From IMG/VR virus record IMGVR_UViG_2531839330_000011: a stretch of 35,429 nt of DNA; one strand, written 5' to 3'. Below, in pieces: positions 1-35,429 of this stretch. The stretch is from a virus (Duplodnaviria > Heunggongvirae > Uroviricota > Caudoviricetes). Made by a program: the position numbers and the translations under genes. The notes below the pieces were generated by a model. The model worked only from the letters and a program-made list of their open reading frames with translations. It searched no databases and was not told the DNA's origin. The number at the start of each line of letters is the position of its first letter. Within the stretch, counting starts at the first letter, position 1.

Positions 1-1002
1 TTACCCTCTATTGTCAAAAGGGTTCAATTCAACAGCAGCCTCTAAATGACCTGGAGCAAAATGCGCATAACGCATAGTCATTTTTATATCGCTATGCCCC
101 AGTATTTTTTGCAACACAAGAATATTTCCGCCCCGCATCATAAAATGACTGGCAAACGTGTGACGTAGCACATGAGTTAATTGCCCATCAGGAAGCTCGA
201 TCTTCGCTCTCTTAATTGCAGCGTCAAAAGCCTCATAACATGGTGAAAATAGCGCTCCTCGTTTTTTGGGAAGCATAGCCTGCAATTGAGGTGAAATCGG
301 TACAGTGCGGTTCTTCTTTCCTTTAGTTTTAACAAATGTGATTCGACCGGGCAGTACTTGAGATTGCTTTAATCCTTCTGCTTCACTCCACCGAGCACCA
401 GTCGCAAGCCCAATACGGACAACAACCCCCAAATCTTTATTCCGTGACTCATCACACGCAATCAGAAGGCGTTCAATCTCATCTACATACAGAAACGCCA
501 GTTCCTTTTCTTCCTCACGAAACTTGCGAATACCAGTCAGGGGGTTTTCACCAGACCACTCCCCAAGGCGCTTCAGTTCGGCAAAAACAGCATGTAGATA
601 TGACTGCTCGCGATTAACGGTTGCTTCACTAAGTTTTTTCTTCCCCTTGGGATTCCACTCTCCTGATAACCTTCTTTCCCGATAAGTGGCAAACATATTT
701 TTGTCAAACTGAGAAGCAAATGGATCTCCCAGCCTGGAACAAATCGCCTCAAGTTTGACTTTGCGCTCTGCACCAGAGGACAAGGTTTTACCGTACATCT
801 CAAACCAACGAGCAATCAACTCAGAAAGACGAGGACCAGAACCATCTTGAAACTCGTCTCCAACTCTACTATTCATTAAACGGCGCTCATAAGAGAGCGC
901 CTCACTTTTTGTCGCAAACTGTTTACGAATGCGTTTTCCCGATGCCCCGTAGGGATAACATTCGCAAAGCCATTTACCTGATGGAATCTTACGAACCGAC
1001 AT
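1..1002 (-). CDS. int: Phage integrase, tyrosine recombinase (P2 Int-like), 333 aa
   Basis: C-terminal catalytic region with conserved R...HxxR...Y pattern (LRHTFASH...MTMRYAHF) and size match P2-type integrases. Start codon at 1002, stop at window position 1. Confidence 0.93.
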   Translation of the reverse strand: MSVRKIPSGKWLCECYPYGASGKRIRKQFATKSEALSYERRLMNSRVGDEFQDGSGPRLSELIARWFEMYGKTLSSGAERKVKLEAICSRLGDPFASQFDKNMFATYRERRLSGEWNPKGKKKLSEATVNREQSYLHAVFAELKRLGEWSGENPLTGIRKFREEEKELAFLYVDEIERLLIACDESRNKDLGVVVRIGLATGARWSEAEGLKQSQVLPGRITFVKTKGKKNRTVPISPQLQAMLPKKRGALFSPCYEAFDAAIKRAKIELPDGQLTHVLRHTFASHFMMRGGNILVLQKILGHSDIKMTMRYAHFAPGHLEAAVELNPFDNRG

Positions 1003-1007
1003 TTTAG

Positions 1008-1355
1008 TTACTTATCACATAAATCAAATGCAGCCTTAGTGACATCCCCCAGGCTCTTTTTTAACCCTGGGGCGGCATCATTATCTAGCCAAAATGGATT
1101 ATTGTTATCTAACGGTAACGCACCAAATGTTTTACCTTTTATTCGAGCCAAACCTGTAAGTGCATATAACTTATTATCGTCAAAATTCATCACATAAGGA
1201 TTACCATCAAGACACTGTAATTGAACCTCATCAGTATTAAATGGCCATACCCCATTGAAACTCTCACGTTCAATAGTTTTAAAAGGCATTGCGACGGCGG
1301 AAAAAGAAAACATAGATAAAAAAGTAACTAATAGTTGAACCTTTTTTACTTTCAT
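1008..1355 (-). CDS. Small secreted protein (N-terminal signal peptide, two Cys), unknown function; lysogenic-operon cargo
   Basis: 115 aa. N-terminal hydrophobic signal (MKVKKVQLLVTFLSMFSFSAVA). AT-rich codon usage unlike flanking phage genes. RBS-like GAGGT upstream of the ATG at 1355. Tightly packed between int and the upstream gene. Confidence 0.6.
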   Translation of the reverse strand: MKVKKVQLLVTFLSMFSFSAVAMPFKTIERESFNGVWPFNTDEVQLQCLDGNPYVMNFDDNKLYALTGLARIKGKTFGALPLDNNNPFWLDNDAAPGLKKSLGDVTKAAFDLCDK

Positions 1356-1384
1356 ATCATTACCTCAATTTAGCTCAAGTAAGA

Positions 1385-2035
1385 TTACAAATTAAAAAAC
1401 GCCCTAGAAATGACACCGCCTACCAAAACCCCTACGCAGATAAAGAATATTATTTCTTTTGGATAAAGTCGGATTAATTCTGAAGCACGAAGTCGGACTT
1501 CTGGTAAGGTCGAACTCTCTGTGTGGCTTGATGCCGATTGTTGCTCTAACCACGACAATGCAGACTGTAACTGAGAACGAGTAAGATCGTTTAAACGTCC
1601 TGTACCGAAATTGATATGGCAATACCGCAGAAGTTTTTGTCGAAGTCCACAGTCTTCACTGTTACGTAGTAATAAACTTACAAGAGCCTTACAGGCATCA
1701 TGATCTTTACATCGCTCAAGCATTGCATGCAGAAAACTCTCCGCTGTTTTATATTGATTTACTGTCATATCATCAATACCAGCTACACCAATCTCCGCAT
1801 GTACTTTTTGCCAAATAATAAACGCTTCAGTATTGCTAGCTTCTGCAATAGCAGCAACCAAGCTATTTAGCTCCTTACGCTGAGCCTTAAGCAAAGGGCG
1901 ATCGTCATCATCATTATTCGAAGGGATTGCGATATTGACGGTATGAGAACCATCATATCGCTCTATCTGAATATTCTTTTCGTGAAAATCACGCCCAGCA
2001 ACGCGATTGTTTGAACCGTTTGAGTTGACGGCCAT
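1385..2035 (-). CDS. C-terminally membrane-anchored protein of unknown function; lysogenic-operon cargo
   Basis: 216 aa. Strong AGGGAGG RBS 12 nt after the repressor stop. Single C-terminal hydrophobic helix (IIFFICVGVLVGGVISRAFF). N-terminus carries SNNRVAGRDF, a near-copy of the repressor C-terminal motif GNNRIAGRDY. AT-rich. Confidence 0.65.
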   Translation of the reverse strand: MAVNSNGSNNRVAGRDFHEKNIQIERYDGSHTVNIAIPSNNDDDDRPLLKAQRKELNSLVAAIAEASNTEAFIIWQKVHAEIGVAGIDDMTVNQYKTAESFLHAMLERCKDHDACKALVSLLLRNSEDCGLRQKLLRYCHINFGTGRLNDLTRSQLQSALSWLEQQSASSHTESSTLPEVRLRASELIRLYPKEIIFFICVGVLVGGVISRAFFNL

Positions 2036-2047
2036 GTCACCTCCCTA

Positions 2048-2455
2048 CTATCCCCTACCCTTAGTTTCGTTATAGTCACGACCAGCGATACGGTTATTAC
2101 CACCAGAAATATTTAACTCACGTCCTGATGGCTGAGTTTCCTTTTCACTGATCGCACCTTTTAAAGCCCCAATCACCGCGTTTTTCACATCTAACGAAGC
2201 TGCTCGAAAGCGAGTAATCAACTCCTGCTCATCATCGTTATAAGTTTCAGGTGAGTGAATTCCCAACACAACATACTGAACATCAAGGCCAAAACGAGAC
2301 AGCGCTGCCAAATACGCAGCATCAGGAAAGCTATCTCCTTTCTCATATCTAAGCTGAGTTAGCTTTTTGACTCCACCAATGTCGCTCATGGCAACTTGAC
2401 TAAGTCCCAATCTTTCCCTTTCCTCACGCAACCGCTGACCAATATCATTTTTCAT
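2048..2455 (-). CDS. Prophage repressor, XRE/Cro-C1 type helix-turn-helix (CI/C-like immunity repressor)
   Basis: N-terminal HTH (IGQRLREERERLGLSQVAMSDIGGVKKLTQLRYEKG). Divergent from cox-like genes. Start taken at the internal Met (ATG 2455) because the longer ORF would overlap the divergent gene start. Confidence 0.8.
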   Translation of the reverse strand: MKNDIGQRLREERERLGLSQVAMSDIGGVKKLTQLRYEKGDSFPDAAYLAALSRFGLDVQYVVLGIHSPETYNDDEQELITRFRAASLDVKNAVIGALKGAISEKETQPSGRELNISGGNNRIAGRDYNETKGRG

Positions 2456-2465
2456 ACAAAAAACC

Positions 2466-2531
2466 TTGACAGGTATCTTTTTTGATACCAAAATGATTTC
2501 ACGAGCTATTAGATGATCACAATATACCACT
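2466..2531 (+). promoter_or_regulatory. Lysis-lysogeny switch region: TTGACA -35 hexamer (2466..2471) immediately followed by perfect palindrome GGTATC-N6-GATACC (2472..2489), a candidate operator and early rightward promoter
   Basis: Read directly from the sequence. Sits in the 76-bp divergent interval between the repressor and the first rightward gene. Confidence 0.5.
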
Positions 2532-2738
2532 ATGAAACAAGTTCTTCACGATACCAGATCACGCATTCCGCGTAACCCCGCCACAGGTCCAAGACTGGCA
2601 CTTCGGCTGTCCCTCGAGGAGCGAGCCGTCATTGATGAAATGGCAGCTAAAGAACAACGCTCATCCTCTAACATGGCGCGCATGATCTTCCTTCGCGGCC
2701 TAGAGCTAACCCAGAAAGAACAAAACAAATCTTCCTGA
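2532..2738 (+). CDS. Small ribbon-helix-helix-like DNA-binding protein (Cro/Apl-like early regulator candidate)
   Basis: 68 aa. Segment RLALRLSLEERAVIDEMAAKEQRSSSNMARMIF resembles RHH/MobC-type motifs. First gene divergent from the repressor. Confidence 0.5.
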   Translation: MKQVLHDTRSRIPRNPATGPRLALRLSLEERAVIDEMAAKEQRSSSNMARMIFLRGLELTQKEQNKSS

Positions 2739-2754
2739 TCAGGAGGCTAGTGGG

Positions 2755-2958
2755 ATGTCAGGTATAACCATCAATATCAATGTGAATGCCCCCTATGTAT
2801 CCCTGCAGAAATATGCAGAGATAACAGGTATCCCTCTTAATACATGCAAAAAGATGTTGGCTGACGGTCGAATTATTATCCGCCCCAAACGCGCCAAAAT
2901 GGAAAAGCCTGAAGTAAACCTTGTGGCGATGTTAAAAGACGCTTTGGCTAACAGCTAA
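2755..2958 (+). CDS. cox: Cox/excisionase-like HTH protein
   Basis: 67 aa. APYVSLQKYAEITGIPLNTCKKMLADGRIIIRP resembles the P2 Cox HTH region (IPYQEFAKLIGKSTGAVRRMIDKGKLPVI, recalled from memory). Position matches P2 cox. Confidence 0.6.
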   Translation: MSGITININVNAPYVSLQKYAEITGIPLNTCKKMLADGRIIIRPKRAKMEKPEVNLVAMLKDALANS

Positions 2959-2979
2959 AACAATGAACAGAGCACCATC

Positions 2980-3330
2980 ATGAAAAAAAACGCTAATAAT
3001 CCATACTCCAAATTTCGTAATAGCGTAGAACGCCATGTACACCACGTCGCTACCAGTGCATCACGTAGTAACAGTCGCTATAACCTGAACGAGACGCACG
3101 CAACACCGGATGGCCACGCTGTAAAACAAATCGGCGAGCATGCCTGGCTGATTGAGAAAGCTGGAATCGTGGTCCACAAATGCCCACGCAATCCGTTTAC
3201 CGGAAACCGCATTTTTGCATTGAACTGCGGCGACAATCACTTCGGGCAGGATTTCACATTATACGAAGCACTTCGCACGGTTGATCGTCTGCTTCGCGGG
3301 CAAAGTTTTATTAAACAGGCTGATTTATAA
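2980..3330 (+). CDS. Hypothetical early protein
   Basis: 116-aa ORF in the early rightward operon. No recognisable motif. Confidence 0.45.
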   Translation: MKKNANNPYSKFRNSVERHVHHVATSASRSNSRYNLNETHATPDGHAVKQIGEHAWLIEKAGIVVHKCPRNPFTGNRIFALNCGDNHFGQDFTLYEALRTVDRLLRGQSFIKQADL

Positions 3331-3340
3331 CAGGTGCTTT

Positions 3341-3619
3341 ATGACCAAAGAGCATGCACAAGGTGTATTTATCCGTTTTATTGATTTTCGCGGTGAACTG
3401 TTATTACGCGCATCAGCCATTGACGGAGTTGTTCCATCCGAAAAAAACGCAGCTACTTACGTTTATCTGAACGGTACGCGCCTGACTGTGGAGCTTCCGT
3501 ACCAGACCGTACGAGAAATCATTAGCGAAGCTGAAAAGGCACGTCAGGTTAATGGCGATGAACCCTATATCGAAATTATTTGTATGGATTCAGAAGCTGA
3601 AATTCAGAAAGCAGATTAA
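3341..3619 (+). CDS. Hypothetical early protein
   Basis: ORF 3281..3619 trimmed to the internal ATG at 3341 (MTKEHAQ...) to avoid overlapping the upstream gene. 92 aa. Confidence 0.45.
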   Translation: MTKEHAQGVFIRFIDFRGELLLRASAIDGVVPSEKNAATYVYLNGTRLTVELPYQTVREIISEAEKARQVNGDEPYIEIICMDSEAEIQKAD

Positions 3620-3630
3620 AGGGCGTTGCG

Positions 3631-3873
3631 ATGGGCAAAGAATATAAAACTCTCATTAACAAAGCACTTGAACGATTTTATTTTCGCTTAAGTGCATCAG
3701 GCGCTCATGCTGAACATGCAGCCCGTGACTCATTGACCAGGGCAATCCGGAGTTTGTATGACGTTGCTTTTTACGCTGATGATCTGGATGCACTTAACGA
3801 ACTTTCCGAGCTGATCTGTGCCGCAGAATGCGGGGAACACATTGAACCGTATAAGCTGGGGAATATCGCATGA
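3631..3873 (+). CDS. Hypothetical early protein
   Basis: 80-aa ORF with compact spacing to neighbours. Confidence 0.45.
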   Translation: MGKEYKTLINKALERFYFRLSASGAHAEHAARDSLTRAIRSLYDVAFYADDLDALNELSELICAAECGEHIEPYKLGNIA

Positions 3874-3983
3874 GTATATTTATCTCATGGCTTGTTCTGA
3901 TTATTTCGGTGGCCTGCGCCATTGGGATTATGCGAATTATTCATTCAGTAAAAAAGATTGAACGCTTTTTTACTGACAAATAA
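3870..3983 (+). CDS. Small hydrophobic membrane peptide (37 aa), translationally coupled by ATGA overlap
   Basis: ATG at 3870 overlaps the TGA stop of the upstream ORF. Translation MSIFISWLVLIISVACAIGIMRIIHSVKKIERFFTDK has one predicted TM helix and a basic tail. Not in the supplied ORF track because it is under 60 aa. Confidence 0.4.
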   Translation: MSIFISWLVLIISVACAIGIMRIIHSVKKIERFFTDK

Positions 3984-4075
3984 CAGCTTAAACAAAACAC
4001 CAGATTAAACCCGAAAACCTGAAAACTATCCGCATTCGCGGAGGTATTCGCACACGTAAATAACGGAGATATAAA

Positions 4076-4492
4076 ATGAACGCAAAAGAAAAAAATATTA
4101 TCAATACATTAAAAATAGTGTCAGCAGAGCAAGACAAGCTGTCCAGGGCAGCCCAGAAAGATAATCAACATATGGCAGCGCTTTACGCACTGACCATCGC
4201 AATAGCCGCCTCTGAAGCAGCCAAAGTTATTGAGGAACAGAGCAAAGAAATCGACACTCTTAAAACACAGTCAACAGTTGCAGCCATGAATCCGTCCAGC
4301 ATTGGACGCTGCATTTATATTCTTGGTTCAGCAATGATGCTGCAATACACCATTATTGCCGAACTGCACGGCAAATACCTGATAACGCCTTACCACACAA
4401 AAGAGTCAGAGCTTCTGACAAATCTCCGCCTGATAGAACGCTCTCAAGCTGTATTCATTGATGACGCGCAATGTGCCGTATTTAACGCATAG
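4076..4492 (+). CDS. Hypothetical protein, AT-rich (moron-like)
   Basis: 138-aa ORF. Preceded by a 90-bp non-coding gap and GGAG RBS. Visibly more AT-rich than the surrounding phage genes. Confidence 0.5.
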   Translation: MNAKEKNIINTLKIVSAEQDKLSRAAQKDNQHMAALYALTIAIAASEAAKVIEEQSKEIDTLKTQSTVAAMNPSSIGRCIYILGSAMMLQYTIIAELHGKYLITPYHTKESELLTNLRLIERSQAVFIDDAQCAVFNA

Positions 4493-4515
4493 GGTTACTG
4501 GACAAAGGGGGCGCA

Positions 4516-4719
4516 ATGGCAATTAAGCATTTTCCCGTCGTTCGCTTTACCTCCAGAGGGCGCGAATACGAGGTCGACGAACGCCTGATTACCACTATCG
4601 ACAAACATCGTTCGGAAAAGGATGCACACCACATCTACCTCACTGACGGCACTTACTTCTGCGCCACCAACGTGGCGCGGGTGAATCTTATCCGACAGGT
4701 ACAGGAGCCACGCAGATGA
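4516..4719 (+). CDS. Hypothetical early protein
   Basis: 67-aa ORF. Its stop overlaps the next gene's start. Confidence 0.45.
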   Translation: MAIKHFPVVRFTSRGREYEVDERLITTIDKHRSEKDAHHIYLTDGTYFCATNVARVNLIRQVQEPRR

Positions 4720-4982
4720 CCATTCTGGACTACATCGCTACTCATCCGGGGTGTAGCGGCGGAGAGATCGCCGCAGCACTGAATCCCCCAACCACAGCCA
4801 TTAATGCTGAGTTACGCCGACTTTGGCGCGGCGGCTTAGTCATCAGAACAAACCGCAGCACAGGTGGTCGCGCTCGCAAAACAGGAGGCCAGGCTTCTTA
4901 CCACGTAAACCCGATGCTGTTCGGGTGTAGCAATCCACTTACTCACATGTTTAACCAGCTACTGAAGGAAGCCAGAGCATGA
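4716..4982 (+). CDS. Hypothetical small protein, possible winged-helix DNA-binding
   Basis: 88 aa. The segment GCSGGEIAAALNPPTTAINAELRRLWRGGLV looks like an HTH/winged-helix. Overlapping start and stop with neighbours. Confidence 0.45.
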   Translation: MTILDYIATHPGCSGGEIAAALNPPTTAINAELRRLWRGGLVIRTNRSTGGRARKTGGQASYHVNPMLFGCSNPLTHMFNQLLKEARA

Positions 4983-5278
4983 GCACCATCAACCACCAGA
5001 AGCTACGCGAACTGGCATTTGCCCTGCAACGAATGGCAACGCCTCAAAAATTACTGGCATTTCGCGCAATGCTCTCGCCGTCTGCTGTGCTGGCACTGCT
5101 GGATCAGCTGGAGCACGCCAGAACCACGGCTCCTGCCATTCGCCTCACGCTCCATCATGAAATCGCTGATTTCTGCGCAACGCTGGGGGCACCTGGCGAA
5201 CCGGAAACGCCGGAAGCAATGCAGCAAGAGCTGCTGCAACGCATCGATAACGTTTTTGATTTTTTTCTGAACCAGTAA
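4979..5278 (+). CDS. Hypothetical early protein
   Basis: 99-aa ORF, operon-coupled. Confidence 0.45.
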   Translation: MSTINHQKLRELAFALQRMATPQKLLAFRAMLSPSAVLALLDQLEHARTTAPAIRLTLHHEIADFCATLGAPGEPETPEAMQQELLQRIDNVFDFFLNQ

Positions 5279-5289
5279 GAAACCAGAAC

Positions 5290-5600
5290 ATGCACACACA
5301 AAAAAACCGCTTGCCATGCCTCAATCGGTCAGGTTACATTTCCGCTGCAGCTCATAAAACGGGTGCCGGGATTCTCAACCCGATACAGAGCAAAGCGCAT
5401 AACCGCGCAAGCGGTTTTTTTGTGCGTACTGTATTGCCACGTCTTTTTCGCGTCAGAATTATGGCGGGGCGTACGGGGCCGACTTCGGTCGGGCCGGATT
5501 CTTTGCTCTCCGGTGTTGAGAACCCTGTACGTCTCGCCACCCCGAGATTCTCAACTCTGGATGGTGAGTTATTTCTATCACCGAGCAAAGAGGCCACACC
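5290..5600 (+). other. Highly structured non-coding segment (candidate ncRNA or terminator/regulatory element)
   Basis: 15-bp perfect inverted repeat AAAAAAACCGCTTGC (5300..5314) / GCAAGCGGTTTTTTT (5407..5421). Local hairpin CCGC-GCAA-GCGG followed by T7. Hairpin GGCCGAC-TTCG-GTCGGGCC near 5478..5497. Repeated ATTCTCAAC motifs at about 5380 and 5548 with an inverted copy near 5514. ORFs called across this interval lack protein-like composition. Confidence 0.35.
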
Positions 5601-5831
5601 ATGGCAGACCGCAAACAGCACCGCACTATCGCGGAGCGTCGTCACATCCAGACTGAAATCAACCACAGACTTTCCCGCGCATCACGCGTCGCGCAAATCA
5701 TGCACATCAATATGCTGCATGAGCGCAGCCACGCACTATCAAACATTTATTCCGCCTCTGTTTTCAGCTATCTGGCGGATGATCTGCACGAGCTTCAACA
5801 GCTCATCCAGCAGCAAAACAAACTCCATTAA
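5601..5831 (+). CDS. Hypothetical small basic protein
   Basis: 76-aa ORF with AGAGG RBS 8 nt upstream. Confidence 0.5.
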   Translation: MADRKQHRTIAERRHIQTEINHRLSRASRVAQIMHINMLHERSHALSNIYSASVFSYLADDLHELQQLIQQQNKLH

Positions 5832-5903
5832 TTCCTGTTCCGGGCCTTTCCTGCACCTTGCGGCGGGAGGCCTTCGCACATCTGTAACAAGAGGATTGCC
5901 GCA

Positions 5904-6269
5904 ATGATTCTCGCCAACGACTTTCTTGAATACCTGCTCAACACAGAGCGTGATCTTGCCGCTCGCGTACGTGATCGTTATGACATGTATCTGAAATCCC
6001 TGCCTGTACCGCAGCTCGCTGACGGAAAAATTGTTATTGATGGTCGCTACATGATTGACAGCCACGAGGGGAATTACAGGCTTTACCGCATTGAAGCCGG
6101 CACCCCGTCCGTTATTGGCATTTACCAGCGCCCATCCTCTGCGATCGTCGATGTGATTGCCGACAGCATCCGCATCACACACCACCATGCCGACACAGAA
6201 GACACTGTGCTGGAGATTCAGCGGCTGGCTGCCGTTTGCCGTGACACTCTGAACGGAATGACGAAGTAA
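5904..6269 (+). CDS. Hypothetical protein immediately upstream of replication gene A
   Basis: 121-aa ORF. Sits at the position P2 gene B occupies, but no similarity recognised. Confidence 0.5.
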   Translation: MILANDFLEYLLNTERDLAARVRDRYDMYLKSLPVPQLADGKIVIDGRYMIDSHEGNYRLYRIEAGTPSVIGIYQRPSSAIVDVIADSIRITHHHADTEDTVLEIQRLAAVCRDTLNGMTK

Positions 6270-6275
6270 ATCAGT

Positions 6276-9098
6276 ATGACGACAGAGTACATCAGGGACT
6301 GGCAACAACCGCGCCACGCAGTAGGACGTGAAGGAACGGAGATCCCCGCACCTGAATCCGCACTTTCCTCCTGGCTGGATGCCTACCGGGCAGAGAACGA
6401 ACGCCGCCAGGAAATGGCTGATGCGGCGTTCTCCGCCACACCGCTGGGCAACCTGATTAATAAAAGCCTGGACGCACAGGAAAAACAGGACAAAACCATC
6501 ACACTGGCCAGAGAAGCCAGAAAACAGGCACGCGGCGCGGTGGATGAAGCCATGGCCTCGCTGCGCCTGCTGCCATCCTATCTGCGCGATCCGCTTATTC
6601 GCCACCTCTCCTTCCTGCGCAAAAAACAGGAATCTGACCGCCAGAAAGGTAAAAAGAACCAGCAGGCTGAACGCTACGCGCGCGGGACCCTGCGCAAAAT
6701 ATTCGAACGTCTGGACCGCACCGACCACCGCTGGCTGACACCGGGTTATCGCTCCCTTGCCGGACGCGAACGCCTGGATGATTTGCTTTACCTCCCGCAG
6801 CTCAACAAGCACCAGATACAGACGCTGGCCACCATGACGGCGGCGATGTTCAGCAGCACCTTCGAAAAACTCTGCGATGGCTTTGGCGCGACCGATGGCG
6901 AGCTGACCATGGATGTAACGCTGAAGGCGTATCAGATGCTGGCCCGCATGGCGTTACACCTGCACATCATGCCTCCACATTATGACGCACTGACAACAGA
7001 TAAAGACCGGAGGAACGAACCGGACACGGAGCTGCTGCCGGGCGCAATCCTTCGCCTGACCTGTGCGGAATGGTGGAAACGCAAACTGTGGCTGTTACGT
7101 TGCGAGTGGAGAGAAGAACAACTCCGCGCCGCCTGTCTGGTTTCCAGAAAAACATCGCCTTATCTGAGCCAGGACGCGTTAAGCGAGTTTCGCGCACAGC
7201 GCGAGAAAACACGCGATTTCCTGAAAAGTTTCATGCTGGAAAATGAAGACGGGTTCACGATTGATCTCGAGACAGTGTATTACGCGGGAGTAAGTAACCC
7301 GGTTCACCGTAAGGCAGAAATGATGGCCACCATGAAGGGGCTGGAACTTCTGGCCGAAGCCCGTGGCGACAAAGCGGTGTTTCTGACTGTCACCTGCCCG
7401 TCAAAATACCACGCCACAACAGAGAACGGTCATCCGAATCCCAGATGGAACGGGGCCACCATGCGCGACTCCAGCGATTACCTGGTTAACACGTTTTTTG
7501 CGGCGGTCCGCAAAAAACTGAACCGCGACGGTCTTCGCTGGTATGGCATCCGCACGGGGGAGCCTCACCATGACGGCACCGTGCACTGGCATATGATGGT
7601 CTTTGCACATCCGGACGAGATTGAAACCATCGTGTCCCACGTCTGCGATATTGCCATTCAGGAAGACCGCCACGAGCTGGGCGATGACATAACTCCGCGT
7701 TTTAAGGCGGAGTACGTCGACGGCTCAAAAGGCACACCAACCAGCTACATCGCCACCTACATCGGAAAGAACCTGGACAGCCGCGCCGTGGATGGCATCG
7801 ACCCGAAAACGGGCAAGCCACGCGTTGACCACGAAACCGGAAAATTAATGGCCGAGAGCGTGGAACGCGCCATCGGCTGGGCGCGCCTTCACCGGGTCCG
7901 CCAGTTCCAGTTCTTTGGTATCCCCTCCCGTCAGGTGTGGCGTGAACTGCGCCGCCTTGCCAGCCAGATGGCACGCAACCCGGAAGGCCCACAACGGCTG
8001 AAAGATGACGCAATGGACGCGGTACTCGCTGCCGCTGATGCCGGATGTTTTGCCACCTACATTGAAAAACAGGGTGGCGTGCTTGTTCCACGCAAGGACT
8101 ACCTGATTCGCACCGCCTACGACCTCGCAGATGAGCTGAACGATTACGGCGAACAGAGCGTACAGATTTACGGGATCTGGTCACCACTCATCGGGGAATC
8201 CTCCCGTGTGTGCACGCATCCGGATAACTGGAAGCTGGTAAGACGCAAACCGGAAGCGGAAGACAGCGCCCGCGAAAATGGTTTTGACCTTCAGGGCGGC
8301 CCTGCCGCCCCTTGGACTCGTGGCAATAACTGTCCCCGTGTACAGGAAACGAACAACAACGGGACAGAACAGCCGGAAGAACGGCCAGCACCGTGGCCGC
8401 AGCTCCCTGATGGCGTTGAAGTGAACGAATGGATGCGCTCACTGAAACGGCACGAACGCCGGGCGCTGATGCGTTCGCTTCGTGACAAACAGGCAAAAAA
8501 CAGCAGTGATGAAATGCAGAGCTGGACACAGAGCCGCAAACAGCAGCGGCCTTTGCCTGATAACCACGAATTACTCGCTAAAGAATGGCGGGAATCTGCC
8601 GAATCTCTCGGCCTGCATATCGGTGAACAGCAGATGCAGCACCTGTTACGGGGCGGCAGCCTGTACGTTGACGGCAGCATCATTGCACCGCAGGGATTTG
8701 AAATTGTACGCAAACCGGATCCCAGCCCGGACAGCCGAATCACGCAGCTCTGGCAGCGCCTGAGCCGTAATCACGGCGTAAGCAGCACAGAGATCCGCCA
8801 TAACCCGGTCGCCAGCTATCTGGAACAACTGGGGGCATCAGACCCCGAAGCCGCCGCACGTCTGGCATCCACACTTCAGCAGGACCAGAACACCATGAAA
8901 ACCCCCGTTACCGTGCTTTCTGACATGCTGCGCGCCATCCGTGACGCAGAGCACGCACAGAGAATCAGTGAAACCACTGAACGCGCCCACCGCAAAGCAG
9001 ACCTGCTGCGGGGTAGCCTGACCAATGGAAACAAAAAACAGACAGAAACGGGACTCACAAATCCCGTAAATGAGCAAAAAACGCGCCGCGATATATGA
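6276..9098 (+). CDS. A: Rolling-circle replication initiator endonuclease (P2 gpA family), 940 aa
   Basis: HUH motif (GTVHWHMMVF) followed by a paired-tyrosine motif (TSYIATYIGKN), typical of P2 A / phiX174 A superfamily relaxases. Synteny after the early operon. Longer than P2 gpA as I recall it. Confidence 0.88.
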   Translation: MTTEYIRDWQQPRHAVGREGTEIPAPESALSSWLDAYRAENERRQEMADAAFSATPLGNLINKSLDAQEKQDKTITLAREARKQARGAVDEAMASLRLLPSYLRDPLIRHLSFLRKKQESDRQKGKKNQQAERYARGTLRKIFERLDRTDHRWLTPGYRSLAGRERLDDLLYLPQLNKHQIQTLATMTAAMFSSTFEKLCDGFGATDGELTMDVTLKAYQMLARMALHLHIMPPHYDALTTDKDRRNEPDTELLPGAILRLTCAEWWKRKLWLLRCEWREEQLRAACLVSRKTSPYLSQDALSEFRAQREKTRDFLKSFMLENEDGFTIDLETVYYAGVSNPVHRKAEMMATMKGLELLAEARGDKAVFLTVTCPSKYHATTENGHPNPRWNGATMRDSSDYLVNTFFAAVRKKLNRDGLRWYGIRTGEPHHDGTVHWHMMVFAHPDEIETIVSHVCDIAIQEDRHELGDDITPRFKAEYVDGSKGTPTSYIATYIGKNLDSRAVDGIDPKTGKPRVDHETGKLMAESVERAIGWARLHRVRQFQFFGIPSRQVWRELRRLASQMARNPEGPQRLKDDAMDAVLAAADAGCFATYIEKQGGVLVPRKDYLIRTAYDLADELNDYGEQSVQIYGIWSPLIGESSRVCTHPDNWKLVRRKPEAEDSARENGFDLQGGPAAPWTRGNNCPRVQETNNNGTEQPEERPAPWPQLPDGVEVNEWMRSLKRHERRALMRSLRDKQAKNSSDEMQSWTQSRKQQRPLPDNHELLAKEWRESAESLGLHIGEQQMQHLLRGGSLYVDGSIIAPQGFEIVRKPDPSPDSRITQLWQRLSRNHGVSSTEIRHNPVASYLEQLGASDPEAAARLASTLQQDQNTMKTPVTVLSDMLRAIRDAEHAQRISETTERAHRKADLLRGSLTNGNKKQTETGLTNPVNEQKTRRDI

Positions 9099-9140
9099 AG
9101 CGCGCACAAAACAGGCAAAAGCGGGATTTAAAAATCCTGT
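9049..9140 (+). repeat. Two copies of a roughly 20-bp hairpin-containing motif (ACGGGACTCACAAATCCCGT at 9049..9068; GCGGGATTTAAAAATCCTGT at 9121..9140) spanning the A stop and the parM-like upstream region
   Basis: Read directly from the sequence. Each copy has an internal inverted repeat. Spacing is 72 bp. Confidence 0.4.
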
Positions 9141-9174
9141 AACCGATTAATTAATCAACATAAGGAAAAGCTAC

Positions 9175-10134
9175 ATGAAAATTTGTATCGACGACGGCTC
9201 CACCAACATCAAGCTGGCATGGACTGAGAACGGCGAACGCCGCAACGCCATCAGCCCGAACAGCTTCAAGTCGGAATGGTCTGCGCCGTTCGGTGGCACG
9301 CAGCCCGCGAACTACATGCTTGATGGCGTGCGCTATGGTTTTGATCCGGTCAGCGATCGCTTTGTCCAGACGACCGACACGCAATACCAGTACAGCGATG
9401 TGAATGTAATCGCCATTCACCACGCGCTGGTCAAATCAGGCATCACACCACAGGAAGTGGATGTGGTTGTCACCCTGCCACTGAGCGAATATTTCGACAC
9501 AAACGCACAGCCGGACATGGCCAACATCAACCGCAAAAAAGCGAACGTCATGCGCCCGGTGGAGTACCAGAACGGCGAAGCATTCACTATCCGTAACGTA
9601 CGGGTTATGCCTGAATCCATTCCGGCTGGCTTTAAGGCACTGGCTGACATGAGTCCGTTTGAATCCCTGCTGATTGTGGATTTGGGCGGAACCACGCTGG
9701 ATGTGGCAAAGGTTCAGGGGCAACTGGCAGGTATCAGCCAGGTGTTTTGCGATCCACACGTAGGCGTTTCTCTTATGGCAGATGCCGTACTGTCGGTGAT
9801 GGCCACTAACGGTATGCGCACCAGTCACCACATCGCCAATACCATTATCGAACATCGCCATAATGAAGCATGGCTGCGCCAGCACATCCACAATGACGCG
9901 CATTACGCCAGCCTGATGGCGGTTATTCGTGAAAAGGAAGAAACACTGAAACAACGCGTGATCCGCGCGCTGGCGGTTTTTTCGGGTTACGGGCGGGTGA
10001 TGGTTGTCGGTGGCGGGGCGGAGATTGTGGCACCCGCTATCCGCGAAGCCTGCGGAGTTAATGCGACTTTCATCGCGGACGGGGTGCCACAGTTTGCTCT
10101 GGTTAATGGGCTGTACGCAATGGACAAGGAGTAA
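9175..10134 (+). CDS. parM: ParM/StbA-like actin-type ATPase (type II plasmid partition motor homologue), 319 aa
   Basis: Extensive collinear similarity to plasmid R1 ParM as recalled: IDDGSTNIKL, ISPNSFK, QYSDVNV-A-HHAL, NINRKKAN, VMPESIPAG, DLGGTTLD, GGGAE, LVNG. AAGGA RBS before the ATG at 9175. Confidence 0.85.
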   Translation: MKICIDDGSTNIKLAWTENGERRNAISPNSFKSEWSAPFGGTQPANYMLDGVRYGFDPVSDRFVQTTDTQYQYSDVNVIAIHHALVKSGITPQEVDVVVTLPLSEYFDTNAQPDMANINRKKANVMRPVEYQNGEAFTIRNVRVMPESIPAGFKALADMSPFESLLIVDLGGTTLDVAKVQGQLAGISQVFCDPHVGVSLMADAVLSVMATNGMRTSHHIANTIIEHRHNEAWLRQHIHNDAHYASLMAVIREKEETLKQRVIRALAVFSGYGRVMVVGGGAEIVAPAIREACGVNATFIADGVPQFALVNGLYAMDKE

Positions 10135-10138
10135 ACCA

Positions 10139-10450
10139 ATGACGACACCAACCAGACGGATAAGTTTCTATCTGAAGCCCGCCGCCGTCAAGAACGAAGG
10201 AGAAGCATGCGCCTGGCTGGACAGCCTTACACCAGAAGCCCGCAAAAGCGGCCAACGCGTGGCTTTTCTGGCCGGGCTGGCACTTCTGAAGACGAATCCG
10301 GCAGAGGCTTACCGACTGGCCGCATGGGCTGATGATGAGATGTTACCTGTGACACAAATCAGCTCAAAAAAGTTTGAAGCACAGTCTGCACCAGTGGCTA
10401 AGATAACCAGCCAGATGGCTGGGAATATCCGGGCGTTATTTCCTGAGTAA
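10139..10450 (+). CDS. parR: ParR-like small DNA-binding adaptor (candidate partition centromere-binding protein), 103 aa
   Basis: ATG at 10139 is 4 nt after the parM-like stop, with AGGAG RBS. N-terminal region (RRISFYLKPAAV...RVAFLAGLALLK) resembles the R1 ParR N-terminus. Gene order parM then parR matches R1. Longer ORF 10004..10450 trimmed to the internal start. Confidence 0.6.
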   Translation: MTTPTRRISFYLKPAAVKNEGEACAWLDSLTPEARKSGQRVAFLAGLALLKTNPAEAYRLAAWADDEMLPVTQISSKKFEAQSAPVAKITSQMAGNIRALFPE

Positions 10451-10578
10451 AAGCATCTGCGCGAAAAATGCTCACGTTTATAGAGACAGTATCATTCCAT
10501 CTGGCACACTTACTTCAATAATCGATCTGTTAAACAAATAGATTGTCTATTATCTATCGATTAAAACGATCAATTATC

Positions 10579-10606
10579 TTGACAGTAATGTGCCTTTTTG
10601 TAAGAT
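10579..10606 (+). promoter_or_regulatory. Candidate sigma70 promoter (TTGACA-16 nt-TAAGAT) with a GATC overlapping the -10 hexamer; two further GATC sites and an ATAGA-TTG-TCTAT palindrome (10538..10550) just upstream
   Basis: Read directly: TTGACA at 10579..10584, TAAGAT at 10601..10606, GATC at 10524, 10568 and 10604. Confidence 0.4.
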
Positions 10607-10657
10607 CGTTCGCATTGTGAGCGACAAGATAATTGCGCGGCATTGTCCATGCAAAAC

Positions 10658-10800
10658 GCCCCAATAGCAGCAACTATTGGGGCGTAAAACTCGGTCGGAC
10701 TCACTTAACCTGATATGCGTGCCTTCCGAAGTAAATCAAAATGTGCGTCGTATATTTTATTGCTTACACGCACCTCTGTAAAGGCACGCATATTTTTCCT
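10658..10800 (+). other. Structured leader upstream of the 89-aa ORF: hairpin CCCCAATAG/CTATTGGGG (10659..10682) and a 13-bp perfect inverted repeat ATATGCGTGCCTT (10713..10725) / AAGGCACGCATAT (10781..10793) enclosing a nested GTGCGT/ACGCAC hairpin, followed by ATTTTTCC
   Basis: Read directly from the sequence. The second arm ends immediately before the RBS of the downstream ORF, giving an attenuator-like layout. A 22-codon ORF (ATG 10741, MCVVYFIAYTHLCKGTHIFPMR) lies inside the structure. Confidence 0.35.
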
Positions 10801-10814
10801 ATGAGGTAAATAAA

Positions 10815-11084
10815 GTGCGGGCTAAAACAGGTATTTGCAAGAACCCTCATCGTTATAATCCAACATTTCTGTCTCTCCCTGAATATCAAGGACAAGAAGG
10901 TCGGCACAAATGCGCTGCCTGTGCTTTTGAGCTAGGCATAAAAGATGCGCTTGAAGGACGCGCTATGGCTCAGAATGATTTAGTTTTAGCTAACATTCCG
11001 TTTAGCCAGGCTGGAACTGTAAGGCACAGAGATGCCTATGAAGCATATGTTCGTGGTTGGCGATTAATAAACAGCAACAATTGA
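10815..11084 (+). CDS. Hypothetical 89-aa Cys/His-containing protein, stand-alone transcription unit in the A-to-Q accessory locus
   Basis: GTG start at 10815 with GAGG RBS. Own candidate promoter upstream and a strong intrinsic terminator directly downstream. Spaced Cys/His residues (C8, H12, H31, C33, C36, C37) hint at a small metal-binding fold. No family recognised. Confidence 0.55.
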   Translation: MRAKTGICKNPHRYNPTFLSLPEYQGQEGRHKCAACAFELGIKDALEGRAMAQNDLVLANIPFSQAGTVRHRDAYEAYVRGWRLINSNN

Positions 11085-11093
11085 TACTTTTGA

Positions 11094-11117
11094 AGCGCCG
11101 ATAAGGCGCTTTTTTTG
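11094..11117 (+). terminator. Rho-independent terminator (GCGCC-GATAA-GGCGC followed by T7)
   Basis: GC-rich hairpin plus T-run, 10 nt after the stop of the 89-aa ORF. Confidence 0.8.
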
Positions 11118-11119
11118 TT

Positions 11120-11520
11120 TGCACGATAGTGCACAAGTTTGCACAATTTTTTTGAACGACTTTTTGTACTTCCGGCCCGCGTGGTGGCTGGATCCGTCAA
11201 GGATCCGTACGTGCACAAAAAAACGCGTTTTTTCTGCGCGCAGGTGACGGGGGAACAGCCCGCGTTTCAGGGGGTAAATAGCATTCCCTGAACGATGTCG
11301 CAGAGATAGAACAGAATGGCTGTATTTCTCACGCTGAGCGTGAAAAAGACGTGAGGGCTTTTGATTTGATGGGGTGAAAGGTAAGGCCGTCAAAATCGCA
11401 CTGAGACGGCGAGAACATGCAGTCAACGCGGTGGGATTGCGTAAGAGTCTGACTGTCGATGATGGCAATCAGCAGGAAAGCGTCGTGAAATTATCTGACT
11501 GATACAGGAGCTGGAGAGTC
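11120..11520. other. Non-coding interval between the accessory locus and Q; by P2 synteny the expected location of cos and the packaging site
   Basis: About 400 bp without a convincing ORF. Contains repeated GTGCACAA motifs and GGATCC-N5-GGATCC. The P2 cos sequence was not matched with confidence. Confidence 0.3.
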
Positions 11521-11543
11521 GGGGCATAAATTTTTTATGCCCC
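11521..11543. terminator. Perfect palindrome GGGGCATAAA-TTT-TTTATGCCCC downstream of Q; candidate terminator or packaging-region hairpin
   Basis: 10-bp perfect arms read directly. Lies 28 bp beyond the Q stop. No clean U-tract on either strand, so the terminator role is uncertain. Confidence 0.4.
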
Positions 11544-11570
11544 GGCGAAGCAGCAGACAAGCGAAGCGCG

Positions 11571-12617
11571 TCAGGATGTGGGCTGGGTGTCTAACAGTGC
11601 GTAAGGGTTAAAGCGGATCACCTCTTCGCCAAGCCAGTCATTGATGTGCTTCATGGCCTCCATGACGGGCATCAGCTCGTTAATTGCGTAAACCCGCGCG
11701 GCCTTCTCCACATCACCAAACGCACTTTTTTCGCCCGGCATCGCCCCCATCAGTTGCGGCGGAACGCGGTGCGCAGCCAGCACATCATCACGGGATGCCG
11801 CCTTAACATTCATGAACTCATCCTTTGCGGTGATCTGCTGGAACGGCAAAATTTGCACCCCTTCTTTGCCCCCGTTGGGCGCATGAATGAGCACGTTTTT
11901 AAATGCACCACCACCACGCGCACCCTGTAACGTTTCTTTCAGGGAGTCCATGCTTTCGCGGTTTACCTGCGCTGCACCGATGTAGATGATGCACCCGGCG
12001 TGGGATCCGTTGTCGTAGTACAGTTTTCTGAACATGTCCGCCGAATGAGAAAGGCTGGCCGAGAGTAATGCGCCAAGATATTCCGGCATGCCGTAGATTT
12101 CCTGGTTAATATCCGGATTCATCAGGTGGCACACTTTGCCAGGGCGAAACTGGAACGCGTCCTTGCCATCCTGCACATACCACCATGATTCAAGATCGCT
12201 TCCGCGTCGCATGTATTTCGCCAGGGCGTGCCGTAATTTAAGCGGTTCGCCGAGCATATTGCTCCGAAGCTCAAGGAATGCGTTACCGAACACAAACCAG
12301 TCCAGCGCCAGCGCCGAGAAATCCTGCCGGGAAAGCAGCGGGTGCGGGATGTAGCACCCGAGCAATACATTACGCTTAAAGTAAAGCGCAGACTGATGCC
12401 AGGACGTTTGCCGGGCGGCTCTTGCCAGACCGTACCAGTCCACCGGGGTTTCATACCACCGCCCGTTATCAGCACAGTACATATTGTCCAGCAGGTCATG
12501 CCCGGTCAGGCGATAAGGACCATCAAATGTGAATGCACTGAGCGATGATTCTTTCCTGAGCGCATCAGCGAGATCAATGCGTGAACTCATGCGCACTTTT
12601 TTATTTTTTCTGCTCAT
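11571..12617 (-). CDS. Q: Portal protein (P2 gpQ-like), 348 aa
   Basis: Size and position match P2 Q (leftward Q-P operon). Start ATG overlaps the P stop (ATGA). Confidence 0.88.
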   Translation of the reverse strand: MSRKNKKVRMSSRIDLADALRKESSLSAFTFDGPYRLTGHDLLDNMYCADNGRWYETPVDWYGLARAARQTSWHQSALYFKRNVLLGCYIPHPLLSRQDFSALALDWFVFGNAFLELRSNMLGEPLKLRHALAKYMRRGSDLESWWYVQDGKDAFQFRPGKVCHLMNPDINQEIYGMPEYLGALLSASLSHSADMFRKLYYDNGSHAGCIIYIGAAQVNRESMDSLKETLQGARGGGAFKNVLIHAPNGGKEGVQILPFQQITAKDEFMNVKAASRDDVLAAHRVPPQLMGAMPGEKSAFGDVEKAARVYAINELMPVMEAMKHINDWLGEEVIRFNPYALLDTQPTS

Positions 12618-14368
12618 CAGAACTCCATAACCGTAAAACGCTCGTTTTCCCCTTCGCCGCCAATCGGTTCGTTAATGACAGCAAGCATGGTTGCCCACGC
12701 AAGGTCGCCGTGGCTGATCCCCCTCGCACGGTCCGTTTCGTAAGTGATAAAGCCGCCCGGTGTTTTCACCTTACGCACGGCGTTAAAGGCTGCGACCAGC
12801 TCGCGTTCGGCGCGATCATATTCCCACCGCCCGGCACGCATTATTTGCAGCATTTTCAGTACCAGCGACCGTTTTGATGACAGCGTGAAGGTGTACGGAA
12901 TAGCAGCAGGGAAAAACCGTTTCACTATCTGATAAACAGCCTCCCCGTTCCCGCCCGTCACATCAATGCCGATGTGTTCCACGTTGTAGCGACACGTGAA
13001 CTCTTCAATGACTCTGGCCTGTTCTTCAAACTCCAGCCCCTGAACGCGTCGCGTCTCCACCGTTCGAAAACGGCCTCCAGGAACAGCCGGAGGAACCACC
13101 ACGGACACAGCGCCGCTGTCGCCGTTTCCACTGCTGCCGTTTGCGTCATACCCAATCCATACCGGACGATTCCCCATCGGGCGGGGAGCAAAAGGTTTCC
13201 AGTCTTTCCAGTCGTCGTATCCGTCAACACCGCAGCCAATCAGGATATTCAGGTTAAATGCCGATTCCCCTTCGCGGACAAACTCACACATATAGAGATT
13301 GCGGAACTCGTCTTCGGTGTTTTCATCACGAATTTCGTCAATATCGGTGTGTTTCCAGCCGTGATTAACCACATCTTCCAGCGTGACAATTTGCCGCCAC
13401 GTCCGGTCAGGGCAGATAAGCCCGTTATGCAGCGTTTTCCAGTCCACAGAAAAACGCTGGCGTTTATGCGTGGCCTTTTTCTCGTTCCAGCGGTCGCCAT
13501 TCCAGTAGGCGTATGCCTCGTGCGTTTCGGTGGATGGCGTGGAGAAGTAGGTGCGCCGCAGTCCGCTGAGGGTTGCCATAGCGCCAGCCACCTTGCGCAG
13601 TTCAGCAAAGCGACTGACCCAGAAAAATTCATCAAAATAAAAATTGCCCGTGTAGGACTGTGCCGTCGCAGCAGAAGTACCAAGAAAATGCAGCTCTGCG
13701 CCGTTGGAGAGGATGATTTTATCGCCCCCTTTCAGCTCCACATCAACTTCAGCCGCAGCCTTCTGAATAATGCTTTTAAACTGGAACGCCTGACGACGCG
13801 ACGCAGACAAAAAAATCTGGTTACGCTGGTAAGGTTGTGCCACATCGTCACGCAGCGCCATCAGCAGTGCTTCCTGTGCAAAATACCAGGTCGCCCCAAT
13901 CTGTCGGGATTTCAGGATCATCCTGTTACGTATCCCGGCTTCCCTGCAAAGGGTCAGGGAGTCAAACCAGCCCCGCTGATGCCACTCCAGCCTGCTGATG
14001 ATTTTTTCCCGCAGTGCGGCAATCTGTTCCGGCGTGAAATGATTTTTGAGTTTTTTCGCCCGGCCTTTCTTTCCTGCGGCCATCACATCCGGCTGGCCAT
14101 CATGCAGCTTTTTAAGCTGCCGGGTCAGCAGGTCTATTTCCTTGAAGTCACCACCTGTTTTATTCTGTTTTTCAGTAAGCTGGATGAGGCGCGCATCGAT
14201 GGACTGCGTGACACGCTGCACGGGTGGCGTTTCATCCCACTGGTCGCGTTTTTTCCACGCATAAATCGTGTTCGGGTTTATTCCCATCAGACGTGATATT
14301 TCTGCGGGCGGATACCCCTGCCAGTAAAGTTGCCGCGCACGCTGGCGCACAAAAGCGTCCTGAATCAT
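12617..14368 (-). CDS. P: Terminase large subunit, ATPase (P2 gpP-like), 583 aa
   Basis: Size and position match P2 P, divergent from O. A Walker A-like motif is not explicitly resolved; the call rests on synteny and length. Confidence 0.85.
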   Translation of the reverse strand: MIQDAFVRQRARQLYWQGYPPAEISRLMGINPNTIYAWKKRDQWDETPPVQRVTQSIDARLIQLTEKQNKTGGDFKEIDLLTRQLKKLHDGQPDVMAAGKKGRAKKLKNHFTPEQIAALREKIISRLEWHQRGWFDSLTLCREAGIRNRMILKSRQIGATWYFAQEALLMALRDDVAQPYQRNQIFLSASRRQAFQFKSIIQKAAAEVDVELKGGDKIILSNGAELHFLGTSAATAQSYTGNFYFDEFFWVSRFAELRKVAGAMATLSGLRRTYFSTPSTETHEAYAYWNGDRWNEKKATHKRQRFSVDWKTLHNGLICPDRTWRQIVTLEDVVNHGWKHTDIDEIRDENTEDEFRNLYMCEFVREGESAFNLNILIGCGVDGYDDWKDWKPFAPRPMGNRPVWIGYDANGSSGNGDSGAVSVVVPPAVPGGRFRTVETRRVQGLEFEEQARVIEEFTCRYNVEHIGIDVTGGNGEAVYQIVKRFFPAAIPYTFTLSSKRSLVLKMLQIMRAGRWEYDRAERELVAAFNAVRKVKTPGGFITYETDRARGISHGDLAWATMLAVINEPIGGEGENERFTVMEF

Positions 14369-14522
14369 TGCTCCCCCTGAGTAATTACAGGAAGATTACC
14401 CGCGCGCGAAACCGTTCTCCTTAACCCCCTGTTCTGACTGTTTTCTTACAACAAAAGCCCTTTGTATCAGCCTGTTACGCTTTGCCATCATGACTGAAGA
14501 ACCAGTCAGAGGGGCAAAAACT

Positions 14523-15359
14523 ATGACTAATGAAAAAAAGACATCCCGCAAAAAGTTTCGCGTGGCTGTCTCCGGATCAACTGTTGATGGTCGTGAAATC
14601 AGTCCGGTGCATCTGCGTGAAGCCGCCGAGAACTTCAACCCGGATGTTTACGCTGCCCGCGTGAACGTTGAGCACTATCTCTCGCCATGCCCGTCAAGCG
14701 AATTTTCCGCAATGGGCGATGTCCCCGCACTGAGTACGGAAGACATTACGGAAGGTCCGCTGGCCGGACGTACTGCGCTGTATGCAGAAATCGAACCGAC
14801 CGAGCGCATGAAGCAGCTTGTCGCTGACGGCAAGAAAATCTATTCCAGTATCGAACTGCACCCGCAGTTCTCCGTTAACGGGCGCGCCTATCTGGTCGGG
14901 CTGGCGATGACCGACACCCCGGCAAGCCTGGGCACTGAGCGCCTGAAATTCACGGCACAGCAACGTCAGGCGGTGATGACGTTCAATAGTGTCCAGGGTG
15001 AAGCACCGCTTATCTCCGAAGCCATCGAGTCTGAAATCATCGAAATGGCAGAACAACGCCAGGAAGAAGGCACCCAGTGGTTTAACCGCGTAATGGGGAT
15101 TATTGGTCGTGGCCGCAAAGCGGATGACGCCAGTTTCTCCCGTATTCAGGAAGCGGTGGAAGGCGTCGCAACGTCACAGGCCGACATTATCGACCGTTTT
15201 AATGTGCTGGAACCCCGCCATCAGCAGGACCGCCAGAAAATTACGTCACTGACCACAGAGCTGGCAGCACTGAAGGAAAAACTGCGCACGCAGGACGGCG
15301 ATCCGCAGAATCGGTTCACCGCAACGGGCGCAGCCTCCGACCAGCTGGCTGACTTCTGA
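14523..15359 (+). CDS. O: Capsid scaffolding protein (P2 gpO-like)
   Basis: FRVAVSGSTVDGREISPVHLREAAENFNPDVYAARVNVEHY resembles the P2 gpO N-terminus (FRIGVEGDTCDGRVISAQDIQEMAETFDPRVYGCRINLEH, recalled). Start set at ATG 14523, which has a GAGGGG RBS. Confidence 0.85.
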   Translation: MTNEKKTSRKKFRVAVSGSTVDGREISPVHLREAAENFNPDVYAARVNVEHYLSPCPSSEFSAMGDVPALSTEDITEGPLAGRTALYAEIEPTERMKQLVADGKKIYSSIELHPQFSVNGRAYLVGLAMTDTPASLGTERLKFTAQQRQAVMTFNSVQGEAPLISEAIESEIIEMAEQRQEEGTQWFNRVMGIIGRGRKADDASFSRIQEAVEGVATSQADIIDRFNVLEPRHQQDRQKITSLTTELAALKEKLRTQDGDPQNRFTATGAASDQLADF

Positions 15360-15382
15360 TAAGACAAAGGAGCAAATTTTTT

Positions 15383-16435
15383 ATGAATCTGGTGATGTCA
15401 GATATTACCCGCAACAAGCTGGGTTGCTATATGGCGCAGCAGGCGTCGCTTAATAATATCCCGGTTTCCGCACTGGTATCGCGATTTACCGTGGAACCCT
15501 CGGTGCAGCAGCGTTTTGAAAACGCCTCAAAGGAAAGCACCGAATTTACAAAAAGAATTAACGTGATCGGCGTGACCGACCAGAAAGGCGAAAAAATCCT
15601 CCTGGATACCACCGGGCCGATTGCGCGCACGAATACCAGTTATGACGGCACAAAACGCCGTAACCCGAATAACGTGGTTGATCTGAAAAACCGCAAATAC
15701 CAGTGCGAACAGGTGAACTACGACACGTTTATTTCATATCCGCAGCTTGATGCCTGGGCGGCACATCCTGATTTTCAGTCCCGCATCAGCGCACAGATTG
15801 CCCGACAGGTGGCGCTTGACCGCATCATGATCGGTTTCAACGGCAGGTCTCACGCGGATGAGTCCAACTTCAGCACCAACAAGCTGCTTCAGGACGTTAA
15901 CGTGGGCTGGCTGGAGCACATCAGAACCGACGCCAGCGAGCGCGTTATGAATGACGTGACGCTGACCTCCCGCAACATGGACAACACCGTGGCGCACGCG
16001 GGTAAGTATGCGAACGCTGATGCACTGGTACAGGACGCACGCTCATCCCTGCTGGATGAATGGCACAAGGAAGCTGACGACCTCGTGGTGATTATGGGGC
16101 GCAACCTGTTTAACTCGCTGCGTCTGCCCGTGCTGAACAGCATCAGCGGCCAGAATCCCAATGCGGAATTACTTGCCGGGCAGCTCATCCTGTCATCGCG
16201 CACCATTGGCGGGCTGGGCGTGTTCCTTGCGCCGTTCTTCCCGGATGCAACGATGCTGATCACCTCGTTCAACAACCTGTCGATTTACTGGCAGAAAGGT
16301 TCAATGCGTCGCCTGATGAAAGACGAGCCGGAATACAACCGCATCGCCACCTACCAGTCCATCAATGACGCTTATGTCGTTGAAGACTATGGCAAGTGCG
16401 CGATGGTCACTGGCCTGAAGTTCGCCGACAGCTAA
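15383..16435 (+). CDS. N: Major capsid protein (P2 gpN-like), 350 aa
   Basis: Size and position after O. Confidence 0.88.
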   Translation: MNLVMSDITRNKLGCYMAQQASLNNIPVSALVSRFTVEPSVQQRFENASKESTEFTKRINVIGVTDQKGEKILLDTTGPIARTNTSYDGTKRRNPNNVVDLKNRKYQCEQVNYDTFISYPQLDAWAAHPDFQSRISAQIARQVALDRIMIGFNGRSHADESNFSTNKLLQDVNVGWLEHIRTDASERVMNDVTLTSRNMDNTVAHAGKYANADALVQDARSSLLDEWHKEADDLVVIMGRNLFNSLRLPVLNSISGQNPNAELLAGQLILSSRTIGGLGVFLAPFFPDATMLITSFNNLSIYWQKGSMRRLMKDEPEYNRIATYQSINDAYVVEDYGKCAMVTGLKFADS

Positions 16436-16480
16436 TCACCTCACGGCGGGCATCATGCCCGCCAGTAACGGAGAGAACAA

Positions 16481-17281
16481 ATGATTACTCCTGCACAGCA
16501 ACACTGGCAGAACGTGATGGCACAGCGCGCAGGCCGGGCGAATGAAGGCGTGGACCACGCCGCGCGTACCGCGCATGAAGAGGTGCTGTATCGTCTGCGT
16601 CTGGCACAGGCCCGGCTTAAGGGCGTACAGGCCAGAAGCGCGAAAGCCGCCATCAAAAAAGAGTTGTTGCCGGATTTTTCCGGCTGGATTGAGGGAACGC
16701 TGGAGGCTGACGGCGGGCAGCAGGATGAAGTGATTGCCACGCTGATGGTGTGGGCGATTGACTGTGGCGATCTTCCGCTTGCGCTGCGTATCGGCGCGTA
16801 TGTGGTCCGTCACAACCTCATCATGCCGGATAACTTTGGCCGTACTGCTGCCACGGTACTGACCGAAGAAATCTGTAATCCGGTACTGACGCAGGCCGGG
16901 ACGGATGCCGACGCGGATTTGTCCGCCTTTATCGAACCACTGGACACCCTCCGGGAGATTGTCACCGACCAGGACATGCCGGACGAAGTGCGCGCCAAAT
17001 TATGCAAAGCGTGCGCCTTTGCCCGCCGTGGCCTGAGTGATGCGGACAGCATGGCCCTGTCACTGAAGCTGCTGCGCGAAGCAATGCACCTGAACCCGAA
17101 CGCTGGTGTGAAACGCGAGATTGCAACCCTTTCCCGCGCCCTGAAAAAAGCCGATTCCGCAGCCGAACCAGAAGACGCCAGCGCACAGCAGGCGCAGGAC
17201 GAAAGCAGCAAAAGTAAAAAGACAACGCGGAAGCCTGCAACACGAAAAACCACCGCGACGCAGAAGGCGAAGCGCGGTTAA
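16481..17281 (+). CDS. M: Terminase small subunit / endonuclease (P2 gpM-like), 266 aa
   Basis: Position after N. Acidic/basic C-terminal tail. Confidence 0.8.
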   Translation: MITPAQQHWQNVMAQRAGRANEGVDHAARTAHEEVLYRLRLAQARLKGVQARSAKAAIKKELLPDFSGWIEGTLEADGGQQDEVIATLMVWAIDCGDLPLALRIGAYVVRHNLIMPDNFGRTAATVLTEEICNPVLTQAGTDADADLSAFIEPLDTLREIVTDQDMPDEVRAKLCKACAFARRGLSDADSMALSLKLLREAMHLNPNAGVKREIATLSRALKKADSAAEPEDASAQQAQDESSKSKKTTRKPATRKTTATQKAKRG

Positions 17282-17383
17282 CGACTGACCCCGTCAGCGG
17301 GCGGCGTGCGCGGTGTTCCGGTTTGACTCCGTGACCGTTTACACCGCGCACCCACCGCCCGATTTTTTTCAGGAGTGAACCCC

Positions 17384-17878
17384 ATGAGTATGGTTGCCAG
17401 AACTGAACCCAGACCCGCAGAGGACGACATCACCGATACCGATGATGGCGATACCCGCATTTCAGCAGGTGCATTCTGGCCGGATATTGTGTTGCGCGAG
17501 CTGCGTCTGGCGGTACGACTGCCGGGGCGCGTGACCACTTCCCGCCTGCTACATACCGCCACCGGAGCTGTAGCACACGTTACCCGCGAGCTGGAAGCAT
17601 GGCAGCAGGAACAGCAGGCGGCTGGCCATCAGACGCTGGCCGATGTTCCGGCACCCGTAATTAACGGAGAAAGCGTCAATCTCTGGCACTGGCGCAATGC
17701 TGTTTATACCGCCACGCGCGCCCTGATTCTGGAGCGTTATCGTGATGCAGACACAACGGACAAGGGCGACCGCCGGGCGGACGCTCTGGATATACAGACA
17801 TCGGATTTGTGGCGTGATGTGAGCTGGGCCATCTCTGACATTCTGTGCCGCCCGCGAATCTTTGCGGAGTTGTGCTGA
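17384..17878 (+). CDS. L: Head completion/stabilisation protein (P2 gpL-like)
   Basis: Position and size. Start set at ATG 17384, 8 nt after an AGGAG RBS. Confidence 0.78.
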   Translation: MSMVARTEPRPAEDDITDTDDGDTRISAGAFWPDIVLRELRLAVRLPGRVTTSRLLHTATGAVAHVTRELEAWQQEQQAAGHQTLADVPAPVINGESVNLWHWRNAVYTATRALILERYRDADTTDKGDRRADALDIQTSDLWRDVSWAISDILCRPRIFAELC

Positions 17879-18078
17879 TGAAAGTGAAGGCACTGGAAGG
17901 CGACACCGTGGATTCGCTCTGTTTCCGGTACTACGGCACGACGCAGGGCGTCACTGAAAAGGTGCTGGATGCCAACCCCGGACTCTGTCAGCAGGTATTT
18001 CTGGACGCCGGGCAGGACGTGGAGATGCCGGAGCCGGAGAAGAAGAAACGAGAAATGATTCAGTTGTGGGGGGAGTAG
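17878..18078 (+). CDS. X: Tail protein X (P2 gpX-like), 66 aa
   Basis: ATG overlaps the L stop (TGATG). Size matches P2 X. Confidence 0.7.
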   Translation: MKVKALEGDTVDSLCFRYYGTTQGVTEKVLDANPGLCQQVFLDAGQDVEMPEPEKKKREMIQLWGE

Positions 18079-18404
18079 TAGTGAGCACCATTCAAACAGG
18101 GATCACAGAGCAGGTTATTGCGTGGCTCTTTGACCACCTGCCAACGGTGTATGCAGCAGGCGCGGCGGTCAGCATTTCCGCGCTGATGAGTCTTTATGAC
18201 GGACGAACGCTGGTTCAGACCGTAACGGGATCGCTGGCGTGCGGCGTTCTTGCCATGGCCGTGGCCGGGTCGTTGCGCTTCTTCGGAGTTCCTGAAGATG
18301 CCGTGACGTTTTTCGGCGCATCTATCGGTTTTATGGGCGCAGAAAAAGCACGCGACAAGATCATTGCCGCCTTTAACCGCATAACCCAAAAGGGAGATGA
18401 ATAA
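18066..18404 (+). CDS. Putative holin (multiple TM segments)
   Basis: Hydrophobic segments AAGAAVSISALMSLY, GSLACGVLAMAVAGSL and VTFFGASIGFMG. Immediately upstream of the endolysin. The start may be GTG 18066 or GTG 18081. Confidence 0.6.
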   Translation: MGGVVVSTIQTGITEQVIAWLFDHLPTVYAAGAAVSISALMSLYDGRTLVQTVTGSLACGVLAMAVAGSLRFFGVPEDAVTFFGASIGFMGAEKARDKIIAAFNRITQKGDE

Positions 18405-18458
18405 ATCGCAGGCTTAAAGCCGGTAATCACCATAAAAATCATTCACAGAGGTGACGAA

Positions 18459-19004
18459 ATGAAATCGAAAGACGAAATTTTTGATGCCGTTCTTGGCAAA
18501 GAAGGCGGCTACGTCAATCACCCGGATGACAGAGGCGGTCCGACAAAATGGGGCATCACTGAAAAGGTGGCACGGGCGCACGGATACCGTGGCGATATGC
18601 GTGATTTAACGCGCGGACAGGCACTGGAAATCCTTGAAGCTGATTACTGGTACGGACCGCGTTTTGATCAGATAGCGAAGCTGTCCCCGGATATTGCCGC
18701 AGAACTGTGTGACACCGGAGTAAATATGGGACCGTCTGTGGCAACCAGAATGCTTCAGCGCTGGCTGAACGCATTCAATCAGGGCGGGAAACTGTATCCC
18801 GATATGGACACGGACGGACGCACTGGCCCACGCACGATTAACGCATTGCGTGCATATCTGGAAAAACGCGGTCGGGACGGCGAGATGGTGATGTTAACAG
18901 CACTGAACTGTACACAGGGTGAACGCTATCTGGAGCTGGCGGAAAAACGCGAAGCCAACGAATCGTTTGTCTACGGCTGGATAAAGGAACGCGTGGCAGC
19001 ATGA
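18459..19004 (+). CDS. Endolysin, GH108-type lysozyme with peptidoglycan-binding domain
   Basis: N-terminal GGYVNHPDDRGGPTKWGIT is the GH108 signature. 181 aa. Follows the holin. Confidence 0.8.
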   Translation: MKSKDEIFDAVLGKEGGYVNHPDDRGGPTKWGITEKVARAHGYRGDMRDLTRGQALEILEADYWYGPRFDQIAKLSPDIAAELCDTGVNMGPSVATRMLQRWLNAFNQGGKLYPDMDTDGRTGPRTINALRAYLEKRGRDGEMVMLTALNCTQGERYLELAEKREANESFVYGWIKERVAA

Positions 19005-19408
19005 AGTTATGGACTTCTCTGGGCGTCGCTTTTCTTCTGATTGCCGCATGGGGAACATCCATGCGTCTGTCGTGGTCGCTGGGCCGGGAGAACGCCAGAA
19101 ACGAAGCGCAGGCCAGCACCCTGAAAAGTACCGTCGACACCCTGAATATCATCAGCGCCGGGGTACAGGATATGCAGCAGGTGCTGGCACAACTCCGCGC
19201 GGAAAATCAGCAACGCAATCAGGACGGAGAGGCCAGACGTGAACAGCTACGCAACGATATTGCAAAAGATGAATGCGCCCACGCTTTACCTGACGCTCGT
19301 TTTACTGACAGGCTGCGCAGGCACGCAGAACGCGCCACTGCCAGCGCCGTCAGTCCGGCTTATACCGCAGACGCTGACCATACCGGTAACGCCTCCCCGC
19401 TTCCCTGA
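19001..19408 (+). CDS. i-spanin (Rz/LysB-like), N-terminal TM anchor
   Basis: N-terminal TM (LWTSLGVAFLLIAAWG) then a charged coiled-coil-like region. Overlaps the downstream lipoprotein ORF in another frame. Confidence 0.65.
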   Translation: MKLWTSLGVAFLLIAAWGTSMRLSWSLGRENARNEAQASTLKSTVDTLNIISAGVQDMQQVLAQLRAENQQRNQDGEARREQLRNDIAKDECAHALPDARFTDRLRRHAERATASAVSPAYTADADHTGNASPLP

Positions 19409-19559
19409 TACTCCCACATGGGGAAATCTCGGTATATGGGGCGACCGCCTTCTGGATGCACTGGAAACCTGTAACGCGGATAAACGGGCCATTGAATTAC
19501 TGGAACAGCGCAGGCTGCAACGACTGAACAACGAGGATAACAACCATGCTGAAAACTGA
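19269..19559 (+). CDS. o-spanin (Rz1/LysC-like) outer-membrane lipoprotein
   Basis: Lipobox LLTGC after a short signal (MNAPTLYLTLVLLTGCAG). Pro-rich mature region. Overlaps the i-spanin gene out of frame. Confidence 0.65.
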   Translation: MNAPTLYLTLVLLTGCAGTQNAPLPAPSVRLIPQTLTIPVTPPRFPDTPTWGNLGIWGDRLLDALETCNADKRAIELLEQRRLQRLNNEDNNHAEN

Positions 19560-20013
19560 TTCCCTGCGTGAAGCCATGACCCGTTCATGCCGATGGTGTC
19601 AGGCCAACCCGGAAAAATTCACCATTTTCGTGGAGAGCGGCAACATTGAAACGACAGGAGAAACCCCATCGTTTGTTTACCGCTATCAGATGGTGATGTT
19701 TGTCATGGATTACGCCGGGGAGCTGGACGACCTCACGCTGCCGCTGCTGGCGTGGTTATCCGAAAATCAGCCACAGTTGTTGCTCAACCCTGAGCGTAAT
19801 CAGGACATCAAATTCTCCGCCGTTATCAATGACGATGACAGCGCCGATCTCCTGTTTACGCTCCCCCTGCGGGAACGCGTTCGCATCACGCGCAGCAGTC
19901 AGGGCACACCGCAGGCAGAACCCCTGCCGGAGCCAAAACCCCGCCTGCCATCTTCCGAAGGCGACTGGTCGCATGTATTCCAGGATGTGACGTGGGGTGA
20001 AAACGATGGATAA
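19546..20013 (+). CDS. R: Tail completion protein (P2 gpR-like), 155 aa
   Basis: Size identical to P2 R as recalled. Position before S and V. Confidence 0.78.
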   Translation: MLKTDSLREAMTRSCRWCQANPEKFTIFVESGNIETTGETPSFVYRYQMVMFVMDYAGELDDLTLPLLAWLSENQPQLLLNPERNQDIKFSAVINDDDSADLLFTLPLRERVRITRSSQGTPQAEPLPEPKPRLPSSEGDWSHVFQDVTWGENDG

Positions 20014-20641
20014 GGCATTCACCCGCGTGGATGAAACCTTTGAGGCCATCCGCGACAGCCTGAATCAGCAGGCCATCAATAACATCGCCAGAAAGCTGGC
20101 ACAGGATTTACGCCGCGCCCAGCAGGCGCGTATCCGGTCACAGAAAGCGCCGGACGGGACCGCGTGGACACCACGCAGACGCCGCGTAACCCGGATACAG
20201 GAACGCATTCGCTTTATCTGGAATAACGAAGCACGCACGCTGAAAAACTGGCATCACGACACGGGGAAATACGGGCGAACCATTACCGGGTGGGATGAGG
20301 ATAAAAACAATATCCGCACGTTTTACCGGGATGACATCGACCGCTTTCTGGAAATACGCACCCGGCGCATCAACCAGGACAGCACAAAGCGCGTCCCCAT
20401 GTTCGTAAAACTGCGCACCGCCCGCTACCTGAAAGCACGTGCAGATGCTTCCGGTGTGACGGTGGGTTACAGCGGCGTGGCCGCACGTATTGCCCGCGTT
20501 CATCAGTTCGGTGAGCGCGATCAGGTTGCGCCGGGCATTTTCACCGATTACCCGGTACGTGAGCTGCTGGGTATCAGCCAGGCAGATGAGCGCCTGATTT
20601 ATAACACGGTGCTGGGCCGGATTGCGGAGGCTGTACGGTGA
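20006..20641 (+). CDS. S: Tail completion protein (P2 gpS-like)
   Basis: Synteny. Start set at ATG 20006, overlapping the R stop. Confidence 0.7.
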   Translation: MDKAFTRVDETFEAIRDSLNQQAINNIARKLAQDLRRAQQARIRSQKAPDGTAWTPRRRRVTRIQERIRFIWNNEARTLKNWHHDTGKYGRTITGWDEDKNNIRTFYRDDIDRFLEIRTRRINQDSTKRVPMFVKLRTARYLKARADASGVTVGYSGVAARIARVHQFGERDQVAPGIFTDYPVRELLGISQADERLIYNTVLGRIAEAVR

Positions 20642-21219
20642 GCGCAGAACTCATGCGACTGCTGAGCAATATCATCCGCACCGGGATCATCTCTGAAGTT
20701 GATGAGAAGTCCTGGCGCGTGCGCGTTCGCAGCGGCGAACTGGAAACAGGCTGGCTGCGCTGGAACACCACGCGCGCGGGAGCCTTCAATGTGTGGCTGC
20801 CGCCATCACCCGGCGAACAGGTGGTAATTGCCTGCATTGGCGGCAACCCGGAAACCGCCATGATAATTGGCAGCCTGTGGAGTGATGCCAGTCCGGCACC
20901 CGGCAAAAGCCTGAAAGAAATCGTGATCAGCGCGCCGGACGGCGCGGTGTTCCGCTACGACGCGGACGCTGGCGCACTGAGCGCCAGCGGCATGAAAACG
21001 GCCACTTTACAGGCATCCGTCAGTGTGACACTGGACACACCTGTCGTGGAATGCACAGACCTTCTGAGAACAGCGACGATTGACGTCACAAAAGGAGGAA
21101 AGATGAGCGGCAATATCACGCACAGCGGCGGCAACTTCACCTCAAACGGCATTACCGTGCATACGCATAAACACGGTGGCGTGAAAGGCGGCAGCGATTC
21201 GACAGGAGGCCCGCAGTGA
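20638..21219 (+). CDS. V: Baseplate spike/hub protein (P2 gpV-like), 193 aa
   Basis: LLSNIIRTGIISEVD...ETGWLRW...PGEQVVIACIGG...VHTHKHGGV is recognisably P2 gpV-like. Confidence 0.85.
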   Translation: MSAELMRLLSNIIRTGIISEVDEKSWRVRVRSGELETGWLRWNTTRAGAFNVWLPPSPGEQVVIACIGGNPETAMIIGSLWSDASPAPGKSLKEIVISAPDGAVFRYDADAGALSASGMKTATLQASVSVTLDTPVVECTDLLRTATIDVTKGGKMSGNITHSGGNFTSNGITVHTHKHGGVKGGSDSTGGPQ

Positions 21220-21566
21220 CAACCCGCTACACAGGAATGAATCCGGACGGGACGGGAAACCTGAACGATATGGAGCACCTGAAACAGTCAGTCAGGGATA
21301 TCCTGACCACCCCGCTGGCAAGCCGGGTTATGCGACGGGAATATGGCAGCCTTGTGCCTGATTTGATTGACGAACCCATGAATAACACCACGCGTCTGCA
21401 ATGCATGAGTGCTGCCGTGATTGCGCTGACACGATGGGAACCCCGCATTGCCCTGGATGCCATCGACGTTGTCTGGAAAGCGGGAGGCCGCGCCGGGGTG
21501 ACGTTGTCGGGCACTGTCATGCAGACCATGCAGAATGTTGAATTAACCATCACGCTGAGGGAGTAA
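21216..21566 (+). CDS. W: Baseplate wedge protein (P2 gpW, gp25-like), 116 aa
   Basis: Size and position. Overlapping start and stop with V. Confidence 0.8.
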   Translation: MTTRYTGMNPDGTGNLNDMEHLKQSVRDILTTPLASRVMRREYGSLVPDLIDEPMNNTTRLQCMSAAVIALTRWEPRIALDAIDVVWKAGGRAGVTLSGTVMQTMQNVELTITLRE

Positions 21567-21569
21567 ATC

Positions 21570-22466
21570 ATGCCCGCCGTTGACCTTTCACAGTTACCGG
21601 ACCCCGCCATCATCGCGGAGCCTGACTTTGAGGCAATTCTGGCTGACACAAAGGCCATGATGATTGCGGCTTATCCCGCCGAACAGCGTGAAGCCGTTTC
21701 CGCCGCGCTGGAGCTGGAATCGGAACCCCTTAACGTTATCGCTCAAACCATGTCGTTTCGTGAAATGCTGTTACGCCAGCGGGTTAACGAGGGGGCACGC
21801 GCCTGCATGTTAAGCCACAGCGCCGGGACAGACCTGGACAACCTTGCGGGCAATATGAACACAAAGCGCCTGGTTATCACTCCGGCAACGGATACCACCG
21901 ACGCGGTGATGGAGAGCGACACCTCGCTGAGACTGCGGGCGCAGCGGGCGTATGACGGTCTGAGTGTTGCTGGCCCGTCAGGCGCATACGAGTATTTTGC
22001 CCGCAGCGCCAGCGGTCTGGTACGCGACGCGCGAGCCATCAGCCCGTCTCCGGCCAACGTGACGGTTTCCATCCTGTCCACTGAAGGCGACGGCACAGCA
22101 ACGGAGGCGTTGCTTAATACCGTTCGCGCCGTTCTGAATGCAGAGGATACCCGCCCGGTGGCCGACCGCCTGACCGTACAGAGCGCCAGAATCGTGACAT
22201 GGCGGCTGAATGCAAAACTGTACTTTTACCCCGGCCCGGAATCCGAACCTATTCTGGCCGCGGCTGAATCGTCGTTCAGGAAGTGGCTGGCTGAGCAGGG
22301 GCTTATCGGTCAGGACGTGGCGTTGTCCGCCATTGCTGCCGCACTGCATGTGCACGGTGTGCAACGCGTGGAGATAATCGAACCCACACAGAATATGGCC
22401 ATCAGCGACATACAGGCGGCGCGCTGTGAGTCATTCACCATCAGCGAAGGTGGACGCAATGAGTAA
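21570..22466 (+). CDS. J: Baseplate protein J (P2 gpJ-like), 298 aa
   Basis: Size and position. Confidence 0.82.
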   Translation: MPAVDLSQLPDPAIIAEPDFEAILADTKAMMIAAYPAEQREAVSAALELESEPLNVIAQTMSFREMLLRQRVNEGARACMLSHSAGTDLDNLAGNMNTKRLVITPATDTTDAVMESDTSLRLRAQRAYDGLSVAGPSGAYEYFARSASGLVRDARAISPSPANVTVSILSTEGDGTATEALLNTVRAVLNAEDTRPVADRLTVQSARIVTWRLNAKLYFYPGPESEPILAAAESSFRKWLAEQGLIGQDVALSAIAAALHVHGVQRVEIIEPTQNMAISDIQAARCESFTISEGGRNE

Positions 22467-22989
22467 TTCGTTGTTACCACCATCAGCCAGCAATTTCATG
22501 CGTTGTGCCGAAGCCGTCGGAACACGCATTACAGACATTCCGGTAGACCTCAACACGCTGTGGTCGCCGGACACCTGCCCGGTGCATCTGCTGCCTTATC
22601 TCGCCTGGGCGTTTTCCGTTGACCGCTGGGATCGCAACTGGCCGGAAGAGACAAAGCGACAGGTGATTCGTGATGCATGGCTGATACACCGACACAAAGG
22701 GACCATCAGCGCACTGCGCAGGGCCATTGAGCCGCTGGGATACCTCATTCGCGTGTCTGAGTGGTGGGAGTTCGGCGGAGAACCGGGAACATTTACCGTT
22801 GAAGTCGGCACGCTGGACAGTGGCGTGACGGAGGAAATGTATCTGGAAATGGAGCGGTTGATTGCTGATGCCCGCCCGGTCAGCCGCCACATGACAGGGC
22901 TGAATATCATTCAGGAAATTCCGGGGGATATTTTCGCGGCGGCAGCAACTTACGACGGTGAAGTCATTACCATTTATCCGGACGATTAA
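22459..22989 (+). CDS. I: Baseplate protein I (P2 gpI-like), 176 aa
   Basis: Start at ATG 22459 gives 176 aa, as for P2 I as recalled. Precedes the tail fibre gene. Confidence 0.8.
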   Translation: MSNSLLPPSASNFMRCAEAVGTRITDIPVDLNTLWSPDTCPVHLLPYLAWAFSVDRWDRNWPEETKRQVIRDAWLIHRHKGTISALRRAIEPLGYLIRVSEWWEFGGEPGTFTVEVGTLDSGVTEEMYLEMERLIADARPVSRHMTGLNIIQEIPGDIFAAAATYDGEVITIYPDD

Positions 22990-22991
22990 GC

Positions 22992-25319
22992 ATGAGTACC
23001 ACAACACGAAAATTTAAAACCGTTATCACCGATACGGGTGAAAAAAAATTAGCGCAGGCAGCCACACCAGATGGTAAACCGGTCCGCCTGACTCACATGG
23101 CCGTGGGCGACGGTGGCGGCACGTTGCCCACCCCAGACAGTAAGCAGACCCGTCTGGTGCATGAGGTGTGGCGACACACTGTTAATCGCGTCATCCTGGA
23201 CGCAACACATCAGAACCGCATTATTGCGGAGCTGGTTATTCCTCCTGAAACGGGCGGATTCTGGATCCGGGAAATTGGTGTATTTGATGAGCACGGCGAT
23301 TTAATCGCGGTGGGCAATACTGCCGAAAGTTACAAACCAACCGTTGCCGAGGGGTCTGGACGTGCACAAACATTTCGCACCATTCTGACCGTATCCAGCA
23401 CTGCCACCGTGGCGCTTACCGTGGATAACACCATGGTGATGGCCACAGTGGATTACGTGAATGACAAACTGAAAGAGCATGAACAGTCACGACGTCACCC
23501 GGACGCCTCACTGACCGCAAGAGGCTTTGTTCAACTCAGTAGCGCCACCAATAGCACGTCTGAAACGCTTGCGGCAACACCAAAGGCTGTTAAGGCAGCA
23601 TATGACCTGGCTAACGCAAAATATACCGCTCAGGACGCCACGACGGCACGAAAAGGGATAGTCCAGCTCAGTAGTACCACCAACAGCACGTCTGAAACGC
23701 TCGCTGCAACACCAAAAGCGGTAAAAGCAGCATATGACCTTGCTAACGGGAAATATACCGCACAGGACGCTACCACAGCGCGAAAAGGCCTTGTCCAGCT
23801 CAGTAGCGCCACCAACAGCGACTCTGAAACGCTTGCGGCAACGCCAAAGGCGGTTAAGACAGCGTATGACCTTGCTAACGGGAAATACACTGCACAGGAT
23901 GCCACCACGGCGCGAAAAGGGCTTGTCCAGCTCAGTAGTGCCATCAACAGCGATTCTGAAACGCTGGCTGCAACGCCAAAAGCGGTGAAGTCTGCCTATG
24001 ATAATGCTGAAAAACGTCTTCAGAAAGATAAGAACGGTGCGGATATTCCGGGAAAGGATACTTTCACGAAAAATATTGGTGCCTGTCGTGCTTATAGCGG
24101 CGCTTTGAGCACCGAAGGTGGAGACTGGACTACAGCCCAGTTTATTGAGTGGCTTGATTCGGTAGGTGCTTTTAATCACCCATACTGGATGTGTAAAGGC
24201 TCCTGGTCATATGCCAATAATAAACTTATTACCGATACTGGCTGTGGCAATATTCATCTTGCTGGCGCTGTTATTGAGGTAATGGGCATAAAGTCTGCAA
24301 TGACTATTCGTATTACCACACCAACAACATCAAGCGGTGGGGGCGCTACAAGCGCGCAATTTACTTATATTAACCACGGGGACAACTATGCTCCTGGCTG
24401 GCGGCGTGACTGGAACCGTTACGGCGATTCTATGTCTGGAACTATTAATCAGGATAGTGGAAGCCAGAATGCCTATATGTCTACGGCCTTATGTTCAGGC
24501 ACCAGAGGCGGCAAAAAATATCTCAGAAAGTTTCGTGGTGGAGAAGGAGACACTATCTGGCATGAAACAGTACAAGGCGGGGTAATTCGCTGGGCGACAG
24601 GAAACTATGACGCTCAGGAAGAATTATCACTCAGCTCCGCTTATGGTCTCCGTTCAAGAGGTGAGATTACATCACTCAGTGCTAATGGTCTGCGCATTGC
24701 TTATGGCAATTATGGATTCTTTATCAGGAATGATGGCGGCAGCACATATTTAATGCTGACGGCCTCTGGCGATAAATTTGGGGCATGGAACGGCTTAAGA
24801 CCGCTGACTATCAATAACGCCAATGGCGGAGGGTCAATGGGGCATGGCCTGAGTGTTACAGGTGATATTGTCTCAAGTACCAAAGTACGTGCCGGTAGCG
24901 GGAAAAAGTTCACGGTCAGCAGCAGCAATACATCCACGAAGGAAGCCGCATTCAATTTGTGGGGAAACGCAAGTCGTCCGGTGGTGGCTGAATTAGGTGA
25001 TGATGCAGGCTGGCATTTTTACAGTCAGAGAAATACAGATAACAGCATCACTTTTGCTGTTAACGGGCAGGTATCACCATCTAACTATGGCAACTTTGAT
25101 TCACGCTATGTCCGGGATATTAGACTTGGTGGTGCGTCATCCTATAAACCAGCAAATAACGGTACAACATGGACGCATCAGGCTCCATCTGGTTGCGCAT
25201 ATACCGGGATTATCGTTCAGGATACAGGCTCAAACTCTGCCGATAATATTGGTGGTGTTTATTACAGACCAATTCAAAAAAATATTAATGGTACATGGTA
25301 TAACGTATCGAGTGTTTGA
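22992..25319 (+). CDS. H: Tail fibre protein (P2 gpH-like), 775 aa, with internal tandem repeats and a distinct C-terminal receptor-binding region
   Basis: Conserved P2-H-like N-terminus. Four tandem 44-aa repeats (LSSxxNSxSETLAATPKAVKxAYDLAN). C-terminal 430 aa are lower in GC and Gly/Ser/Asn-rich. Confidence 0.9.
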   Translation: MSTTTRKFKTVITDTGEKKLAQAATPDGKPVRLTHMAVGDGGGTLPTPDSKQTRLVHEVWRHTVNRVILDATHQNRIIAELVIPPETGGFWIREIGVFDEHGDLIAVGNTAESYKPTVAEGSGRAQTFRTILTVSSTATVALTVDNTMVMATVDYVNDKLKEHEQSRRHPDASLTARGFVQLSSATNSTSETLAATPKAVKAAYDLANAKYTAQDATTARKGIVQLSSTTNSTSETLAATPKAVKAAYDLANGKYTAQDATTARKGLVQLSSATNSDSETLAATPKAVKTAYDLANGKYTAQDATTARKGLVQLSSAINSDSETLAATPKAVKSAYDNAEKRLQKDKNGADIPGKDTFTKNIGACRAYSGALSTEGGDWTTAQFIEWLDSVGAFNHPYWMCKGSWSYANNKLITDTGCGNIHLAGAVIEVMGIKSAMTIRITTPTTSSGGGATSAQFTYINHGDNYAPGWRRDWNRYGDSMSGTINQDSGSQNAYMSTALCSGTRGGKKYLRKFRGGEGDTIWHETVQGGVIRWATGNYDAQEELSLSSAYGLRSRGEITSLSANGLRIAYGNYGFFIRNDGGSTYLMLTASGDKFGAWNGLRPLTINNANGGGSMGHGLSVTGDIVSSTKVRAGSGKKFTVSSSNTSTKEAAFNLWGNASRPVVAELGDDAGWHFYSQRNTDNSITFAVNGQVSPSNYGNFDSRYVRDIRLGGASSYKPANNGTTWTHQAPSGCAYTGIIVQDTGSNSADNIGGVYYRPIQKNINGTWYNVSSV
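23505..24035 (+). repeat. Four tandem direct repeats of 132 bp inside the tail fibre gene (phage tail-fibre repeat units)
   Basis: GTCCAGCTCAGTAG recurs at 23661, 23793 and 23925, with a diverged first unit at 23529. The encoded peptide repeats are near-identical. Confidence 0.85.
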
Positions 25320-25321
25320 TT

Positions 25322-25855
25322 ATGATGCATTTAAAAAATATAAAACCGGGCAATCCAAAAACAAAAGAACAGTACCTGTTAACTAAAAACTCCGGCGTTG
25401 TCTGGTTATTCGCTGAAGATGGTAAAAACTGGTATGAGGAACAAAAGAACTTTCAGCCAGACACCATAAAGATTGCATATGATGAAAATAATGTCATATG
25501 CGACGTGCAAACGGATGTAACTGCAATTTGCCCGGAAGGAAAAAGTGTTGCCGAGTTGCCTAATATTACAGCAAACCGACGCGCTGATATTTCAGGTAAC
25601 TGGATGTTTAAAGATGGCTCAGTCATTAAACGTGTGTATACCGAAGAAGAGCAACGCTTGCAGGCTGAAAACCAGAAACAAAGGTTATTACAGCAGGCCA
25701 GAGAAAAAACGCAGTTCTGGCAGACCCAGCTTGCATTAGGGATTATCAGTGATTCAGATAAGCAACAACTGATGCGCTGGATGCGGTACGTGCAACAAGT
25801 TGAGACCACTGATACCACTGAATTACCCGTTACGTTCCCTGATCAACCAGAATAA
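25322..25855 (+). CDS. G: Tail fibre assembly chaperone (P2 gpG-like)
   Basis: Near collinear identity to P2 gpG as recalled (MMHLKNI..GNPKTKEQY..LTK...DGKNWYEEQKNFQPDT...ITANRRADISG.WMFKDG.VIKR.YTEEEQR.QAEN.KQ...LPVTFP.QPE). Confidence 0.88.
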   Translation: MMHLKNIKPGNPKTKEQYLLTKNSGVVWLFAEDGKNWYEEQKNFQPDTIKIAYDENNVICDVQTDVTAICPEGKSVAELPNITANRRADISGNWMFKDGSVIKRVYTEEEQRLQAENQKQRLLQQAREKTQFWQTQLALGIISDSDKQQLMRWMRYVQQVETTDTTELPVTFPDQPE

Positions 25856-25857
25856 AC

Positions 25858-25885
25858 GAAAGGCCCGAATATCGGGCCTTATCGT
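25858..25885. terminator. Bidirectional intrinsic terminator between convergent G and U (GGCCCGA-ATA-TCGGGCC, T-rich flank)
   Basis: Perfect 7-bp GC-rich stem read directly. Sits between the two convergent stop codons. Confidence 0.7.
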
Positions 25886-25923
25886 TATTTCTGTTTATCT
25901 AACTATTTGTGATTTGCGTTAAA

Positions 25924-26418
25924 TCAGAACAGTCCCTTAACAGAACTGACCGCACTGTTAAGGGATGACGCCACCTTATCTTTGAAGCCGGACAGCATAT
26001 CGCTGAACGATGAGGATTGCAGGCGCTCCCGCAAATCCTCATCACAGCGTTCAAGGGTCAGTGAAAATTCTATCTTTTTCGCCTTACCGTAGCGATCAAA
26101 CTCGGAACGGGTCGTATTCGTTTCAGTCAGTACATACATTCCGTAAATCTGCCCGACGCCATCAATCAAAGGCCAGGGTCGTCCTGTATACGCCTGCGTG
26201 GTCAGCAGCGACAGCGACACTTCGCCACCTGTAATTTCAGGATAAAGCACACCAGAAAGAACGATGCGATCATCCCCTGCACCGATATACTGCCAGCTTG
26301 CTGAACGGTTAACGCGTTCATTTTTCACATGCCGCCAGCTTTTGTTTTGCTGTAACTGCTGATGCGGCAGCGTGCGCAGCTCAAAAACAAACATGCCGTA
26401 GATCATCATCATGGCCAT
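25924..26418 (-). CDS. U: Tail protein U (P2 gpU-like), 164 aa
   Basis: Similarity to P2 gpU as recalled (FVF.LRT.P.Q.LQ...W.....RVNR.....GVLYPEITGG). Downstream of T. Confidence 0.82.
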   Translation of the reverse strand: MAMMMIYGMFVFELRTLPHQQLQQNKSWRHVKNERVNRSASWQYIGAGDDRIVLSGVLYPEITGGEVSLSLLTTQAYTGRPWPLIDGVGQIYGMYVLTETNTTRSEFDRYGKAKKIEFSLTLERCDEDLRERLQSSSFSDMLSGFKDKVASSLNSAVSSVKGLF

Positions 26419-26424
26419 GACTCC

Positions 26425-29247
26425 TCAATCTTTATCGTAAAAACTGCCACGCCCGGCACGGGCGCGCCGTTCCATTTCTGCCCTGACCATTTCACCGACC
26501 AGTTTCGCCAGTTCGCGGGGATTCTGCGTAACAACGTTATGCAGATGAACATGAATTTCACCGCCAAATCCGGAGGCAACAGGCTCCCGGTTACGGGAAG
26601 TTGCAGGAACTGATGCCACTGGCGATCGTATGGCCTCTGCCACCGGGCGGGAGCTGGCCGCAACAACAGGGACCAGCGCCGGAGGCAGCGGAGCCGGAAC
26701 CACAGGTGTGATATTAATTGCGGGGGCAGGCTTACTGCCCTGCGCAATCTTCCGCTCCTGCCACTCCCCACGAACAGCAAGTGCGCGGGGCAGGTTCTTA
26801 AAGACAATATCGCCGGGGCCAATGCGTTTTTTCGTCTCATCAACCAGCTTACCTGTGTTATCAGCAATTTTGCTGAGTCTGCGTAGCGTCCCGGTATTGC
26901 TGTCTGTGAGCGGTTTATTGTCTTTGGGTTTATCGCCTTTTTTGTCGTCGACCTTATCTGACGGGGCCGGGCCGGGAGTCCATGGTTTCTGAACCATTTT
27001 CTTGAGAACCGGATCCCATTCCCACATTACAGGAGCCTTTGAAGCGTTCTCTATTTTCTTTCTCGCCCGTTCCGCTTCATCCGGAAGCACTCCGAGCTTT
27101 TCAAGTATCCACGCCAGTGAATCCATCAATGCTTTTGTTGGCGTCAGGACAAGCTCTATCGCTCCACCGAGTACCCTGCCGAATACCTCGCCAGCACTGG
27201 TACATTTATCCAGCGTTTCCTTGCTGGACTCCATCGGTGACAGCAGCGATTTAAACCAGTTAAAGACCTGAATGATCCCATCGCGCACGACATCAAAAAC
27301 AGGACCGAACCGTTCAAAGGTTTCGCGCAACGGAGCCAGCCGTTCCATAATCCCACTGAACACCCCTGCATAAAACGCCTTGATGGGTTCCCAGTATTTC
27401 CAGATGAGAACCGCCGCAGCCACAAACGCAGCAGCAATCAATCCGACCGGGCTGAACAGCGCCCCGATAGCGCCCCCCAGTAACGAAACGGAACCTGTCA
27501 CCATTCCCCATAGCGCTGGCAGGAGCCTGACAGCATTCATTGATCCGGTCAGGAGGGAAAAACCAAGACGCAGTTTTGCCAGTGGGCCAGCAAGCACACC
27601 AATAGCCAGCGACAACGAGCCTATGGTTGCAGTCATTGCCAGCAGAGCACCGCCTGCAACCAGTAGCTGGCGCGTCAGTGCCGGATGGGCCTGCGCCAGC
27701 GCCGTCACCTTCGATACCACCCGCGTGAGCCACTGCGTGACAGAACGCAGCGGACCGTCAATCAGATCTGCAATGCGGATGCGCAACCCTTCCCATGCAC
27801 TGCCGAGTGATTTCAGATCGCCGTCAAGGTTGTTGGCCATAACCTTTGCTGTGCGTTCAGCCTCACCGCGCGCGCCTTCAAGTTCTTTTCTCAGTTTGGG
27901 TAAGGAACCGTCCCCCGCTGCATCAACGAGGGCCATAAATGATGTGAAAGCCTCTTCTCCGGCAATGTCCTTAAAGAACGATACCCGGTCAACTTCCCCG
28001 TATTTGCGGGTAGCTTTATAAAGGTCAGCCAGCACATCCTCCATCGGGCGCATTTTGCCCCCGGCATCCGAGACGGACACGCCCAGCTCTTTCAGAGCTT
28101 CTGCCGCCGCCTTTGGCGGTGATGCCAGACGAGCCAGGCTGGCACGCATTGCCGTACCGGCATCACTCCCCCTGATGCCCATATTCGCCAGCACGCCCGC
28201 CATAGCTGCGGCCTGCTCCAGCGATATTCCCAGCTTACCCGCCACCGGACCTGCATATTTCATGGTTTCGCCCAGTGCGCGAAGGTCAGTGTTGGTACGG
28301 GTAAACGCTGCGGTGAGCGTGTCACCGACCCGGTCCATCTGGTCAGCAGAAAGGCCGAACTGCGTCAGGATATTTGAGCCAATATCCGCCGTCTCGCCGA
28401 GATCCATACCGCCAGCCGTTGCCATGCTCAGCACGCCGGGAAGCGCAGCCTGAATGGCCTGCGGAGTGAAGCCAGCCATTGCAAGAAATGCCTGCCCACT
28501 GGCGGCATCGCCTGCGGTGAACTGCGTTTCAGAGCCAAGTTTTAACGCCTGCTCACGCAGCGCCTTAAACTGCGGGCTGTTTTTGTCGATTCGCGTCAGT
28601 GCCTGAACGCGGGACATCTCTTTCCCGAACCCGATCGCGGGCTGCAAAAAACGCCCGGCAGCATAGCCGCCCGCCGCTGCCGCACCAATTGCCAGCGCAC
28701 CACCTGTTTTCAGTTTTCCCGCGGTTTCCTGCGCGCGCGAATACCGCTCACGCGCACGTGTTACACGCGCAAGCGCCTGCCGTTCGCGTTCAAGCTGGTT
28801 GTTGTACTGTTCGGCGCGTCTGATGGCCTGCTGGATGGTGTTATCGCTGCCTGTCAGGGAAATGCCGTGGCGTTTCAGCTCTCCGCCAAGCTCCCGCATT
28901 TTCTGAATTTCCCGTGTGCGCGATTCATTCAGGCGTTCAAGCCGGGTGCTTAACTGCTGCATCAGCTTTTGTTGCTTTTCGCTGAGCACTGTACCCGTGC
29001 GTTGTAACTGATTAAGGGCGTTAAGCTGGCGTCGTGCTTTCACGATACCCGCATCCGCTTTACTGACAGCGTCGCGGGCGCGCTCAAATGAACGCGCCTG
29101 ACGCTCGAGATTTTTGATCGCCCCCTGCGTTCGCTGGATGGAGTCACCAAACTGCCCCATCAGGCGGCGGGCGTTTTCGGCAGGCCGGGTCAGCCTGTCA
29201 ACGGCGCTGAAAGCGACCCGGATATCAAGAGTCTTCATTATCTGCAT
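26425..29247 (-). CDS. T: Tail tape measure protein (P2 gpT-like), 940 aa
   Basis: Long coiled-coil N-terminal half, central hydrophobic Gly/Ala-rich segment, large size. Sits between E/E' and U. Confidence 0.9.
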   Translation of the reverse strand: MQIMKTLDIRVAFSAVDRLTRPAENARRLMGQFGDSIQRTQGAIKNLERQARSFERARDAVSKADAGIVKARRQLNALNQLQRTGTVLSEKQQKLMQQLSTRLERLNESRTREIQKMRELGGELKRHGISLTGSDNTIQQAIRRAEQYNNQLERERQALARVTRARERYSRAQETAGKLKTGGALAIGAAAAGGYAAGRFLQPAIGFGKEMSRVQALTRIDKNSPQFKALREQALKLGSETQFTAGDAASGQAFLAMAGFTPQAIQAALPGVLSMATAGGMDLGETADIGSNILTQFGLSADQMDRVGDTLTAAFTRTNTDLRALGETMKYAGPVAGKLGISLEQAAAMAGVLANMGIRGSDAGTAMRASLARLASPPKAAAEALKELGVSVSDAGGKMRPMEDVLADLYKATRKYGEVDRVSFFKDIAGEEAFTSFMALVDAAGDGSLPKLRKELEGARGEAERTAKVMANNLDGDLKSLGSAWEGLRIRIADLIDGPLRSVTQWLTRVVSKVTALAQAHPALTRQLLVAGGALLAMTATIGSLSLAIGVLAGPLAKLRLGFSLLTGSMNAVRLLPALWGMVTGSVSLLGGAIGALFSPVGLIAAAFVAAAVLIWKYWEPIKAFYAGVFSGIMERLAPLRETFERFGPVFDVVRDGIIQVFNWFKSLLSPMESSKETLDKCTSAGEVFGRVLGGAIELVLTPTKALMDSLAWILEKLGVLPDEAERARKKIENASKAPVMWEWDPVLKKMVQKPWTPGPAPSDKVDDKKGDKPKDNKPLTDSNTGTLRRLSKIADNTGKLVDETKKRIGPGDIVFKNLPRALAVRGEWQERKIAQGSKPAPAINITPVVPAPLPPALVPVVAASSRPVAEAIRSPVASVPATSRNREPVASGFGGEIHVHLHNVVTQNPRELAKLVGEMVRAEMERRARAGRGSFYDKD

Positions 29248-29763
29248 TCCCGCTGCGAAGTGCCGCCCGCTCGCGCCAGCTAACCACTTCGCCGGGCGTC
29301 ATCATGAAGATTTCGGCGGGCGACCAGTTAAAAATGGCGGCAATATCCGCCACCAGATCTTCGATGTGCTCAAAGCACACCAGGGTGATTACGCTGCCGT
29401 CTCCTGTACGCTCTTCGCGCCAGAGTCTGGCTCGCTCATAAAATTTACAGCCACAGCGCACAACTGAATAAAATCGCGTGACGACATTTTTTTAATCATC
29501 ACTTCATCCAGTCGTGGCGAGGTCACGCGAGGCAACAGCGTAAACATGGTATCCGCTTTCAGATTCAGCACATCAGACAGCGACAGACCACGCAGGGATC
29601 CAGCCTGCTCAATAGCCCCGGTGATCTCCACATACGTGATTTTTTCGCCACCACGCTCAATTGGTCGGGTCAGTTTTACGCCCCGTTCGACAGCCATATC
29701 CTCACCTGCCGTCACATCATCCGCCACGGTGTTATTCCGGGTTTCAGTATCGATGTCTTTCAT
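29225..29763 (-). CDS. E': Tail assembly chaperone E+E' produced by programmed -1 frameshift
   Basis: The -1 frame ORF 29225..29461 continues in protein-like sequence from the slippery heptamer A_AAT_TTT (minus strand, plus coordinates 29440..29446). Predicted junction is ...AVAVNF then YERARLW.... The end overlaps the T start as in P2. Confidence 0.65.
29389..29763 (-). CDS. E: Tail assembly chaperone E (P2 gpE-like), 124 aa
   Basis: Position between the tail tube and tape measure genes. Contains the slippery site for E'. Confidence 0.8.
   Translation of the reverse strand: MKDIDTETRNNTVADDVTAGEDMAVERGVKLTRPIERGGEKITYVEITGAIEQAGSLRGLSLSDVLNLKADTMFTLLPRVTSPRLDEVMIKKMSSRDFIQLCAVAVNFMSEPDSGAKSVQETAA
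29440..29446 (-). other. Candidate -1 ribosomal frameshift heptamer AAATTTT (X_XXY_YYZ) for E/E'
   Basis: Read directly. Phase is correct relative to the E reading frame (GTA AAT TTT). Confidence 0.55.
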
Positions 29764-29818
29764 CAGTTGTCTCCTTTTCAGTCAGAGGCGACGCACTGCG
29801 CCGCCTGCATATTACTTA

Positions 29819-30331
29819 TCAGCCAAGCCCAAGCGCGGAACGGATACGGTCAGGCACGATGTCCTTGCCGTCCTTCCGGTAAATGAAGTTCAGCAGGTCA
29901 ATCTCCCACAACGGGCGATCGTTAACACTCAGCTTGTAGTAGGTGTTTTTAATGGCGTAAGTGTGTGATGTGGCTTCGCCCTGTTTGGCTTCCCCCATAT
30001 CAATTTCCGTCACACGTCCGCGCATTTCGACTTCATACAGGTCGCTTTCTGCATCGGTGTAGTATTCACCCGCAAAACGCAGCAGCGTGCCGTCAATCGT
30101 GCCGCCATACTTAAGGAACAGCTCACGAACTGCGCCCCCCATGACAAAGCTCGCATCAAGCGCGGAGTCGTCCAGACCGAGATCAATACTTACCGCACCC
30201 ATCATGCCACCACCCCGGTAGCTGTCGGTTTTGCGCGTCAGCTTAGGCAGAGTGACGGACGTCACCTTACCCACTTCGTTTTCACCATCCACAAACAGCG
30301 TAAAAAAGCGAAGATGTTTTGGTACAGCCAT
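29819..30331 (-). CDS. FII: Tail tube protein (P2 gpFII-like), 170 aa
   Basis: Size and position. Start overlaps the FI stop. Confidence 0.88.
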   Translation of the reverse strand: MAVPKHLRFFTLFVDGENEVGKVTSVTLPKLTRKTDSYRGGGMMGAVSIDLGLDDSALDASFVMGGAVRELFLKYGGTIDGTLLRFAGEYYTDAESDLYEVEMRGRVTEIDMGEAKQGEATSHTYAIKNTYYKLSVNDRPLWEIDLLNFIYRKDGKDIVPDRIRSALGLG

Positions 30332-31515
30332 CAGGCACCTCCCAGCACCGCAAATGCGGGACCAAAGAATTCATCAGTAAACGACTGGTAAAGCTCCATG
30401 TCTTCCAGCGGGGGAACAGGCGTATATTTGTAGCGAATACGCACACGCCCCTGACGTAAATCCGTGGTGCTGTTATCCACCACGTCATACCAGCACTCCG
30501 CGCCAATCAGTTTCCCGGCAGTAACCAGTGAGTCCAGTTTTGCCCTGATGGCACTGATAACATCCTTCACGTTCGCAGGCGTCAGTGGACTGTCGATGGT
30601 TTCAAACTGCGCTTCCGCAATTGAATCAGCCAGCACCTGTGCGGTTCGGGTATACACCTCAAAGATGTAGGCGTTCGTTTCCGGTGTGCGGTTGCCCCAG
30701 AAGCGGAACCCGTTGCGACGAATAATGGTCGTGATTTCTTTGTTGTTGAGGCTGTTGGCATCGCTGTCTTCGGCCTGCAACGACCAGAACACATGCCTCG
30801 ACATCCCCAGCACATTTTTAACCGGAACGTTGGACAGTGATTTGTGCCAGCCCTGCTCATGGTCAATGTACGCACGAAGGCCGCACGCATAGGCAGGCGC
30901 GGGGAACGTTTCGTTTTTGCCACTTTTCGGGTTGTAGGCAATGAAGTCAGGCCATAAGAGCATCACCTCACGTTCGTTGAATTTCTGGCGGTAGGTAATC
31001 GCCTCAGCCATCGTGTTACAGCCGTGACATGAGGCATACACAAACGCGCGCAATTTACCCGCAATCACGCACAGGGATTTTGTCACCGCCTCCGTATCCA
31101 GCTCCGGCGCGGCCAGAATACGCGGACGGTATCCGATGCTTTCATCCTGCTCTGCAACAAGCAGCGCATACATCCCCGTATAGCTGCCGTCATCCTCAGA
31201 ACCACCGATAACCAGTTGATCCTGCGTCTTTCCGTCTTCTTCTTTGTGTTCAGCCACGCGAACGACGATCACCTTTGTGCTCACCTGGTCTGCGATGGCC
31301 TTAAGCGCACGATAAAGCGTCCCCGTTGTTCCGCATTTTCCCAGCACGTCATTGACGCGGGTCAGCAGTGTGGGCTTGTTCAGCGGGAACAGCTTCGCGT
31401 CCGCATCATCCGCCGTTGCCACGATACCGATAACGCTGGAATCAACATCGTTAATCGCTGTTACCAGGTCGGTATTTTCCGTAACACGGGCACCATGAAA
31501 ACGAGTTTCACTCAT
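30331..31515 (-). CDS. FI: Contractile tail sheath protein (P2 gpFI-like), 394 aa
   Basis: Collinear similarity to P2 gpFI as recalled (FPLNKP, KLRAF.Y, YRQ.F..RE.M..WPDF, IDHEQGWHK.LSNV, RRNGFRFWGNRT, YTRTAQV.AD, YTPVPPLE). Confidence 0.93.
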   Translation of the reverse strand: MSETRFHGARVTENTDLVTAINDVDSSVIGIVATADDADAKLFPLNKPTLLTRVNDVLGKCGTTGTLYRALKAIADQVSTKVIVVRVAEHKEEDGKTQDQLVIGGSEDDGSYTGMYALLVAEQDESIGYRPRILAAPELDTEAVTKSLCVIAGKLRAFVYASCHGCNTMAEAITYRQKFNEREVMLLWPDFIAYNPKSGKNETFPAPAYACGLRAYIDHEQGWHKSLSNVPVKNVLGMSRHVFWSLQAEDSDANSLNNKEITTIIRRNGFRFWGNRTPETNAYIFEVYTRTAQVLADSIAEAQFETIDSPLTPANVKDVISAIRAKLDSLVTAGKLIGAECWYDVVDNSTTDLRQGRVRIRYKYTPVPPLEDMELYQSFTDEFFGPAFAVLGGA

Positions 31516-31672
31516 AGCTTCAGCCCCTTGTATCCGTTAAATGATTCAGCAACAATCATCACCCACCACGCGCGTAATCTCACCCCTGCGCTATTCTCCC
31601 GCCATGGCGACAACAAAAAGCAGTAACCCACTCCGCACGCACATGCGACCATGCCGCACAGGGAGGGAACAG

Positions 31673-32782
31673 ATGACCGACACCACCATGCAATTGCTCA
31701 GTCAGGGCACAGACCCCGTGAAAATGCCGGATTTTGATATTCTCGCGGAGGGTAAAACGCTGTCCGGCGTGGCAGAGCGCCTGATGAGCCTGTCGCTGAC
31801 CGACAACCGGGGATTTGAGGCGGACCAGCTCACCATCACGCTGGATGATGCCGATGGCCAGTTGCAGCTACCGCCACGGGGCGCGCGTCTGACGGTTCTC
31901 ATTGGCTGGAAGGGAGAACCGCTGACAGAAAAAGGCACTTACATTGTTGATGAAATCGCTCACGAAGGACCGCCGGACAGGCTGACTGTTTCAGCCAGAA
32001 GCGCAGATTTTCGGGATGAATTTAACGTTAAACGTGAGGTGTCCTGGCATGATGTGACCGTTGAGCGTGTGGTATCCGCCATCGCTCATCGGTACGGTCT
32101 GAAACCGCAAATCAGCGAAATGCTGATGGATATCGAAATCGACCACGCCGACCAGACCGAAGAAAGCGACATGTCCTTTCTTACGCGCATGGCGGAAATG
32201 CTGGGCGCAATCACCACGGTAAAAAGCGGTAATCTGTTATTCATTATGCCAGGCGGTGGCGTGAACGCACAGGGCCAGCCGTTGCCATCGTTCGCCATCA
32301 CGCGCAGCAGTGGCGATCGCCATCAGTTCCGCATTGCTGACCGCGAAGCGTATACGGGGGTACGCGCTTACTGGCTTGATCTTAATTACGGGAAAAAGAA
32401 AAAAGTCAGCGTGAAACGCCGCAAACCGCCAAAACCCAAAAAGGAGAAAAGCAGCAGCCGTGAAGGTGATTATATGGAAGGTGCGGAAGGCAATGTGTTT
32501 GTGTTACGCAAGACTTATCAGAACGAGCAGGCAGCAAGACGCGCAGCGGCGGCAAAGTGGCAACAACTACAACGCGGAGCCGCATCATTCTCCATCACGC
32601 TGGCACGTGGACGAGCAGAACTCTACCCCGAAATGCATGGCACGGTAACAGGATTTAAAAGCGAGATTGATAATCAGGACTGGATTATTGCAAAAGCCGA
32701 GCACACCATTGATAACAGCGGCTTTACCACGCAGCTTGAGCTTGAGGCAAAAATCCCGGAATGGATAGCGGAAACAGAGTGA
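31673..32782 (+). CDS. D: Late control / tail protein D (P2 gpD-like)
   Basis: SLTDNRGFEADQL, SARSADFR and WHD motifs typical of the phage gpD family. Start set at ATG 31673 with GGGAGGG RBS. Confidence 0.88.
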   Translation: MTDTTMQLLSQGTDPVKMPDFDILAEGKTLSGVAERLMSLSLTDNRGFEADQLTITLDDADGQLQLPPRGARLTVLIGWKGEPLTEKGTYIVDEIAHEGPPDRLTVSARSADFRDEFNVKREVSWHDVTVERVVSAIAHRYGLKPQISEMLMDIEIDHADQTEESDMSFLTRMAEMLGAITTVKSGNLLFIMPGGGVNAQGQPLPSFAITRSSGDRHQFRIADREAYTGVRAYWLDLNYGKKKKVSVKRRKPPKPKKEKSSSREGDYMEGAEGNVFVLRKTYQNEQAARRAAAAKWQQLQRGAASFSITLARGRAELYPEMHGTVTGFKSEIDNQDWIIAKAEHTIDNSGFTTQLELEAKIPEWIAETE

Positions 32783-32824
32783 GCAACTTAGAATAGCGGC
32801 AGCACCACGTTAAAGGAGGTCGCT

Positions 32825-33085
32825 ATGTTCCGTTGTCCGCTTTGTGGCGCATCTGCCCGTATCCGCACCAGTCGTCCGGAAAATGATTCAAACACCGTGC
32901 GGCAAAAGTATTACCAGTGTAACAACCTGGAATGCGGCGTATGCTTCTCAACACTGGAAGCTTTCCATAAATTCACATCGAAACACGCCTCCGGCGTTCA
33001 CTCATCAGAAGGTATCCCGTGGCATGAGCTGCCAGCTTCACACAGGGGAAACAATCAGATGAGTTTGCCTTTACCTCAGAATTAA
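32825..33085 (+). CDS. ogr: Ogr/Delta-type zinc-finger late transcription activator
   Basis: MFRCPLCGASARIRTSRP...YYQCNNLECGVCF is a Cys4 zinc finger of the P2 Ogr family. Terminal position in the prophage, as in P2. Confidence 0.85.
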   Translation: MFRCPLCGASARIRTSRPENDSNTVRQKYYQCNNLECGVCFSTLEAFHKFTSKHASGVHSSEGIPWHELPASHRGNNQMSLPLPQN

Positions 33086-33108
33086 CAGGCAGAATTGCCG
33101 GAGTAACA

Positions 33109-33228
33109 AAAAAGCGATAGATTACGTGCGGGTGCCTTTCGGCTGATGGTCGGAGGGAATACCCGAAGGCCGGATGTGGAAAGGCCCCGGAAAACATTTC
33201 TGTTTAACCGAGGCCCTAACCCGTCAAC
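33109..33228 (+). repeat. Copy A of a roughly 100-120 bp element (imperfect direct repeat of 34121..34228), immediately upstream of the hok-like gene
   Basis: By-eye alignment of the two copies, about 70-75% identity, with shared core GTTTAACC-AGGCCCTA (33202..33218 versus 34205..34221). Confidence 0.5.
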
Positions 33229-33274
33229 CTAGCAAGTGATAGGTTAGCGCCTCTCCAACAAAGGAGCAAGCGCT

Positions 33275-33415
33275 ATGTCGCAAAAATCGCTTACGGCCAT
33301 CACGTTCTGCGTGACGGTAATCCTCATCATCTGGATGCTGCACGGTTCGCTGTGTGAAATACGGATGAGCTTCTGGGGAGCGGAGTTTGCGGCGTTCTTA
33401 CAGTGTAAGCAGTAA
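33275..33415 (+). CDS. Hok/Gef-family type I toxin (small membrane peptide), 46 aa
   Basis: MSQKSLTAITFCVTVILIIWMLHGSLCEIRMSFWGAEFAAFLQCKQ has one TM helix followed by the Hok signature SLCEIR and ...AAF.... AAGGAG RBS 9 nt upstream. Not in the supplied ORF track because it is under 60 aa. Confidence 0.7.
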   Translation: MSQKSLTAITFCVTVILIIWMLHGSLCEIRMSFWGAEFAAFLQCKQ

Positions 33416-33503
33416 GGAAACCGCGACGGGGAGGCAACTCCCCGTCAATCGGTTGCCGGGGTAAGGCCGATAAGGCACCCTATCTCATAGGCATGAATAA
33501 CAA

Positions 33504-33536
33504 CCCCGCAGCGTAAAAACTGCGGGGTTTCTTTTT
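33504..33536 (+). terminator. Rho-independent terminator (CCCCGCAG-loop-CTGCGGGG plus T-run)
   Basis: 8-bp GC stem and TTTCTTTTT tract downstream of the hok-like gene. Confidence 0.75.
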
Positions 33537-33604
33537 GGAACTCTCACTAGCTAGTGAGCCGTTAACTGCACATAATGCTCGCACAACAAATCAGTTAAAA
33601 GAGA

Positions 33605-33886
33605 TTACTCAGCATTCTCCTGCTTCCATTGCCGGATCATTTCATCGGTAACATCACTTTCATAACATACCACGTCATCCCCTCCAGTACGGCTATATGC
33701 ACTGCGTCCACCACATCTACTACCATTCCTTGCATGATTATACGGACACGCACAATTGCCTGGATAAGATTCAATGGATTCTTTAATTATTTCTTTCTTG
33801 ATCTGAGCATCTGACTTTCCTGTTGCTGCATACCCACTAAAAGATACCAAACAAAGGCAGATTGCCATTAATAAACCACATCGCAT
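33605..33886 (-). CDS. Small secreted Cys-rich protein of unknown function
   Basis: Start trimmed to the internal Met that opens a signal peptide (MRCGLLMAICLCLVSFSGYAA). Mature part has four Cys (CACPY...RCGG...VCY). Strongly AT-rich. Confidence 0.45.
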   Translation of the reverse strand: MRCGLLMAICLCLVSFSGYAATGKSDAQIKKEIIKESIESYPGNCACPYNHARNGSRCGGRSAYSRTGGDDVVCYESDVTDEMIRQWKQENAE

Positions 33887-34120
33887 ACCGATACACTCTA
33901 TTACTAACCAATCATAGCCCACATCATAAAATCGAGATGAGGAGTACAACACCTTTAACAAGAAGGTGCCATCACGATAATATGCCGTGCAATTCATCAA
34001 AAAAAAGATCTATATCAAAGAGATAGAGTTATTATCAGTGCTGCAGACATCAGCATTCGAGGCAGCAGAAAGACAGTAAATCTAACGAATTTGTCTTTTT
34101 CTCAGGATGTTGTCAGATTA

Positions 34121-34228
34121 AAAAAGATAGAGTAGCGCAGACACCTTTTGGTGGATGGTAGGAGGAAAAATGAAGTTGAGTGGGAAGATCCCAGAAAAAA
34201 CCTTGGTTTAACCAAGGCCCTAGTTCAA
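34121..34228 (+). repeat. Copy B of the roughly 100-120 bp element (see 33109..33228)
   Basis: Same by-eye alignment as copy A. No hok-like ORF follows copy B. Confidence 0.5.
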
Positions 34229-34359
34229 TATGCGAAATGCAGATGAGTTGCAGGAGAGTTTTGCTTCACCCTTAGAGTTTAAACAGACGTGTACTATCAT
34301 TATTTCTGCATATCGCCACACCATCGCCACTTTACCGCCATTTAACAAAATACAAATAC

Positions 34360-34383
34360 AAAAAAACCACCCGAAGGTGGTTT
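34360..34383 (-). terminator. Rho-independent terminator of the tRNA operon (minus-strand hairpin CCACC-TTCG-GGTGG plus T7)
   Basis: Plus strand reads AAAAAAACCACCCGAAGGTGGTTT, about 45 nt beyond the tRNA-Leu 3' end. Confidence 0.8.
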
Positions 34384-34426
34384 CACGACACTGCTTATTG
34401 CTTTGATTTTATTCTTATCTTTCCCA

Positions 34427-34513
34427 TGGTACCCGGAGCGGGACTTGAACCCGCACAGCGCGAACGCCGAGGGATTTTAAATCCCTTGTGTCTACCGATT
34501 CCACCATCCGGGC
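34427..34513 (-). tRNA. leuZ: tRNA-Leu (anticodon UAA)
   Basis: Reverse complement GCCCGGATGGTGGAATCGGTAGACACAAGGGATTTAAAATCCCTCGGCG...GGGTACCA matches E. coli leuZ as recalled, with long variable arm and encoded CCA. Confidence 0.93.
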
Positions 34514-34525
34514 TCGGGAAGAAAG

Positions 34526-34599
34526 TGGAGGCGCGTTCCGGAGTCGAACCGGACTAGACGGATTTGCAATCCGCTACATAACCGCTTTGTTAACGCGCC
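34526..34599 (-). tRNA. cysT: tRNA-Cys (anticodon GCA)
   Basis: Reverse complement GGCGCGTTAACAAAGCGGTTATGTAGCGGATTGCAAATCCGTCTAGTCCGGTTCGACTCCGGAACGCGCCTCCA matches E. coli cysT as recalled. Confidence 0.93.
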
Positions 34600-34653
34600 A
34601 AATTCTTCAGGCCTTTCAGCCAGACATCCGCTTGAGGCCGATGTCTTTTAAAC

Positions 34654-34729
<76 letters not shown>

Positions 34730-34880
34730 ATTCATCAAGCAATCAGTTAATCACTTGATTTTATTATCGTCTGGCAATCAGTGCCGCCGTTCGATGCGTT
34801 GCATTCTACTTACCTGGCGCGATGAGTCAACGATATTTTTCACCACTTTTGATCGTTTGCTGAAAATTACGCCGAAACGA

Positions 34881-35429
34881 TCACTGATCAAGCAAATCTG
34901 CACGCGCAGCGCTCAAATATTGCAACATTGACCACAGAGTCAGTACCGCAGCCACAAAGAAAAGTGCAATACCGGCGTACTCAACCCAAATGTTCGGACG
35001 CCACAGCAGCCAGGCCAACGCCACCATCTGGGCAGTGGTTTTCACTTTCCCAATCCAGGAGACAGCCACGCTACTGCGTTTACCCAACTCCGCCATCCAT
35101 TCGCGTAGCGCAGAAATAATAATTTCACGGGCGATCATCGTTGCCGCCGGTAAGGTCACCCACCAGCTGTGATAATGCTCGGTTACCAGCACCATGGCGA
35201 TAGCCACGAGAACTTTATCTGCGACAGGGTCAAGGAAAGCACCAAACCGGGTACTCTGGTTCCAGCGGCGTGCCAGAAAACCATCGAACCAGTCAGTCAC
35301 CGCCGCGACGCAGAAAATGAGCGCGGCGGCAAACGGCGACCAGGTGACAGGCAGATAAAAGACCAATACAAAGAATGGGATAAGGATGACACGGAACAGT
35401 GTAAGCAACGTAGGGATATTAAATTGCAT
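34881..35429 (-). CDS. pgsA: CDP-diacylglycerol--glycerol-3-phosphate 3-phosphatidyltransferase (host housekeeping gene)
   Basis: 182-aa multi-TM protein with the CDP-alcohol phosphotransferase motif ([10 protein letters not shown]...[10 protein letters not shown]). Gene order pgsA-glyW-cysT-leuZ is the E. coli arrangement. Start codon at the last bases of the window. Confidence 0.9.

Follow-up and report, generated by a model that had tools for sequence, protein, structure and literature searches.

A hok/sok-type cassette with a truncated mok frame in the cargo slot of a P2-family prophage of Escherichia coli

Among the closest described systems, the locus of plasmid R1 combines hok with a 70-aa mok frame, which overlaps hok and must be translated at least as far as the hok Shine–Dalgarno sequence (SD); Hok is not made when mok stops prematurely ahead of hok, and five such stops are loss-of-function (PMC9841398). 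A phage-borne system, hokW–sokW of the Stx2 phage Sp5, speeds lysis and doubles phage release after mitomycin C treatment (PMC8621323). A preprint on Hok toxins reports an enrichment of hok genes in prophages of about four-fold, and purposely leaves mok, Sok and the mRNA elements out of its analysis (bioRxiv 10.1101/2025.08.07.668861). Our literature searches returned nothing directly relevant on hok in P2-like phages or on a missing or non-conserved mok frame, and a search on mokW returned only unrelated papers.

Here we describe a locus near the right end of a 35,429-nucleotide stretch of DNA (hereafter the window). The window represents an E. coli P2-family prophage, with int at 1..1002 on the minus strand and with gpD, ogr and the tail genes in P2 order. 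Positions 33095..33536 very probably form a complete hok/sok-type type I cassette of Hok cluster 72, carried as a moron by a P88-like prophage (Xuanwuvirus, P2 family) that is integrated at the leuZ 3' end; mok is cut to 21 codons, and a second leader copy nearby (copy B) is a relic. The features of the locus are collected in Table 1.

Position and distribution of the cassette

The hok ATG lies 189 nt from the end of ogr (33085), in agreement with the distance of about 190 bp given by an earlier reading made from the sequence alone (the sequence-only reading). That reading also placed the locus just beyond the prophage, at its junction with the chromosome, and this placement has to be revised. 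A search for the att repeat, run to tell inside from outside, located it at 34358..34430 and the locus inside the prophage. The partner repeat, attL, was identified in a lysogen with the same prophage (L009), where L009:3771-3843 matches 34358..34430 at 98.6% identity, 157 bp beyond the int stop. This was the sole match to attL, and no second att copy was found between 33400 and 34430. Homology to K-12 begins at 34358, 2 bases before the annotated 3'ETS-leuZ, and the Sakai feature 'prophage Sp13, P2-like' stops at the base equivalent to the end of the prophage in the window. The position of the repeat therefore makes everything from ogr to 34357 phage DNA, with 33086..34357 as cargo.

Sequenced phages carry the same arrangement internally. 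P88, Chuche, P884B11 and 500465-2 have ogr and the hok cassette in common with the window up to positions 33487-33538, and gp52 of phage P88 (NC_026014) is a Hok at the same ogr–hok position, as are its counterparts in Chuche and P884B11. An end of the prophage at about 33540 was considered, where the similarity to P88 and Chuche stops (33536-33538), and was rejected, as there is no att copy there. In Chuche, ogr–hok is followed by variable cargo, namely com and a methyltransferase gene, and then by int. An ogr homologue is present in 100 of 137 sampled loci, nearly all of which were retrieved through the tac motif of the hok family. The cassette is a moron in the ogr–attP cargo slot of a P2-family prophage. 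The neighbouring ORF (93/131 aa) gave nothing significant in Pfam or NCBIfam. On the corrected map, phage cargo comprises the cassette, the gene for a small secreted protein and the relic copy, and the prophage ends at the 3'ETS-leuZ repeat.

Of 5426 complete E. coli genomes, 1751 contain the 456-bp cassette. Its carriers are P2-like prophages inserted at leuZ, serS or flk, Stx and lambdoid phages, in which it follows lom, and the urease island of O157. The window locus aligns to this family, which is mobile and looks active, and not to a known inactivated chromosomal hok pseudolocus; nor is it an ortholog of any chromosomal hok locus of E. coli K-12.

Table 1 Coordinates of the cassette and of its surroundings in the window
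Feature	Position	Strand	Basis
ogr (late-gene activator), last P2-type core gene before the cargo slot	32825..33085	+	Pfam Ogr_Delta, 52.4 bits; ogr/Delta in RefSeq relatives
hok promoter: -35 TTGCCG (33095-33100), 17-nt spacer, -10 TAGATT (33118-33123); +1 about 33130	33095..33123	+	Read from the sequence
Full-length hok mRNA, about 407 nt	33130..33536	+	Rfam RF01794; fold; compensatory pairs across 71 unique loci
tac, GGGUGCCUUUCGGCU	33130..33144	+	Predicted pairing with fbi (full-length) and with ucb (3'-truncated); invariant in the blastn-derived alignment
Truncated mok leader ORF: SD GAAGG (33165-33169), AUG 33174, 21 codons, stop TGA (33237-33239)	33165..33239	+	ORF listing and relatives
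Sok antisense RNA (predicted), about 60-65 nt; complementary to the leader, including the mok start	33172..33236	-	Fold
ucb, GGAAAGGCCCC	33178-33188	+	Conserved; predicted pairing with tac
Predicted Sok promoter: -35 TTGCTC (reverse complement of 33264-33269), 17 nt, -10 TAACCT (reverse complement of 33241-33246)	33241..33269	-	Conservation
hok SD (AAGGAG) and hok CDS	33261-33266; 33275..33415	+	Pfam; PHROG 251; RefSeq; dN/dS
Stable 3' stem-loop, likely 3' end protector of the processed mRNA	33419..33454	+	Compensatory changes
fbi, GGCCGAUAAGGCACCC, including GGCACCC (33474-33480)	33465..33480	+	Pairs with tac in MFE and centroid folds; invariant in the blastn-derived alignment
Intrinsic terminator of the hok mRNA (hairpin 33502-33529, then T-run)	33502..33536	+	Terminator scan; P88-like homology ends here
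Adjacent cargo gene for a Cys-rich protein of 93 aa, function unknown	33605..33886	-	PHROG 27544, E 3.6e-58; RefSeq hypothetical WP_071529678.1
Copy B, relic of a second hok locus, retaining its promoter-proximal 5' part (about -10 to +92)	34118..34228	+	nhmmer; pairwise alignment
attR, 73-bp direct repeat of attL = 3'ETS-leuZ and the last 4 nt of leuZ; marks the right prophage end	34358..34430	.	Repeat match; K-12 boundary; Sp13 boundary

Toxin, mRNA and antisense RNA

The toxin ORF (33275..33415, plus strand) encodes the 46-aa peptide MSQKSLTAITFCVTVILIIWMLHGSLCEIRMSFWGAEFAAFLQCKQ, which includes SLCEIR. Its earlier description as a Hok/Gef-type toxin is borne out by matches to Pfam HOK_GEF PF01848 (30.1 bits against a cut-off of 22, E 3.7e-7, residues 7-44 on profile positions 5-42 of 42) and, over its full length, to PHROG 251 (82.8 bits). 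In NCBIfam, only sub-threshold matches to HokA and Hok were obtained, the best being HokA with 35.8 bits against a cut-off of 89. The ORF has its own ribosome-binding site and terminator, as had been proposed: AAGGAG is located 8 nt 5' of the hok ATG, and a hairpin at 33502-33529 is followed by a T-run. The peptide is identical to RefSeq WP_000078920.1 ('Hok/Gef family protein'), which comes from a 99.9% identical locus, and is one residue apart from the Hok cluster 72 sequence 72_1621. That sequence was cloned (LRP137) for arabinose-induced toxicity assays, in which only 19_179, 60_1482 and 69_1540 were reported as non-toxic constructs, 72_1621 not being among them (bioRxiv 10.1101/2025.08.07.668861). 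The conserved residues of the Hok logo are, in the numbering of that preprint, C16, T18, L30, C31, E32 and E41. The window peptide has C12-x-T14, L26-C27-E28 and E37 after a hydrophobic A8-L22, an order matched to the logo by eye and not by alignment. The hok cassette is of a known kind, annotated in RefSeq and in phage P88 and catalogued as cluster 72, which also includes 72_1589. At the protein level nothing sets it apart from these known systems, whereas the truncated mok and the relic copy are features that the preprint does not cover.

The regulatory elements were assessed in two alignments, one of 9 blastn-derived loci (73-100% identity) and one of 71 unique IMG/VR loci pulled by the exact tac motif; the invariance of tac in the latter is by construction, because the loci were retrieved with that motif. 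In the hok promoter, TTGC and TAnATT are invariant among the 9 loci and the spacer is variable. Both the hok and the Sok promoter have weak -35 boxes and a consensus scan flagged neither; the hok promoter was missed because its -35 matches only 3 of 6 positions. The leader matches Rfam RF01794 (hok leader/sok) at 33130-33285 over the full length of the model (1-157), with 47.3 bits and E 1.6e-8, below the gathering score of 59. This model describes the sense-strand hok leader as far as the hok AUG, and the window leader is a divergent member of that leader family.

The full-length hok RNA is predicted to be closed by pairing of its 5' and 3' ends (minimum free energy (MFE) -178.4 kcal/mol, z -7.3). 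In both MFE and centroid folds, tac pairs with fbi at 33465-33480, and the GCACCC of fbi is found at +346..353 in 65 of the 71 unique loci. When the 3' 80 nt are removed, tac (33130-33140) is predicted to re-pair with ucb (33179-33188) in the remaining 327-nt fold, and the same pairing appears in the 71-sequence consensus. The 3' stem-loop shows compensatory changes at 33425/33446 (GC to AU) and 33426/33445 (AU to GC), and also at 33432/33439 and 33433/33438. An anti-SD/SD hairpin at the hok start is conserved in the aligned loci, as is pairing between the 5' end of the hok coding sequence and UUUGCGGCG near its 3' end.

The -35 box of the predicted Sok promoter overlaps the hok SD. Its -10 box is present in 70 of the 71 unique loci, and a TTGNNN -35 box at 17-18 nt is likewise present in 70. 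The Sok promoter of R1, TTGCGC-17-TATCCT, has the same layout. The predicted antisense RNA, taken for folding as 33236 to 33168 on the minus strand, forms a 5' tail and a hairpin, GGGCCUCGG...CCGGGGCC, followed by UUUCC (-28.8 kcal/mol, z -2.75). The Sok-target part of the leader contains a hypervariable stretch at about 33190-33235. The sequence-only reading had considered the regulatory arrangement atypical or partly decayed. This stands for mok, which is disrupted. The other elements, from the hok promoter, tac and ucb through the predicted Sok promoter and hairpin and the hairpin that holds the SD to the 3' stem-loop, fbi and the terminator, are all present and conserved.

These elements can be arranged into a mechanism, every step of which is taken by homology from hok/sok of plasmid R1. 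A weak constitutive promoter would give rise to a stable mRNA, in which pairing of the 5' tac with the 3' fbi would lock the molecule in a closed form. Slow trimming of the 3' end back to the stem-loop at 33419-33454 would then let tac re-pair with ucb. A short-lived Sok RNA, made from the promoter that overlaps the hok SD, would pair with the leader at 33172-33236, including the mok start, and thereby block translation and trigger decay. Were Sok synthesis to stop, by prophage loss, by shut-off of transcription through an infecting phage or by prophage induction, Hok would be made and the inner membrane depolarized. The cassette might serve in prophage addiction, exclude other phages or assist lysis; the stabilization of the prophage and the abortive infection proposed in the sequence-only reading are likewise candidate roles.

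The truncated mok frame and the second leader copy

That the short ORF upstream of hok does not overlap it, as previously noted, is correct: mok (33174..33239) ends 35 nt before the hok AUG and 22 nt before the hok SD. Two short ORFs are present in this region, 33146..33232 and 33174..33239, and both stop short of hok. The SD and AUG of the second (33165-33176) are invariant in the family. The ORF from AUG 33174 is taken as the mok of the family because the same AUG opens a hok-overlapping frame in relatives, in which the same SD and AUG give an ORF of 61-79 aa (for example in EcPF18, strain 8479 and strain 5264). The ATG at 33146 was rejected as a mok start, since it is ACG in the genomic-island copies and so not conserved. 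The frame that crosses the hok start is open from 33220 to 33357 and contains no ATG, GTG or TTG until a GTG at 33352..33354, its last codon before the stop. It corresponds to the downstream part of the old mok frame, still open and out of frame with AUG 33174. A frame change in the hypervariable Sok-target stretch cuts mok to 21 codons, so that it ends ahead of hok. The window locus is a homologue with a disrupted mok and not a full three-gene arrangement of the R1 type.

This disruption is widespread in the family. Of 66 scorable unique loci, 13 have a mok that overlaps hok; in the other 53 it comprises only 6-29 codons and stops 14-84 nt upstream of the hok AUG. The hok gene is intact, at 46 aa, in 66 of the 71 unique loci. 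The median pairwise dN/dS of hok is 0.20 in truncated-mok loci, 0.22 in long-mok loci and 0.25 in the MPQK subgroup, which has no sampled member with a long mok; the pairs behind these values are not independent and mok status flips among loci encoding identical Hok, and therefore selection may act mainly while mok is intact. We also looked for a compensating release of the hok SD in truncated-mok loci and found none: its predicted accessibility in the processed mRNA is 0.28 in long-mok and 0.27 in truncated-mok loci (p = 0.41). As premature stops abolish Hok synthesis in R1 and accessibility of the SD is equally low in both classes, the window copy could be poorly translated or silent.

The truncated mok can thus be read in two ways: either an overlapping mok is no longer needed, which we favour, or these copies are attenuated or silent. 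On the latter reading, ribosomes leaving a 21-codon mok would never reach the anti-SD/SD hairpin, and the cassette would be translationally dead or strongly attenuated, persisting as a young phage hitch-hiker. The R1 requirement for mok translation as far as the hok SD and the five loss-of-function stops speak for this, as do the 22 nt by which the window mok falls short of that SD and the absence of any predicted release of the SD in truncated-mok loci. However, most unique loci (53 of 66) have a truncated mok and nevertheless keep hok intact, with a dN/dS of about 0.2, the MPQK subgroup included; every other regulatory element is conserved; and indels are frequent in the variable stretch of mok and absent from the hok coding sequence. 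We therefore regard a dead or strongly attenuated cassette as unlikely. Our favoured reading is that an overlapping mok has become dispensable in this phage-borne Hok lineage, control of Hok synthesis then resting solely on Sok and refolding of the mRNA, or on a short leader ORF that does not overlap hok and is free to stop at varying positions. We propose it tentatively, as a real possibility that does not quite reach even chances. If true, coupling would work by a mechanism unlike that of R1, and the Sok-target stretch could diversify by indels regardless of the mok frame. About three quarters of the sampled loci have a disrupted mok frame together with a hok under purifying selection, which, if confirmed experimentally, would limit the generality of the hok/mok/sok model. 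The mok result is of modest interest for toxin–antitoxin specialists; otherwise the locus offers little that is new.

A further reading concerns the function of the toxin rather than its translation. The main role of the cassette might lie in the lytic cycle, Hok being released on SOS induction and aiding lysis and progeny release, as for hokW–sokW, whose effect on lysis and phage release after mitomycin C is the precedent. The presence of the window hok family in Stx and lambdoid phages agrees with this. Nevertheless, HokW is, from its primer sequences, a different, HokD-like peptide, and no tie between SOS and the window cassette emerged. The promoters of the cassette appear constitutive, and it sits outside the late operons. 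A primarily lytic role therefore seems doubtful, although it has somewhat more in its favour than a dead cassette.

The region upstream of hok was previously described as imperfectly duplicated (33109..33228 and 34121..34228), with no toxin ORF behind the second element, and both observations hold. A family profile built from eight other members, with the window sequence left out, matches 34118..34224 (nhmmer, E 3.3e-8, profile positions 22-134) and has no comparable match elsewhere in the 35 kb, and the 200-nt stretches that hold the two upstream copies show 73% column identity in a pairwise alignment. The similarity is thus true homology, and chance is ruled out by the nhmmer E value. No Hok-like ORF follows copy B. 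Its promoter has a -35/-10 spacer of 12 nt, its tac is mutated to AGACACC and its mok AUG is lost, and no Sok promoter, hok SD, hok coding sequence or fbi was found in it. Copy B is not a sok recognizable by Rfam, there being no RF01794 match even at E <= 10. Nor is it a locus with an internal deletion that kept fbi, for which only an insignificant profile match was obtained (34223-34286, E 2.5).

The copy B segment is present in 643 genomes, only at this locus, and belongs to the leuZ-type prophage arm. It persists in Sakai Sp13 even though IS30 has replaced ogr–hok there. Across four variants, the segment is 82.6% conserved against 88% in its flanks and so diverges as fast as they do or faster; by comparison, conservation is good in the P-arm (34306-34357) and in the att core. 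This drift, together with the missing Sok promoter, toxin and fbi, identifies copy B as a relic. It could instead be functional, either as an orphan Sok-like antitoxin or decoy, or as a terminator insulating the prophage from read-through of the glyW–cysT–leuZ operon: read on the minus strand, copy B of the window folds into a clean hairpin with U6 behind it (CCUUGGUUAAACCAAGGUUUUUU, -14.2 kcal/mol), downstream of this leftward tRNA operon. None of the three other variants of the segment retains the hairpin (-1.9 to -4.9 kcal/mol), however, and a conserved minus-strand terminator was accordingly discarded; a promoter scan gave no convincing antisense promoter; and identity to the Sok target of the first copy is confined to runs of about 8 nt, which makes cross-pairing unlikely. 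With the segment also no better conserved than its flanks, a function for copy B is highly improbable.

Tandem loci offer a possible origin for the relic. In L136, a different P2-like prophage at the same leuZ att site, two intact tandem hok loci directly precede the shared P-arm, and tandem hok pairs are also present in L031 and L096. The simplest history would be a tandem or recombinant hok pair of which the att-proximal cassette lost everything downstream of the leader, with the gene at 33605..33886 now in between.

Comparison with known systems

Phage annotation pipelines tag the window protein as 'MokW-like host killing'. HokW of the Stx2 prophage Sp5 is a 51-aa, HokD/RelF-like peptide (MKQQKAM...DYESEK, from primers) and is distinct from the window Hok (PMC8621323). 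As the HokW primers encode a different peptide, orthology to hokW/sokW of Sp5 was rejected, and 'MokW-like' is a loose family name. In Stx phages, the 46-aa window family forms a separate locus behind lom, apart from hokW–sokW.

The chromosomal hokA–hokE loci of E. coli K-12 have the toxin superfamily in common with the window, where HokA gives the best, sub-threshold NCBIfam match. K-12 has nothing between yecA and 3'ETS-leuZ, and the window locus carries no IS interruption.

The window cassette also resembles hok/mok/sok of plasmid R1. Both encode an SLCEIR-type membrane toxin, and the window mRNA is predicted to share the closure by tac and fbi, the alternative pairing of tac with ucb and a hok SD held in an anti-SD hairpin; as in R1, the predicted Sok promoter runs into the leader from a site overlapping the hok SD, and a 3' stem-loop and a terminator follow hok. 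They differ in the toxin, which is 52 aa long and plasmid-borne in R1 and 46 aa long and prophage-borne in the window, and above all in mok, which starts at +45 in the window and at +116 in R1 and comprises 21 codons compared with 70 aa.

The Sok-target stretch of the leader

Across the 71 unique related loci drawn from IMG/VR, the most variable part of the hok cassette is the leader stretch pairing with the 5′ half of Sok, the predicted antisense RNA (window ~33190-33235 and the homologous stretch). Indels are abundant within it, its flanks are almost invariant and the frame of mok, the leader ORF, is broken there. A variable stretch between near-invariant flanks is consistent with diversifying Sok-target specificity.

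Tandem cassettes and the downstream ORF

Two intact tandem hok cassettes of the same family as that of the window, 455-722 bp apart, are present in three IMG/VR phage contigs (L136, L031 and L096). The L136 pair combines differing Hok subtypes, MPQK and MSQK, and lies immediately before the leuZ att.

Positions of tandem hok pairs and of the Cys-rich ORF
Feature	Position	Strand	Location
Tandem hok pair, L136	2209 and 2679	reverse	
Tandem hok pair, L031	4316, 5038		
Tandem hok pair, L096	5543, 5998		
93-aa Cys-rich protein ORF, window	33605-33886	(-)	between hok terminator and copy B (toxin-less relic of a second hok locus)

A longer version of the 93-aa ORF extends to 34000 (-). The 93-aa product has a signal-peptide-like N terminus, hits PHROG 27544, a family of unknown function, at E 3.6e-58 and corresponds to the RefSeq hypothetical protein WP_071529678.1; no family was found in Pfam or NCBIfam. 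Both the hok 3′ stem-loop (33424-33447 (-)) and the hok terminator (33502-33529 (-)) are bidirectional hairpins, with terminator-like scores on the minus strand as well, and the latter could terminate the leftward transcript of this ORF. In Sp13 of E. coli O157:H7 Sakai (L015), an IS30 copy replaces the ogr–hok segment; the 93-aa ORF is still present, as are copy B and attR.

The att repeat and its surroundings at leuZ

Directly outside attL, on its left, the lysogen E. coli O145 RM11626-C1 carries another island's integrase remnant and DNA polymerase gene (L009:2300-3600), so that leuZ is a site where several elements are stacked. The same spot carries IS1, restriction or tet genes in other strains (L004, L005).

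The att repeat consists of 3′ETS-leuZ plus the final 4 nt of leuZ, so that lysogeny creates a second, tRNA-less 3′ETS copy at attL; the attL and attR copies (L009:3771-3843 and window 34358-34430) are 98.6% identical. In K-12, 3′ETS-leuZ is annotated as b4759 and is a known sRNA sponge.

Follow-up and report, generated by a model that had tools for sequence, protein, structure and literature searches.

In hok/sok loci, a closed and stable hok mRNA is slowly processed to a translatable form, and an unstable antisense RNA, Sok, triggers decay of the mRNA. Losing the locus, or stopping its transcription, leads to cell death. In the chromosome of E. coli K-12, the hok loci are said to have been found by Pedersen and Gerdes in 1999 to be IS-disrupted or rearranged. 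The tac/fbi 5'-3' closure is a described hallmark of hok mRNA (PMC9841398). [quoted passage not shown] Among the phages relevant here, P88 is a described P2-like coliphage (PMC5285337).

The stretch of DNA analysed, 35,429 nucleotides of the virus record IMGVR_UViG_2531839330_000011 (hereafter the window), represents a P88-type, P2-like prophage (Xuanwuvirus) of E. coli, integrated in the tRNA gene leuZ. A previous reading from the sequence alone had noticed two imperfect direct repeats near its right end, enclosing a hok-like toxin gene and a gene for a small secreted Cys-rich protein, and had proposed duplicated regulatory or small-RNA modules or the ends of a small element as their nature. 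Our analysis makes it highly probable that the first repeat (copy 1) is the leader of a live hok gene and the second (copy 2) a dead hok relic, at the right end of the leuZ prophage.

Setting of the prophage and its attachment boundary

The right end of the window runs into leuZ, cysT, glyW and pgsA, and in sister genomes the element lies between yecA and leuZ. The features that frame the prophage are the following:

1-1002, - strand: tyrosine integrase (Pfam)
32825-33085, + strand: ogr, late-gene activator (Pfam Ogr_Delta with 52.4 bits, cut-off 26.3; annotated by RefSeq in sister genomes)
34312-34345, + strand: candidate integrase arm-type sites of the attP P arm, ATCGCCAC, ATCGCCACTTT and CCGCCATTT (proposed from motifs)
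34358-34481, strand not given: attR, the true prophage boundary (124 of 124 positions identical to attL of sister prophage L005, 3949-4072)
34427-34513, - strand: leuZ, tRNA-Leu(taa)

The att duplication was defined by setting the window against an empty site (L006) and against attL of a 99.8%-identical sister prophage (L005). It comprises the 3' part of leuZ from the anticodon loop together with 69 nt downstream, including the terminator of the tRNA operon. In most E. coli genomes, the window sequence from 34358 rightward is the sole match. Since the duplication begins at 34358, everything to the left of this position, including both repeat copies, is phage-borne. The repeats had been judged too divergent to serve as att cores, and the comparison bears this out (about 72% identity against the perfect 124-bp duplication at 34358-34481).

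The candidate arm-type sites lie 11 nt apart and are kept in all lineages, and motifs resembling them adjoin int (L005 positions 4141 and 4170). A scan of genome contigs with the P-arm motif ATCGCCACNNCANCGCCACT, a loose pattern, returned 120 loci, all 120 of them chance matches without similarity to the region.

Two related sequences in direct orientation

Smith-Waterman comparison of 33000-33300 with 34000-34330 returned only one alignment, in direct orientation, between 33109-33219 and 34121-34223, with approximately 70-72% identity. Its score of 50 compares with 18.0±2.3 (maximum 28) in 300 shuffles. Similarly, blastn of 32701-33560 against 33561-34365 gave one significant match, 33110-33218 with 34120-34222 (69.7% over 109 columns, E 1e-10). 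The idea that formal alignment might show the similarity to be insignificant is contradicted by both the shuffles and the blastn result. The copies are spaced 1004 nt apart, their best ungapped block is 43 nt at 77%, and their longest exact runs are 8 nt. The 17-nt core GTTTAACCNAGGCCCTA, with a chance expectation of 0, is found at exactly two sites in the 35-kb window, 33202 and 34206, both on the + strand. The initial observation of two direct copies roughly 1 kb apart, sharing a core and enclosing hok and the Cys-rich gene, is thus confirmed, and within the window the core leads to these two sites only.

The homology extends beyond the repeat on both sides. Leftward, the last ~10 codons of ogr (33054-33085) correspond to 34080-34110; an ogr remnant further upstream of 34080 was considered and discarded, tblastn with Ogr giving only non-colinear matches with E >0.2. 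Rightward, after a gap of 125 nt, 34223-34287 corresponds to hok codons 24-46 (33345-33413). The alignment of this coding segment scores 22 against 9.4±1.3, and none of 1000 shuffles equalled it.

Copy 1 and the intact hok gene

The elements of the first hok locus are:

33095-33123, + strand: putative hok promoter TTGCCG-17-TAGATT (read from the sequence)
33109-33219, + strand: repeat copy 1, comprising the promoter -10 region and the first ~90 nt of the hok mRNA leader (alignment, Rfam, leader pairs)
33130-33536, + strand: predicted full-length hok mRNA (MFE fold, terminator scan)
33175-33234, - strand: putative Sok antisense RNA, ends approximate (by analogy with Sok of plasmid R1)
33275-33415, + strand: intact hok-family toxin gene, 46 aa (Pfam PF01848 HOK_GEF, 30.1 bits against a cut-off of 22; PHROG 251, E 2.5e-23)

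Transcription of hok probably starts near 33130, in agreement with the first base of the Rfam sok match (RF01794), which spans 33130-33285 from end to end with 47.3 bits (E 4.3e-9), below the gathering score of 59. In silico, both the MFE and the centroid folds pair 33130-33144 of the mRNA with a fold-back element at 33465-33480. The fold of 33130-33536 has an energy of -178.4 kcal/mol (z -7.3), and the terminator scan places the hok terminator hairpin at 33502-33529. Within the leader, the - strand has a promoter-like TTGCTC-17-TAACCT at 33269-33241, read from the sequence, and a terminator-like hairpin at 33186-33218 (fold z -3.4). These could delimit a Sok-like RNA, proposed by analogy with Sok of plasmid R1. 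The coding region is preceded by a strong ribosome-binding site, AAGGAG, at 33262-33267.

The locus resembles hok/sok of plasmid R1 in encoding a membrane toxin of ~50 aa with an SLCEIR motif behind a long structured leader. It further shares with the hok/sok family a predicted 5'-3' fold-back pairing (the tac/fbi closure), a putative antisense gene within the leader and an intrinsic terminator (mechanism in PMC9841398). The right end of copy 1 is a GAGG box that aligns with the mok Shine-Dalgarno sequence of plasmid R1. However, the ORF list of the window holds no + strand mok frame of at least 25 codons that would begin ahead of hok and run into it, and the AAGGAG site belongs to hok itself. 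Given the Rfam score below the gathering threshold and the lack of a mok frame, the live locus departs from the textbook model of plasmid R1. The pairing of the leader is maintained, with 24.8 of 25 base pairs kept across 41 distinct homologous functional leaders. In this leader, the 5' element would pair with the 3' fold-back element and so hold the full-length mRNA closed and untranslated. By analogy, the live locus presumably acts like other hok/sok loci, and its role could be prophage maintenance or abortive infection.

Related phages show the same association of copy 1 with hok. In Chuche, P88 and P884B11, copy 1 and hok are 94-96% identical to the window, and Stx2 phages carry a hok locus ~83% identical to both. 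The ogr-hok block, ending at ~33540-33548, forms the right end of P88-like prophages beside ihfA or serS. In Chuche, P88, P884B11, the Stx2 phages and the ihfA/serS prophages, the hok locus directly precedes att, and both the Cys-rich gene and copy 2 are absent. Among the P88-like and Stx phages compared, the leuZ-type right end alone carries the extra Cys-rich gene and the second hok sequence. Phage-borne hok homologues are annotated as "MokW-like host killing" or Hok/Gef.

Copy 1 therefore belongs to the gene itself: it is the promoter-proximal leader segment of the hok mRNA and also complements the 3' hairpin of the putative Sok. It does not bracket hok, as had been supposed: it lies inside the gene and accompanies it in P88-like phages that lack copy 2 and the Cys-rich ORF. 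Among loci gathered up to and including the first viral-contig scan, a Hok-like ORF follows 110 of the 123 matches to the copy-1-type core, and the copy-2-type core matches all belong to one and the same relic. We thus rejected a dispersed repeat of the REP or ERIC kind. The notion of a common repeat family unrelated to the genes is right in so far as a multi-copy family exists, that of the hok loci, and fails in that the family is tied to its genes.

The cargo gene and the decayed second hok

To the right of the live hok lie:

33605-33886, - strand: small secreted Cys-rich ORF, 93 aa in RefSeq (PHROG 27544, unknown function, E 3.6e-58)
34080-34120, + strand: left edge of the relic, with sequence like the ogr 3' end and the hok promoter (alignments)
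34121-34222, + strand: repeat copy 2, decayed hok leader (Smith-Waterman and blastn alignments)
34223-34287, + strand: what is left of the final third of a hok coding region (alignment, tblastn)

The Cys-rich ORF is cargo between the live hok and the relic, which we refer to as the fossil. No Pfam family reaches its cut-off on this ORF, a Sclerostin match at 16.6 bits being spurious, and neither tblastn nor blastn finds a match to it in the phage collection. The block 33545-34360 as a whole has no match in that collection either, and the ORFs of the window include no transposase or recombinase between the two copies.

In the fossil, hok coding homology begins right after AGGCCCTA, which ends at 34222. 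As copy 2 runs into this homology, it is a fragment of a gene and not the end of an element. The junction marks an internal deletion of 125 nt, corresponding to 33220-33344 in copy-1 coordinates. It took away the putative promoter of Sok and the 5' end used for recognition and, on the hok side, the ribosome-binding site, the start codon and all of codons 1-23, which include the membrane-spanning ones. The remaining coding segment has a frameshifting indel of 4-5 nt, and tblastn against Hok pairs SLCEIRMS with SICEMQMS and FAAFLQCKQ with FASPLEFKQ in different frames. It lacks the stop codon (CAG-ACG against CAG-TAA in copy 1), and both the 3' UTR and the fold-back element are missing. At the left edge, promoter-like elements remain (TTGTCA at 34110-34115 and TAGAGT at 34128-34133), separated by a spacer of 12 nt against 17 nt in copy 1; the spacer is 12 nt in every lineage. 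With the 125 nt removed, fossil and copy 1 are 73-78% identical in ~210 nt of alignment. Copy 1 is more closely matched by the fossils of other lineages (77-78%) than by the window's own (73%), which agrees with the prediction of common descent.

Of the pairs formed in the copy-1 leader, 13-15 of 25 are still possible in the fossils (16 distinct variants). Keeping about half of them matches unconstrained decay at ~72% identity (0.72 squared). The Rfam sok model RF01794 finds no match in copy 2 even at E up to 10, and only the terminator half of the Sok complement is left. In the window's sub-lineage, the core forms a perfect palindrome, CCTTGGTTTAACCAAGG, followed by six U on the - strand (34196-34222), and so resembles a terminator; palindrome and U-run are missing in the O157 and E09 lineages. 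Short reading frames in copy 2 (34155/34170-34211, 34148-34246, 34180-34275 and 34230-34406) were discarded as genes, their start codons and frames not being kept between lineages. In the O157 lineage, the one at 34155/34170-34211, which has a perfect AGGAGG site, carries ATA instead of its ATG. The fossil is unlikely to belong to a functional attP: it lies past the candidate arm sites, ~190-400 nt away from the end of the identity block at the anticodon loop.

Copy 2 is, in sum, a gutted hok pseudogene, part of another ogr-tail/hok unit in which no defining component of a hok/sok locus survives. To judge from its lesions and divergence, the fossil is most likely functionless. The suggestion that the repeats are regulatory or small-RNA modules hence stands for their ancestry, both deriving from a hok leader that also encodes the 3' half of Sok, and falls for copy 2 as a working module.

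Distribution and divergence of the fossil

Of 5426 complete E. coli genomes, 651 contain the fossil region (34040-34360), at a median of one site each, and the RefSeq rows listed show no annotation over it. It adjoins leuZ in all five sister-genome contexts inspected, and in viral and metagenome contigs long enough to show it, the fossil runs on to the leuZ terminator. The deletion junction is identical in every uninterrupted viral-contig variant and in 21 of 21 metagenome contigs, and this common junction points to a single ancient event. All seven copy-2-type core matches are the same fossil, one of them interrupted by an IS. In the viral and metagenome contigs collected by exact match to a fossil-specific 23-mer, a sample biased toward close relatives, no intact pre-deletion second hok was found.

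The surroundings of the fossil vary. In O157:H7, an IS30 has removed ogr-hok, and the Cys-rich gene and the fossil remain. In ECCTRSRTH03, an island riddled with IS elements and carrying restriction and TIR-domain genes lies at leuZ, and the fossil forms its right end.

Identity between the window and the other lineages is 82-87% for the fossil leader, ~86% for the fossil CDS part and 86-91% for the P arm. Where the respective gene is still present, it is 98.6-100% for the hok CDS, 96-99.6% for the Cys-rich ORF and 93-100% for ogr. Wherever hok persists, variable flanks surround a nearly constant CDS. The fossil is the fastest-diverging segment of the region; its constraint is relaxed, and it evolves like unconstrained, non-coding DNA. 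The integrases of the window and of O157:H7 share 99.3% identity, fossil and P arm just 82-91%. That the integrase is far more alike than the right arm implies a separate recombinational history of the latter. The fossil persists in all lineages despite a divergence of up to ~17%.

Origin of the arrangement and alternative explanations

Copy 2 would descend from an older or foreign hok locus that was inactivated several times over, by the internal deletion, the frameshift, the loss of the stop codon and of the 3' UTR, a promoter spacer 5 nt too short and the breakage of 11 of 25 leader pairs. Since then, the leuZ-specific attachment arm may have carried it passively. The most probable source of the layout is recombination between related phages, which would have placed a fresh ogr-hok and a Cys-rich moron upstream of a right end with a dead or dying hok. 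The main alternative for the origin of the fossil gives the repeats the same identity, and takes the fossil and the Cys-rich gene as the remains of an earlier prophage or island at leuZ, fused with the present one through a deletion after tandem integration. We regard this route as possible but somewhat doubtful. The fossil keeps the order of ogr tail and hok typical of a P88-like right end, the right arm is shared by other leuZ elements such as the island in ECCTRSRTH03, and the contrast between the integrase and the fossil with its P arm, window against O157, would fit an arm of separate descent. However, no internal hybrid copy of att lies between 33545 and 34357, and the block is joined to the same ogr-hok in all lineages that keep them.

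The remaining explanations differ in what they take the repeats to be. Copy 2 might be a working regulatory or small-RNA module, giving a transcript that titrates Sok or modulates hok, or acting on the - strand as a terminator or insulator, so that read-through of the leuZ-cysT-glyW operon does not reach the Cys-rich gene. Its retention in 651 genomes, the preserved -10-like hexamer (TAGAGT/TAGATT) and the - strand hairpin with six U at 34196-34222 in the window's lineage would agree with such a role. We nonetheless hold it, in either form, to be quite unlikely, as the promoter spacer is too short in every lineage, the leader pairs are not maintained, palindrome and U-run are missing in the O157 and E09 lineages, the ORF at 34170-34211 with its Shine-Dalgarno sequence is not conserved (ATA in the O157 lineage) and no segment of the region diverges faster. 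Moreover, the surviving terminator half of the Sok complement matches over 43 nt at 77% with exact runs of at most 8 nt. The direct orientation, the separation of ~1 kb and the two accessory genes enclosed also recall a small mobile cassette that delivered the Cys-rich gene together with hok to the leuZ end, the repeats being its termini or its target duplications. Yet the copies are just ~72% identical, no gene for a transposase or recombinase separates them, copy 1 is internal to a hok unit that occurs where the Cys-rich gene and copy 2 are absent, and copy 2 extends into hok-CDS homology. Comparison with the prophage-free site (L006) sets the boundary of the insertion at the 124-bp att duplication and not at the repeats, and among the genomes and loci examined there was no empty or solo-repeat site and no recombined or deleted hybrid form of the two copies. 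A mobile cassette is thus extremely unlikely, and the proposal that the repeats are the ends of a small element does not hold. Finally, similarity by chance or low complexity, for which exact runs of merely 8 nt might speak, can practically be dismissed in view of z-scores of ~14 for the leader and ~10 for the independent coding segment, the colinearity of three parts (ogr tail, leader and CDS) and the closer likeness of other-lineage fossils to copy 1.

Taking copy 2 as a dead hok relic leaves room for a role that is sequence-independent or rests on short motifs, which could be the spacing of the attP arm or a terminator. Co-option of the fossil as a cis element of the leuZ-type arm is conceivable, although we consider it very unlikely. 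As a - strand terminator or insulator, it might separate the tRNA operon from the Cys-rich gene, or it might be a source of transcription crossing attP. In the latter variant, such transcription would occur only in the excised circular phage and oppose int, resembling the dependence of lambda sib on the integration state. If true, co-option would account for the retention of the fossil in every lineage.

Relation to other degenerate hok loci

The fossil appears to be unannotated and is otherwise an ordinary degenerate hok, of a kind already documented. Like other degenerate hok loci, it is a relic without toxin and antitoxin functions. It differs from those of K-12 in having arisen by an internal deletion that joined the leader to the distal CDS, and not by IS insertion. 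A further difference is its location ~1 kb downstream of a live paralogue, in tandem and inside a phage attachment arm.

What appeared to be a bracketing repeat therefore resolves into a live hok/sok locus and an unannotated pseudogene, and the significance of this is mainly one of correct annotation. This prophage type occurs in roughly one in ten complete E. coli genomes, among them O157:H7 and further lineages that produce Shiga toxin, and its right end is a mosaic, where a toxin-antitoxin module was probably replaced and not repaired. It offers a small, clear instance of how type I toxin-antitoxin loci turn over in the attachment arms of phages. The fossil might also represent a lineage marker for leuZ-integrating elements.

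Attachment Arm and Integrase History

The two ends of the prophage differ markedly in divergence. Between the window and the O157:H7 genomes the integrase (window 1-1002) is 99.3% identical, whereas the decayed second hok locus, here termed the fossil, together with the P arm (the attachment arm left of the 124-bp att block; window 34080-34357), is only 82-91% identical between the same two lineages. Given this discordance at the level of sequence identity, the attachment arm seems to have been exchanged independently of int. Short motifs are found in both arms.

Window 34312-34345: ATCGCCAC, ATCGCCACTTT and CCGCCATTT, immediately left of the att block, with 11-nt spacing
L005 (sister locus carrying attL) 4141-4180: CGCCATTT and ATCGCCACTTTTT, in the other arm, adjoining int

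These motifs are kept across all lineages compared and are candidate arm-type binding sites for the integrase.

Insertions and Deletions at the leuZ Locus

Insertion sequences have been active at this locus. In strain 2011C-4251 an IS3-family element is inserted (L002 3923) a few bases beyond the junction left by the internal deletion of the fossil (...AGGCCCTAGTTC/TGAACCGCC). In O157:H7-type genomes (L001, L008) gene D is truncated by IS30 and the ogr-hok segment is deleted, an event that spared the Cys-rich gene and the fossil. In strain ECCTRSRTH03 (L007 1-3000) the fossil-bearing leuZ right arm adjoins an island encoding a type I restriction subunit and a TIR-domain protein, along with IS1 and ISEc52, and phage tail genes are absent there. 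This strain harbors either a heavily eroded prophage or a different element using the same leuZ arm.

The core that the fossil shares with the leader of the intact hok gene is now, in the sub-lineage of the window, a perfect palindrome, CCTTGGTTTAACCAAGG (window 34201-34217), followed on the minus strand by UUUUUU. In that orientation it looks like a terminator, a form absent from the other lineages compared.

The Intact hok Gene and the Cys-Rich ORF

In plasmid R1 hok follows the mok-coupled model, but a search for ORFs of at least 25 codons overlapping the intact hok found no mok-like frame in window 33200-33275, where stop codons shut every candidate. There is also a strong AAGGAG site belonging to hok itself, and its translational control may differ from that of R1. 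Conservation within this locus is lowest at window 33220-33274 (78-100%).

The neighboring Cys-rich secreted ORF was called in two forms.

33605-33886, minus strand: RefSeq call, 93 aa
33605-34000, minus strand: mechanical call extending to a TTG at 34000, 131 aa

Its N terminus resembles a signal peptide. The ORF matches PHROG 27544, a family annotated as of unknown function; it matched no Pfam family at the cut-off and nothing in the GenBank phage collection. Since its conservation reaches 96-99.6%, it is probably a functional moron.

Rfam Matches in the Early Region

Two Rfam matches above the gathering score adjoin each other in the prophage early region (window 5347-5544).

5347-5421, plus strand: isrK, 59.5 bits
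5457-5544, plus strand: C4 antisense RNA, 78.5 bits

Together, the two adjacent matches suggest that a P2-type backbone here carries a c4/ant-like module of the P1/P7 type, serving immunity or anti-repression.
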